Below are positions 1 through 64,000 of a stretch of DNA of 64,000 nt, piece after piece. The translations under genes were made by a program, and so were the position numbers. Numbering within the stretch: position 1 is the stretch's first letter; each line of letters starts with the position of its first letter. The stretch is taken from assembly GCF_023055435.1 (NCBI RefSeq), contig NW_025964290.1, positions 310,001 through 374,000 of the forward strand, read 5' to 3'. The notes beneath the pieces were generated by a model that saw only the letters and a program-made list of their open reading frames with translations, was not told where the DNA came from and ran no database searches. The DNA comes from Haliotis rufescens. Taxonomy: Eukaryota.

Positions 1-393
1 TGCCCCGTTTTCTCCCATTGTAAAATGGCGGGTCAGGCGGAGTTATTGAAAGCCCAGTTGATGCGGTCGTTTAATTCCATGTAGTATGTATACTATTTCG
101 TGACAACAGTGAGCTGACACGAAATATTAACGAAAATATCACTGTCGAAAATTGGGGTGTGTGTCATTGTTTACATTTCACCGATGTAACGACCACTTTC
201 GAGTCTCGAAACAACTTAAATAATGTTTTCCTTCATTAAAAGTAACAATGGGCGTTATTCTCGTGACGTATACATTGCAAGAGGATTCATGCAAATGCTA
301 AGAAAAAAAAATAACCACCCGTTCTAGCGTTTTTCTATAGTAAATACATGTCGTGCCCGCCATGTTTGGTTGTCTAGTGGAGGCGGACATTGT

Positions 394-557
394 GCAGTCA
401 TTGCCTGGGTCAGTGTAGCGCCAGTGCAGTCATTGCCTGGGTCAGTGTAGCGCCCGCGCAGTCATTGCCTGGGTCAGTGTAGCGCCCGCGCAGTCATTGC
501 CTGGGTCAGTGTAGCGCCCGCGCAGTCATTGCCTGGGTCAGTGTAGCGCCCGCGCAG
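394..557. repeat. 32-bp tandem repeat x5
   Basis: Unit GCAGTCATTGCCTGGGTCAGTGTAGCGCCCGC starts at 394, 426, 458, 490 and 522. Confidence 0.95.
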
Positions 558-579
558 CATACCCAGGGAACCAGGCTGG

Positions 580-2010
580 GTGGAGAGAGAGGCGGAGAGG
601 GAGTTGGAGAGAGAGTTGGAGAGAGAGGTGGAGAGAGAGTTGGAGAGAGAGGTGGAGAGACTGGAGGAGAGAGAGGTGGAGAGAGAGCTGGAGAGAGAGG
701 TGGAGAGAGAGGTGGAGAGAGAGTTGAAGAGAGAGTTGGAGAGAGAGGTGGAGAGAGAGGTGGAGAGAGAGTTGGAGAGGGAGGTTGAGAGAGAGTTGGA
801 GAGAGAGGTGGAGAGAGGTGGAGAGAGGTGGAGAGAGAGTTGGAGAGAGGTGAAGAGAGAGGTGGAGAGACTGGAGGAGAGAGAGGTGGAGAGAGAGGTG
901 AAGAGAGAGGTGGAGAGAGAGGTGGAGAGACTGGAGGAGAGAGAGGTGGAGAGAGAGTTGGAGAGAGAGGTGGAGAGAGAGGTGGAGAGACTGGAGGAGA
1001 GAGAGGTGGAGTGAGAGATGGAGAGAGAGGTGGAGAGAGAGTTGGAGAGAGAGGTGGAGAGAGAGGTGGAGAGAGTGGAGACAGAGGTGGAGAGAGAGGT
1101 GGAGAGAGAGTTGGAGAGAGAGGTGGAGAGAGAGGTGGAGAGACTGGAGGAGAGAGAGTTGGAGAGAGAGGTGGAGAGAGAGGTGGAGAGAGAGTTGGAG
1201 AGAGAGGTGGAGACAGAGGTGGAGAGAGAGGTGGAGAGAGAGGTGGAGAGACTGGAGGAGAAAGAGTTGGAGAGAGAGGTGGAGAGAGAGGTGGAGAGAC
1301 TGAAGGAGAGAGAGTTGGAGAGAGAGGTGGAGAGAGAGGTGGAGAGACTGGAGGAGAGAGAGTTGGAGAGAGAGGTGGAGAGAGAGGTGGAGAGAGAGTT
1401 GGAGAGAGAGGTGGAGAGAGTTGGAGAGAGAGGTGGAGAGAGAGTTTGAGAGAGAGGTGGAGAGAGAGTTGGAGAGAGAGTTGGAGAGAGAGGTGGAGAG
1501 ACTGGAGGAGAGAGAGGTGGAGAGAGAGTTGGAGAGAGAGGTGGAGAGAGAGGTGGAGAGAGAGTTGGAGAGAGAGGTGGAGAGAGAGGTGGAGAAACTG
1601 GAGGAGAGAGAGTTAGAGAGAGAGTTGGAGAGAGAGGTGGAGAGACTGGAGGAGAGAGAGTTGGAGAGAGAGGTGGAGAGACTGGAGGAGAGAGAGTTGG
1701 AGAGAGAGGTGGAGAGACTGGAGGAGAGAGAGTTGGAGAGAGAGGTGGAGAGAGAGTTGGAGAGAGAGGTGGAGAGAGAGGTGGAGAGAGAGATGGAGAG
1801 AGAGTTGGAGAGAGAGGTGGAGAGAGAGTTGGAGAGAGAGGTGGAGAGAGAGGTGGAGAGGCTGGAGGAGAGAGAGGTGGAGAGACTGGAGGAGAGAGAG
1901 GTGGAGAGACTGGAGGAGAGAGAGGTGGAGAGACTGGAGGAGAGAGAGTTGGAGAGAGAGTTGGAGAGAGAGGTGGAGAGAGAGTTGGAGAGAGAGGTGG
2001 AGAGAGTGGT
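580..2010. repeat. GA-rich purine tract, ~12-bp unit minisatellite
   Basis: GAGAGAGGTGGA / GAGAGAGTTGGA / GAGACTGGAGGA units over ~1.4 kb. Confidence 0.95.
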
Positions 2011-2053
2011 GGTGACTCTTGGTCTGCCGGGGCTGACTGAGCTCCATGGTGGA

Positions 2054-2261
2054 ATTGTTTGTGTGTTGTTTTTGTTTGTTGTTTAACGCCGCACGGCGGT
2101 CTGTAAATCTGGACCAAACAATCCAGTGATTGATACCGTGAGCATCGACCCACCAATTGGGATACGGCATGCATCAACCAAGACAGCGAACCTGACGAAC
2201 CGATCCCGTTAGTCGCCTCTTACTGAAGTCGAATTTGAATGCAGGGCATATCTTCGCGGGT
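2054..2261 (-). mobile_element. Short retroposon family A (tRNA-less SINE-like), internally deleted copy
   Basis: Reverse strand carries the GAACCCGCGAAGAT start, TAAGAGGCGACTAACGGGATC, CACTGGATTGTTTGGTCCAGA and the GCGGCGTTAAACAACAAAC tail. Degenerate TSD TCCATGGT(T)GGA on both sides. Confidence 0.8.
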
Positions 2262-3173
2262 TCCATGGTTGGATTAACCGACGTCACACTGCCTAGGACA
2301 GCACCGGAATGTTCAGGTTAAATGGGAGATGTCCTGGCAATTAAACCATTCAATGTCAAAATTAATTCCCATGGTTAAGAAGAGTATTTTGGTTGGCATC
2401 GTTAAACCAATTGTATTTCTATATGTATTAGATCTTTATATCAGTATCTCTTGGTAAGAGTCTAGAGTCCATAAATATATTATGGATACCAAGGTAAAAT
2501 GTGTATTTCATAAAAAAATCACAGACTTTGTTTTTTATGAAATGTGGAATATTAGATTACTTACAATGTTGAAACAATGTCAGATATCAACGTTTTCTTT
2601 TTCAAATCTGGAAAGGCCAATGTTGACACTTTCAACGCAGCTACATCAGATCATTCAAATGTCAACATGGAAACAATGCCTGGTGCCCGCAGAGTCGGGA
2701 GTTCGTAAAAACTGATTGGAAACTTTCAACAAATTTAAACAAGGGGCAAATGAAAGTATACCAAGCTTGTTTTTTAGGTCATTTGAAATTAAGAGAACTG
2801 TTCTTGAATATGAATATGTCTATTTCACCATCTTTCATTTGGTGCAGTTGGTAGACAGTAATCGGGGGCTGGGTAATGCATGGTAATGCTGGGTAATGCT
2901 GGGTAATGCTGGGTAATAATAATTGGTTCAATGAAGACTGGGGTTAGAAACGAAGAAATCACATGCCCCCCGCCATGTTTGAAATGTTGTATATTTGTGC
3001 CGAAAAGTCAAACGTTTTTATTTACAAAGACAGGATTCTACCACACCCACCAGTAGTAACTATTGTGTATCATGCTTTTGTTTTTTTCATTTTTAAAAGT
3101 TAGTTATCAAATTATATTTAAAAAACCCCATAAAACCATGTAGACGTATTGTTTAAATGCTGACTTAGCGCCA

Positions 3174-3760
3174 GTACAACATCGCCAACAGTTCATTGTG
3201 TGAATACAACATCGCCAACAGTTCATTGTTTGAATACACCATCGCCAACAGTTCATTGTTTGAATACAACATCGCCAACAGTTCATTGTTTGAATACAGC
3301 ATCGCCAACAGTTCATTGTTTGAATACAGCATCGCCAACAGTTCATTGTTTGAATACACCATCGCCAACAGTTCATTGTTTGAATACACCATCGCCAACA
3401 GTTCATTGTTTGAATACACCATCGCCAACAGTTCATTGTTTGAACACAACATCGCCAACAGTTCATTGTTTGAACACAACATAGCCAACAGTTCATTGTT
3501 TGAATACAACATCGCCAACAGTTCATTGTTTGAATACAACATCGCCAACAGTTCATTGTTTGAATACAACATCGCCAACTGTTCATTGTTTGAATACAAC
3601 ATCGCCAACAGTTCATTGTTTGAATACAACATCGCCAACAGTTCATTGTTTGAATACAACATCGCCAACAGTTCATTGTTTGAATACAACATCGCCAACA
3701 GTTCATTGTTTGAATACAACATCGCCAACAGTTCATTGTTTGAATACAACATCGACAACT
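3174..3760. repeat. 30-bp minisatellite x~19
   Basis: Near-perfect TACAACATCGCCAACAGTTCATTGTTTGAA units. Confidence 0.97.
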
Positions 3761-4782
3761 TCAACTGAGCACCAGGCATAAGATAACATCAACGAAGCGG
3801 GATAGTTCCATTCGACCTCTTCAGTTTATTTAATGTTTCATAATTATTAGTGAAAGAATTTGAAACTTACCAAAATACATTGCTTCAGTGTGACACTTTT
3901 TATTTTTTATTTGTAAGACTATTTCTTGCTCATTCAAGTCCTAGCCTGGAGTTGATAACTGTCAATGGATATTGAAGAAGATACAATTTTATATCATTCA
4001 GAGGTATCTACTCGTGACTACCACATGGGTTGGTAAAACCGACATATGCTGGATTCGGAAGCTTTCACAGTTTCCAGGGATAATTAACAAAGACAGCGAC
4101 GCAATTCAGGGACTTAGAAAACGTACGACGCCATGATAACAAGTTTACACAGAAACTAGCCAGGTGTTGTCATCACCGTTATCAAGCTGGAGTTGTTATC
4201 CATGTGCGAATCAAGTAGTTAATTCGGGGATTGTCGAGCCTGTACTCTGGTACGCTAAGCTCTACATGGCGATTGTTATAATGATTATTGACGCGTGTTC
4301 ACCAAGCTGTCAGACACCGTACTGTGGTGACGCGTGTCCATACAGCGCACTGGGGTGACGAATCAATGCGTGTATTATGTGTACAATACAATGTCAGCGT
4401 ACACCAGTAGAGCCTTTTGCCTGGATCGGTAGAGACACCGCCGACACAACGCTGCTACTTGCACCATCCTCAACATCATGTATGCGTGTACAACGTCATC
4501 ATATACCGAGCACTGCGCTTAAGGTGAGAACGATTGTCCCACAAAGATGAGGAATGGAGTGTGGTTTAACATCATCAGCATTGTGTCACCCTAACGACTG
4601 AATTTGCGAGGACAGCTTCACGTACGACGTGGACGTCTACGACTTCAGCGGTTTGGGTAGATCAAATGAACATCTAACCCACGCTGTCGCTTGGAACTAA
4701 CTGTAAACTGCGCATGTCCATGTATGTGTTCTATAACCTGACTGCTGCACCAGGGTGTCCCAGTCAATGACTGATACTGGTA

Positions 4783-4945
4783 GACCGCCTCCTGGTGAAG
4801 CGATAATGAATAGGGCGTCTGCTCGGAGAGCGGAAGGTCGATGGTTCGATCGTCGTTGTTACTTGTTGTTACCCTGCCTGGAGCTCGTCATTAACGGCTG
4901 GTCGGCTCGGAGTCAGTTTACTGTGCCTTAGTTGGGTATTCATAT
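4783..4945 (+). mobile_element. Degenerate tRNA-head Meta-type SINE
   Basis: Aligns by eye to the copy at 6644 (GACCGCCTCC start, GGTTCGAT B box, TACTTGTTGTTACCCTGCCTGG, GGTCGGCTCGGAGTCAGT). Confidence 0.65.
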
Positions 4946-4955
4946 ATGGGGTATA

Positions 4956-6501
4956 TAAACTAGTGTCCAAAAGAAACGATACCAACTTATTTTCAAAATT
5001 GTTTTTTACTAAGTGAATTGTCAAGTATGAAAACATGCCAATTCGTATTGCACATCCCAAACACAGCATAGTCGATAAAAAATACCGGGAACACGTGATC
5101 ACTTCCGGGAAAAAACGTAAATTTCGTGAAAGTGACATTTCCCTCTCTAGCATGTTCTGCACGTGCAGAAAAACTGTATAAAACGGCTGATCAGACACGT
5201 TGATATCACAGCAACAAAAAGAACACAAGATATGCCACGTTTGACAGCCATCGAGAGAGAGAGAGCCGTTGGAATGGTCCAACAAGGAGCGTCACACGTC
5301 GACGTCGCCAGAAGGTTGGGCTGCGCACGCATCACTATCACCAGGTTGATGCAGCGGTTACGTCAGACAGGTCAGACGTCAGACAGGCCCAGGAGTGGAA
5401 GACCACGAGTAACCACGCCCCGTGAAGATCGTTACATCCGGGTATTACACCCGAGGAACCGCACCGTAACAGCGACGTCCACGGCGGCTACAGCACTGGG
5501 ACACAGGATCAGTCGACAGACCGTCTACAGGAGACTACGGCAGTATGGTATCCGGCCACGTCATCCCTACCGCGGACCGCTCCTGACGCCTCGACACCGG
5601 AACAACAGACTGATCTGGGCCAGGCGAGTTCGACGTTGGCAACGGCGGGACTGGGCACGTGTTATGTTCTCTGATGAGAGCAGATTCCTCATCTTCAGAA
5701 ACGATGGACGGCAGCTTGTATACCGACGATTTGGTGAACGTTTGGCGCCTAACTGTATCCAACAGGTCCGGCCGTTTGGAGGTGGAGGGTTAATGGTTTG
5801 GGGTGGCATATGTGGGGACGTCAAAACGATGCTTGTCGTAATTCGTGGAAACCTGAATGCACAGCGTTATCTTGATGACATCCTACGGCCTGTTGTGGTG
5901 CCCTTTATTCAGCAACAGACTCGTGGACTCCTTTTCCAACATGACAATGCAAGGCCACACACAGCAAGATTGACACAGAACTTCCTTGCCAACGCCAACG
6001 TACAGGTTTTGCCATGGCCCGCATGTTCAACGGACATGAATCCCATCGAGCACTTATGGGACCACCTCGATCGGCAAATCCGACGTCGCCGTGTGCCTCC
6101 AGTCAACGTCCAGGACTTGGAACGATGTCTCCTCGAGGAATGGCAACGCATCACTCCCAACGTCATCAGACGTTTGACGTCATCAGTCCGTAGGCGTGTT
6201 CTGGCATGTATTGATGCTCACGGTGGACATACCCGCTACTGACTTGACTTTGAGACGTGTGGTGTGACATTTCCCGTTGTTCTGTGATCAGTGCTCTAAC
6301 GCAATGTTCATTTTTCGACCCCACCCATCTTTAAAGGCTTGTCATATTGGTTGTACAGATTTTATTGAAATGAATTTTTTGTACAGATGTTGTGAAAGGA
6401 TTTCTCAAAAGCATAACACCAATCCTAAACTTCTGCATTGTTTAGTTTTTCTTTTATGTCGTTGCAAACAGGTGGTATCGTTTCTTTTGGACACTAGTTT
6501 A
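4956..6501 (+). mobile_element. Full-length Tc1/mariner DNA transposon
   Basis: Perfect ~29-bp TIRs (TAAACTAGTGTCCAAAAGAAACGATACCA and its reverse complement ending at 6501), flanked by TA at 4954-4955 and 6502-6503, enclosing a transposase ORF. Confidence 0.95.
5232..6242 (+). CDS. Tc1-family DD34E transposase, 336 aa, intact
   Basis: Starts MPRLTAIERERAVG. Paired-like HTH and GRPR motif, then FSDESRF / FQHDNARPH / DMNPIEHLW with 34 residues between the second D and E. Ends GGHTRY. Confidence 0.95.
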   Translation: MPRLTAIERERAVGMVQQGASHVDVARRLGCARITITRLMQRLRQTGQTSDRPRSGRPRVTTPREDRYIRVLHPRNRTVTATSTAATALGHRISRQTVYRRLRQYGIRPRHPYRGPLLTPRHRNNRLIWARRVRRWQRRDWARVMFSDESRFLIFRNDGRQLVYRRFGERLAPNCIQQVRPFGGGGLMVWGGICGDVKTMLVVIRGNLNAQRYLDDILRPVVVPFIQQQTRGLLFQHDNARPHTARLTQNFLANANVQVLPWPACSTDMNPIEHLWDHLDRQIRRRRVPPVNVQDLERCLLEEWQRITPNVIRRLTSSVRRRVLACIDAHGGHTRY

Positions 6502-6643
6502 TATTCATTAATACATATAATATATTTTTGTATTTTGAAAATACGTAATACATCCACATACCACTATCGAACTCATATGAAAAGAAATTGTACTCTTGGC
6601 CAGGTGGTCTTCAATACTGATTCTCTCTCCCCTCTCTCCTTTC

Positions 6644-6956
6644 GACCGCCTCCGTGGTCTAGTAGTAGAGCGTCCGCCCGGAATGCGGAAGGTCCGGGGT
6701 TCGATCCCCGGCCGTGTCATACCAAAAGACGTTAAAAGATGGTACTTGTTGTTACCCTGTCTGGCGCTCGGCATTAAGGGGCTAAAACAAGGACTGGTCG
6801 GCTCGGAGTCAGTATACTGTGTCTCAGTCGGCTAGCACTATAAATCGGCATCAGTCCGGACTAGTACAAGCAGCCACACACACACGTGCCTGCACGTCGC
6901 TATATAAGTGCAATAATCTTGGACGCGACGTTAAATCCAATTTTCACCTCACCTCA
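6644..6956 (+). mobile_element. tRNA-derived SINE with Meta-type central domain
   Basis: A box TGGTCTAGTAG, B box GGTTCGATCCC, central GTCATACCAAAAGACGTTAAAAGATGGTACTTGTTGTTACCCTGTCTGGCGCTC, (CACCT)n tail. Perfect 13-bp TSD CCTCTCTCCTTTC at 6631-6643 and 6957-6969. The Meta assignment is from recalled similarity. Confidence 0.85.
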
Positions 6957-7113
6957 CCTCTCTCCTTTCTATCTCTCTCTTTCTCCTCTCTCACTCCTCT
7001 GCTCTCGCTCTCTCCTCTCTGTCACACTCTCTCATCTCCCCTTTGCTCTCTCGTCATACATAACTTACATAAGAGCTCTTCAGAGAACCGTGATGTGTAT
7101 TTCAGTGACCACC

Positions 7114-8424
7114 ATGATCAGGAGGAAGCTGTATGCCCTGTTTGCCCTGCTGATTCTGTGTTTCTCCTACAAGCTGTATGTAGAACTTACCATCCTCCTG
7201 GTACACGAGGACACACCCCCAGGGAGTAGAAGACACGTGGCTGATGACGTCAGACAACCTAAACAACACCCTTGCTTCTCCGACATCCGTGGCAAGAAGA
7301 AGTTCCAGTGTCAAGAACTAGTCCGCGGCAGGGGATTCCACGCGTTCGCCAACCAGAGCCTCTCCAACAAACGACTCCACCAAGAGCAAGACTGTGATTT
7401 CCTAGTAGCTTTACAAGACTGTGAGTCACTAAGAGAACAACACGGTTACCTGGATAAACCGGTGGCGCTGAAGGAGAAGCACTTCGCCATTGCATACACT
7501 ATAAAGGTGCATAAATCCCCGCGCCAGGTTGAACAACTACTGCGGAACATCTATCGACCACACAACGTCTACTGTGTTCACGTCGACGGGTCGTCGCGGC
7601 GGATGTTTCAAGTCATGAAACAGCTGTCGGAATGTTTTCATAACGTAATCGTTATTCAAAAGATAAATGTGGTGTATTTTTCCATAGGCCTGTTACAGAC
7701 GGACCTTGTGTGTATGGAGGAACTGCTCAAGTCCAACATACGGTGGAAGTATTATATCAATTTGGCAGGGCAGGAATTCCCTCTGAAAACAAATTTGGAA
7801 ATAGTAGAAATTTTACAAGCCTTGAATGGAACTAACGATATTGAGGCGTATCCCTTTCCCGACTTCATCAAGTCTCGGTACTTGACCCATAAGTACATAG
7901 AAAATGGCGTCTTGAAAAGGTCCCACATTCCTAAAGAGCCGTTTAAGCACAACATAACATTTTACAAAGGAAGCATGTACGGTATGTTTTCTAGAAAGTT
8001 TGTTGAGTTTGTGATGACAGGTGAGATCGCAAGGGACTTTGTTCTCTGGCTCAACGACACCTTCGCCCCGGAGGAGATGATGTGGGGCACGCTGAACGCT
8101 CTGCCCGACGCCCCAGGGGGGTACAGCGTGGTGGTGGACCACAAGAAAGGGGGGTTCCTGTCGAGGGCGATGGTGTGGAAGGATGACGACGACGTCTGTG
8201 AGGGCGAGTACGTCCACGGTGTGTGTGTGTTCAGCTTCAGGGACCTGCCCTGGTTGAGTCGCAGACCGGAAGTGGTGGCTAACAAGGTGGACGTTCAGAA
8301 GGACCAGGTTGTCATCGACTGTCTGGAGGAGGCGCTGCAGGCCAGGGCGTACACGGGGAACACCTCCACCCTCGACTGGACGTTCTATAACGCAGCTCCA
8401 CATATGCACATACACAGAAACTAG
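7114..8424 (+). CDS. Core-2/I-branching beta-1,6-N-acetylglucosaminyltransferase (GT14, GCNT family), 436 aa, single coding exon
   Basis: Acceptor TATTTCAG then ACCACCATG. Type II TM anchor (LYALFALLILCFSY). Motifs FAIAYTIKVHK, IYRPHNVYCVHVD, WKYYINLAGQEFPLKTN, YKGSMY, APEE..W.TLN, C.G.YVHGVCVF...DL.WL, ANK. The upstream part of ORF 6886 is SINE/intron. Confidence 0.93.
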   Translation: MIRRKLYALFALLILCFSYKLYVELTILLVHEDTPPGSRRHVADDVRQPKQHPCFSDIRGKKKFQCQELVRGRGFHAFANQSLSNKRLHQEQDCDFLVALQDCESLREQHGYLDKPVALKEKHFAIAYTIKVHKSPRQVEQLLRNIYRPHNVYCVHVDGSSRRMFQVMKQLSECFHNVIVIQKINVVYFSIGLLQTDLVCMEELLKSNIRWKYYINLAGQEFPLKTNLEIVEILQALNGTNDIEAYPFPDFIKSRYLTHKYIENGVLKRSHIPKEPFKHNITFYKGSMYGMFSRKFVEFVMTGEIARDFVLWLNDTFAPEEMMWGTLNALPDAPGGYSVVVDHKKGGFLSRAMVWKDDDDVCEGEYVHGVCVFSFRDLPWLSRRPEVVANKVDVQKDQVVIDCLEEALQARAYTGNTSTLDWTFYNAAPHMHIHRN

Positions 8425-8667
8425 GCAGGTGTTTTCATTACTTATTTATGAGTCCTTAGTAAAACTTTCAAGAGCAGACGTGAGGAGGACGTCTTCAAAT
8501 TTGACGCATCACTGACAAAAATAATGCAATTCTCATTTGTTACAAGAGCACAATTAACACTTGCCTTTGCATGTGTTTGTGACGGAGGCCACTGTTGAGT
8601 CCGGGTCCGCTTACCTTTTCGTGAACATCTGATATCCTGATATCGTTACTATTTGATAGTGATTTAT

Positions 8668-8939
8668 TTTATTTTATTGTTAAATTATTGTTTAACGCCG
8701 CACTCAGCAATATTCCAGCTATATGACGGCGACCAGTAAATAATCGAGTCTGGACCAGACAATCCAATGATTACCGTCATGAGCATCGATCCACGCAATT
8801 GGGATCGATGACATGCATCAACCAAGTCATAGAGTCTGACCACCCGAACCCGTAAGTCGCCTCTTACGACAAGCATAGTGGCCTTTTACGGCAAGTATGG
8901 GTTGCTGAAGACCTATTCCACCCCTGATCTTCCTGGGGC
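8668..8939 (-). mobile_element. Short retroposon family A, full-length
   Basis: Reverse strand reads GCCCCAGGAAGATCAGGGGTGGAATAGGTCTTCAGCAACCC...GCGGCGTTAAACAAT. Degenerate TSD GATAGTGATTTAT / GATAGTAATTCAT. Confidence 0.88.
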
Positions 8940-9529
8940 GATAGTAATTCATAAACGCAAGCTGATGGTATACCGGAATCATCGTACAATGTACAATGGT
9001 TTCTTGTGATTGTGGTAAAGGATTTGTCGCTTTTACTTCTTTAGATAAAAACCGCGGTTGTGCAGTCGTGATATATCTGAAGGTATGGGTGGAGTGAAGG
9101 GCGTGGCACGAGGACACCCCCGTGCATTGTGAGACAGGCTGGTGACGGTGACGGTGACGGTGACGGTGTGCAGCACGCGCTAGACTCACCTGGAGGGGAA
9201 GTCGCGGCAAACTCACTCACTCACTCTCCACACACTTGGAGACTTTGAACCAGTATCATATGTAGAGGAAATATAGAAATACAGCTTGTAGCAATTAAGA
9301 ACTCTTCATATGTATCCATTTCATTACAAATAAACACTTCAATGATTTGCACAGGCCAGCAGTGTTGTAGTCAAGGGCAGGTTGAAGATAGCATGGACGG
9401 AAACAAAGATTCTGCTTATTTTGTTTTCTATTTATTCAGCATTTGTAACATCAATAATAAAAAAATTCAAATGTTTATATCATATTTTAATATTAATAAT
9501 TAATAATTAAGGAAGAGAATTTATAAAAG

Positions 9530-9602
9530 AACGTTTTGGAGTATATGCTTACTCCTTCATCACCTGATGAAGGAGTGTAAGTGTATACTCCGAAACGTTG
9601 TA
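9530..9602 (+). other. Palindrome with minimal hammerhead-ribozyme core (Penelope-like element remnant)
   Basis: CTGATGA (9564-9570), A, 8-bp stem GGAGTGTA/TATACTCC, GAAA (9592-9595), CGTT, GTA. An inverted degenerate copy lies directly upstream. Confidence 0.7.
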
Positions 9603-10277
9603 TTCCTCATAATAAGTTGACATCCATAAAAGCTGTTCCTTATTTGTATCACTACTAAATGCCTTTCAAAGACTTGATATTAACCATTATTTGTATCAGA
9701 TCGGTATATATAACGACGTTAAATAATTGTTTATTCTGATATAAAATAGATATCAGTTGATTCGGACCTTCTACAACGTGCTGATTACCTGTGGTAGTGA
9801 TACGAGCTGATGGAACTCATATCAATGCGTACTAGATTCGTATGGTCTCATAACCATCTGTGTTGATAACGATACGAGATAATAACCACATTACATTTGC
9901 TACTGGTCTAATAGAATATAGCATTCCCTGTGACAAGAATCAGAGTTATCACTTAACTGTCAATGTCCCAAATAGTACAATACAATCGTGACTAGACTCG
10001 TCGCTACGTTTTCATTTAACTCCAACACAAGTCAGGGATTCTAGAGTGAAGACGTTCTCACCCCAAACACAGCCCGCTGAGAATCACCAACACTGCAGTA
10101 ATTACACACGAGATCACACTACGTCGAGATCTTTATACAAGAGTTGAGACCTCAGTTTCACGGCTTCCACAGGACGGTATAGTCTGCACGACTATAATCC
10201 CTATGTTTTCATGGAAGCTCTACTGTGACCAGGTGATAGTGTTACGATGTGCTTTCCAAATATCAACCCAGGCATCG

Positions 10278-10437
10278 GAGTGAGTGAGTATTGTTTTACG
10301 CCGTTTTTAGCAATATTCCAGCAATATGACGGCGGGGGACACCAGAAATGGGCTTCACACATTGTACCCATGTCGGGAATCGAACCCGGGTCTCCGGCGT
10401 GATGAGCGAACGACTTAACCGCTAGGCTATTCCCCCC
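10278..10437 (-). mobile_element. tRNA(Asp-like)-derived SINE family B
   Basis: Reverse strand: TAGCCTAGCGG A box, GGTTCGATTCCC B box, GCTGGAATATTGCTAAAAACGGCGTAAA tail and (ACTC)n. Homologous to 14881 and 33025. Confidence 0.88.
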
Positions 10438-10916
10438 AGACATGGGGACGTCCAGGACTAAATGGGGGAATGATTAAATGACCTCACACGATGACTGAGT
10501 GGTGAGTACATACATCTGCTAGCACCGCTAGGTAAGCAACAATAAACCATCTTGAGGACGACAACTGCTTTCAACTGTTTTAATTTGTCCCAGTTTTACA
10601 ATAAAAATAAACGCCATGGAAGGGGTGAAATGTGTGACAGCTATTATAAGTAACAGGCCCTATAATATAAGTTCCTGCACTCGCGAATGACCAGAATCTG
10701 GTCACTTTTAATTGTGAATCGGGAAGAGTGTTGCCTGCGTTTGGCAAGTAGATCAGATGCCTCGTGTGGACCTCGCCTCACGCTTGTACAGACACAGCCA
10801 CCTGCCACATCGCGGGACTTACCGTAGTTCTGTGTTTGTCAACAACCAAGGGAGGCAACTCCATATCTGTCGCAACAGCTCTTGGTATTGTACGAGCGTT
10901 TCAATCTGTCAACAAT

Positions 10917-13900
10917 CTGTACTGCCACACTCACATCAATTTCTACTACCACACAAACAGGAACTTTTACTACCACATACACAACAATCTCTATTGCCAA
11001 ACACACAACAATCTCTATTGCCACATACACAACAATCTCTATTGCCACATACACAACAATCTCTATTGTCACATACACAACAATCTCTATTGCCACATAG
11101 ACAACAATCTCTATTGCCACATAGACAACAATCTCTATTGCCAGACACACAACAATCTCTATTGCCAGACACACAACAATCTCTATTGCCAGACACACAA
11201 CAATCTCTATTGCCAGACACACAACAATCTCTATTGCCAGACACACAACAATCTCTATTGCCACATATACAACAATCTCTATTGCCACATACACAACAAT
11301 CTCTATTGCCACATACACACCAATCTCTATTGCCACATACACAACAATCTCTATTGCCAGACACACAACAATCTCTATTGCCAGACACACAACAATCTCT
11401 ATTGCCACATACACAACAATCTCTATTGCCACATACACAACAATCTCTATTGCCACATACACAACAATCTCTATTGCCACATACACAACAATCTCTATTG
11501 CCACATACACAACAATCTCTATTGCCACATACACAACAATCTCTATTGCCACATACACAACAATCTCTATTGCCACATACACAACAATCTCTATTGCCAC
11601 ATACACAACAATCTCTATTGCCACATACACAACAATTTCTATTGCCACATACACAACAATCTCTATTGTCACATACACAACAATCTCTATTGCCACATAG
11701 ACAACAATCTCTATTGCCACATAGACAACAATCTCTATTGCCACATAGACAACAATCTCTATTGCCAGACACACAACAATCTCTATTGCCACATAGACAA
11801 CAATCTCTATTGCCACATAGACAACAATCTCTATTGCCACATAGACAACAATCTCTATTGCCAGACACACAACAATCTCTATTGCCAGACACACAACAAT
11901 CTCTATTGCCAGACACACAACAATCTCTATTGCCAGACACACAACAATCTCTATTGCCAGACACACAACAATCTCTATTGCCACATATACAACAACCTCT
12001 ATTGCCACATACACAACAATCTCTATTGCCACATACACAACAATCTCTATTGTCACATACACAAAAATCTCTTTTGTCACACACACAACAATCTCTATTG
12101 CCACATACACAACAATCTCTATTGCCAGACACACAACAATCTCTATTGCCACATACACAACAATCTCTATTGCCACATACACAACAATCTCTATTGTCAC
12201 ACACACAACATTCTCTATTGCCAGACACACAACAATCTCTATTGCCACATACACAACAATCTCTATTGCAAGACACACAGCAATCTCTATTGCCAGACAC
12301 ACAGCAATCTCTGTTGCCAGACACACAACAATCTCTATTGCCACATACACAACAATCTCTATTGTCACACACACAACAATCTCTATTGCCAGACACACAA
12401 CAATCTCTATTGCCAGACACACAACAATCTCTATTGCCAGACACACAACAATCTCTATTGCCACATACACAACAATCTCTATTGCCACATACACAACAAT
12501 CTCTATTGCCACATACACAACAATCTCTATTGCCACATACACAACAATCTCTATTGCCAGACACACAACAATCTCTATTGCCAGACACACAACAATCTCT
12601 ATTGCCACATAGACAACAATCTGTATTGCCACATACACAACAATCTCTATTGCCACATACACAACAATCTCTATTGCCACATACACAACAATCTCTATTG
12701 CCACATACACAACAATCTCTATTGCCACATACACAACAATCTCTATTGCCACATACATAACAATCTCTATTGCCACATACACAACAATCTCTATTGTCAC
12801 ATACACAACAATCTCTATTGCCACATAGACAACAATCTCTATTGCCACATAGACAACAATCTCTATTGCCAGACACACAGCAATCTCTATTGCCAGACAC
12901 ACAACAATCTCTTTTGCCAGACACACAACAATCTCTATTGCCAGACACACAACAATCTCTATTGCCAGACACACAACAATCTCTATTGCCACATCTACAA
13001 CAACCTCTATTGCCACATACACAACAACCTCTATTGCCACATACACAACAATCTCTATTGTCACATACACAAAAATCTCTTTTGTCACACACACAACAAT
13101 CTCTATTGCCAGACACACAACAATCTCTATTGCCACATACACAACAATCTCTATTGCCACATACACAACAATCTCTATTGCCACATACACAACAATCTCT
13201 ATTGTCACACACACAACATTCTCTATTGCCAGACACACAACAATCTCTATTGCCACATACACAACAATCTCTATTGCCAGACACACAGCAATCTCTATTG
13301 CCAGACACACAACAATCTCTATTGCCAGACACACAACAATCTCTATTGCCAGACACACAACAATCTCTATTGCCAGACACACAACAATCTCTATTGCCAG
13401 ACACACAACAATCTCTATTGCCACATACACAACAATCTCTATTGTCACACACACAACAATCTCTATTGCCAGACACACAACAATCTCTATTGCCAGACAC
13501 ACAACAATCTCTATTGCCAGACACACAACAATCTCTATTGCCACATACACAACAATCTCTATTGCCACATACACAACAATCTCTATTGCCACATACACAA
13601 CAATCTCTATTGCCAGACACACAACAATCTCTATTGCCAGACACACAACAATCTCTATTGCCAGACACACAACAATCTCTATTGCCACATACACAACAAT
13701 CTCTATTGCCACATACACAACAATCTCTATTGCCACATACACACCAATCTCTATTGCCACATACACAACAATCTCTATTGCCAGACACACAACAATCTCT
13801 ATTGCCAGACACACAACAATCTCTATTGCCACATAGACAACAATCTCTATTGCCACATACACAACAATCTCTATTGCCACATACACAACAATCTCTATTG

Positions 13901-14445
13901 TCACACACACAACAATCTCTATTGCCAGACACACAACAATCTCTATTGCCAGACACACAACAATCTCTATTGCCAGACACACAACAATCTCTATTGCCAC
14001 ATACACAACAATCTCTATTGCCACATACACAACAATCTCTATTGCCACATACACAACAATCTCTATTGCCAGACACACAACAATCTCTATTGCCAGACAC
14101 ACAACAATCTCTATTGCCACATACACAACAATCTCTTTTGCCACATACACAACAATCTCTATTGTCACACACACAACAATCTCTATTGTCACACACACAA
14201 CAATCTCTATTGTCACACACACAACAACCTCTAATGTCACACACACAACAATATCTATTGTCACACACACAACAATCTCTATTGCCAGACACACAAAAAT
14301 CTCTATTGCCACATAGACAACAATCTCTATTGTCACATAGACAACAATCTCTATTGTCACACACACAACAATCTCTATTGTCACACACACAACAATCTCT
14401 ATTGTCACACACACAACAATCTCTATTGTCACGCACACAACAATC
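10917..14445. repeat. 24-bp minisatellite x~147
   Basis: ACACAACAATCTCTATTGCCACAT / ...CCAGAC variant units over 3.5 kb. Confidence 0.98.
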
Positions 14446-14880
14446 ATTACCAGCGCAAACACTAGAACGTGCTATTGTCTCGTAACATAATCGCCTCATG
14501 GCTCTGACGTCATGTATGTTTTGTCTGGCGGAAATAAGACCACAGCTACTGACTTCATGACGCTGAATTATTTTAAAGGTCAGACATTTAGAAGGGGAGA
14601 TAAACATACTAGCATTCCATGTTTCCACTCGAGTTACTCGTCCTCTCTGATGGTAAATACAACCTATTAACATGACATACATCACGCGCACATTAACTAC
14701 AAATACACATTCATTAGTCGCATATTTCCTGTAATCCAACGTTTACATCTCACGAAGGCAGACGGTGATATATGGCGTAGAGCAGATAGGTTATAAACTG
14801 ACGATGGTATCCATGTTGGATATACATCGATCACTTGTCTGTTTCAGAAGTGCAGACACCATGAAGCCACACCGCACCAC

Positions 14881-15030
14881 GAGTGAGTGAGTGAGAATGT
14901 TTTTATGCCGCTTTTAGCAATATTCCAGCTATATCACGGCAGGGGACACCAGAAATGGGCTTCACACATTGTACCTATGTCGGGAATCGAACCCGCGAAC
15001 GCTTTAAACACTAGGCTAGCCGACCGCCCC
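14881..15030 (-). mobile_element. SINE family B copy (small internal deletion)
   Basis: Shares GGGGACACCAGAAATGGGCTTCACACATTGTACC and GGGAATCGAACCC with the other B copies. Confidence 0.85.
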
Positions 15031-15184
15031 TTAACACAGAAACTACTGGCTGGTATTGTGGACATTGTCAGGTCTGCACTGCACACAGACTGGAATACTT
15101 GATTTGTTGTCACAGCCAAGTACAATTTTCGCTTTCAAGAATCCCACGAAATCTGTTTGATAGGCACGGCTTAGAAGCTGACGG

Positions 15185-15342
15185 ATGACAAAGTAGACAC
15201 ACTTTATGGAAAACAACTTCTTAATTTACGGTAAAGGAGACGTTTCGTAATGATCCTTATACCGTTGTCAAACCTATACCGAAACGCCGCCTGTACAGTA
15301 CATCAAGCAGTTGTTTTCCATAAACTGTGTCTAATTTGCCAT
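15185..15342. mobile_element. Inverted-repeat element (~60-bp arms), Penelope-like remnant or MITE
   Basis: Arm ATGACAAAGTAGACACACTTTATGGAAAACAACTTCTT...ACGTTTCG pairs with CGAAACG...AAGCAGTTGTTTTCCATAAACTGTGTCTAATTTGCCAT. Confidence 0.65.
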
Positions 15343-15569
15343 GAAAAGGGTGATTGTTTGGACAGTTTGACTCTCAGCGCCTTTACATGCTTCATATACC
15401 TACAGGGTCGTGATTGCTACTAGAACCCGCAACAATAAGCTCATACCTAATTGAAAAAAGTCATTCGTGACCCGGGATATATTTAGCCGGTATCGGCCGG
15501 GTGTATCCAGGCGTCATGTTGTGACTTATACCCGCAATCCCTCGACAGACTTAGGCGGATACACAACTG

Positions 15570-15735
15570 TGTGTGACGTCTCACCTAATCAGCAGATTTC
15601 TCCCTCCACCAGTTCCCCAATCACAAGTCAAGGTAAGAGTCAAGTTGTTGTGACTTGGCACGCACACGGGTAGAACACCCCACCTGTCAGTACCCGCCTC
15701 ATGTACCCGGTCATGAAGCAGTCTGTCACTTGGCC
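15570..15735 (+). repeat. 166-bp block duplicated at 19057-19222
   Basis: Identical by eye (TGTGTGACGTCTCACC...GTCACTTGGCC). Confidence 0.92.
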
Positions 15736-16652
15736 ATGGGTGGTAGACACAGTCGCACTACACGCCAGCACCCTGGGAGTCTAATACGGTCCCTCAGCGT
15801 CCAAACCCCACCCGACATACCCGTGAAGGGGGTGACGAGATCGAACTCTCAGAGTAGTTCAAGGTCAGTCTGTTGAAATGTGCCTTTATTGTTGAAACCC
15901 TCCGTCTACCCTCTCTTTGTATACAACATGACACAATATCTATATTAAGACGCCTCTTTGTTGTAAGTATTACCAGTTGTGTGGACCACACGCGCCATAA
16001 CCTGGGCTTTCTGTGTCCCGGTCACTCTGGACTCAGTTCAGATTAGAAAGTATTGCCCAGCGAGAACATCAGCGTGGCCTGAGGTCACCAAAGCGGAAAC
16101 AATTGCAGTGGCTGTTTGCGCGGCATATCGACATGAAGCTTGATGACCTTGTCAGCTGATCGGGGAAGGTCAGGCCGATACTCTACATTCTCCGCAACGA
16201 TTCATTCCCTTGGCGGTGCAGTAGGTTTACTGATGTGTAGCAGCCGCATCACGTCTAGGGAATGACGACGAATACTTGGAGGGGGTTCAGGGGATTTACT
16301 GTGTCTGTTCAGTCTGGGATATGTAGATCCCAACACAATGTGGTGTAATGTGTATAAGGCTGATAATACCCTATACAAAATAAGGTGGAATTAGATTACA
16401 AGAATCTATAAGTATACAGACGTATTATTACATTTACTATATACCGTGAGCGTCAATGTACGCATATGTTACACAATACAATAAGAACAACCATCAGTAT
16501 ATTATTACACCACAAATCCCATTTATATGACACAATACACATCAAAATATAACAATATGTACATATAACTATTAGCACACAAATACCAACCTCGTCCTTG
16601 GGACACAGGCACATCACGGCGAAGACAACAGTCACGCTCTATATGAACCTCT

Positions 16653-16812
16653 TATGCCCAATAATAAAATGACATAATTGTGTAAGATGTATATTATACG
16701 CACACGGACATGCTTTCTCTCTGCCTCCATCTCACACTCACAGAGTCGTAGATGCACTACATCAGTACATATTTACCAGTACTATTCATTTAACTGTGTA
16801 CATAATAACCAG
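16653..16812 (+). repeat. 160-bp block duplicated at 19233-19392
   Basis: Identical by eye (TATGCCCAATAATAAAATG...CATAATAACCAG). Confidence 0.92.
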
Positions 16813-19056
16813 TAAGTACAGTTAAAGGACTGAAAAACAATAAATCTCCGGGACCTGATGGGCTCACAAACGAACATATTAAGTATGCGGGAAGATCTTT
16901 ATTAAAGCATATTATGGTATTATTCAATGCTATTATTAAACATGAATATATACCCAAAATGTATCATATTGGCGAAATCTTACCAGTACATAAGGGACGA
17001 GGAAAAAGTAAAAGTGATCCATCTAACTACAGGGGCATAACACTAACTTCAGTCCTAAGTAAGCTTTTCGAAAGAATGCTTCTCAACAGAATCGAAAAAT
17101 GGATAAGCGACGATGTAACCTTCCCTCACCCACTACAGTTTGGATTTAGAAAAAATGCTGGTGCTGAAACGGCGGCTCTCACTCTTCTAGAAAGTATTTC
17201 ATACTTTAACGAAAGAAACTCACCAGTTTATTGTGCCTTCCTCGATAACGAGAAAGCCTTCGATCGTGTTTGGCTTGACGGTCTCTTCTACAAATTACAT
17301 AAATTTGGTATCAATGGTAAAGTATGGAGAATTCTACGTTTGTCTTACAATTCTATGTACTCATGTGTTAGCTTTGCTGGCTTCAAATCTGATGTTTTCC
17401 CTGTTAAACAGGGTGTAGGTCAGGGTCGTGTCATATCAGCATGGCTCTTTACTCTTTATATAAACGATTTGCTTCATGAACTAAGCAATTCCGGTTGTGG
17501 ACTATGTCTCCCATGGGGACGATGCCCAGGAATACTGTTAGCAGACGACACGACCTTGATCAGCTGTAACACAACAGGTCTTCAAATGCTCCTAAACGTT
17601 GCAGAAAATTATGGTAACAAGTGGCAGTTAAAATACAATGTGTTCAAAAGTGCTGTCCTAACTTTTGGATGTAGTAAAAAAATAGTGTCGCCTGAACATC
17701 TTTACATTGGTAAGATAAAATTACCTGTTCAAAAGGCAATTGTCTATGCGGGAGTGTACATAAGTACTGCTAAAACTTCGGTAGAAAGAACGAGGTTAGC
17801 ATGTGAAAAACTGAGAAAATTGATAAATGTAAACCATGATTCTGGCCTGTACTTTGGTGGACTTAATCCTATAGCCGCCGTGCGCATCTGGCAACGAGTG
17901 ATATTACCCTGTGGCTTATATGGATGTAATGTGTGGGGAAAACTATCATTAAAGGAATATGAAATGCTAGAAATCACTCAACGCTATTTCTGTAAGAAAA
18001 TCCAGGGTTTTAATAAGCGTATGCCTAAAGAAATAGAGAGGGACACAATTGGTGTTATATCAGTACAAGGATACATTGATCAACAAAAGCTTTTGCTCCT
18101 TGGTAAGCTATGTAATTCAAACCTAATGTATATTTTCAAACAAATGTTTCTAGCCCGACTTGGACAGTTTAGATATAAAACAACACTAGTTAATAAGAAC
18201 AAGTGGGACACGAAATCACCCATCTTTAGCATGCTACATCTTGTCTCCAAATATAATTTATCTGACGAGGTTAATGATTATATAATGTGTTCAAATTTCA
18301 TCAAGAAACGATTATGGTCAAAACTGGTGAAAGAAAAGATTCACCTACACGAAAAACAATTACTAAACAATGCGTTTCTGAGCAGATTATCTCTGTCAAG
18401 ATATCTAACAATACGATCTGGACGAGAACATAGATTATGGAAACTTGCTCTCGATAGACCAGAATATTTTACTTCCTTAGCTAGACTAGTTCGCTTAGGT
18501 TCAATGCCAATAGAATCAAAGGAATGTATTTGTGGAACAGTTGCGAATGATATAGTGAAACACGTTTTCATGTCATGTCAAAAGAATTTAGAAGAAAGAA
18601 ATATCATATTTGATAAAATCATTGATTTGCTTGATGTTAAAATATTTGTGAGAATCTGGGCAGACGATGACACCTTTCTGACTTTTTGGCTTGGCGGTTT
18701 ACCTGAACAACTTGAAGTAGAATTAGACTACAATGTATGGGCAGAGAGCATGATAAATATTGGTGGTGCAGTAAAAAAGTGGGATGAAGTCATCCGAAGC
18801 TGCTTATACTAAACAATGTATGTATTGTAAACAAGTGTACATTTGTAAATAACACATGCTTATTGTCCATCTAATAACACAAATAATCAATACGATACAT
18901 ATGTATAATATTTTTTATGAACTACTTCTGACATATATGTAATATATATATGTATGTGTGTGTGCACATTTATACTATAGATGTTGTCCTTTCACTGTAT
19001 ACCTTGTACTCTTCATGAAATGGAGGAAATAAAGAAGATCTATCTATCTATCTATC
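16813..19056 (+). mobile_element. 5'-truncated non-LTR retrotransposon (LINE; RTE-X/CR1-like, clade uncertain)
   Basis: Frame is open from the junction (VKGLKNNKSPGPDG). RT ORF, 3' UTR, AATAAA and (ATCT)n tail follow. No endonuclease domain is present. Confidence 0.92.
16914..18812 (+). CDS. LINE ORF2 fragment: reverse transcriptase plus C-terminal Cys/His motif
   Basis: SNYRGITLTS.LSKLFE, QFGFR, FLDNEKAFD, GVGQG..IS..LF..YINDL, LADD, and C-terminal CICG...KHVFMSC. No stops over 632 aa. Confidence 0.9.
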   Translation: MVLFNAIIKHEYIPKMYHIGEILPVHKGRGKSKSDPSNYRGITLTSVLSKLFERMLLNRIEKWISDDVTFPHPLQFGFRKNAGAETAALTLLESISYFNERNSPVYCAFLDNEKAFDRVWLDGLFYKLHKFGINGKVWRILRLSYNSMYSCVSFAGFKSDVFPVKQGVGQGRVISAWLFTLYINDLLHELSNSGCGLCLPWGRCPGILLADDTTLISCNTTGLQMLLNVAENYGNKWQLKYNVFKSAVLTFGCSKKIVSPEHLYIGKIKLPVQKAIVYAGVYISTAKTSVERTRLACEKLRKLINVNHDSGLYFGGLNPIAAVRIWQRVILPCGLYGCNVWGKLSLKEYEMLEITQRYFCKKIQGFNKRMPKEIERDTIGVISVQGYIDQQKLLLLGKLCNSNLMYIFKQMFLARLGQFRYKTTLVNKNKWDTKSPIFSMLHLVSKYNLSDEVNDYIMCSNFIKKRLWSKLVKEKIHLHEKQLLNNAFLSRLSLSRYLTIRSGREHRLWKLALDRPEYFTSLARLVRLGSMPIESKECICGTVANDIVKHVFMSCQKNLEERNIIFDKIIDLLDVKIFVRIWADDDTFLTFWLGGLPEQLEVELDYNVWAESMINIGGAVKKWDEVIRSCLY

Positions 19057-20094
19057 TGTGTGACGTCTCACCTAATCAGCAGATTTCTCCCTCCACCAGT
19101 TCCCCAATCACAAGTCAAGGTAAGAGTCAAGTTGTTGTGACTTGGCACGCACACGGGTAGAACACCCCACCTGTCAGTACCCGCCTCATGTACCCGGTCA
19201 TGAAGCAGTCTGTCACTTGGCCTAGTCTGTCATATGCCCAATAATAAAATGACATAATTGTGTAAGATGTATATTATACGCACACGGACATGCTTTCTCT
19301 CTGCCTCCATCTCACACTCACAGAGTCGTAGATGCACTACATCAGTACATATTTACCAGTACTATTCATTTAACTGTGTACATAATAACCAGCTAACTCA
19401 CACAAGACTTGCTGCACTCAAATACTACTGTACAATATATTACTGACATCTGTAGCTGTATGCTATAAATTATTGCTGAAAATAAACGTATTTCTAACAG
19501 CTACAGCTACAGTTACAGCTACAGCTACAAGCTATAAACAATACACATTACTGAAGGCACCTCATAACAATATAGTAGTTCAACAGTCTAATTATATTAT
19601 GTTCCAAATGGTTACTTAAGTCATTGCTAATCACAATGTATACTAATGTATCATGAAGAATAAATAATATATTTACAACTTTGCGTAGATTGTTGATATA
19701 ACAGATATGCAATTAAAATGATAAAAGTATATTAACAAGACTAAAATACTAGATCCTAACCTCCTTATGATAAATATAAATACTACATAAGCATAATTAA
19801 CTTTTCATGCAGAGTTGAAAGGCAGCAGTGACCAGAGGAGAGAAATATTGAAGTGTATAAAGCTAAAAACCTGGTCACATGCTACAGAAACACTAGAATA
19901 GGCAATCACTGGCCAAGCTGTGGCTGGACCATATCACAAAAGGCCTCACATAACTACTTTACCTAAGGATGAGTAGAGAGTGCTCGGGGCAGTTTAATAC
20001 TAATGCTGATACGTCGTAAAACAATATTCATTCATTCAGGTCAGTTTAAGGTTCTACAGCTGTATTCAAATAAATTATTTACCCAAGTTGAATC

Positions 20095-21128
20095 GTATGA
20101 CATGTTCCCCTAGTGATTCACCTGTGTGATGTATTCCCCTAGTGATGAAGTTGTATGACTTACTCCCCTAGTGATGAAGTTGTATGACTAATTCCCCTAG
20201 TGATGAAGTTGTATGACGTATTCCCCTAGTGATGAAGTTGTATGACTTATTCCCCTAGTGATGAAGTTGTATGACTTATTCCCCTAGTGATTCAGTTGTA
20301 TGACGTATTCCCCTAGTGATGAAGTTGTATGACTTATTCCCCGAGTGATGCAGCTGTGTAACGTATTCCCCGAGTGATGAAGTTGTATGACTTATTCCCC
20401 TAGTGATGAAGTTGTATGACTTATTCCCCGAGTGATGCAGCTGTGTAACGTATTCCCCGAGTGATGCAGCTGTGTAACGTATTCCCCGAGTGATGCAGAC
20501 TGTGTAACGTATTCCCCAAGTGATGCGCCTGTGTAACGTATTCCCCGAGTGATGCAGCCTGTGTAACGTATTCCCCCAGTGATGCGCCTGTGTAACGTAT
20601 TCCCCGAGTGATGCAGCCTGTGTAACGTATTCCCCTAGTGATGCAGCCTGTGTAACGTATTCCCCCAGTGATGCAGCCTGTGTAACGTATTCCCCGAGTG
20701 ATGCAGCCTGTGTAACGTATTCCCCCAGTGATGCAGCCTGTGTAACGTATTCCCCTAGTGATGCAGCCTGTGTAACGTATTCCCCGAGTGATGCAGCCTG
20801 TGTAACGTATTCCCCCAGTGATGCAGCCTGTGTAACGTATTCCCCTAGTGATGCAGCCTGTGTAACGTATTCCCCGAGTGATGCAGCCTGTGTAACGTAT
20901 TCCCCCAGTGATGCAGCCTGTGTAACGTATTCCCCTAGTGATGCAGCCTGTGTAACGTATTCCCCGAGTGATGCAGCCTGTGTAACGTATTCCCCCAGTG
21001 ATGCAGCTGTGTAACGTATTCCCCCAGTGATGCGCCTGTGTAACGTATTCCCCGAGTGATGCGCCTGTGTAACGTATTCCCCCAGTGATGCAGCCTGTGT
21101 AACGTATTCCCCGAGTGATGCAGCCTGT
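20095..21128. repeat. 29/30-bp minisatellite with two variant domains
   Basis: GTGATGAAGTTGTATGACTTATTCCCCTA grading into GTGATGCAGCCTGTGTAACGTATTCCCCGA. Confidence 0.95.
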
Positions 21129-21439
21129 TCGACTGTTTGCCCTGTTGTATGACGCGATCCGGACCTCCATATTCAAGGTGATCCTAACGCTTCATTAATC
21201 GTAGTCTAGTTTAAAGTTGAGGAGGTATAGCAGTCCTATGCTCACGGTGTGGAACGAGGCCCTGTCGTTTAATGTGCAGGTGGATGGTCCGGGGTGTTGT
21301 TTACGGCAGGTTGTATTTACCCATAAAGAAATCCAATGTGTTCTCTCGTTGAGACCTATATCACTTCACCTTCCCATGCTGAGTATGTAGGGCGCTGAAT
21401 ATATTCGACGTAGTCTTGTATCAATAGCAGTGTGTGGAT

Positions 21440-22062
21440 GGCCTCGATGGATGGATGGATGCATGGACGGCTGAGGGGGTCGTTGACGGCAATGGTGGGG
21501 TAGTTAGGTGTATGCTGGGTAGAATGGTCGGTGGATGAGGGAGATAATGGACAGGTGGCTGGATGGAAGATGGTGGATGAGGAAAGAAAAGGATGGGTGG
21601 TGGATGGTTTGAGATAGGTGGTGGGTGGTTTGATATGAGAGGTGGGTGGTTTGATATGAGAGGTGGGTGGTTTGAGATGGGTGGTGGGTGGTTTGAGATA
21701 GGTGGCGGGTGGTTGACAATGCAAGGATGATTGATGGACGAAGGCCTGATGGGTGGTTTGAGATGGGTGATGGGTGATTTGAGATGGGTGATGGGTGGTT
21801 GACAATGCATGGATGATTGATGGACGATGGCCTGGTGGGTGGTTTGATATGAGAGGTGGGTGGTTTGAGATGGGTGATGGGTGGTTGACAATGCAAGGAT
21901 GATTGATGGACGATGGCCTGGTGGGTGGTTTGAGATGGGTGATGGGTGATTTGAGATGGGTGATGGGTGGTTGACAATGCAAGGATGATTGATGGACGAT
22001 GGCCTGGTGGGTGGTTTGGGATGGTCGGTGGGTGGTGGGTGATTGACAATGCAAGGATTATT
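21440..22062. repeat. Complex GGT/GAT-rich tandem repeat
   Basis: Recurrent GGTGGTTTGAGATGGGTGATG and TTGACAATGCAAGGATGATTGATGGACG modules. Confidence 0.85.
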
Positions 22063-22611
22063 GATCCACAGAAATGCGGCTGAACGAGGTGTAGCTAGTC
22101 CCTTGACTGGTTTTACTACCCATAATTCTGTGCTTTGGAGATTGAGTACACACGTCACAACACATTCACTTGATAGGCTTAACGTTATCGCTTTGGTGTG
22201 AAATGAACAACATCTCAACATTCATTAGTCTATTGAAAGGTAGATCTGTTCCAGATCTGTTAACTGAAACGATAAAAAAAAGTCTCAAACGTAACCACAC
22301 GTCTGTTGCCATGTCAACACGAGATGTATGTCAACAATCTACAACTTGTGTATGCAGACGTATTTATCAAAGGAAAATAATAAAAACACTTTTCAGCGAA
22401 TCCAATATTTGTGTATAAGTGTAACATCACTAAAACTGATCACCTAAACTCAGCTGTCATACAATGATCAACAATTCTGTCCTGGCGAGTGTTAACCCCG
22501 TACTCCTGGGCAATCTGATTGTCAAGTTAAGCTCTCGTCCATCAATGAATAATCAATCAATTATACTGAAACACACAGTTTGCTATCAAGAAGGCAATTC
22601 AATGGGTCAAA

Positions 22612-23805
22612 TAGTTGTCGGTAGCAGCAATAAGTAACAGGGCCTGGAGTTTATGTGCATTCACGAATGTTAGGGTTAGGGTTAGGGTTAGGGTTAGGGT
22701 TAGGGTTAGGGTTAGGGTTAGGGTTAGGGTTAGGGTTACAGTTGTTTGTAGCAGCAATAAGTAACAAGGCCTTGAGTTAGGGTTAGGGTTAGGTTAGGGT
22801 TAGGGTGAGGGTTGGGTTAGGGTTAGGGTTAGGGTTAGGGTTAGGGTTAGGGTTAGGGTAACAGTTGTTGGTAGCAGCAATAAGNNNNNNNNNNNNNNNN
22901 NNNNNNNNNNNNNNNNNNNNNNNNNNNNNNNNNNNNNNNNNNNNNNNNNNNNNNNNNNNNNNNNNNNNNNNNNNNNNNNNNNNNNNNNNNNNNNNNNNNN
23001 NNNNNNNNNNNNNNNNNNNNNNNNNNNNNNNNNNNNNNNNNNNNNAGCAATAAGTAACAGGGCCTTGAGTTAGGGTTAGGGTTAGGGTTAGGTTAGGGTT
23101 AGGGTGAGGGTTGGGCTAGGGTTAGGGTTAGGGTTAGGGTTAGGGTTAGGGTTAGGGTAACAGTTGTTGGTAGCAGCAATAANNNNNNNNNNNNNNNNNN
23201 NNNNNNNNNNNNNNNNNNNNNNNNNNNNNNNNNNNNNNNNNNNNNNNNNNNNNNNNNNNNNNNNNNNNNNNNNNNNNNNNNNNNNNNNNNNNNNNNNNNN
23301 NNNNNNNNNNNNNNNNNNNNNNNNNNNNNNNNNNNNNNNNNNNNNNNNNNNNNNNNNNNNNNNNNNNNNNNNNNNNNNNNNNNNNNNNNNNNNNNNNNNN
23401 NNNNNNNNNNNNNNNNNNNNNNNNNNNNNNNNNNNNNNNNNNNNNNNNNNNNNNNNNNNNNNNNNNNNNNNNNNNNNNNNNNNNNNNNNNNNNNNNNNNN
23501 NNNNNNNNNNNNNNNNNNNNNNNNNNNNNNNNNNNNNNNNNNNNNNNNNNNNNNNNNNNNNNNNNNNNNNNNNNNNNNNNNNNNNNNNNNNNNNNNNNNN
23601 NNNNNNNNNNNNNNNNNNNNNNNNNNNNNNNNNNNNNNNNNNNNNNNNNNNNNNNNNNNNNNNNNNNNNNNNNNNNNNNNNNNNNNNNNNNNNNNNNNNN
23701 NNNNNNNNNNNNNNNNNNNNNNNNNNNNNNNNNNNNNNNNNNNNNNNNNNNNNNNNNNNNNNNNNNNNNNNNNNNNAGCAATAAGTAACAGGGCCTGGAG
23801 TTAAT
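22612..23805 (+). repeat. Interstitial telomeric (TTAGGG)n blocks alternating with a ~40-bp spacer; two assembly gaps
   Basis: At least three (TTAGGG)~11-13 tracts, each bounded by CAGTTGTTGGTAGCAGCAATAAGTAACAGGGCCTTGAG. N runs at 22885-23045 and 23183-23776. Confidence 0.93.
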
Positions 23806-24097
23806 GTACAGAATATTGTCATTGTTGATTGTGATGAAGAAGGAATATCCCCGTGCTTAAATCTAGAAAACCGTTGGAAGCTGGCACCATGTCGGTATCT
23901 GGACAAGTATCCGAACTCGAAAGTAGATTAGAAACACGTCAGGTTTAATTTGAGCCGACCGCTTCTAGAAATGGTTACATCTATCATATTCAAAGGGCAG
24001 ATAACTCCATCACTCACTTTGTCACTCTGTTCTATCAAGCACTTCATATGGCACTGCCACTCACTCACTCACTCACTCTCACTGTTTCAGACCGGTC

Positions 24098-25262
24098 ATG
24101 GCGGAGTATCTGAAGGTGGGTGACATGCAGGAGGCGGTCATGGAGTGTCCCGTCTGCTCCTACGTGTTCGACAGCGACGATCGTACTCCGAGACTGATGT
24201 CGTGCTGTGTCTCCTCCATCTGCTCAAGCTGCATCAACGACATCCTCTCCCGTGGAGGCAGCAACTGCATCGACTGCCCCCTGTGCAGGACCAGCCATAC
24301 CATAACGGAAGGGGTAGCGAGCTTCCCCTTGGAACGAGTCATGTTGAAGATGGTGGAGTATGTCAAGGTGCAGAAAGGCCACAAGTTCCCTTGCACTGGT
24401 TGCCCTGACGACAATCAAGCTGTGGCGCGCTGCAAGGACTGTGGTTTGTTCATGTGTGAGGATTGTCTGAATGCCCATAAAAGGAATGGGGTGACACGTG
24501 ACCACACAACCGTCAGCTTTCACGAACTAAGGAACCAGTCAATCCTGAGTTTTGGAACCAGCCACCACTGTGGGCAACACAAACTCAATCCCCTGCAGTT
24601 CTACTGCCGGAAGTGTGACAGGGCCATCTGCGTGTCGTGCACGGTGGTGGAGCATAAAGAGGTCAACGGACACACCATCGTGTCCCTGGACGACATCTGC
24701 GACGAGAGGGCGTCCCAGGCAGACGCCGTGCTGACCTCCCTGGACGTGAGAATCAGGTCGCTAGGAGCTGACATCGAGACAATGAACAAAAAGAAAAAGA
24801 TTCTTAACACTTCTAAGACGTCAGCGAAGAGACAGGTTGAGTCCACATTTGATGCTCTTATTGAGAATCTGAAGCAGAGGAAGGCAATGTTGCTGACAGA
24901 GGTGGACACGAGATACGAGGTCCACAGTTCCGCCATCGACCAACGTCTGGACGAGACAAAGTCACTGACATCACGTGTTGCTTCAGCCTCGGAGTACATC
25001 AGGCACGTGCGCTCGAAGGCAGACGAGATTGAGTCGCTTCAGTTGTTTTCCCAGGTGAAGCAAGTTCTGGATGGGATAGTCCACGAGAAGCGGGAAGGAG
25101 ACGACTGGGAACGAAAGGGACTGGGATTTGACCCCACCTTTGCACGTGACGTGGACGAGCTCATTCAGCACACGGGGGCAATCAAGACTGTGACCTTCAT
25201 GAAAGACCAGACCACCTCAGGTGCCCAGACTCTGTATATTCAGCCCTCTGTTCCAGAAGAAG
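24098..25262 (+). CDS. TRIM/RBCC E3 ligase, coding exon 1 (RING, B-box1, B-box2, coiled coil)
   Basis: Acceptor CTGTTTCAG upstream. RING CPVC...CC...CSSC...CPLC; B-box CTGC...CKDC...CEDC..AH...H; B-box CGQH...CRKC...CVSC...H...H; heptad region. Donor GAAG|GTAAAT, phase 1. Confidence 0.92.
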
Positions 25263-25489
25263 GTAAATGAGAAACGTATAAGTAGAACTATGTATCCATG
25301 ATTCAGGTGATAATCCTACTTATCTGAGGACGTCATACATAACAACAAAACGTGTTCACATTTGGAAACGTGACATTTATAGTTTCTATGAGGATTTCAA
25401 CATTAGTGCATTTTTTTAACGTTGTGGGTAATTTCCTGTGGCTCTGTATCTGTTGCTGAGGTGGAAACAAGATGCTGTAAGTGTGCCAG

Positions 25490-25596
25490 GGCTCCGTTCC
25501 ACAAAGTGATCTTGGCACTGAGACGATCGTAACTCCCATACTTAAACATAGACTTACGAGAGTCGTAGCGCTAAGATCGCTTTGTGGACCGGGGCT
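25490..25596. mobile_element. 107-bp hairpin MITE (PIF/Harbinger-like)
   Basis: Long TIRs (CCACAAAGTGATCTTGGCACT / AGCGCTAAGATCGCTTTGTGG) with CAG/CTG flanks. Homologous to 59384-59490 in the opposite orientation. Confidence 0.75.
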
Positions 25597-25817
25597 CTGG
25601 AGTAATAATGTTATCTGCTCTCAGGACATGGCGTCAGTGACGGCGGTCTGTACTCTAACACAACAATGATACAGACGATACCATGCGGAGGCCTGCTCTC
25701 TACTACTTGGGTAATGCTTGCCGTCCGGGGCGACTTGCTGCATCGGTGGTCAGGCTCCATGACTTGGTTGATTTCACATCATCGCACCCCGACAGACTGG
25801 GATATTGCTCATAATAT

Positions 25818-26135
25818 CCGTAAGAGGCGACTATGCTTGTCGTAAGAGGCGACTATGCTTGTCGTAAGAGGCGACTATGCTTGTCGTAAGAGGCGACTAT
25901 GCTTGTCGTAAGAGGCGACTATGCTTGTCGCAAGAGGCGACTAACGGGATCGGGTGGTCGACCAGGGTCGTTTACTTGGTTGATACATGACATCGTATCG
26001 CAATTGCGTGGATCGATGCTCGTGATATCAATCACTGAATTGTCTGGTCAAGACTTGATTAATTACAGACCCCAGTCATATAGCTGGACTATTGCTGACT
26101 GCGGCGTTAAACAACAACAAACAAACCAACAAACT
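25818..26135 (+). mobile_element. Short retroposon family A with amplified 22-bp internal repeat
   Basis: About 6 x CGTAAGAGGCGACTATGCTTGT, then the family A body and GCGGCGTTAAACAACAAC tail. Confidence 0.88.
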
Positions 26136-27037
26136 AACATGATGCCGTAATACAGCTAATGTGCTGCTCACTGAGGCAACAAACAACATGTCTACGTGGC
26201 GATAACCTTTATTGCAACATGGACAATAAGTTCAAATAATTTACTAACAAATTCCAAACATTCAGGCTGCTGTACACGCCTACAATTGCTGTACAAGTAT
26301 GTGAATGTCATGTACATTTTCATATATCCGGTGTATACTAACCGAATATGGTCGACAGGCCCGTGGTAAGTTATGTGTTGCCCTACTGTAGACAACATAT
26401 TCAAAAAGATGATATTACCGAGCGTTAAGCATCTTCCCAAAGCAAGAGTATCCACTAGCCTATATGAAAGCCTTGTTTCTTTGAAAAAACTAAACAGGAT
26501 TAGTGGACACGCTTGCCTCGGGAAGACATACGCGTGCAGAATGTGAATCACGACCTTAAAGTCGAGGAGATGTCTTCATGAATATAGATTTGATTATCAT
26601 TATTATTATTAGTAGTAGTATTATCATTATTATTATTATTATTATTTAATATTTAATATTTTTTACTTTCAGAATATATTAATGTATTATGAGTTTTATA
26701 TCAAGCACAGTTACTTTTTTCCCGCTAGTACATATGAGTAACCCTGGGACTACTTTGAAGAACACTTACAGACGAGCGTGTATCAGTGTACGTAGAGGGA
26801 AACAGGATGTTGTAGAGTCGCCATGTTCCCAGATATAAGTGCCATTCGCTTTCTCTTCCAGCCAAGAATCTGCAGAGTCACGTGACTGTGTGCGGCCACA
26901 TGACGGATGAGCGACAACCTTTCCATATGACCAGTAAGTTGTTTAATTACTTGACACAACTTAGACGTGACTCTTTGCACGTCATACGCATGGCTGGCTG
27001 TCTCTGTTCCACGCTGCATGCCTTACATCCGCCACGT

Positions 27038-27275
27038 GGGGCGGTCGGGTAGCCTAGCTAGTGGTTAAAGTGTTCGCTCGTCACGCCGAAGACTCGGTCC
27101 GGGGTTGGGATAAGTCCGCTTGGGATAAGTGGGTGGTCTGGCTCTGAGACTTGGCGGATTGCTTCGCATCCTGTTCCGATGGCGTGGCTCATGCTTTCCC
27201 TCACTGGTTGACCAGATTCAAACTCGATTATAGAAAGGAGGATATAGCTGTATATTGTTGATTGCGGCGTGTAGC
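27038..27275 (+). mobile_element. SINE B tRNA head joined to a diverged family-A-like body
   Basis: GGGGCGGTCGGGTAGCCTAG...GCTCGTCACGCCGAAGAC, then TCCGGGGTTGGGATA...GCTCATGC...TCACTGG...CTCGATTA...ATATAGCTGTATATTGTTGATTGCGGCGT. Confidence 0.6.
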
Positions 27276-27612
27276 AGATGTACTTACTGTGATTTGAAAT
27301 TTGAGCTGGTCTAACTGTAGATTTGACACCATCTTATTTGTTATTAGCTACAGTTGAACCAACTCAGATTTCCAACACAATCAATTTACCCTCATTCTAC
27401 CATGACGACAAGAGCGATTTACAAACAGCGTGCTTTCACAGGGCGAAATAAGTCAGCTATGTCAGAACGCGCAGACAATGACTCACAAATAGTGACAAAC
27501 ATAAACAGATTACTTGAGTTCAAAATTAATAATCATCAACCAACACCTTGCAGCAAATCATACTGTAAGCATAGGGTGGGGGGGGGGGGGGGGGGGGTGA
27601 GGTGGGGCTGGA

Positions 27613-30600
27613 GGTAACTTAATGAGGACACAAGCAGAGGGTAGTGGGGATCTTGTCTACCAAGGTAACAATGAGGACACAAGCAGAGGGTAACGGGGAT
27701 CTGGTCTACCACGGTAACTTAATGAGGACACAAGCAGAGGGTAGCGGGGATCTTGTCTACCACGGTAACTTAATGATGACACAAAGAGAGGATAGTGGGG
27801 ATCTTGTCTACCACGGTAACTTAATGAGGACACAAGCAGAGGGTAGCGGGGATCTTGTCTACCACGGTAACTTAATGATGACACAAGGAGAGGATAGTGG
27901 GGATCTTGTTTACCACGGTAACTTAATGAGGACACAAGCAGAGGGTAGCGGGGATATTTTCTACCACGGTAACAATGAGGACACAAGCAGAGGGTAGCGG
28001 GGATCTTGTCTACCACAGTAACATAATGATGACACAAGGAGAGGATAGTGGGGATCTTGTCTACCACGGTAACTTAATGAGGACACAAGCAGAGGGTAGT
28101 GGGGATCTTGTCTACCAAGGTAACAATGAGGACACAAGGAGAGGGTAATGGGGATCTTGTCTACCACGGTAACTTAATGAGGACACAAGGAGAGGGTAGT
28201 GGGGATCTTGTCTACCACGGTAACTTAATGAGGACACAAGCAGAGGTTAGTGGGGATCTTGTCTACCACGGTAACTAAATGATGACGCAAGGAGAGGATA
28301 GTTGGGATCTTGTCTACCACGGTAATAAATGAGGACACAAGCAGAGGGGAATGGGGATCTTTTCTACCGAGGTAACTTAATGAGGACAGAAGGAGTGGTT
28401 AGTGGGGATCTGGTCTACCATGGTAACTTAATGAGGACACCAGGAGAGGTTAGTGGGGATCTTGTCTACCTCGGTAACTTAATGAGGACACAAGCAGAGG
28501 GTAGCGGGGATCTGGTATACCAAGGTAACTTAATGACACAAGCAGAGGGTAGTGGGGATCTGGTCTACCACGGTAACTTAATGAGGACACAAGGAGAGGG
28601 TAGTGGGGATCTGGTCTACCATGGTAACAGTGAGGACACTAGCAGAGGGTAGTGGGGATCTGGTCTACCACGGTAACAATGATGACACAAGGAGAGGGTA
28701 GTGGGGATCTGGTCTACCACGGTAACAATGAGGACACAAGCAGAGGGTAGTGGGGATCTGACCTACCATGGTAACAATGAGGACACAGGGAGAGGATAGT
28801 GGGGATCTGGTCTACCATGGTAACTTAATGAGGACAGAAGGAGAGGGTAGTGGGGATCTGGTCTACCATGGTAACTTAATGAGGACAGAAGGAGAGGGTA
28901 GTGGGGATCTGGTCTACCATGGTAACTTAATGAGGACAGAAGGAGAGGGTAGTGGGGATCTGGTCTACCACGGTCACTTAATGAGGACGTAACTTAATGA
29001 GGACAGAAGGAGAGGGTAATGGGGATCTGGTCTACCATGGTGACCTAATGAGGACACAAGGAGAGGTCAGTGGGGATCTGGTCTACCATGGTGACCTAAT
29101 GAGGACACAAGGAGAGGACAGTGGGGATCTGGTCTACCATGGTGACCTAATGAGGGCACAAGGAGATGTCAGTGGGGATCTGGTCTACCACGGTAACTTA
29201 ATGGTGACACAAGGAGAGGATAGTGGGGATCTGGTCTACCATGGTAACTTAATGAGGACACAAGGAGAGGGTAGCGGGGATATTTTCTACCACGGTAACT
29301 TAATGAGGACACAAGGACAGGACAGTGGGGATCTGGTCTACCATGGTAACTTAATGAGGACACAAGGAGAGGGTAGCGGGGATCTGGTCTACCATGGTAA
29401 CTTAATGGTGACACAAGGAGAGGATAGTGGGGATCTTGTCTACCACGGTAACATAATGAGGACACAAGGAGAGGATAGTGGGGATTTTGTCTACCACGGT
29501 AACTTAATGACAGAAGGAGAGGGTAGTGGGGATCTTGTCTACCACGGTAACTTAATGAGGACACAAGCAGAGGGTAGTGGGGATCTTGTCTACCACAGTA
29601 AGATAATGATGACACAAAGAGAGGATAGTGGGGATCTTGTCTACCACGGTAACTGAATGAGGACACAAGCATAGGGTAATGGGGATCTTGTCTACCATGG
29701 TAACTTAATGATGACGCAAGGAGAGGATAGTTGGGATCTTGTCTACCACGGTAACTTAATGATGACACAAGGAGAGGATAGTGGGGATGTTGTCTACCAC
29801 GGTAACTTAATGAGGACACAAGCAGAGGGTAGCGGGGATATTTTCTACCACGGTAACTATGAGGACACAAGCAGAGGGTAGCGGGGATCTTGTCTACCAC
29901 AGTAACATAATGATGACACAAGGAGAGGATAGTGGGGATCTTGTCTACCACGGTAACTTAATGAGGACACAAGGAGAGGGTAATGGGGATCTTTTCTACC
30001 GAGGTAACTTAATGAGGACAGAAGGAGTGGTTAGTGGGGATCTGGTCTACCTCGGTAACTTAATGAGGACGCAAGCAGAGGGTAGCGGGGATCTGGTATA
30101 CCAAAGTAACTTAATGACACAAGCAGAGGGTAGTGGGGATCTGGTCTACCACGGTAACAATGAGGACACAAGGAGAGGGTAGTGGGGATCTGGTCTACCA
30201 CGGTAACAATGAGGACACAAGGAGAGGATAGTGGGGATCTGGTCTACCATGGTTACTTAATGAGGACAGAAGGAGAGGATAGTGGGGATCTGGTCTACCA
30301 CGGTAACAATGAGGACACAAGGAGGGGGTAGTGGGGATCTGACCTACCATGGTAACAATGAGGACACAGGGAGAGGGTAGTGGGGATCTGGTCTACCATG
30401 GTAACTTAATGAGGACAGAAGGAGAGGGTAGTGGGGATCTGGTCTACCACGGTCACTTAATGAGGACACAAGGACAGGATAGTGGGGATCTGGTCTACCA
30501 TGGTAACTTAATGAGGACACAAGGAGAGGGTAGCGGGGATATTTTCTACCACGGTAACAATGAGGACACAAGCAGAGGGTAGCGGGGATCTTGTCTACCA

Positions 30601-31642
30601 CAGTAACATAATGATGACACAAGGAGAGGATAGTGGGGATCTTGTCTACCACGGTAACTTAATGACACAAGGAGAGGGTAGTGGGATCTTGTCTACCACG
30701 GTAACTTAATGAGGACACAAGCAGAGGATAGTGGGGATTTTGTCTACCACAGTAACATAATGATGACACAAGGAGAGGATAGTGGGGATCTTGTCTACCA
30801 CGGTAACTTAATGAGGACACAAGCAGAGGATAGTGGGGATCTTGTCTAACACGGTAACTGAATGAGGACAGAAGCATATGGTAGTGGGGATCTTGTCTAC
30901 CACAGTAACATAATGATGACACAAGGAGAGGATAGTGGGGATCTTGTCTACCACGGTAACTTAATGAGGACACAAGGAGAGGATAGTGGGGATCTTGTCT
31001 ACCACGGTAACTGAATGAGGACACAAGCAGAGGATAGTGGGGATTTTGTCTACTACAGTAACATAATGATGACACAAGGAGAGGATAGTGGGGATCTTGT
31101 CTACCACGGTAACTTAATGAGGACACAAGCAGAGGATAGTGGGGATCTTGTCTACCACGGTAACTGAATGAGGACACAAGCATAGGGTAGTGGGGATCTT
31201 GTCTACCACGGTAACTTAATGAGGACACAAGCAGAGGGTAGTGGGGATCTTGTCTACCACGGTAACTGAATGAGGACACAAGCAGAGGATAGTTGGGATC
31301 TTGTCTACCACGGTAACTTAATGAGGACACAAGGAGAGGGTAGTGGGGATCTTTTCAACCGAGGTAACTTAATGAGGACAGAAGGAGTGGTTAGTGGGGA
31401 TCTTGTCTACCTCGGTAACAATGAGGACACAAGGAGAGGGTAGTGGGGATCTGGTCTACAATGGTAACTTAATGAGGACACAAGGAGAGGGTAGTGGGGA
31501 TCTGGTCTACCATGGTAACTTAATGAGGACACAAGGAGAGGGTAGTGGGGATCTGGTCTACCATGGTAACTTTATGACACAAAGAGAGGATAGTGGGGAT
31601 CTGCTCTACCATGGTAACTTTATGACAGAAGGAGAGGATAGT
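27613..31642. repeat. ~51-bp minisatellite x~80 (in TRIM intron)
   Basis: CACGGTAACTTAATGAGGACACAAGCAGAGGGTAGTGGGGATCTTGTCTAC units with 48/49-bp variants. Preceded by G20 at 27578-27597. Confidence 0.97.
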
Positions 31643-31829
31643 CATAGATATGACGTCATGTGCACCCAACAACGCAACAAGGTCCTCGGCAGTGTGAGAT
31701 GCTGTCTGGACATTATGCCGTCGTTCATGCATCATTTAATTCTTTCGGTCACGTTGACACCACCTGACTCAGCTTTTCCCTGCACTCGATTACCGTTAGT
31801 GACACCAGACACCTTTCCATTTGCATTTC

Positions 31830-32088
31830 ACACAATGTCGGCGTTGTCAAGCGCATCTTACGATCTGCAGGACACAATGTCGGCGTTGTCAAGCGCATCT
31901 TACGATCTGCAGGACACAATGTCGGCGTTGTCAAGCGCATCTTACGATCTGCAGGACACAATGTCGGCGTTGTCAAGCGCATCTTACGATCTGCAGGACA
32001 CAATGTCGGCGTTGTCAAGCGCATCTTACGATCTGCAGGACACAATGTCGGCGTTGTCAAGCGCATCTTACGATCTGCAGGACACAAT
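31830..32088. repeat. 42-bp perfect tandem repeat x6
   Basis: ACACAATGTCGGCGTTGTCAAGCGCATCTTACGATCTGCAGG. Confidence 0.97.
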
Positions 32089-32216
32089 GGGAAATATCAC
32101 ACATTTTTAAAAAAAACATCACGTGAACGAGAGGTCACGTGACATGAGTCGGAGTTATATATTTTATAAAGTCAGTGCTTTAAACGACATGTAATTGCTG
32201 TCAGGGTGTGTCAGCG

Positions 32217-32390
32217 GTGTGAGTGAGTGAGTGAGTGAGTGAGTGAGTGAGTGAGTGAGTGAGTGATACGCCACGTTTAGTAATATTCCAGCAATCATAG
32301 GGCGGGGGAAATGGTCTTAACAGATGTCGTGATTCAAACCCTGGGTGTTGGTGTGACGAGCGAAGGCTTCACCACTCGCATACCCCGGGT
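32217..32390 (-). mobile_element. Degenerate SINE family B with expanded (GAGT)n tail
   Basis: (GAGT)n, TAATATTCCAGCAAT, GATTCAAACCC, GTGACGAGCGAA. Confidence 0.65.
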
Positions 32391-33024
32391 GCAAAGCGGC
32401 AGAGGAAGATGTTGCCATGCTAGCTGGTTAGCGTGCTAGTGTGCGTTCGTGCTAGCGTGCGTGCGTGCGTGCGTGTGCTTGTACTCGTTTGGACTAATAC
32501 CGGTTTGTAGTGCGAGATACAATGCCGCAGGTTAACATGAATACCCCATCCAGACACTGTATACTGCCTCCGAGCCGACCAGTCCTTGTATTGGTCCCTT
32601 AATGCTGGGAGTCAAACCAACAGACCTTCCTCACTTCCTCAGACCACACTTTGAAGGGCCATGCATACCAGGAGCCTTGACATCTGGGTGGGAGGGAGAT
32701 GTGTCTGTGCTGATGAAGCTGATGACGGACACTGGTGCTTGTTCAGACTTCCACGTGACGTCGTGCTATGAAGCGCTCTGAAAATCTCTCAGCAGGTCGT
32801 TGAACCCGACAGTTGACCGTGGGATTACCGCAGGTTGTTGTAACGTTCGTCAACTTATGGCGACGGGTATCTTGAGATCTGTCGACCTCGACTACGGATA
32901 TCTTGTGACGGGGCCATCTCGACAACGGGTATATCTTGTCACAAGGTACAGTGACAGGGAATGTGTGACATGAATATACTCTTATAAAAAAGGAAACGCA
33001 AAGACAGATTTGTGTGAGGTAGGA

Positions 33025-33190
33025 GTGAGTGAGTATGGCTTTACGCCGCTTTTAGCAATATTCCAGCAATATCACGGCGGGGGACACCAGAAATGGGCTT
33101 CACACATTGTACCCATGTCGGGAATCGAACCCGGGTGTTCGGCGTGACGAGCGAACGCTTTAACCACTAAGCTACCCGACCGCCCTTGTG
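33025..33190 (-). mobile_element. SINE family B inserted in the Tc1
   Basis: Intact A/B boxes. Perfect 14-bp TSD TGTGTGAGGTAGGA at 33011-33024 and 33191-33204. Confidence 0.93.
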
Positions 33191-33257
33191 TGTGTGAGGT
33201 AGGAATCTCAGTTATTCGGTACATAGGAAAAGTCCAAGGTGAAGGTCAGCTACCAAA

Positions 33258-34239
33258 CATAACGCGTATGTCCCCCGTTGGAATCGATAGCGGCCATGGA
33301 AGAGAGGAGAATTCGAATCATATCCTGGAGAATGGTATCCCACTCGGCCTGCAATGCAAAAGCAAACGGCTGCAACGTCTCGGGCTGTGGTTGACGTCGG
33401 CGTAGCCGTCTATCCAATTCATCCCACAGGTTCCTCTATCGGGTTCAAATCCGGGGATCATGAGGGCCAGGGGAGAACATCAACGCTATTGTTGTGTAGA
33501 CAGGCTCTTGTGATCCGTGCTGTTTGCGGTCGAGCGTTGTCCTGCTGGAATGCACCGTTGCCGTTGGCTGCAGTTGGGAGGACGTGTGGTAGGAGAATTT
33601 CGTTGATGTATCGTTGAGCCGTAAGATGGCCCTGGATATGGACCAAACCTGTCCTGCCGTGATGAGAGATATCCGCCCACATCATAACGCCACCCCCACC
33701 AAACCTGTCCAGTTCCTGTACGCAGTTTCCGGCGTAACGTTCTCCCCGACGTCTGTGGACCCGTGCTCTCCCACCCTCTCGACGGAGGAGATATCTTGAT
33801 TCGTCGCTGAACCAGTCATCTCTCCATCGCAGTTGAGGCCATACCCTGTGTTGACGACACCAATGTCGCCGCTGTTGACGATGTTGTCGACTCAACATGA
33901 CGCGTCGAACAGGACGTCTTGCTCGTAGACCTGCTGCTCTTAAACGGTTTCGTACGGTCTGGTCGGAGATTCTGCGCAGTCCGGGTATTTGGGATGCGAT
34001 TGAAGTGGCTGTGGTCGTGCTTTCATGTAGGTGGCGCTGTCGGATGTAGCGATCTTAGGCGGGGGTGGTTACTCTTGTTCGTCCCGACCTTGGCTAATCA
34101 CGTGTTGATCCATGCTGTTGAAATCGATTGTGATGGTGCTGGGCGCTATATTGAAAACCCTGGCTACAGCTGATCGGTATTCCCCTGCCTGCAAGCGGCC
34201 TATGGCGGTGTTTCTTTGCACTTCTGTTAATCTTGGAAT
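33258..34239 (-). pseudogene. Tc1 transposase pseudogene
   Basis: Start codon mutated to ATT (PRLTEVQRNTAIGRLQAG). WFSDESRY and FQQDNARP are retained. In-frame TGA in WPS*SPDLNPIE, plus frameshifts. Ends GGHTRY. Confidence 0.88.
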
Positions 34240-34729
34240 GTTGTTGAACTGTCACTGTCCGATTGAAGCAGATGCCAGGCAATCAAAACCCCTGCCCTTT
34301 TATACCGTTCATAGTGCTGTTGCACGTGCAGTGCGTGCAGCTCCAAGGCCCTTTTGTTAATGCACTGGATGCGTTTTTCCGAATCGTATGTGTTTCCCGA
34401 CTAATGGTTTGCATTTCCTTGTTGTGATCATTTTGAAATTTGCCACTGACACTAAAGCACATTGAACCTCTTCATTTGGCCCTTTTGGTCCGCTAATTTT
34501 GCTTTTATGACGAAAACTATCCTATTGCGTTTCTTCTTTTGAAGAGTATATGTTGAGTCATGTTTAAGTTACTCTAAACGCAATATTACTGGGATCCGTC
34601 TCATGTCTCGCGGTATTTCCATACTGACGTGAGAACATATAAGTTCCAGCATCCATGTGAATCCTGGCAAAGCGACACAAAGTATCCGAGGTTGGGTGAA
34701 GGTGGTTGCGCTATGTACAAGCAACAGTG

Positions 34730-35025
34730 GACCCGTGAAGATCCGGGGTAGAACAGGTCTTCAGCAACCCATGCTTGACGTAAAAGGCGACTATGCTTAC
34801 TGTAAAAGGCGACTATGCTTGTCGTAAGAGGCGACTAACGGGTTCGGGTGGTCAGACTCGCTGACTTGGTTGACGCATGTCATCGTATCCCAATTGAGTG
34901 TATTGATGCTCATGTTGTAAATGACTGGATTGTCTGGTCCAGACTCGATTATTTACAGACCGCCGTCATATAGCTGGACTATTGCTGAGTGCGGCGTTAA
35001 ACAACAAACAAACAAACAAACAAAA
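34730..35025 (+). mobile_element. Short retroposon family A, full-length
   Basis: GACCCGTGAAGATCCGGGGTAGAACAGGTCTTCAGCAACCC...GCGGCGTTAAACAAC(AAAC)n. Degenerate TSD ACAAGCAACAGTG / ACAAGCATTTGTG. Confidence 0.92.
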
Positions 35026-35147
35026 CAAGCATTTGTGACGATATCTAGTTCATACAGATGTATGACACACACTGAACACCATGTAGGAATACACCTTGTC
35101 GCAGTTGTCAGACAAATCAGAGACGGGCTGTCCATTCCAGGATAGTC

Positions 35148-35216
35148 ATGTATTTTACCAACATGTATTTTACCAACATGTATTTTACCAACATGTATTT
35201 TACCAACATGTATTTT
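35148..35216. repeat. 15-bp tandem repeat x~4.5
   Basis: CATGTATTTTACCAA. Confidence 0.9.
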
Positions 35217-35451
35217 GCAGGCCTCCTTGGCGATAGAGTTATCGTCCTTGATGACGTCACAGTCGACAACAGGCCCGCAGCGATACACTGTAAGTTGAAC
35301 GCCAGATATATGTGACTACGAACGTATTTCATACGTATAACAGGCACATCCTTGTGCTGAGGTAAGACATGCCTTGATCCAAACAAGATCCGTGCGTGTC
35401 CTTGCATGGACAGATTTAATGTGCTTGCCGAAAGTGTCGGATGTATTTGCC

Positions 35452-36833
35452 AGGGATATGTGTTAGTTATATATGAGGGGTATATGTGTCGGCGGTGTGT
35501 TTTAGTTATATATGAGGGGTATATGTGTCGGCGGTATGTTTTAGTTGTATATGAGGGGTATATGTGTCGGCGGTATGTGTTAGTTGTATATGAGGGGTAT
35601 ATGTGTCTGCGATATGTGTTAGTTATATATGAGGGGTATATGTGTCTGCGGTATGTTTTAGTTATATATAAGGGGTATATGTGTCTGCGGTATGTGTTAT
35701 TTATATATGAGGGGTATATGTGTCGGCGGTATGTGTTAGTTATATATGAGGGGTATATGTGTCGGTAGTATGCGTTAGTTATAGATGACGGGTATATGTG
35801 TTGGTGGTATGTGTTATTTATATATGAGGGGTATATGTGTCAGCGGTATGTGTTAGTTATATATGAGGGGTATATGTGTCGGCGGTATGTGTTATTTATA
35901 TATGAGGGGTATATGTGTCGGCGGTATGTGTTATTTATATATGAGGGGTATACGTGTCGGCAGTATGTGTTAGTTATATATGAGGGGTATATGTGTCAGC
36001 GGTATGTGTTATTTATATATGAGGGGTATATGTGTCGGCAGTATGTGTTAGTTATATATGAGGGGTATATGTGTCGGCGGTATGTGTTATTTATATATGA
36101 GGGGTATATGTGTCGGCAGTATGTGTTAGTTATATATGAGGGGTATATGTGTCAGCGGTATGTGTTATTTATATATGAGGGGTATATGTGTCGGCGGTAT
36201 GTGTTATTTATATATGAGGGGTATATGTGTCGGCAGTATGTGTTAGTTATATATGAGGGGTATATGTGTCAGCGGTATGTGTTATTTATATATGAGGGGT
36301 ATATGTGTCGGCAGTATGTGTTAGTTATATATGAGGGGTATATGTGTCGGCGGTATGTGTTATTTATATATGAGGGGTATATGTGTCGGCAGTATGTGTT
36401 AGTTATATATGAGGGGTATATGTGTCAGCGGTATGTGTTATTTATATATGAGGGGTATATGTGTCGGCGGTATGTGTTATTTATATATGAGGGGTATATG
36501 TGTCGGCAGTATGTGTTAGTTATATATGAGGGGTATATGTGTCAGCGGTATGTGTTATTTATATATGTGGGGTATATGTGTCGGCAGTATGTGTTAGTTA
36601 TATATGAGGGGTATATGTGTCGGCGGTATGTGTTATTTATATATGAGGGGTATATGTGTCGGCAGTATGTGTTAGTTATATATGAAGGGTATATGTGTCG
36701 GCGGTATGTGTTATTTATATATGAGGGGTATATGTGTCGGCAGTATGTGTTAGTTATATATGAGGGGTATATGTGTCAGCGGTATGTGTTATTTATATAT
36801 GAGGGGTATATGTGTCGGCGGTATGTGTTATTT
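35452..36833. repeat. 39-bp minisatellite x~35
   Basis: TATGTGTTAGTTATATATGAGGGGTATATGTGTCGGCGG units. Confidence 0.97.
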
Positions 36834-36894
36834 CACTCAGTGTGCCTGTCTATGTTGTCACAGTGTTGCAGTAAAATCATTATATCGGTTCCAG

Positions 36895-37535
36895 GTCCCC
36901 GACTTCGATTTGATGCAATTTGTTTATCACGCGATTGCTCTACGACCCCAGAGGGCGTTCTCGTCAACCGGAAGCTCCAAAAGCATCCCCCAGGGTCAGA
37001 GACCGGATGTAGGCTGAAGGTGGGCCGCCGGGCGTTAGTCAGCCCAACGTTGGGAGGAGACGGCCTTCAACTCTGGCAGACAACAGTGAGGGCAAAGATC
37101 AAAACAGCATCCGCTGACAACAGTATGATCTTTGAAGCTGCGGTCACACCGAGACTTGTCGATGCGGGTTTTGCTCAGCCCTCGGGTTTCAGCTTGAATC
37201 TTAGCGACTGTCATGTTCACAGTCAGCTTTGTCTCAAACTACGGAAGGACGGAGAGCTTAAAGCTGATGTTCCAATTGGCTTGAATCAACCGGAAGTGGA
37301 GCACATCCTTGACCTTGGCTTCCTCCTCGATGGTGTCAAGAAGCACCTGCACGTGTTTGACCTGTCCGCGAGGAAGACACTGGTCACTATCGACACCATG
37401 GACACCATGACCCCGCTGTGGCTGGTGTACTACGTGGACACGCCTGAAGAGTCAGACATTCAGGTCACTCTCGTGTCAGGGGTCAACATTCAGGTCACTG
37501 ATTGGCTGGTGGACCTGCTGAAGGGCGTGTGCTGA
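36895..37535 (+). CDS. Probable terminal coding exon of the TRIM gene (divergent SPRY/B30.2-like domain)
   Basis: Acceptor GGTTCCAG|GT is phase 1, matching the donor at 25262 (joined ...PEE-G-PRLRFD..., 601 aa total). Non-repetitive, beta-strand-rich sequence (LRFD, GFLLD..KKHLHVFD, PLWLVY). AATAAA near 38029. Confidence 0.75.
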
Positions 37536-37570
37536 AACAGCTGAAGATAACAGCCTGTGGTCAAGTAGAG

Positions 37571-37693
37571 AACCTCACCCGAGTGTCTTTTGATTTCAAA
37601 TATATCAACATGAGTTGATATAAGCCTCGAAGTTTTCCACTTTTATCAATTCATGTTGATATATTTGATATCAAAAGACACACAGGTGAGATT
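37571..37693. mobile_element. Hairpin/MITE-like inverted repeat (50-bp arms)
   Basis: 37571-37620 pairs with 37644-37693 with few mismatches. Confidence 0.8.
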
Positions 37694-38647
37694 TTATTCA
37701 TCATCTAACATCATTCTTCAAACTTTTAAAGCAGTAAGCAGTGTCTCAAGTGTAAAAAGTGCTGCTAACAGCTTCAGTTGCAGTGCCATTAGCGATGTCA
37801 CTTGATTGTGACGTCATGGTAACCAATGACGTCGCAATGGTCTACAAAGCATTGTTATGCAATTTCATTGCAGCAATATCTACAATGTAGCTTGATCTAA
37901 TCCAAGCGATATCTCCCGTGGGAACCAGTTTTGGATTCTAAATGGTTTTGATATGATCAGGACAGTTGTTTACTTTAATGTTCTTTGTGTTGTTGTCTGT
38001 TTCACCATGTCTATCACATTACTTTCTGAATAAAGTGTATCCATCAAAGTAAAGGCTCGTATCCACGACAACGATGTTGAAAAGAAGTTATGATAATTTC
38101 ATCAATACGATGTCATAGTGTACCTTGCCTGCAGTGAGTATAAGAGCTTGCTTGTGGGTGGGGTGGGTGGGTGGGTGGGTGAGTGAGTGAGTGAGTCGGA
38201 AACAAACCCATACAACACCCATGTTGCAGAAACATAACGTAACTGATGTGATGCTCGTTAAAAGTTTGGCAACCCCAGCGATCATTACCCTGCTCGTGTA
38301 ATGCCCTCGACTTGTTTCATATCTGGTGTCTGGGAGCCGCCCGGGGCGGGCTGTGCGCGGCAGAAGGCCACGACACCATGTCGGTGTTACAGATAGGTGT
38401 CGCTGCGAAGGGGGTACGCTGCAGTGTTTCTGTTATTCCTCATCAACATTATCTGCCCGCGGCGTATGTGGCACTGGAGACGTCGATAGCGGGAGGTTGT
38501 ATGACACACATATATAGTATACATGACACTGTCAGATGAATGCAAGGTGACCCAACTGTTCCCCTGCGTGATGCACACCTGTATCTTGATGATGAATGGT
38601 AGATACAGGTTCTTTCTAAACTGATATCCATATTAATCATAAACAAA

Positions 38648-41600
38648 GTTGGTAGTCGTCATATCGTGACCATGCTGGTAGTCGGCATATCGTCATCATG
38701 TTGGTAGTCAGCATATCGTGATCATGTTGGTAGTCGGCATATCACAACCATGTTGGTAGTCAGCATATCGTGATCATGTTGGTAGTCGGCATATCACAAC
38801 CATGTTGGTAGTTGGCATATCACAACCATGTTGGTAGTCAGCATATCGTAATCATGTTGCTAGTCGGCATATCACAACCATGTTGGAAGTCGGCATATCA
38901 CAACCATGTTGGAAGTCGGCATATCGTAATCATGTTGATAGTCGGCATATCACAACCATGTTGGTATTTGTCATATCACAACCATGTTGGTATTTGTCAT
39001 ATCACAACCATGTTTGTAGTCGGCATATCACAACCATGTTTGTAGTCGGCATATCACAACCATGTTGGAACTCGGCATATCGTGACCACGTTGCTAGTCG
39101 GCATATCACAACCATGTCGCTAGTCGGCATATCACAACCATGTTGCTAGTCGGCATATCACAACCTTGTTGGTAGTCGGCATATCACAACCATGTTGGTA
39201 GTCAGCATATCACAACCATGTTGATAGTCGGCATATCACAACCATGTTGGTAGTCGGCATATCTAAACCATGTTTGTAGTCTGCATATCGTGACCACGTT
39301 GCTAGTCGGCATATCATAACCATGTTGGTAGGCGGCATATCACAACCGTGTTGGTAGTCAGCATATCACAACCATGTTGCTAGTCGGCATATCACAACCA
39401 TGTTGGTAGTCGGCATATCACAACCATGTTGCTAGTCGGCATATCACAACCATGTTGGTAGTCAACATATTGTGACCACGTTGCTAGTCGGCATATCACA
39501 ACTATGTTGGTAGTCAGCATATCACAACCATGTTGGAAGTCGGCATATCACAACCATGTTGGAAGTCGGCATATCACAACCATGTTGGTAGTCAGCATAT
39601 CGTAATCATGTTGGTAGTCGGCATATCACAACCATGTTGCTAGTCGGCATATCGTGACCACGTTACTAGTCGGCATATCGTTTAATGTTGGTAGTCGGCA
39701 CATCACAACCATGTTGATAGTCAGCATATCGTGATCATGTTGGAAGTCGGCATATCGTGATCATGTTGGTAGTCGGCATATCACAACCATGTTGGTAGTC
39801 AGAATATCGTGATCATTTTGGAAGTCGGCATATCACAACCATGTTGGTAGTCAGCATATCGTGATCATGTTGGTAGTCGGCATATCGTGACCATGTTGCT
39901 AGTCGGCATATCACAACCATGTTGCTAGTCGGCATATCGTGATCATGTTGGAAGTCGGCATATCACAACCATGTTGCTAGTCGGCATATCGTGACCACGT
40001 TGCTAGTCGGCATATCACAACCATGTTGCTAGTCGGCATATCACAACAATGTTTGTAGTCGGAATATCACAACCATGTTGGAAGTCGTCATATCACAACC
40101 ATGTTGGTAGTCGGCATATCGTGATCATGTTGGAAGTCGGCATATCACAACCATGTTGGAAGTCGGCATATCACAACCATGTTGGTAGTCAGCATATCGT
40201 AATCATGTTGGTAGTCGGCATATCACAACCATGTTGCTAGTCGGCATATCGTGACCACGTTACTAGTCGGCATATCGTGATCATGTTGGAAGTCGGCATA
40301 TCGTGATCATGTTGGTAGTCGGCATATCACAACCATGTTGGTAGTCAGAATATCGTGATCATTTTGGAAGTCGGCATATCACAACCATGTTGGTAGTCAG
40401 CATATCGTGATCATGTTGGTAGTCGGCATATCGTGACCATGTTGCTAGTCGGCATATCACAACCATGTTGCTAGTCGGCATATCGTGATCATGTTGGAAG
40501 TCGGCATATCACAACCATGTTGCTAGTCAGCATATCGTAATCATGTTGGTAGTCAGCATATCACAACCATGTTGCTAGTCGGCATATCGTGACCACGTTG
40601 CTAGTCGGCATATCACAACCATGTTGCTAGTCGGCATATCACAACAATGTTTGTAGTCGGAATATCACAACCATGTTGGAAGTCGTCATATCACAACCAT
40701 GTTGGTAGTCAGCATATCGTGATCATGTTGGTAGTCGGCATATCACAACAATGTTGGTAGTCGGCATATCGTGATCATGTTGGAAGTCGGCATATCACAA
40801 CCATGTTGGTAGTCAGCATATCGTGATCATGTTGGAAGTCGGCATATCCCAACCATGTTGCTAGTTGGCATATCGTGACCATGTTGGTAGTCGGCATATC
40901 GTGACCACGTTGCTAGTCGGCATATCACAACCATGTTGGTAGTCAGCATATCGTAATCATGTTGGTAGTCAGCATATCACAACCATGTTGCTAGTCGGCA
41001 TATCGTGACCATGTTGGTAGTCAGCATATCGTGACCACGTTGCTAGTCGGCATATCACAACCATGTTGCTAGTCGGCATATCACAACCATGTTTGTAGTC
41101 GGAATATCACAACCATGTTGGAAGTCGTCATATCACAACCATGTTGGTAGTCAGCATATCGTGATCATGTTGGTAGTCGGCATATCACAACCATGGTGGT
41201 AGTCAGCATATCGTGATCATGTTGGAAGTCGGCATATCACAACCATGTTGGTAGTCAGCATATCGTAATCATGTTGGTAGTCGGCATATCACAACCATGT
41301 TGCTAGTCGGCATATCGTGACCATGTTTGTAGTCGACATATCGTGACCACGTTGCTAGTCGGCATATCACAACCATGTTGCTAGTTGGCATATCACAACC
41401 ATGTTTGTAGACGGCATATCACAACCATGTTGGAAGTCGGCATATCACAACCATGTTGGTAGTCCGCATATCGTAATCATGTTGGTAGTCGGCACATCAC
41501 AACCATGTTGGAAGACGGCATATCACAACCATGTTTGTAGTCGACATGTCACAACCATGTTAGAAGTCGGCATATCACAACCATGTTGGTATTTGTCATA

Positions 41601-41988
41601 TCACAACCTTGTTGGTAGTCGGCATATCACAACCATGTTGGTATTTGTCATATCACAACCATGTTGGTAGTCGGCATATCACAACCTTGTTGGTAGTCGG
41701 CATATCACAACCATGTTGGTAGTCGGCATATCGTGATCATGTTGGTATTTGTCATATCACAACCATGTTGGTAGTCGGCATATCACAACCATGTTGGTAG
41801 TCGGCATATCGTGACCACGTTGCTAGTCGGCATATCACAACCATGTTGGTAGTCGGCATATCACAACCATGTTGGTAGTCAGCATATCGTGACCATTTTG
41901 GTAGTCGGCATATCACAACCATGCTGGTAGTCGGCATATCACAACCATGTTGGTAGTCGGGATAACGTAATCACGTTTGTAGTCGGCA
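38648..41988. repeat. 26-bp minisatellite x~128
   Basis: CATGTTGGTAGTCGGCATATCACAAC / ...ATCGTGAT variants. Confidence 0.97.
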
Positions 41989-44900
41989 TGATGTCATGTA
42001 TGTGATGTTGTGTTTGTGATGTTATGTATCTGATGTTGTGCATGTGATGTTATGTATAAGATGTCATATATGTGATGTTGTGTATGTGATGTTGTGTATG
42101 TGATGTTATGTATGTGATGTTATGTATGTGATGGCATGTATATGATGTTATGTATATGATGTTGTGTATGTGATGTTATGTATATTGATGTTATGTATGT
42201 GATGTTATGTATGTGATGTCATGAATGTGATGTTATGCATGTGATGTTATGTATATTGGTGTTATGTATATGATGTTATGTATATGATGTTGTGTATGTC
42301 ATCTTATGTACGATATGTTGTGTATGTGATGTTGTGTATGTGATGTTATGCATGTGATGTTATGTATGTGATGTTAAGTATGTGATGATATTTCTGTGAT
42401 GTTAAGTATGTGATGTTGTGTTTGTGATGTTATTTCTGTGATGTTGTGTATGTGATTTTATGTATGTGATGTTATGTATGGGATGTTGTGTATATGATGT
42501 CATAACGGTGATGTTATGTATGTAATGTTATGAATGTGATGTTATGTATGTGATGTCATGTATGTGAGGATATATATGTGATGTCATGTATGTGATGTTG
42601 TGTATGTGATGTTATGTATGTGATCTGATGTATGTGATGTTATGTATATGATGTTATGTATGTGATGGCATGGATGTAATGTTATGCATGTGATGTTATG
42701 TATGTTCACGTTATGTAAATGAAGTTATGTATGTCATGGTATGTATGTGATGTCATGTATGTGATGATATATGTGATGTCATGTATGTGATGTTGTGTAT
42801 GTGATCTGATGTACGTGATGTTATGTATATGATGTTATGTATGTGATGGCATGGGTGTGATGTTATTTATGTGATGTTGTGTATGTGATGTCATGGATGT
42901 GATGTTATGTATGTGATATTATGCATAGGATGCTGTGTATGTGATGTCATGAATGTGATGCTGTGTATGTGATGTTATGTATGTGATGTTGTGTATGTGA
43001 TGTTTTTACGTGATGTTATGTATGTGATGTCATGAATGTAATGTTATGTATATGATGTCATGCAGGTGATGTTGTGTATATTGATGTTATGTATGTGATG
43101 TTATGCAGGTGATGTTGTGAATATGATGTTATGTAGGTGATGTTGTGTATGTGATGTTATGCAGGTGATTTTTTATATTGATCTTATGTATATGATGTTA
43201 TGAAGGTGATGTTGTGTATGTGATGTTATGTATGTGATGTTATGCAGGTGATGTTGTGTATGTGATGTTGTGTATGTGATGTTATGTATGTGATGTCATG
43301 AATGTGATGTTGTGTATGTGATGTTCTGTATGTGATCTTCTGTATGTGATGTTGTGTATGTGATGCTGTGTATGTGATATTGTGTATGTGATGTCATGAA
43401 TGTGATGTTGTGTATGTGATGTTATGCAGGTGATGTTATGTATATTGATGTTATGTATATGATGTTATGTATATGATGTCATGAATGTGATGTTATGTAT
43501 GTGATGTTATGTATGTGATGTTATGTATTTGATGTCGTGTATGTGATGTTATGCAGGTGATGTTGTGTATATTGATGTTATGTATGTGATGTTATGTATG
43601 TGATGTTATGTATGTGATGTTATGCAGGTGATGTTGTGTATATTGATGTTATGTATGTGATGTAATGTATATGATGTTATGCAGGTGATGTTGTGTATAT
43701 TGATGTAATGTATGTGATGTTATGTATGTGATGTCATGAATGTGATGTTATGTATGTGATGTTATGTATGTGATGTTACGTATTTGATGTCGTGTATGTG
43801 ATGTTATGCAGGTGATGTTGTGTATATTGATGTTATGTATGTGATGTTATGTATGTGATGTTATGTATGTGATGTTATGCAGGTGATGTTGTGTATATTG
43901 ATGTTATGTATGTGATGTAATGTATATGATGTTATGCAGGTGATGTTGTGTATATTGATGTAATGTATGTGATGTTATGGAGGTGATGTTGTGTATGTGA
44001 TGTTATGTGTGTGATGTTATGCAGGTGATGTTGTGTATATTGATGTTATGTACATGATGTTATGTATATGATGTTGTGTATGTGATGTTGTGTATGTGAT
44101 GTTATGTATGTGATGTTATGCAGGTGATGTATGTATGTGATGTTGTCTTTGTGATGTTATGTATGTGATGTCATGAATGTGATGTTGTGTATGTGATGTC
44201 ATGTATGTGATGTTGTGTATGTGATGTTATGTATGTGTTGTTGTGTATGTGATGTTTTTACGTGATGTTATGTATGTGATGTCATGAATGTAATGTTATG
44301 TATATGATGTCATGCAGGTGATGTTGTGTATATTGATGTTATGCAGGTGATGTCATGAATGTGATGTTATGTATGTGATGTTATGTATGTGATGTTATGT
44401 ATTTGATGTCGTGTATGTGATGTTATGCAGGTGATGTTGTGCATATTGATGTTATGTATGTGATGTTATGTATGTGATGTTATGTATGTGATGTTTTGTA
44501 TGTGATGTCGTATATATGATGTTATGTGTGTGATGTTATTTATGTGATGTTATGTATGTGATGTTATGTATGTGATGTTATGTATGTGATGTCGTTTATG
44601 TGATGTTGTGTATGTGATGTCATGAATATGATGTTATGCAGGTGATGTTGTGTATATTGATGTTATGTATGTGATGTTATGTATGTGATGTTGTGTATGT
44701 GATGTTGTGCATGTGATGTCATGAATTTGATGTTGTGTATGTGATGTTATGTATGTGATGCTGTGTATGTGATGTTGTGTATGTGATGTCATGAATATGA
44801 TGTTATGCAGGTGATGTTGTGTATATTGATGTTATGTATGTGATGTAATGTATATGATGTTATGCAGGTGATGTTGTGTATGTGATGTTATGTATGTGAT

Positions 44901-45757
44901 GTTATGCAGGTGATGTTGTGTAAGTGATGTTGTCTTTGTGATGTTGTGTGTGTGATGTTATGCAGGTGATGTTGTTTATATTGATGTTATGTATATGATG
45001 TTATGTATATGATGTTGTGTATGTGATGTTGTGTATGTGATGTTATGTATGTGATGTTATGCAGGTGATGTTGTGTAAGTGATGTTGTCTTTGTGATGTT
45101 ATGTATGTGATGTCATGAATGTGATGTTGTGTATGTGATGTCATGTATGTGATGTCATGAATGTGATGTTGTGTATGTGATGTCATGCAGGTGATGATGT
45201 GTATATTGATGTTATGTATATGATGTTATGTATGTGATGTCATGAATGTGATGTTATGCAGGTGATATTGTGTATATTGATGTTATGTATATGATGTTAT
45301 GTATATGATGTCATGAATGTGATATTATGCAGGTGATGTTGTGTATATTGATGTTATGTATGTGATGTTATGTATGTGATGTTGTGTATGTGATGTCATG
45401 GATGTGATGTTATGTATGTGATGTTATGTATATGATGTTATGCAGGTGATGTTGTGTATATTGATGTTATGTATGTGATGTTGTATATGAGATGTCGTGT
45501 ATTTGATGTTTTGTATGTGATGTTGTGTATGTGATGTTGTGTATGTGATGTTGTGTATGTGATGTTATGTATATGATGTTATGTACGTGATGTTATGCAT
45601 GTGATGTTACGTATGTGATGTCGTGTATCTGAATTTATGTATGTGATGTCTTGTTTGTGATGTTATGTGTGTGATGTCATGTATGTGAAGTTATGTATAT
45701 TATGTTATGTATGTGATGTTATGTATATGATGTTATGTATGTGATGTTATGTATGTG
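41989..45757. repeat. 14-bp minisatellite x~270
   Basis: TGATGTTATGTATG and variants, directly abutting the 26-bp array. Confidence 0.97.
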
Positions 45758-46459
45758 AGGGCGGCTTACATCATGTCGGTGTGCTGTGTGTTATCGAACA
45801 CTTCCGAGTTCAGCTATTGACAGTCGGGGTTGGCCATCCTACTTGTACGTTCATCAAGGATTGGTTACTTCTGACCTCAGACATCAGCACCAGTTAATGA
45901 ACTCTGCAGTCACGTGGCCTCAAGCAATGGCAACCAATGAGTCACAAATACTCATGTCAGCTTCTGTGTGTTTTATTTTAGAGCCATTCCAGCCACCAGG
46001 TTTAGAGTTGGAAAGACATGATGTTCACCATGGACTTGCCGACTTGATGAAATTGTCCTGTCATGATATATATTCAACTTGGAAAGTTTCTCAGGACTGC
46101 AATACATACCGCACATTTTCTCCTTCCAACTCACTCACTCACTCACTCACTCAGCACTACCCATTTCCTCTATTCACTCCTTCACTCACTCACCCGCCCG
46201 CCCACCTGCTCGCTCGATCACTCACTCAATCACTCACTCATAATAGTTATTAACCCCATTGCATACACATAAAATTGAAAGTCCGACAACTTTCTCAGTG
46301 AAGAAAGCTTCTGGTACTTTTTGGGGTTGAATATTATCCCATTTTTGTGGATGGGGGTAAACCCAAAAAGGTACCAGACTCTGTACGTTACTAAGAAAGT
46401 GTTATCCAAAATATAACATTTGTTACATTTGACCACTTTCTAAATGGCATTGTGTGTTC

Positions 46460-49400
46460 CATTGTTTGCACAAGCTTGATAGATTCCCCTCCAAACATTC
46501 GCGTGATAACCTCTATGTGTTAGTGATCAACTCCTCTGTTTTCACAAGCTTTGTAGATTCCCCTCAAAACACTCTAGTGATAACCTCTATGTGTTAGTGA
46601 TCAACTCCGCTGTTTTCACAAGCTTGATAGATCCCCCTCCAAACACTCGCGTGATAACCTCTATGTGTTAGTGATCAACTCCTCTGTTTTCACAAGCTTG
46701 ATAGATTCCCCTCCAAACACTCGCGTGATAACCTCTATGTGTTAGTAATCAACTCCTCTGTTTACACAAGCTTCATAGACCCCCTCCAAACACTCGCGTG
46801 ATAACCTCTATGTGTTAGTGATCAACTCCGCTGTTTTCACAAGCTTAATAGATTCCCCTCCAAACACTCGCGTGATAACCTCTATGTGTAAGTGATCAAC
46901 TCCTCTGTTTTAACAAGCTTTGTAGATTCTCCTCAAAACACTCGCGTGATAACCTCTATGTGTTAGTGATCAACTCCTCTGTTTACACAAGCTTGATAGA
47001 TTCCCCTCCAAACACTCGCGTAATAACCTCTATGTGTTAGTAATCAACTCCGCTGTTTACACAAGCTTGATAGATTCCCATCAAAACACTCGCGTGATAA
47101 CCTCTATGTGTTAGTGATCAACTCCTCTCTTTTCACAAGCTTGATAGATTCCCCTCAAAACACTCGCGTGATAACCTCTATGTGTCATTGATCAACTCTT
47201 CTGTTTTCACAAGCTTGATAGATCCCCCTCCAAAGACTCGCGTGATAACCTCTATGTGTTAGTGATCAACTCCGCTGTTTACACAAGCTTGATAGATTCC
47301 CCTCCAAACACTCGCGTGATAACCTCTATGTGTTAGTGATCAACTCTTCTGTTTACACAAGCTTTGTAGATTCCCCTTCAAACACTCGCGTGATAACCTC
47401 TATGTGTTAGTGATCAACTCCTCTCTTTACACAAGCTTTGTAGATTCCCCTCCAAACACTCGCGTGATAACCTCTATGTGTTAGTGATCAACTCCTCTGT
47501 TTTCACAAGCTTTGTAGATTCCCCTCAAAAGACTCGCGTGATAACCTCTATGTGTTAGTGATCAACTCCTCTGTTTTCACAAGCTTGATAGATTCCTCAT
47601 CAAAACACTCGCGTGATAACCTCTATGTGTTAGTGATCAACTCCTCTGTTTTCACAAGTTTGACAGATTCCCCTCCAAACACTTGCGTGATAACCTCTAT
47701 GTGCTAGTGATCAACTCCGCTGTTTACACAAGCTTTGTAGATTCCCCTCCAAACACTCGCGTGATAACCTCTATGTGTTAGTAATCAACTCCTCTCTTTT
47801 CACAAGCTTGATAGATTTCTCTCAAAACACTCGCGTGATAACCTCTATGTGTTAGTGACCAACTCCTCTGTTTACACAAGCTTGATAGATTCCCCTCCAA
47901 ACACTCACGTGATAGCCTCTATGTGTTAGTGATCAACTCCGCTGTTTACACAAGCTTGATAGATCCCCCTCCAAACACTCGCGTGATAACCTCTATGTGT
48001 TAGTGATCAACTCCGCTGTTTACACAAGCTTGATAGATCCCCCTCCAAACACTCTCGTGATAATCTCTATGTGTTAGTGATCAACTCCGCTGTTTACACA
48101 AGCTTGATAGATCCCCCTCCAAACACTCGCGTGATAACCTCTATGTGTTAGTAATCAACTCCTCTGTTTTCACAAGCTTGATAGATCCCCCTCCAAAGAC
48201 TCGCGTGATAACCTCTATGTGTTAGTGATCAACTCCGCTGTTTACACAAGGTTGATAGATTCTCCTCCAAATACTCACGTGATAACCTCTATGTGTTAGT
48301 GATCAACTCCTCTGTTTTCACAAGCTTGATAGATTCCCCTCCAAACACTCTCGTGATAACCTGTATGTGTTAGTGATCAACTCTTCTGTTTACACAAGCT
48401 TGATAGATTCCCCTCCAAACACTCGCGTGATAACCTCTATGTGTTAGTGATCAACTCCTCTGTTTACACAAGCTTTGTAGATTCCCCTCCAAACACTCGC
48501 GTGATAACCTCTATGTGTAAGTGATCAACTCCTCTGTTTTAACAAGCTTTGTAGATTCTCCTCAAAACACTCGCGTGATAACCTCTATGTGTTAGTGATC
48601 AACTCCGCTGTTTACACAAGCTTGATAGATTCCCCTCCAAACACTCGCGTAATAACCTCTATGTGTTAGTAATCAACTCCGCTGTTTACACAAGCTTGAT
48701 AGATTCCCATCAAAACACTCGCGTGATAACCTCTATGTGTTAGTGATCAACTCCTCTCTTTTCACAAGCTTGATAGATTCCCCTCAAAACACTCGCGTGA
48801 TAACCTCTATGTGTCATTGATCAACTCCGCTGTTTGCACAAGCTTGATAGATTCCCATCAAAACACTCGCGTGATAACCTCTATGTGTTAGTGATCAACT
48901 CCTCTGTTTTCACAAGCTTGATAGATCCCCCTCCAAAGACTCGCGTGATAACCTCTATGTGTTAGTGATCAACTCCGCTGTTTACACAAGCTTGATAGAT
49001 TCCCCTCCAAACACTCGCGTGATAACCTCTATGTGTTAGTGATCAACTCTTCTGTTTACACAAGCTTTGTAGATTCCCCTTCAAACACTCGCGTGATAAC
49101 CTCTATGTGTTAGTGATCAACTCCTCTCTTTACACAAGCTTTGTAGATTCCCCTCCAAACACTCGCGTGATAACCTCTATGTGTTAGTGATCAACTCCTC
49201 TGTTTTCACAAGCTTTGTAGATTCCCCTCAAAAGACTCGCGTGATAACCTCTATGTGTTAGTGATCAACTCCTCTGTTTTCACAAGCTTGATAGATTCCT
49301 CTCAAAACACTCGCGTGATAACCTCTATGTGTTAGTGATCAACTCCTCTGTTTTCACAAGTTTGACAGATTCCCCTCCAAACACTTGCGTGATAACCTCT

Positions 49401-51294
49401 ATGTGCTAGTGATCAACTCCGCTGTTTACACAAGCTTTGTAGATTCCCCTCCAAACACTCGCGTGATAACCTCTATGTGTTAGTAATCAACTCCTCTCTT
49501 TTCACAAGCTTGATAGATTTCTCTCAAAACACTCTCGTGATAACCTCTATGTGTTAGTGATCAACTCCGCTGTTTACACAAGCTTGATAGATCCCCCTCC
49601 AAACACTCGCGTGATAACCTCTATGTGTTAGTAATCAACTCCTCTGTTTTCACAAGCTTGATAGATCCCCCTCCAAAGACTCACGTGATAACCTCTATGT
49701 GTTAGTGATCAACTCCGCTGTTCACACAAGGTTGATAGATTCTCCTCCAAATACTCACGTGATAACCTCTATGTGTTAGTGATCAACTCCTCTGTTTTCA
49801 CAAGCTTGATAGATTCCCCTCCAAACACTCTCGTGATAACCTCTATGTGTTAGTGATCAACTCTTCTGTTTACACAAGCTTGATAGATTCCCCTCCAAAC
49901 ACTCGCGTGATAACCTCTATGTGTTAGTGATCAACTCCTCTGTTTACACAAGCTTTGTAGATTCCCCTCCAAACACTCGCGTAATAACCTCTATTTGTTA
50001 GTGATCAACTACTCTATTTACACAAGCTTGATAGATTCCCCTCAAAACACTCTCGTGATAACCTCTATGTGTTAGTGATCAACTCCGCTGTTTACACAAG
50101 CTTGATAGATCCCCCTCCAAACACTCGCGTGATAACCTCTATGTGTTAGTAATCAACTCCTCTCTTTTCACAAGCTTGATAGATCCCCCTCCAAACACTC
50201 TCGTGATAACCTCTATGTGTTAGTGATCAACTCCGCTGTTTACACAAGGTTGATAGATTCTCCTCCAAATACTAACGTGATAACCTCTATGTGTTAGTGA
50301 TCAACTCCTCTCTTTTCACAAGCTTGATAGATTCCCATCAAAACACTCTCGTGATAACCTCTATGTGTTAGTGATCAACTCCGCGGTTTACACAAGCTTG
50401 ATAGATTCCCCTCCAAACACTCGCGTGATTACCTCTATGTGTTAGTGATCAACTCTTCTGTTTTCACAAGCTTGATAGATTCCCCTCCAAACACTCGCAT
50501 GATAACCTCTATGTTTTAATGACCAACTCCACTGTTTACACAAGCTTGATAGATTCCCCTCAAAACACTCGCGTGATAACCTCTATGTGTTAGTGATCAA
50601 CTCCTCTGTTTTCACAAGCTTGATAGATTCCCATCCAAACGCTCGCGTGATAACCTCTATGTTTTAATGACCATCTCCACTGTTTACACAAGCTTGATAG
50701 ATTTCCCTCAAAACACTCGCGTGATAACCTCTATGTGTTAGTGATCAACTCCTCTGTTTTCACAAGCTTGATAGATTCCCCTCCAAACACTCGCGTGATA
50801 ACCTCTATGTTTTAATGACCAACTCCACAGTTTACACAAGCTTGATAGATTCCCCTCAAAACACTCGCGTGATAACCTCTATGTGTTAGTGATCAACTCC
50901 GCTGTTTTCACAAGCTTGATAGATCCCCCTCCAAAGACTCACGTGATAACCTCTATGTGTTACTGATGAACTCCTCTGTTTTCACAAGCTTGATATATTC
51001 CCCTCAAAACACTCGCGTGATAACCTCTATGTGTTAGTGATCAACTCCTCTCTTTTCAATAGCTTAATAGATTCCCCTCCAAACACTCGCGTGATAACCT
51101 CTCTGTGTTAGTGATCAACTCCTCTGTTTACACAAGGTTGATAGATTCCCCTTAAAACACTCACGTGATAACCTCTATGTGTTAGTGATAACTCCTCTGT
51201 TTTCACTAGCTTGATAGATTCCCCTACAAACACTCGCGTGATAACCTCTATGTGTTAGTGATCAACTCCACTGTTTACACAAGCTTGATAGATT
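46460..51294. repeat. 74-bp satellite x~65
   Basis: GTGATAACCTCTATGTGTTAGTGATCAACTCCTCTGTTTTCACAAGCTTGATAGATTCCCCTCCAAACACTCGC. Confidence 0.98.
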
Positions 51295-52102
51295 ACAACC
51301 ACTGTACGGAATGATTCAGTGAATCCTCCTCAGTTCCAACCCCGTCAATCCAGACACTGTACTTTCAGGACGGATGCAGCGGACCAATTCTGAATCTAGT
51401 CGAAGAAACATTAGCCTTAATCTTTCACTGGAAACTTGTTCATCCTAATGCATCCACTATTACACAATCGCAACTCGCTACACACCCTACAGCATGGGAG
51501 CGTGCAGTGTTGTGGCGAGTTCAGGAAACAGGAAGTCTTGCTGCTGATTGATCGGGCGGGTGGGGTGTAATTAATTTAAGGGAAGTGATCACGAGACGTT
51601 ACACCACCCCCGGGGCAGACATTAAGACATGAGTACCCCTCGGGGAAACTCGAGAGGGACATGAAATAAAATAAATCTCCGACAACTCCGGCAGGGATCT
51701 TCACTCTGGATACCCAACTCTCAAGGTAGGTGGTCCCAGCCACTGGTTGGCATGCACGTGTAGTCTGTTGATTATGTACGAAACGATTGCTTCGTGCTGT
51801 TAATGGACAAGTAAATGTTATCTCTATATTTTACACACGACACCAGATGTACAGATGTGACGCTTACCCAATAAGTTTAGAATACATGTGAGTTTCCCGT
51901 GAAGATGGGATGACAGGTAAGTGCACATGGATGCACATGTCCCGCAAAGTAAGTTGGGTTTGCACATGGTGTGCGTTGAAACATTTCACCAAATAAGTTA
52001 ATTGCTGTGGTGCTATACCTAAACAGATATTTTGGAAAGACATTTAGAAGTGATACACATAAGGAAGAGAATTTATGGATGTCACACACTCGGCATTAGT
52101 TG

Positions 52103-52263
52103 CTTAAACCACTAGGCTACCCGACCTCCCCGCATGTCATCGTATCCCAATTGCGTGGATCGATGCTCATGATGTCAATCACTGGATTGTCTGGTCCAGA
52201 CTCGATCATTTACAGACAGCCGTCATTTAGCTGGAATATTGCTGAGTGCAAAGTTACACACAC

Positions 52264-52292
<29 letters not shown>
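52103..52292. mobile_element. SINE B head fragment (-) back-to-back with the 3' half of family A (+)
   Basis: CTTAAACCACTAGGCTACCCGACCTCCCC followed by GCATGTCATCGTATCCCAATTGCG...GCTGGAATATTGCTGAGTGC and an (AAAAC)n tail. Confidence 0.75.
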
Positions 52293-52295
<3 letters not shown>

Positions 52296-52428
52296 ATTAA
52301 AATTAAATATGTTACCCCTTTAATCTGTCATCTAAACATTGAAGGCACCAACTCTGTTTAACAGAGTATCCATAGTGCGACATGACCAAATCCCTTGTAC
52401 TCTCACAAAAACATCCTTCTATCAACAG

Positions 52429-52516
52429 ATGAAACTAGTAACGGGATTAACTCTCTGCCTGCTGCTGGCGACGGCCGCCGCCAGACCGTCCCGGGAAAAG
52501 AGGCAGCTGGCCAAAG
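52429..52516 (+). CDS. Secreted Met/Gly/Pro/Gln-rich repeat protein, coding exon 1 (signal peptide, REKR site)
   Basis: CAACAG|ATG; MKLVTGLTLCLLLATAAA-RPSREKRQLAK; donor AAAG|GTAACG, phase 1. Confidence 0.8.
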
Positions 52517-53162
52517 GTAACGCTCAAACACTCAACGTCGGGACGTCCTGTAAACCAGAGTCTTAAAGTCATCATCAAACGTTGCATATTTTCGAACAAA
52601 GTCCTTGTAGCAGCTATCTGTCGACAGCAACTTAACGCTAGTCGTATTGACGTTTCAGCGTAATGACGTTAACTATAACCGATGTCTTTGATGATGTTGT
52701 TACATCACTATTAGTTTTCAAATGTTTATTTCTTTACTAATAACATTGTAATACCGTAGACGATGACTTGTGGGTCTCTAGTCAGATGAGGAAGTGAGGT
52801 AAAGCGTGACCTGTCAATCAGATTTGAACTGTAATCAATTTCAAAGCGCCTCACCTTCGTGAGTCATGGGTTTGAGAGAAATCAATGTTTATTGCCACGT
52901 TGTATATGAAATATATATCCGCCTCCCGATATAGACAACATACACAATTCTCGTCCTCACTTCTGTGTCTATTTAGTCATTATGATGGAGATGAATAAAT
53001 ACATTGTAGTTTATTTCATACAAATAGTTATGATCGAGGGCGGGTTATTTCTGTGTGGTGTCCCGGATGTCTCAAGTGTGTGGGCCGATCCTAACTACCC
53101 ATGTCAAAGGTGACAGCCCTGGTTTAACATGTTGAATGTACGTTAAGTGTTTCTGTTTACAG

Positions 53163-53204
53163 AGAGCCCGTTTGTTGCCAGGAACCACAATGCTGAGACA
53201 ACAG
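53163..53204 (+). CDS. Secreted Met-rich protein, exon 2
   Basis: TTTCTGTTTACAG| 42 nt (ESPFVARNHNAETT) |GTAATC; phase 1-1. Confidence 0.7.
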
Positions 53205-53383
53205 GTAATCTCTCACAGTTCATATCACAAACATACTGGTTATGCCTCTACCCTCTGACTGTCACTGATTGTAATCCGTGCATGACGCAGAGTGAGTGAG
53301 TGAGTGAGTGAGTGAGTGAATGAAGTTTAACGTAGTTTTGAATGGTACTCCAGTTACATCACGGTGTTTCACCCTAATGGGGA

Positions 53384-54248
53384 GAGCCAGTACGTGCATG
53401 TCATTACCAGTGAAGATTATGTGAGGAAACACACGATACATCAGGAAGGGTAAGGGTGGGGCGAGCCAGTACGTGCATGTCATTACCAGTGAAGATTATG
53501 TGAGGAAACACACGATACAGCAGGAAGGGTAAGGTTTGGGAGAGCCAGTACGTGCATGTCATTACCAGTGAAGATTATGTGAGGAAACACACGATACAGC
53601 AGGAAGGGTAAGGTTTGGGCGAGCCAGTACGTGCATGTCATTACCAGTGAAGATTATGTGAGGAAACACACGATACAGCAGGAAGGGTAAGGTTTGGGCA
53701 AGCCAGTACGTGCATGTCATTACCAGTGAAGATTATGTGAGGAAACACACGATACAGCAGGAAGGGTAAGGGTGGGGAGAGCCAGTACGTGCATGTCATT
53801 ACCGGTGAAGATTATGTGAGGAAACACACGATACAGCAGGAAGGGTAAGGTTTGGGAGAGCCAGTACGTGCATGTCATTACCAGTGAAGATTATGTGAGG
53901 AAACACACGATACAGCAGGAAGGGTAAGGTTTGGGAGAGCCAGTACGTTCATGTCATTACCAGTGAAGATTATGTGAGGAAACACACGATACAGCAGGAA
54001 GGGTAAGGTTTGGGCGAGCCAGTACGTGCATGTCATTACCAGTGAAGATTATGTGAGGAAACACACGATACAGCAGGAAGGGTAAGGTTTGGGCGAGCCA
54101 GTACGTTCATGTCATTACCAGTGAAGATTATGTGAGGAAACACACGATACATCAGGAAGGGTAAGGTTTGGGAGAGCCAGTACGTGCATGTCATTACCAG
54201 TGAAGATTGTGTGAGGAGACACACGATACAGCAGGAAGGGTAAGGTTG
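53384..54248. repeat. 79-bp intronic minisatellite x11
   Basis: GAGCCAGTACGTGCATGTCATTACCAGTGAAGATTATGTGAGG...GGGTAAGGTTTGGGA. Confidence 0.96.
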
Positions 54249-54310
54249 AGGGGGATAACTGTCACTTGCTGGTCCTATCATAGAGTGCTCACCAACACCT
54301 TACATTTCAG

Positions 54311-55402
54311 ACGCCCCACAGACACCTGATTCATCCGCACCGAAGGTTCCTGCCAAGGAAGTTGTTCCTGGTCCGTTTGCCATGGGTGGTGCCCCAATGG
54401 GCTTTGGCATGGGGATGCCAGTGATGGGTGGTGCTCAGCGTCCCGGGATGCTGGAGGGAGGGTCCCCCATGGGGGAAGGTATGCCAGGACCACCCCAGGG
54501 AAATTTGTTTGGTGGGCCTCTGGGAATGTCAGGTGGGCCTCCGATGGGAGCAATGCCACCCCGGGGAACTGACCAGAACGGAACTGAGAATGGACTGCCG
54601 CCATCTTTGTTTGGAGAGCCAATTCAAATGCCACAAGGAATGCATATGATGCAAGGCCATGGTATGCCCCCTTCAATGATGGCCCAAGGAATGCAAGACA
54701 TGCCTCCTTCGATGATGGTCCAAGGAATGCAAGGCCATGGTATGCCCCCTTCAATGATGGCCCAAGGAATGCAAGGCCATGGTATGCCCCGCTCTATGAT
54801 GGCCCAAGGAATGCAAGGCCATGGTATGCCTCCTTCAATGATGGCCCAAGGAATGCAAGGCCATGGTATGCCCCCTTCAATGATGGCCCAAGGAATACAA
54901 GGTATGCCCCCTTCAATGATGGCCCAAGGAATGCAAGGCCATGGTATGCCCCCTTCAATGATGGCCCAAGGAATACAAGGTATGCCCCCTTCAATGATGG
55001 CCCAAGGAATGCAAGGCCATGGTATGCCCCCTTCAATGATGGCCCAAGGAATGCAAGGTATGCCCCCTTCAATGATGGCCCAAGGAATGCAAGGTATGTC
55101 CTCTCCTATGATGGCCCAAGGAATGCAAGCACAGGCCATGCCTACGAGAATGCCCGGACAACAACGTATGCCCGGTGTGCGAGGGGACATGTCTCCTATG
55201 ATGTTGCGTGCGCTGGCCAGACAAAGAGCCAGTCGCATGATGGCATCTGGTATGCCTCCTATGATGCGTCCTGGTATGCCTCATGCTGCGTCAGCTGAAG
55301 ACAAGGAAGGGAAGAAAGACCTGAAGACCCCACCCTCGGGGGTGCCACCCATGATGGCAATGCGTGGTCAGCCTAGGCCCCGGGCGATGCACCGGATGCA
55401 AG
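54311..55402 (+). CDS. Secreted Met-rich protein, exon 3 (GMPPSMMAQGMQ[GH] repeats)
   Basis: CATTTCAG| in frame with ORF 54382. About 12 repeats of 12/14 aa with unique Met/Pro/Gly-rich flanks. Donor CAAG|GTAAGC, phase 1. Confidence 0.85.
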
Positions 55403-55488
55403 GTAAGCATGGCAACCAGAAATATGGTCTATCTGGACACGTGTGTAGTTGCAGATACAGAAGCAAAATTTGTTATGATAATATTATA

Positions 55489-55749
55489 TGTGTCTGTAGG
55501 TTGACGTGTCTGTATGTTGACGTGTCTGTAGGTTGTCGTGTCTGTATGTTGACGTGTCTGTATGTTGACGTGTCTGTATGTTGACGTGTCTGTATGTTGA
55601 CGTGCCTGTAGGTTGTCGTGTCTGTAGGTTGACGTGTCTGTAGGTTGACGTGTCTGTAGGTTAACGTGTCTGTAGGTTGACGTGTCTGTAGGTTGACGTG
55701 TCTGTAGGTTGACGTGTCTGTAGGTTGACGTGTCTGTAGGTTGACGTGT
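55489..55749. repeat. 16-bp intronic tandem repeat x~16
   Basis: GTTGACGTGTCTGTAG units. Confidence 0.95.
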
Positions 55750-55758
55750 TCGTTTCAG

Positions 55759-55867
55759 GTCACGCCGACCCCCAGCTCACTGTGGAGAAATTGCTGGACT
55801 TCGAGAGTCAGATTGACGATATCAGAAAGGCCGTCCTCGGCAGCTTCTACACGGACCTGCTCCAGTT
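55759..55867 (+). CDS. Secreted Met-rich protein, exon 4
   Basis: TTCGTTTCAG| GHADPQLTVEKLLDFESQIDDIRKAVLGSFYTDLLQ |GTAAGT; phase 1-2. Confidence 0.8.
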
Positions 55868-55929
55868 GTAAGTTCTTCATGCCGCAGATCCGTCGGCTCT
55901 CGAGTTATAGCAAACCCTACATTGGAGGG

Positions 55930-56168
55930 GACCCGTGAAGATCCGGGGTAGAATAGGTCTTCAGCAACCCACGCTTGCCGTAAATGGCGACTGACGGGAT
56001 CAGATGATCAGGCTCGCTGACTTGGCTGATGCATGTCATCGTATCCCAATTGCGAAGATCGATGCTCATGATGTCAATCACTGGATTTTCTGGTCCAGAC
56101 TCTATTGTTTACAGACAGCCGTCATATAGCTTGAATATTGCTGAGTGCGGAGTTAAACAACAAACAAA
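55930..56168 (+). mobile_element. Short retroposon family A, full-length
   Basis: GACCCGTGAAGATCCGGGGTAGAATAGGTCTTCAGCAACCC start. Degenerate TSD CTACATTGGAGG / CTGCAGTGGAGG. Confidence 0.9.
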
Positions 56169-56477
56169 CTGCAGTGGAGGAAACTTTAGTCATGAGAACT
56201 TGACACGGTGCACTTCCTCGAGCGTGGTGCACGGAGATTATAACAGTAATTCATGCAGTCGGAGACGATAGTTGTTTTGTCTGACAGGGATGTGGTAAAA
56301 GTCAGAAGCACATACTGCCCACTGAAATGATACTTGAATTGTGGCCGATGTTTTTAGTAAGCGTCCACATAGAAATAAGAGGTTGTCATTATATACTGGT
56401 AGCTGAAAAGGAGAACCATCCGTCAGTACATCTGTACCCACACTGACACGTTTAGTCTCATTATTGTACAATCCCTT

Positions 56478-56730
56478 TTAGAACATGGTCAACTACAACA
56501 AATGCTATATTTGGGATAACACTTTCTTTGTAAAATTCTATTAATTATTTTAGTTGAGTCCCATCCGGGATTCGAACCCACACTTTCAGGATGAGGCACC
56601 TAATCGCCAGCACACTTGGCCACCGAGGCTTCCGTAAACGAAACTTCCTTTTTTTGTGGATGGGACTCGACCCAATGAAGTACTGCAATTTGAACTACGA
56701 AAGTGTTGTCCCAAATACAACACTTGTCAG
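56478..56730. mobile_element. tRNA-like Pol III cassette flanked by inverted arms
   Basis: Minus-strand TGGCCAAGTG and GGGTTCGAATCCC. GGATGGGACTC...GAAAGTGTTRTCCCAAATA is present in both orientations. A related arm lies at ~46350-46445. Confidence 0.6.
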
Positions 56731-56809
56731 TCGTGTTTCTTCAGTCATTGGCACCATGGCTACCGTGGACCTCGCCACTGGTTACACACTATCAGCTTCT
56801 CTCCTGTAG

Positions 56810-57165
56810 AACATGCTGTCGTTACTATATCCGCAATGCCTCCTCTTTCAACCGTGCTATCTCCAAGGTATACCACCTGAAGATGCTGTCCTTACTATAT
56901 CCACAATGCCTCCTCTTTCAGCCGTGCTATCTCCAAGGTATACCGCCGGAAGATGCTGTCCTTACTATATCCACAATGCCTCCTCTTTCAGGCGTGCTAT
57001 CTCCAAGGTATACCGCCTGAAGATGCTGTCCTTACTATATCCGCAATGCCTCCTCTTTCAGCCGTGCTATCGCCAAGGTATACCGCCTGAAGATGCTGTC
57101 GTTACTATATCCACAATGCCTCCTCTTTCAGCCGTGCTATCTCCAAGGTATACCGCCTGAAGATG
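56810..57165 (+). repeat. 70-bp tandem repeat x5 spanning an intron/exon junction
   Basis: AGATGCTGTCCTTACTATATCCACAATGCCTCCTCTTTCAG|CCGTGCTATCTCCAAGGTATACCGCCTGA. Confidence 0.95.
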
Positions 57166-57363
57166 ATGTCCAAGCTCGCCCTGGTCAAGGAGCTGGAGAG
57201 TAGGATCGCCATGCCCGTGAGGAACATCATGGCCGTGAAGAGTACCGAGGTCCACATGCCAGGGCAACCCCGTCACCAGCCACTGTTGCCATGGCAACCC
57301 CATACGATGGAAGGCATCACAGTGGAGGGCCCGGGGATGCCGCATGCCCAAAGACCTTTCTAG
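57132..57363 (+). CDS. Secreted Met-rich protein, terminal exon 5
   Basis: CCTCCTCTTTCAG| phase 2 gives F-RAISKVYRLKMMSKLALVKELESRIAMP...QRPF*. AATAAA at 57759-57764. Confidence 0.75.
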
Positions 57364-57983
57364 AAAACACTCAGCTATGGATTAACATGCTTCTAATCTC
57401 GAATCTTGTTGTTTCGAAATGAACGTTCGGTCCTGCTTAAATCTATGTTTGCTCTATGTGGAAAGGCTGGAATGGACTTCCTTGTATCACTGCGGGGCCG
57501 ACCAGAGATGCTGCTACACCACAGCTGTTGTTACTGTCAAGCTTCTCCGACATTTTATTTAAAAAACGCGCACAAGTATCCAACTAATTATTTCTGAAAC
57601 AGCATTTTTATATATTAAATATTGCCTCCTCTGTGTAAAGTATCATGTCATTTCGAGATATTAAAACAAGTGAACGTCCAGCTGTTGTGTTTCACTTCGT
57701 CATTGTCTAATTTATTCGCCTACAGTCGACTTCGGATATTACAAATTTGGATAAAACTAATAAAGGCACCAGCAGTGTCAACGAACGTTCTTGTTCGTGA
57801 TGATAACTTTATTTGACGGTAACGCTTCACGGCATCACCAACTACTGACGCCCGAGGTCTGACATAACCTGACCAGGCCACGTGACGGAGCATGACGTAG
57901 CAGTGAGCGGACACATGGTTTACGCGGCTTGTTTCAACAACATGTCAACCTGGGCCTCACTTGTACCACCCCGTGAACATACG

Positions 57984-58240
57984 ACATGTTTGTTGGTTTG
58001 TTTGTTGTTTGATGCCGCACTCAGCAATAGTCCAGCTATATGACGGCGGTCCGTGAACAAACGAATCCGGACCGGACAATCCAGTGATTGACATCATGAG
58101 CATCGATCCACGCAGTTGGGAAACGATGGATGACATGCATCAACCAAGTCAGCAAGCCTGTCCCCCCCGATCCCTGTAGTCGCCTCTTATGACAAGCGTG
58201 GGTCGTTGAAGATCAATTCTACCCCGGATCTTTACAGGTT
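57984..58240 (-). mobile_element. Short retroposon family A, full-length
   Basis: Reverse strand AACCTGTAAAGATCCGGGGTAGAATTGATCTTCAACGACCC. Perfect 11-bp TSD GTGAACATACG at 57973-57983 and 58241-58251. Confidence 0.92.
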
Positions 58241-58418
58241 GTGAACATACGGGTTGGTAGTGGACTTCAGTAGCCAACCAGGGTGTCAGTTCGCGGACTT
58301 GGACGATGCATGACATCGTATCCCGGCTTTTTACATCAATCACGGGATTATCGTGGAATGCGTTTTTAGAAAATTATACTGACACCTTCTCTGTTTTTGT
58401 GATAATGAAAAGAAAATT

Positions 58419-59247
58419 CCCATGCTGTATTGACGATGTATTGACTTCCTGGCTGTATTGGTGATATACAAAAGTGACAGCCTGGCTGTATTGACGATGT
58501 ACTGGAGTGCCTCCCATGCTGTATTGACGATGTACTGGAGTGCCTCCCATGCTGTATTGACGGTGTACCGGAGTGCCTCCGATGCTGTATTGACGATGCA
58601 CCGGAGCGCCTCCCTTGCTGTATTGACGATGTACCGGAGTGCCTCCCATGCTGTATTGACGATGTACTGGAGTGCCTCCCATGCTGTATTGACGGTGTAC
58701 TGGAGTACCTCCCATGCTGTATTGACGATGTACCGGAGTGCCTCCGATGCTGTATTGACGATGTACTGGAGTGCCTCCCATGCTGTATTGACGATGTACT
58801 GGAGTGCCTCCCATGCTGTATTGACGATGTACTGGAGTGCCTCCCATGCTGTATTGACGATGTACCGGAGTGCCTCCCATGCTGTATTGACGATGTATTG
58901 ACTTCCTGGCTGTATTGACGATATACTGGAGTGCCTCTGATGCTGTATTGACGTTGTACTGGAGTGCCTCCCATGCTGTATTGACGATGTACCGGAGTGC
59001 CTCCCATGCTGTATTGACGATGTATTGACTTCCTGGCTGTATTGACGATGTACTGGAGTGCCTCCCATGCTGTATTGACGATGTACCGGAGTGCCTCCCA
59101 TGCTGTATTGACGATGTACTGGAGTGCCTCCCATGCTGTATTGACGATGTACTGGAGTGCCTCCCATGCTGTATTGACGATGTATTGACTTCCTGGCTGT
59201 ATTAACGATATACTGGAGTGTCTCTGATGCTGTATTGACGATGTACC
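58419..59247. repeat. 33-bp minisatellite x~25
   Basis: CATGCTGTATTGACGATGTACTGGAGTGCCTCC with periodic shorter variants. Confidence 0.96.
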
Positions 59248-59383
59248 TAGCAATATTTCAAGCTCGGTTCCAGTGAGCTGTCCAATGTAGCTTGTCTTGT
59301 AGTTGGTCCTGAGCCGGGGCCTGGGCTGCTCTCGCCGTCTTTGCTCAGTATAACAACCAATGAGACGTACACTAAGACTCCTG

Positions 59384-59490
59384 GTCCCACTTGCACAAAG
59401 CGATCTTAGCGCTACAACTACCGTAAGCCTATGTTAAAGCATGGGAGTTACGATCATCTTAGCGCTAAGATCGCTCTGTGCAAGTGGGCC
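59384..59490. mobile_element. 107-bp hairpin MITE (PIF/Harbinger-like)
   Basis: TIRs GTCCCACTTGCACAAAGCGATCTTAGCGCT / AGCGCTAAGATCGCTCTGTGCAAGTGGGCC; CTG TSD. Confidence 0.8.
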
Positions 59491-59733
59491 CTGTTCTCAG
59501 TGCCAGGCTTGCGCCTCGCGAAACGCATGACTGACCGTCGTCGTCCCCTGTCACTCATAAATGATACGTCGCCAGGAAACGTCGCCAGAAAACACCCAAC
59601 ATGTCCTCTATACGTCTCCAAAACGCAGCCCATGTTCTTCTTGATTACCACGGTGACTTACGAGGTTTTGTTTGTTGTTTTAACAGCTCAAAGCAGTAAT
59701 TTCGACGGTGACAGGTTACGTCTGTAACACGCG

Positions 59734-60990
59734 CTACTTGCAGCTGCGCAGTCGGGACTGCGGGACGTTTCTATAGTGATACCAGTTCAAGTTAAATGTT
59801 TCGCCCAGCATCGCTTTACGATGTAACCAACCCTCGAGACAGTCAATAACCAACTGATCCAAGTTTGAATGGAATTTGTTAGCCACGACTTCCGGTCGAC
59901 TGACCAACCAGGGGAGATCTCTATGGCTGAACACACACACGGACCGAACAAACTTGCCCTGACATCGCGCTCTGTCCCACTCCCAGATCACGGCTCGAGA
60001 CAGAACCTGGTTCTGTGTGACATCATGCTTGACAGTGACGTCATATCCCCCAGGAGCCCCGGGCTGGGCATTCAACGTCGCCCACACCAATTCCTCCGGC
60101 GCATAGCTATCCGCTGCCCAGTCTATCAACTCTGCTGCAATGTCGCTCTCGAGAATATAAATAGCAAAAGCGCGGGAAAACATCCCATACATGCTTCCCT
60201 TGTAGAGAGTGATGTTCCGCTTGAAGGCTGGTTTGGTGTCATTAAGTCGAGTCTTTATGGTCCCATTGACGACCGAATACCGTGTTTCAAACCTCCATCG
60301 TAGATCCCTAGGGAACGGATATTGTTCAACATCATTTGTGCCATTCAGTATTTTCAATATTTGCACAATCTCCAGATTGGTCTTAAGAACGAACTCTTGT
60401 CCGGAGAGAAGAATGTAGTACTTCCACTCTATCGTGCTGTTTGCCAACATCTTCATGCACGCAACTGCCGACGTCACTAAGCCATTGCCACCGTAGACCA
60501 CCCCCACTTCCTGCAGGACCACTACGTTGTGGAAACACGTGGCCCACTGAGCCAGGGGGACACTCACAGACCGGCTTGCCTTCCTGTCAACATGGATACA
60601 GTACACGTTGTGAGGTCGGTAGATTGTTCTCATCAGCTGGGCCACCTGATCAGGGGCGGTGTGGACGATGAGGGCAAACGCCAACGGGAACGCCGTCTCC
60701 TCTTCCAACACAGGACGACGGCGGTGATGGGGTTGTACCAAATCGCCACAGCCTCGCTCAACCCTTCTGGAAACACGTGTCGTATGCCAGGGTTGTGAGA
60801 CTGTCGTGTTCACGTGATCTGGGTATCCTCTCATCAGTCGTCCACATCTTCCGTGACCTGTCTGGGGGTGTAGATCCAATGACCCTGTTGCCCTGTAATG
60901 CGGAGGGCGTGTCGTGTGTGTGGAGAGGTATCGGACCACGAAGACTATCCCAGCAGCTGTGAGGAGTCCGGCTAACCTGGACCTGGCCAT
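59734..60990 (-). CDS. Core-2/I-branching beta-1,6-N-acetylglucosaminyltransferase (GT14, GCNT family), 418 aa, single coding exon
   Basis: Acceptor TTCTTGTTGTAG then GCCGCCATGG. TM anchor. Motifs FPLAFALIVH, IYRPHNVYCIHVD, WKYYILLSGQEF.LKTN, YKGSMY, YAPEELVWATLN, CQGKFVRSVCVF, ANKF. Confidence 0.93.
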   Translation of the reverse strand: MARSRLAGLLTAAGIVFVVRYLSTHTTRPPHYRATGSLDLHPQTGHGRCGRLMRGYPDHVNTTVSQPWHTTRVSRRVERGCGDLVQPHHRRRPVLEEETAFPLAFALIVHTAPDQVAQLMRTIYRPHNVYCIHVDRKASRSVSVPLAQWATCFHNVVVLQEVGVVYGGNGLVTSAVACMKMLANSTIEWKYYILLSGQEFVLKTNLEIVQILKILNGTNDVEQYPFPRDLRWRFETRYSVVNGTIKTRLNDTKPAFKRNITLYKGSMYGMFSRAFAIYILESDIAAELIDWAADSYAPEELVWATLNAQPGAPGGYDVTVKHDVTQNQVLSRAVIWEWDRARCQGKFVRSVCVFSHRDLPWLVSRPEVVANKFHSNLDQLVIDCLEGWLHRKAMLGETFNLNWYHYRNVPQSRLRSCK

Positions 60991-61071
60991 GGCGGCTGCA
61001 CGCTACAACAAGAATACGGATATGAGCGAGCGATTAACTTTGGTTTAACGACTGTTCTCACTGTATTTCAG

Positions 61072-64000
61072 GTGTGTCACGGTTTATCACTGTACGTGAC
61101 GGTATGTCTCGGTTTATCACTGTAAGTGACGGTGTGTCTCGGTTTATCACTGTAAGTAACGGTATGTCTCGGTTTATCACGGTAAGTGACAGCATGTGAC
61201 GAATGTCGCGGTTTATCTGTATGTGACGGTATGTCTCGGTATATCTCGGTATGTCACGGTTTATCACTGTAAGTAACGGTATGTCTCGGTTTATCACGGT
61301 AAGTGACAGTATGTGACGAATGTCGAGGTTTATCAGTATGTGACGGTATGTCTCGGTATATCTCGGTATGTCTCGGTATATCTCGGTATGTCTCGGTTTA
61401 TCACTGTAAGTGACGGTATGTGACGAATGTCACGGTTTATCACGGTAAGTGACGGTATGTCTCGGTTTATCACTGTAAGTGACGGTATGTCTCGGTTTAT
61501 CACTGTAAGTGACGGTATGTGACGAATGTCGTGGTTTATCACTGTAAGTGACGGTGTGTCTCGGTTTATCACGGTAAGTGACGGTATGTGACGAATGTCG
61601 CGGTTTATCAGTATGTGACGGTATGTCTCGGTATATCTCGGTATGTCTCGGTATATCTCGGTATGTCACGGTTTATCACTGTAAGTGACGGTATGTGACG
61701 AATGTCACGGTTTATCACTGTAAGTGACGGTATGTCTCGGTTTATCACAGTAAGTGACGGTATGTCTCGGTTTATCACGGTAAGTGACGGTGTGTCTCGG
61801 TTTATCACGGTAAGTGACGGTATGTGACGAATGTCGCGGTTTATCAGTATGTGACGGTATGTCTCGGTATATCTCGGTATGTCTCGTTATATCTCGGTAT
61901 GTCACGGTTTATCACTGTAAGTGACGGTATGTGACGAATGTCGCGGTTTATCACTGTAAGTGACGGTATGTCTCGGTTTATCACTGTAGGTGACGGTATG
62001 TGACGAATGTCGCGGTTTATCAGTATGTGACGGTATGTCTCGGTATATCTCGGTATGTCTCGGTATATCTCGGTATGTCACGGTTTATCACTCTCAGTGA
62101 CGGTATGTCTCGGTTTATCACTGTAAGTGACGGTATGTGACGAATGTCGCGGTTTATCAGTATGTGACGGTATGTCTCGGTATATCTCGGTATGTCTCGG
62201 TATATCTCGGTATGTCTCGGTTTATCACTGTAAGTGACGTTATGTGACGAATGTCACGGTTTATCACTGTAAGTGACGGTATGTCTCGGTTTATCACTGT
62301 AAGTGATGGTGTGTCTCGGTTTATCACGGTAAGTGACAGTATGTGACGAATGTCGCGGTTTATCAGTATGTGACGGTATGTCTCGGTATATCTCGGTATG
62401 TCTCGGTATATCTCGGTATGTGACGGTTTATCACTGTAAGTGACGGTATGTCTCGGTTTATCACGGTAAGTGACGGTATGTGACGAATGTCGAGGTTTAT
62501 CAGTATGTGACGGTATGTCTCGGTATATCTCGGTATGTCTCGGTATATCTTGGTATGTCTCGGTTTATCACTGTAAGTGACGATATGTGACGAATGTCAC
62601 GGTTTATCACTGTAAGTGACGGTATATGACGAATGTCGCGGTTTATCACGGTAAGTGACGGTATGTGACGAATGTCACGGTGAATGTCGCGTGTTATCAG
62701 TATGTGACGGTATGTCTCGGTATATCTCGGTATGTCTCGGTTTATCACTGTAAGTGACGGTATGTGACGAATGTAGCGGTTTATCAGTATGTGACGGTAT
62801 GTCTCGGTATATCTCGGTATGTCTCGGTATATCTCGGTATGTCTCGGTTTATCACTGTAAGTGACGTTATGTGACGAATGTCACGGTTTATCACTGTAAG
62901 TGACGGTATGTCTCGGTTTATCACTGTAAGTGATGGTGTGTCTCGGTTTATCACGGTAAGTGACAGTATGTGACGAATGTCGCGGTTTATCAGTATGTGA
63001 CGGTATGTCTCGGTATATCTCGGTATGTCTCGGTATATCTCGGTATGTGACGGTTTATCACTGTAAGTGACGGTATGTCTCGGTTTATCACGGTAAGTGA
63101 CGGTATGTGACGAATGTCGAGGTTTATCAGTATGTGACGGTATGTCTCGGTATATCTCGGTATGTCTCGGTATATCTCGGTATGTCTCGGTTTATCACTG
63201 TAAGTGACGATATGTGACGAATGTCACGGTTTATCACTGTAAGTGACGGTATATGACGAATGTCGCGGTTTATCACTGTAAGTGACAGTATGTGACGAAT
63301 GTCACGGTGAATGTCGCGTGTTATCAGTATGTGACGGTATGTCTCGGTATATCTCGGTATGTCTCGGTTTATCACTGTAAGTGACGGTATGTCTCGGTTT
63401 ATCACTGTAAGTGACGGTATGTGACGAATGTCGCGGTTTATCAGTATGTGACGGTATGTCTCGGTATATCTCGGTATGTCTCGGTATATCTCGGTATGTC
63501 TCGGTTTATCACTGTAAGTGACGGTATGTGACGAATGTCACGGTTTATCACTGTAAGTGACGGTATGTGACGAATGTCGCGGATTATCACGGTAAGTGAC
63601 GGTATGTGACGAATGTCACGGTTTATCACGGTAAGTGACGGTATGTGACGAATGTCGCGGTTTATCACTATAAGTGACGGTATATGACGAATGTCGCGGT
63701 TTATCACAGTAAGTGACGGTATGTGACGAATGTCGCGGTTTATCACGGTAAGTGACGGTATGTGACGAATGTCCCGGTTTATCAGTATGTGACGGTATGT
63801 CTCGGTATATCTCGGTATGTCTCGGTATATCTCGGTATGTCACGGTTTATCACTGTAAGTAACGGTATGTCTCGGTTTATCACGGTAAGTGACAGTATGT
63901 GACTAAAGTCGCGGTTTATCAGTATGTGACGGTATGTCTCGGTATATCTCGGTATGTCTCGGTATATCTCGGTATGTCACGGTTTATCACTGTAAGTGAC
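61072..64000. repeat. Composite minisatellite (30/40-bp and 10-bp modules), runs off the window
   Basis: CGGTTTATCACTGTAAGTGACGGTATGTCT, GTGACGAATGTCG and CGGTATATCT/CGGTATGTCT modules with higher-order blocks. Confidence 0.96.

Follow-up and report, generated by a model that had tools for sequence, protein, structure and literature searches.

A conserved RNA fold, predicted as two tandem pseudoknots, heads a tRNA-less SINE of Haliotis rufescens and recurs in LINEs and RNA viruses

Introduction

The ~70-nt head of a tRNA-less SINE in Haliotis rufescens is a conserved RNA structure, predicted from sequence as two tandem pseudoknots, and its breadth extends beyond molluscs. SINEs of this kind are already known; it is the conserved RNA fold that is undescribed, and its distribution is surprising. 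We propose, with a probability of roughly 0.45, that the head is an undescribed xrRNA-like fold that would stop 5'-3' decay and would thereby define the 5' end of the element.

LP-SINEs of abalone, oysters, and periwinkle are TSD-flanked, ~255 bp elements with a tandem-repeat tail (Matetovici et al. 2016, PMC4758252). According to the parts of that paper used here, their ~70-bp head recurs only at the 5' ends of Nimb-17_LMi, I-3_DR, and RTE-9_CPB and was put forward as a promoter, with ribozyme activity named only by analogy with L1Tc; those parts contain no fold, viral copies, or HDV association. The element studied here is very likely of the LP-SINE kind, for example, Hdi_LP/Hmi_LP of abalone. 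It resembles the described elements in having no small-RNA head, a ~70-nt head that is also found on LINE 5' ends, TSDs, a repeat tail, and a length near ~255 bp (PMC4758252), and its head profile matches I-group LINEs of the genome at their 5' ends. By eye, the scallop head in Figure S2 of the same paper has the same AAGAAU and CGUAAGAGGCGACUAA words. The fold, its viral copies, and assays of LP heads for ribozyme or xrRNA activity are undescribed in the portions of the literature searched, which took in few subscription journals and included PMC6765202 and PMC11481361; PMC10085705, also used in part, has 26 motifs, which could include the head fold.

Results

The SINE and its copies in the window

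We analyzed a 64-kb stretch of the H. rufescens genome (the window; 64,000 nt of contig NW_025964290.1), in which the original prediction had placed five copies of the SINE. All five were confirmed at the positions named, each between TSD-like repeats, and we found two partial copies beyond them (~25.8-26.1 kb and 52131-52287; Table 1). The repeats match at 10 of 12 positions around the 55930 copy, 9 of 10 around 8668, 11 of 11 around 57984, and over ~13 nt, imperfectly, around 2054. The start motif that the copies were said to share, GACCCGTGAAG, is exact in two of the five, but has three mismatches in 8668 and 57984, and the 2054 copy starts with AACCCGCGAAG. This last copy retains ~11 nt of the head, the rest being swapped for unrelated sequence.

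In the focal copy (34730), the 22-nt hairpin unit occurs three times in succession, a feature absent from the original prediction. Among 29 scorable heads of 52 random copies (23 unscorable), two such units were commonest, 23 versus 6 with a single unit. As originally proposed, the SINE has no tRNA or 5S head: the Rfam matches in the window were two tRNA-like ones only, both outside the SINE. A scan of the SINE found no A box at ≤1 mismatch and one B-like word with 2 mismatches; the same scan detected the tRNA-headed SINE of the window.

Table 1. Positions of the SINE copies, the parts of the focal copy, and other features of the window
Feature	Position	Strand	Remarks
Left target-site duplication, focal copy	34717..34729	+	10/13 bases equal to 35025-35037; decayed, 13 bp
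SINE copy (focal copy)	34730..35024	+	LP-SINE type, three-unit variant
Pseudoknot 1 (PK1), predicted, H-type	34730..34762	+	Covariation
PK1 helices	S1 34732-34735/34744-34747; S2 34737-34743/34756-34762		
PK1 loops	L1 U34736; L3 34748-34755		L3, AGAAU loop (AGAAC in focal copy)
Pseudoknot 2 (PK2), predicted	34763..34842	+	Covariation
PK2 S3	34763-34766 with 34772-34775		Or with UGCU 34816-34819 of third unit
PK2 S4	34768-34770 with 34840-34842		S3-loop CCC with GGG
PK2 hairpin P5	34821-34824/34832-34835		Loop UAAGAGG, then UAA
Three 22-nt copies of S3'-P5 unit	34771..34836	+	Focal copy
SINE body	34843..34959	+	Focal copy; without known homology or Pol III boxes
3' tail	34960..35001	+	Focal copy; like 3' end of I/Nimb-like LINEs and tail of window tRNA-headed SINE (local alignments)
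(CAAA)n terminal repeat	35002..35024	+	Focal copy
Right target-site duplication	35025..35037	+	Focal copy
SINE copy	55930..56168	+	Single-unit head
SINE copy	57984..58240	-	Single-unit head, 11-bp TSD
SINE copy	8668..8939	-	Two-unit head
Degenerate SINE copy	2054..2262	-	S1'-S3 replaced
SINE copy without PK1	25819..26133	+	5.7 tandem 22-nt hairpin units
5'-truncated SINE copy	52131..52287	+	
tRNA-headed SINE	33022-33185	-	Clean A/B boxes, (ACTC)n end
tRNA-headed SINE	10277-10429		As above
tRNA-headed SINE	14885-15029		As above
Second tRNA-like SINE head	6648-6719	+	Rfam 29.7 bits
Pieces related to 6648-6719 head	4857-4938, 6740-6834, 32552-32605		
5'-truncated LINE	16809-19055	+	667-aa RT frame, (ATCT)n end; tail unrelated to SINE
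Sequences duplicated exactly after this LINE	15570-15735, 16650-16812		
Tc1/mariner-type transposase frame	5151-6242	+	DDE_3, HTH_Tnp_Tc3_2 (both frames)
Tc1/mariner-type transposase frame	33458-34054	-	
Two single-exon core-2/I-branching glycosyltransferase frames and one B-box/coiled-coil (TRIM-like) frame	6865-8424, 59734-61002, 24005-25270	+, -, +	
Interstitial telomere-like GTTAGG arrays	22669-23158		

The tRNA-headed SINE of the window has a 3' tail in common with the LP-type SINE and with LINEs. The window also holds many other satellites, with periods of 24, 26, 39, 51, 74, and 79 nt.

An abundant family with a sharp 5' end

We sampled 60 arbitrary 10-kb stretches of the genome with a profile built from 27 near-full copies. 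The 149 matches merged into 117 elements, of which 114 remained after three tail-only ones were removed. This SINE (238-260 nt, tRNA-less, and TSD-flanked) makes up 3.5% of the sampled bases, or ~250,000 copies by extrapolation. Its 5' end is sharp: 52 of the 114 elements start at profile positions 1-5, 15 at 6-12, 14 at 13-40, and 33 later. In 52 random full-head copies, sequence 5' of position 1 showed no conservation; G1 was present in 31 and A2 in 41. We detected TSDs in 13 of 39 full copies versus 5 of 192 swapped controls and, in a second set, in 15 of 40 versus 0 of 117, with 14 of these 15 ending within -1 to +2 of G1. Over its last ~40 bases, the SINE is similar to the 3' ends of I-group LINEs from the same genome. 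No exact partner LINE ending in (CAAA)n was detected, and the ones that we observed have (ACTC)n ends.

Size-selected small-RNA libraries of a related species gave 9, 117, and 13 reads on locus L004, none of them at the 5' end. Antisense small RNAs of ~31 nt, a piRNA-like size, piled up on the SINE body (L004:1652-1682; runs X21 and X22).

The head is predicted to fold into two tandem pseudoknots

In the predicted fold, PK1 is built of S1 (CCCG/CGGG) and S2, separated by 1-3 nt of loop, with a further loop (L3) that ends in AGAAU; one family takes a ~55-nt insert in L3, with its 5' end unmoved. The S3 stem of PK2 is AGCA/UGCU in this SINE and UCCG/CGGA, CUCG/CGAG, or GCGUG/CACGU elsewhere, and in S4 the S3 loop pairs downstream of the hairpin GUCG-loop-CGAC (P5) and a short A-rich joiner. 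The core word occurs in at least 120 metagenome stretches, which include several repeat families, and also in virus contigs. A covariance model (R1), which includes a copy of this SINE family, matched the focal copy at 34727-34808 with E 6e-12.

We aligned 21 heads with MAFFT, unguided, leaving out three candidates (a long insert, a deletion, and a duplicate); S4 was not alignable. Of the cells of S1, S2, S3, and P5, 88.9% were paired, a level reached by none of 500 shuffles; 58 changes were double-sided, and slid controls on the same alignment were 28-51% paired. Partner-swap tests on 22 and 19 lineages, the latter set including four sequences found after the model was fixed, gave p=0.014 and 0.003 for S1, p<1e-4 for S2 and S3, and p<1e-4 and 3e-4 for S4; the lineages are not independent, so that these values overstate certainty. 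The four sequences of later discovery each contain all four stems. S1 hardly varies, and the invariance of P5 was partly imposed by the search words; in LINE heads from a protein search, the P5 stem was kept and its loop was variable.

Covariation thus supports a structured head (S1-S4, 19-22 lineages), for a revised fold. The GAAGAUC/GGUCUUC stem, its GAUCUUC variant, and the GUCG/CGAC hairpin with UAA, all named originally, are present. However, the outer stem CCCGU/ACGGG that had been drawn, together with GGGU/ACCC loop pairs, was paired in 44.7% of cells, and 464 of 500 shuffles were as high; across lineages, the outer stem gave partner-swap p=0.20 and 0.24, or 0.06 with a wider window. 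The GGGU/ACCC pairing is possible in this SINE but gave p=0.10 and 0.044 across lineages, in windows that overlap S2-S4. The pairing partners first suggested are mostly wrong, the better fit being two tandem pseudoknots. When this SINE is folded alone, the nested minimum contains the outer stem, which may thus be an alternative conformer there; nested folding z-scores of window copies were weak (-0.3 and -1.0).

Two further leads on the fold were rejected. An apparent subfamily with a G-C to U-A change favoring the outer stem had 52 exact matches; the 30 that we fetched showed a single old copy within a larger repeat, its flanks shared over hundreds of bases to >1 kb, and are thus not evidence. 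This dispersed repeat (L566-L595) is >2.8 kb long, with the dead SINE copy as a passenger. An unconstrained descriptor picked the wrong helices for several heads.

The head matched no Rfam family and, as had been noted from its sequence, no known ribozyme template; the Rfam comparison covered described xrRNA classes. Models of the hammerhead, twister, twister-sister, pistol, hatchet, and hairpin ribozymes gave no relevant match (E≤10 or gathering score). The nested P1/P2/P3/P1.1/P4 fold of HDV, with its L3 and J4/2 cytosine, is absent from the head, which has two predicted tandem pseudoknots instead.

LINEs carry the motif behind an HDV-like fold or at their very start

A GTDB scan gave three matches in symbiont/MAG assemblies (L204-L206). 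One of them, L206, is a LINE 5' end, so that these matches are likely host DNA. Reached via the motif, L206 led us to APE-RT-RNase H elements in this genome, which we call "Nimb-like" from their architecture and the cited papers. From 28 model matches in 20 loci, we examined 24 LINE heads, excluding 4 that were truncated, SINE, or weak. All but one of the 24 open with a minimal HDV-like fold of 57 nt, and the motif follows it without a spacer. Read by eye, this fold has a 7-bp P1 opening with G-U, P2, P3 with a UCCUCGU loop, and a CUAAU joiner; Rfam RF02682 gave E 0.08, below the gathering score. Hundreds of I/Nimb-like LINE copies start exactly with this canonical minimal HDV-like ribozyme fold, which lacks P4 (e.g., L413:2058-2114). 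LINE families whose coding parts are only 70-80% alike agree at 90-97% over their first ~310 bases.

Genome-wide, we counted 794 exact junctions of HDV tail plus motif and found one HDV-less copy in that group. The HDV-less pattern samples ~9/16 of such heads; it found five, of which four were still HDV-bearing and one starts at the motif. A sister LINE family without the HDV fold gave 53 matches, and all 30 copies fetched start with U directly before CCCCG. Their flanks are unrelated (two share one), and the initial U completes S1 as UCCCCG/CGGGGA; in the two full-length copies checked, TSDs abut it. Three metagenome families likewise start at the S1 base: A in 18 of 22, G in 17 of 20, and G in 12 of 14, counts that include a few off-target matches. 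In HDV-less elements, the 5' boundary is thus flush with S1 and the first base differs by family, and HDV-defined LINE ends have G at 32 of 33.

The motif lies at the start of RNA-virus 3' UTRs

We found the motif in sense at the 3' UTR start in six RNA-virus lineages. RdRP or capsid domains mark five of these as RNA viruses, with the motif on the coding strand; it begins 5, 10, 23, 73, and 100 nt past the last long ORF in five lineages and lies 13-105 nt from the contig end. One contig, L189, has a tandem second copy, cut off. R1 scored >47 bits in 7 of 16 virus-search loci, six being training sequences and the seventh a near-copy. A held-out tombus-like contig (L528) has the four stems at its 3' end, ~200 nt past the capsid ORF (E 6e-10).

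One intergenic copy lies in a 212-kb DNA virus record (L192). Two phage-like contigs, L510 (6984-7065, minus strand) and L533, identical in sequence, hold a weak candidate copy with all stems. Since a loose descriptor of the four stems accepted 20 of 112 pattern matches, it is unspecific, and the phage-like copy remains a candidate; a search for further relatives of it found none. The L510 candidate sits in a hairpin-rich intergenic region. Matches to loose viral patterns were rejected as due to chance, since the model accepted none of 80 and none of 40; for another pattern it accepted 2 of 74 and 1 of 31.

Discussion

The original view holds in part: the element is a retroposon of the non-autonomous kind, and an undescribed structured RNA at its head likely sets the 5' end; as foreseen, covariation reveals that structure. 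We suggest that this RNA may block decay. Host read-through transcription would yield RNA containing the SINE, and the double pseudoknot would halt 5'-to-3' exonucleases, leaving the read-through RNA trimmed to S1. The 3' tail of the protected RNA would then likely be recognized, and the RNA inserted, by an I/Nimb-like LINE enzyme. Where LINEs carry the HDV fold, cleavage by that ribozyme would yield a 5'-OH and the motif would be a silent second guard for uncapped RNA; in viruses, the motif would leave a short protected 3' non-coding RNA. A decay block would account for all three settings by one function; we put it at slightly under even odds.

Xrn1 needs a 5'-monophosphate, and HDV ribozymes leave 5'-OH ends, which Xrn1 does not attack. 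This would explain why the motif is almost never the 5' end of an HDV-bearing LINE. LINEs retain the motif behind a rarely lost HDV fold, which argues that it has a role beyond making 5' ends.

The head has at least one predicted pseudoknot and is located in viral 3' UTRs and at retroposon 5' ends. According to the parts of a 2021 review used here, xrRNAs need a pseudoknot, often occur in series in 3' UTRs, and had been characterized only in viruses (PMC8374639). The viral classes (flavivirus 1a/1b/2, dianthovirus/luteovirus, and coremin) are alike in being compact, pseudoknotted, at the 3' UTR start, and sometimes tandem (PMC8374639); the head, too, would mark where a protected RNA begins. 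The head differs in its predicted fold, an H-type and then a hairpin-containing pseudoknot with no three-way junction, and in matching no Rfam xrRNA. In addition, the 15-16-nt ring that encircles the 5' end and defines solved xrRNAs (PMC8374639, in part) is not visible from pairing alone, H pseudoknots of the frameshift type fail to stall Xrn1 (PMC10321173, in part), and the phage-like (L510/L533) and DNA-virus (L192) places are atypical for an xrRNA. Finally, the single-base precision (30/30) and leaderless S1 are ribozyme-like, and the motif replaces HDV in sister LINEs.

The head could instead be a new class of self-cleaving ribozyme that cuts 5' of S1, releases the element from host transcripts, and is interchangeable with HDV, a reading that we consider unlikely. 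The 5' ends are exact and leaderless with any first base, as precise as HDV-defined ends, and the position equals that of HDV in sister LINE families and of HDV-like ribozymes at R2/RTE/L1Tc 5' ends. The size is ribozyme-like, with two predicted pseudoknots and conserved loop bases; linear RNA-virus UTRs do contain ribozymes (PMC13725137, in part), and one candidate copy lies in a phage-like contig. However, cleavage at its own 5' end would drop the upstream HDV fold each round, yet only about 1 in 800 copies lacks it (~9/16 sampled), and LINEs with and without HDV differ little in their 3' domain. Rescue would require that the abutting HDV helix block cleavage and that another function maintain the motif. 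Furthermore, the RNA-virus motif is always past the last ORF, where cleavage would sever the 3' end of the genome, while viral ribozymes in print, so far as the part of PMC13725137 used here goes, mostly precede ORFs. The head has no Rfam ribozyme match, lacks the P3/L3/P1.1 and nested double pseudoknot of HDV-like ribozymes, and coexists behind such a fold. We likewise doubt the broader form of this reading, in which a new ribozyme class would have replaced HDV-like ones at invertebrate LINE/SINE 5' ends and reached RNA viruses, one large DNA virus, and possibly phages.

It is less probable still that the fold binds a host factor (an initiation factor or the ribosome) or a LINE protein, as a cap substitute or 3' translation enhancer. 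Sharp ends would then come from protection by the bound factor, and unpaired bases are conserved. The motif stands right behind the HDV-like fold on presumably uncapped LINE mRNA and in the 3' UTRs of tombus-like and toti-like viruses, groups that use cap-independent translation. But binding does not by itself create a 5' end, neither the SINE nor the metagenome families contain an ORF that could be translated, and the head has no Rfam similarity to known enhancers.

A DNA-level internal Pol II promoter, as hypothesized for LP-SINEs (PMC4758252, in part) and offered in the original prediction as an "unusual internal promoter", would suit the 5'-end position and a G1 in only 31 of 52 random copies that could be a copied cap, yet it is very improbable: it leaves covarying stems and RNA-virus copies unexplained, since changes preserve RNA pairs rather than DNA words, the motif occurs in RNA viruses without a DNA stage, one family is U-initial in 30 of 30, a ~55-nt insert leaves the start unmoved, the boundary tracks a helix and not a sequence, and in HDV-bearing LINEs no element starts at the motif apart from the one HDV-less copy found.

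In its spread over unrelated virus 3' UTRs, the head motif is like the s2m-type mobile RNA elements, which are also short and conserved; s2m is unrelated in sequence and fold, and the head motif is found in retroposons as well.

The putative decay block offers a testable answer to where the exact 5' end comes from in promoter-less, tRNA-less SINEs and in some LINEs, a question left open by the LP-SINE paper in the parts used here (PMC4758252). The HDV-like ribozyme fold on I/Nimb-like LINEs goes beyond the six clades listed with ribozymes in the part of PMC5786205 consulted, which do not include them. A single RNA module is common to retrotransposon 5' ends and unrelated RNA-virus 3' UTRs. If the decay-block reading is true, an exonuclease-blocking fold would be at work in animal genomes, which would be new; the ribozyme outcome would likewise mean a new class.
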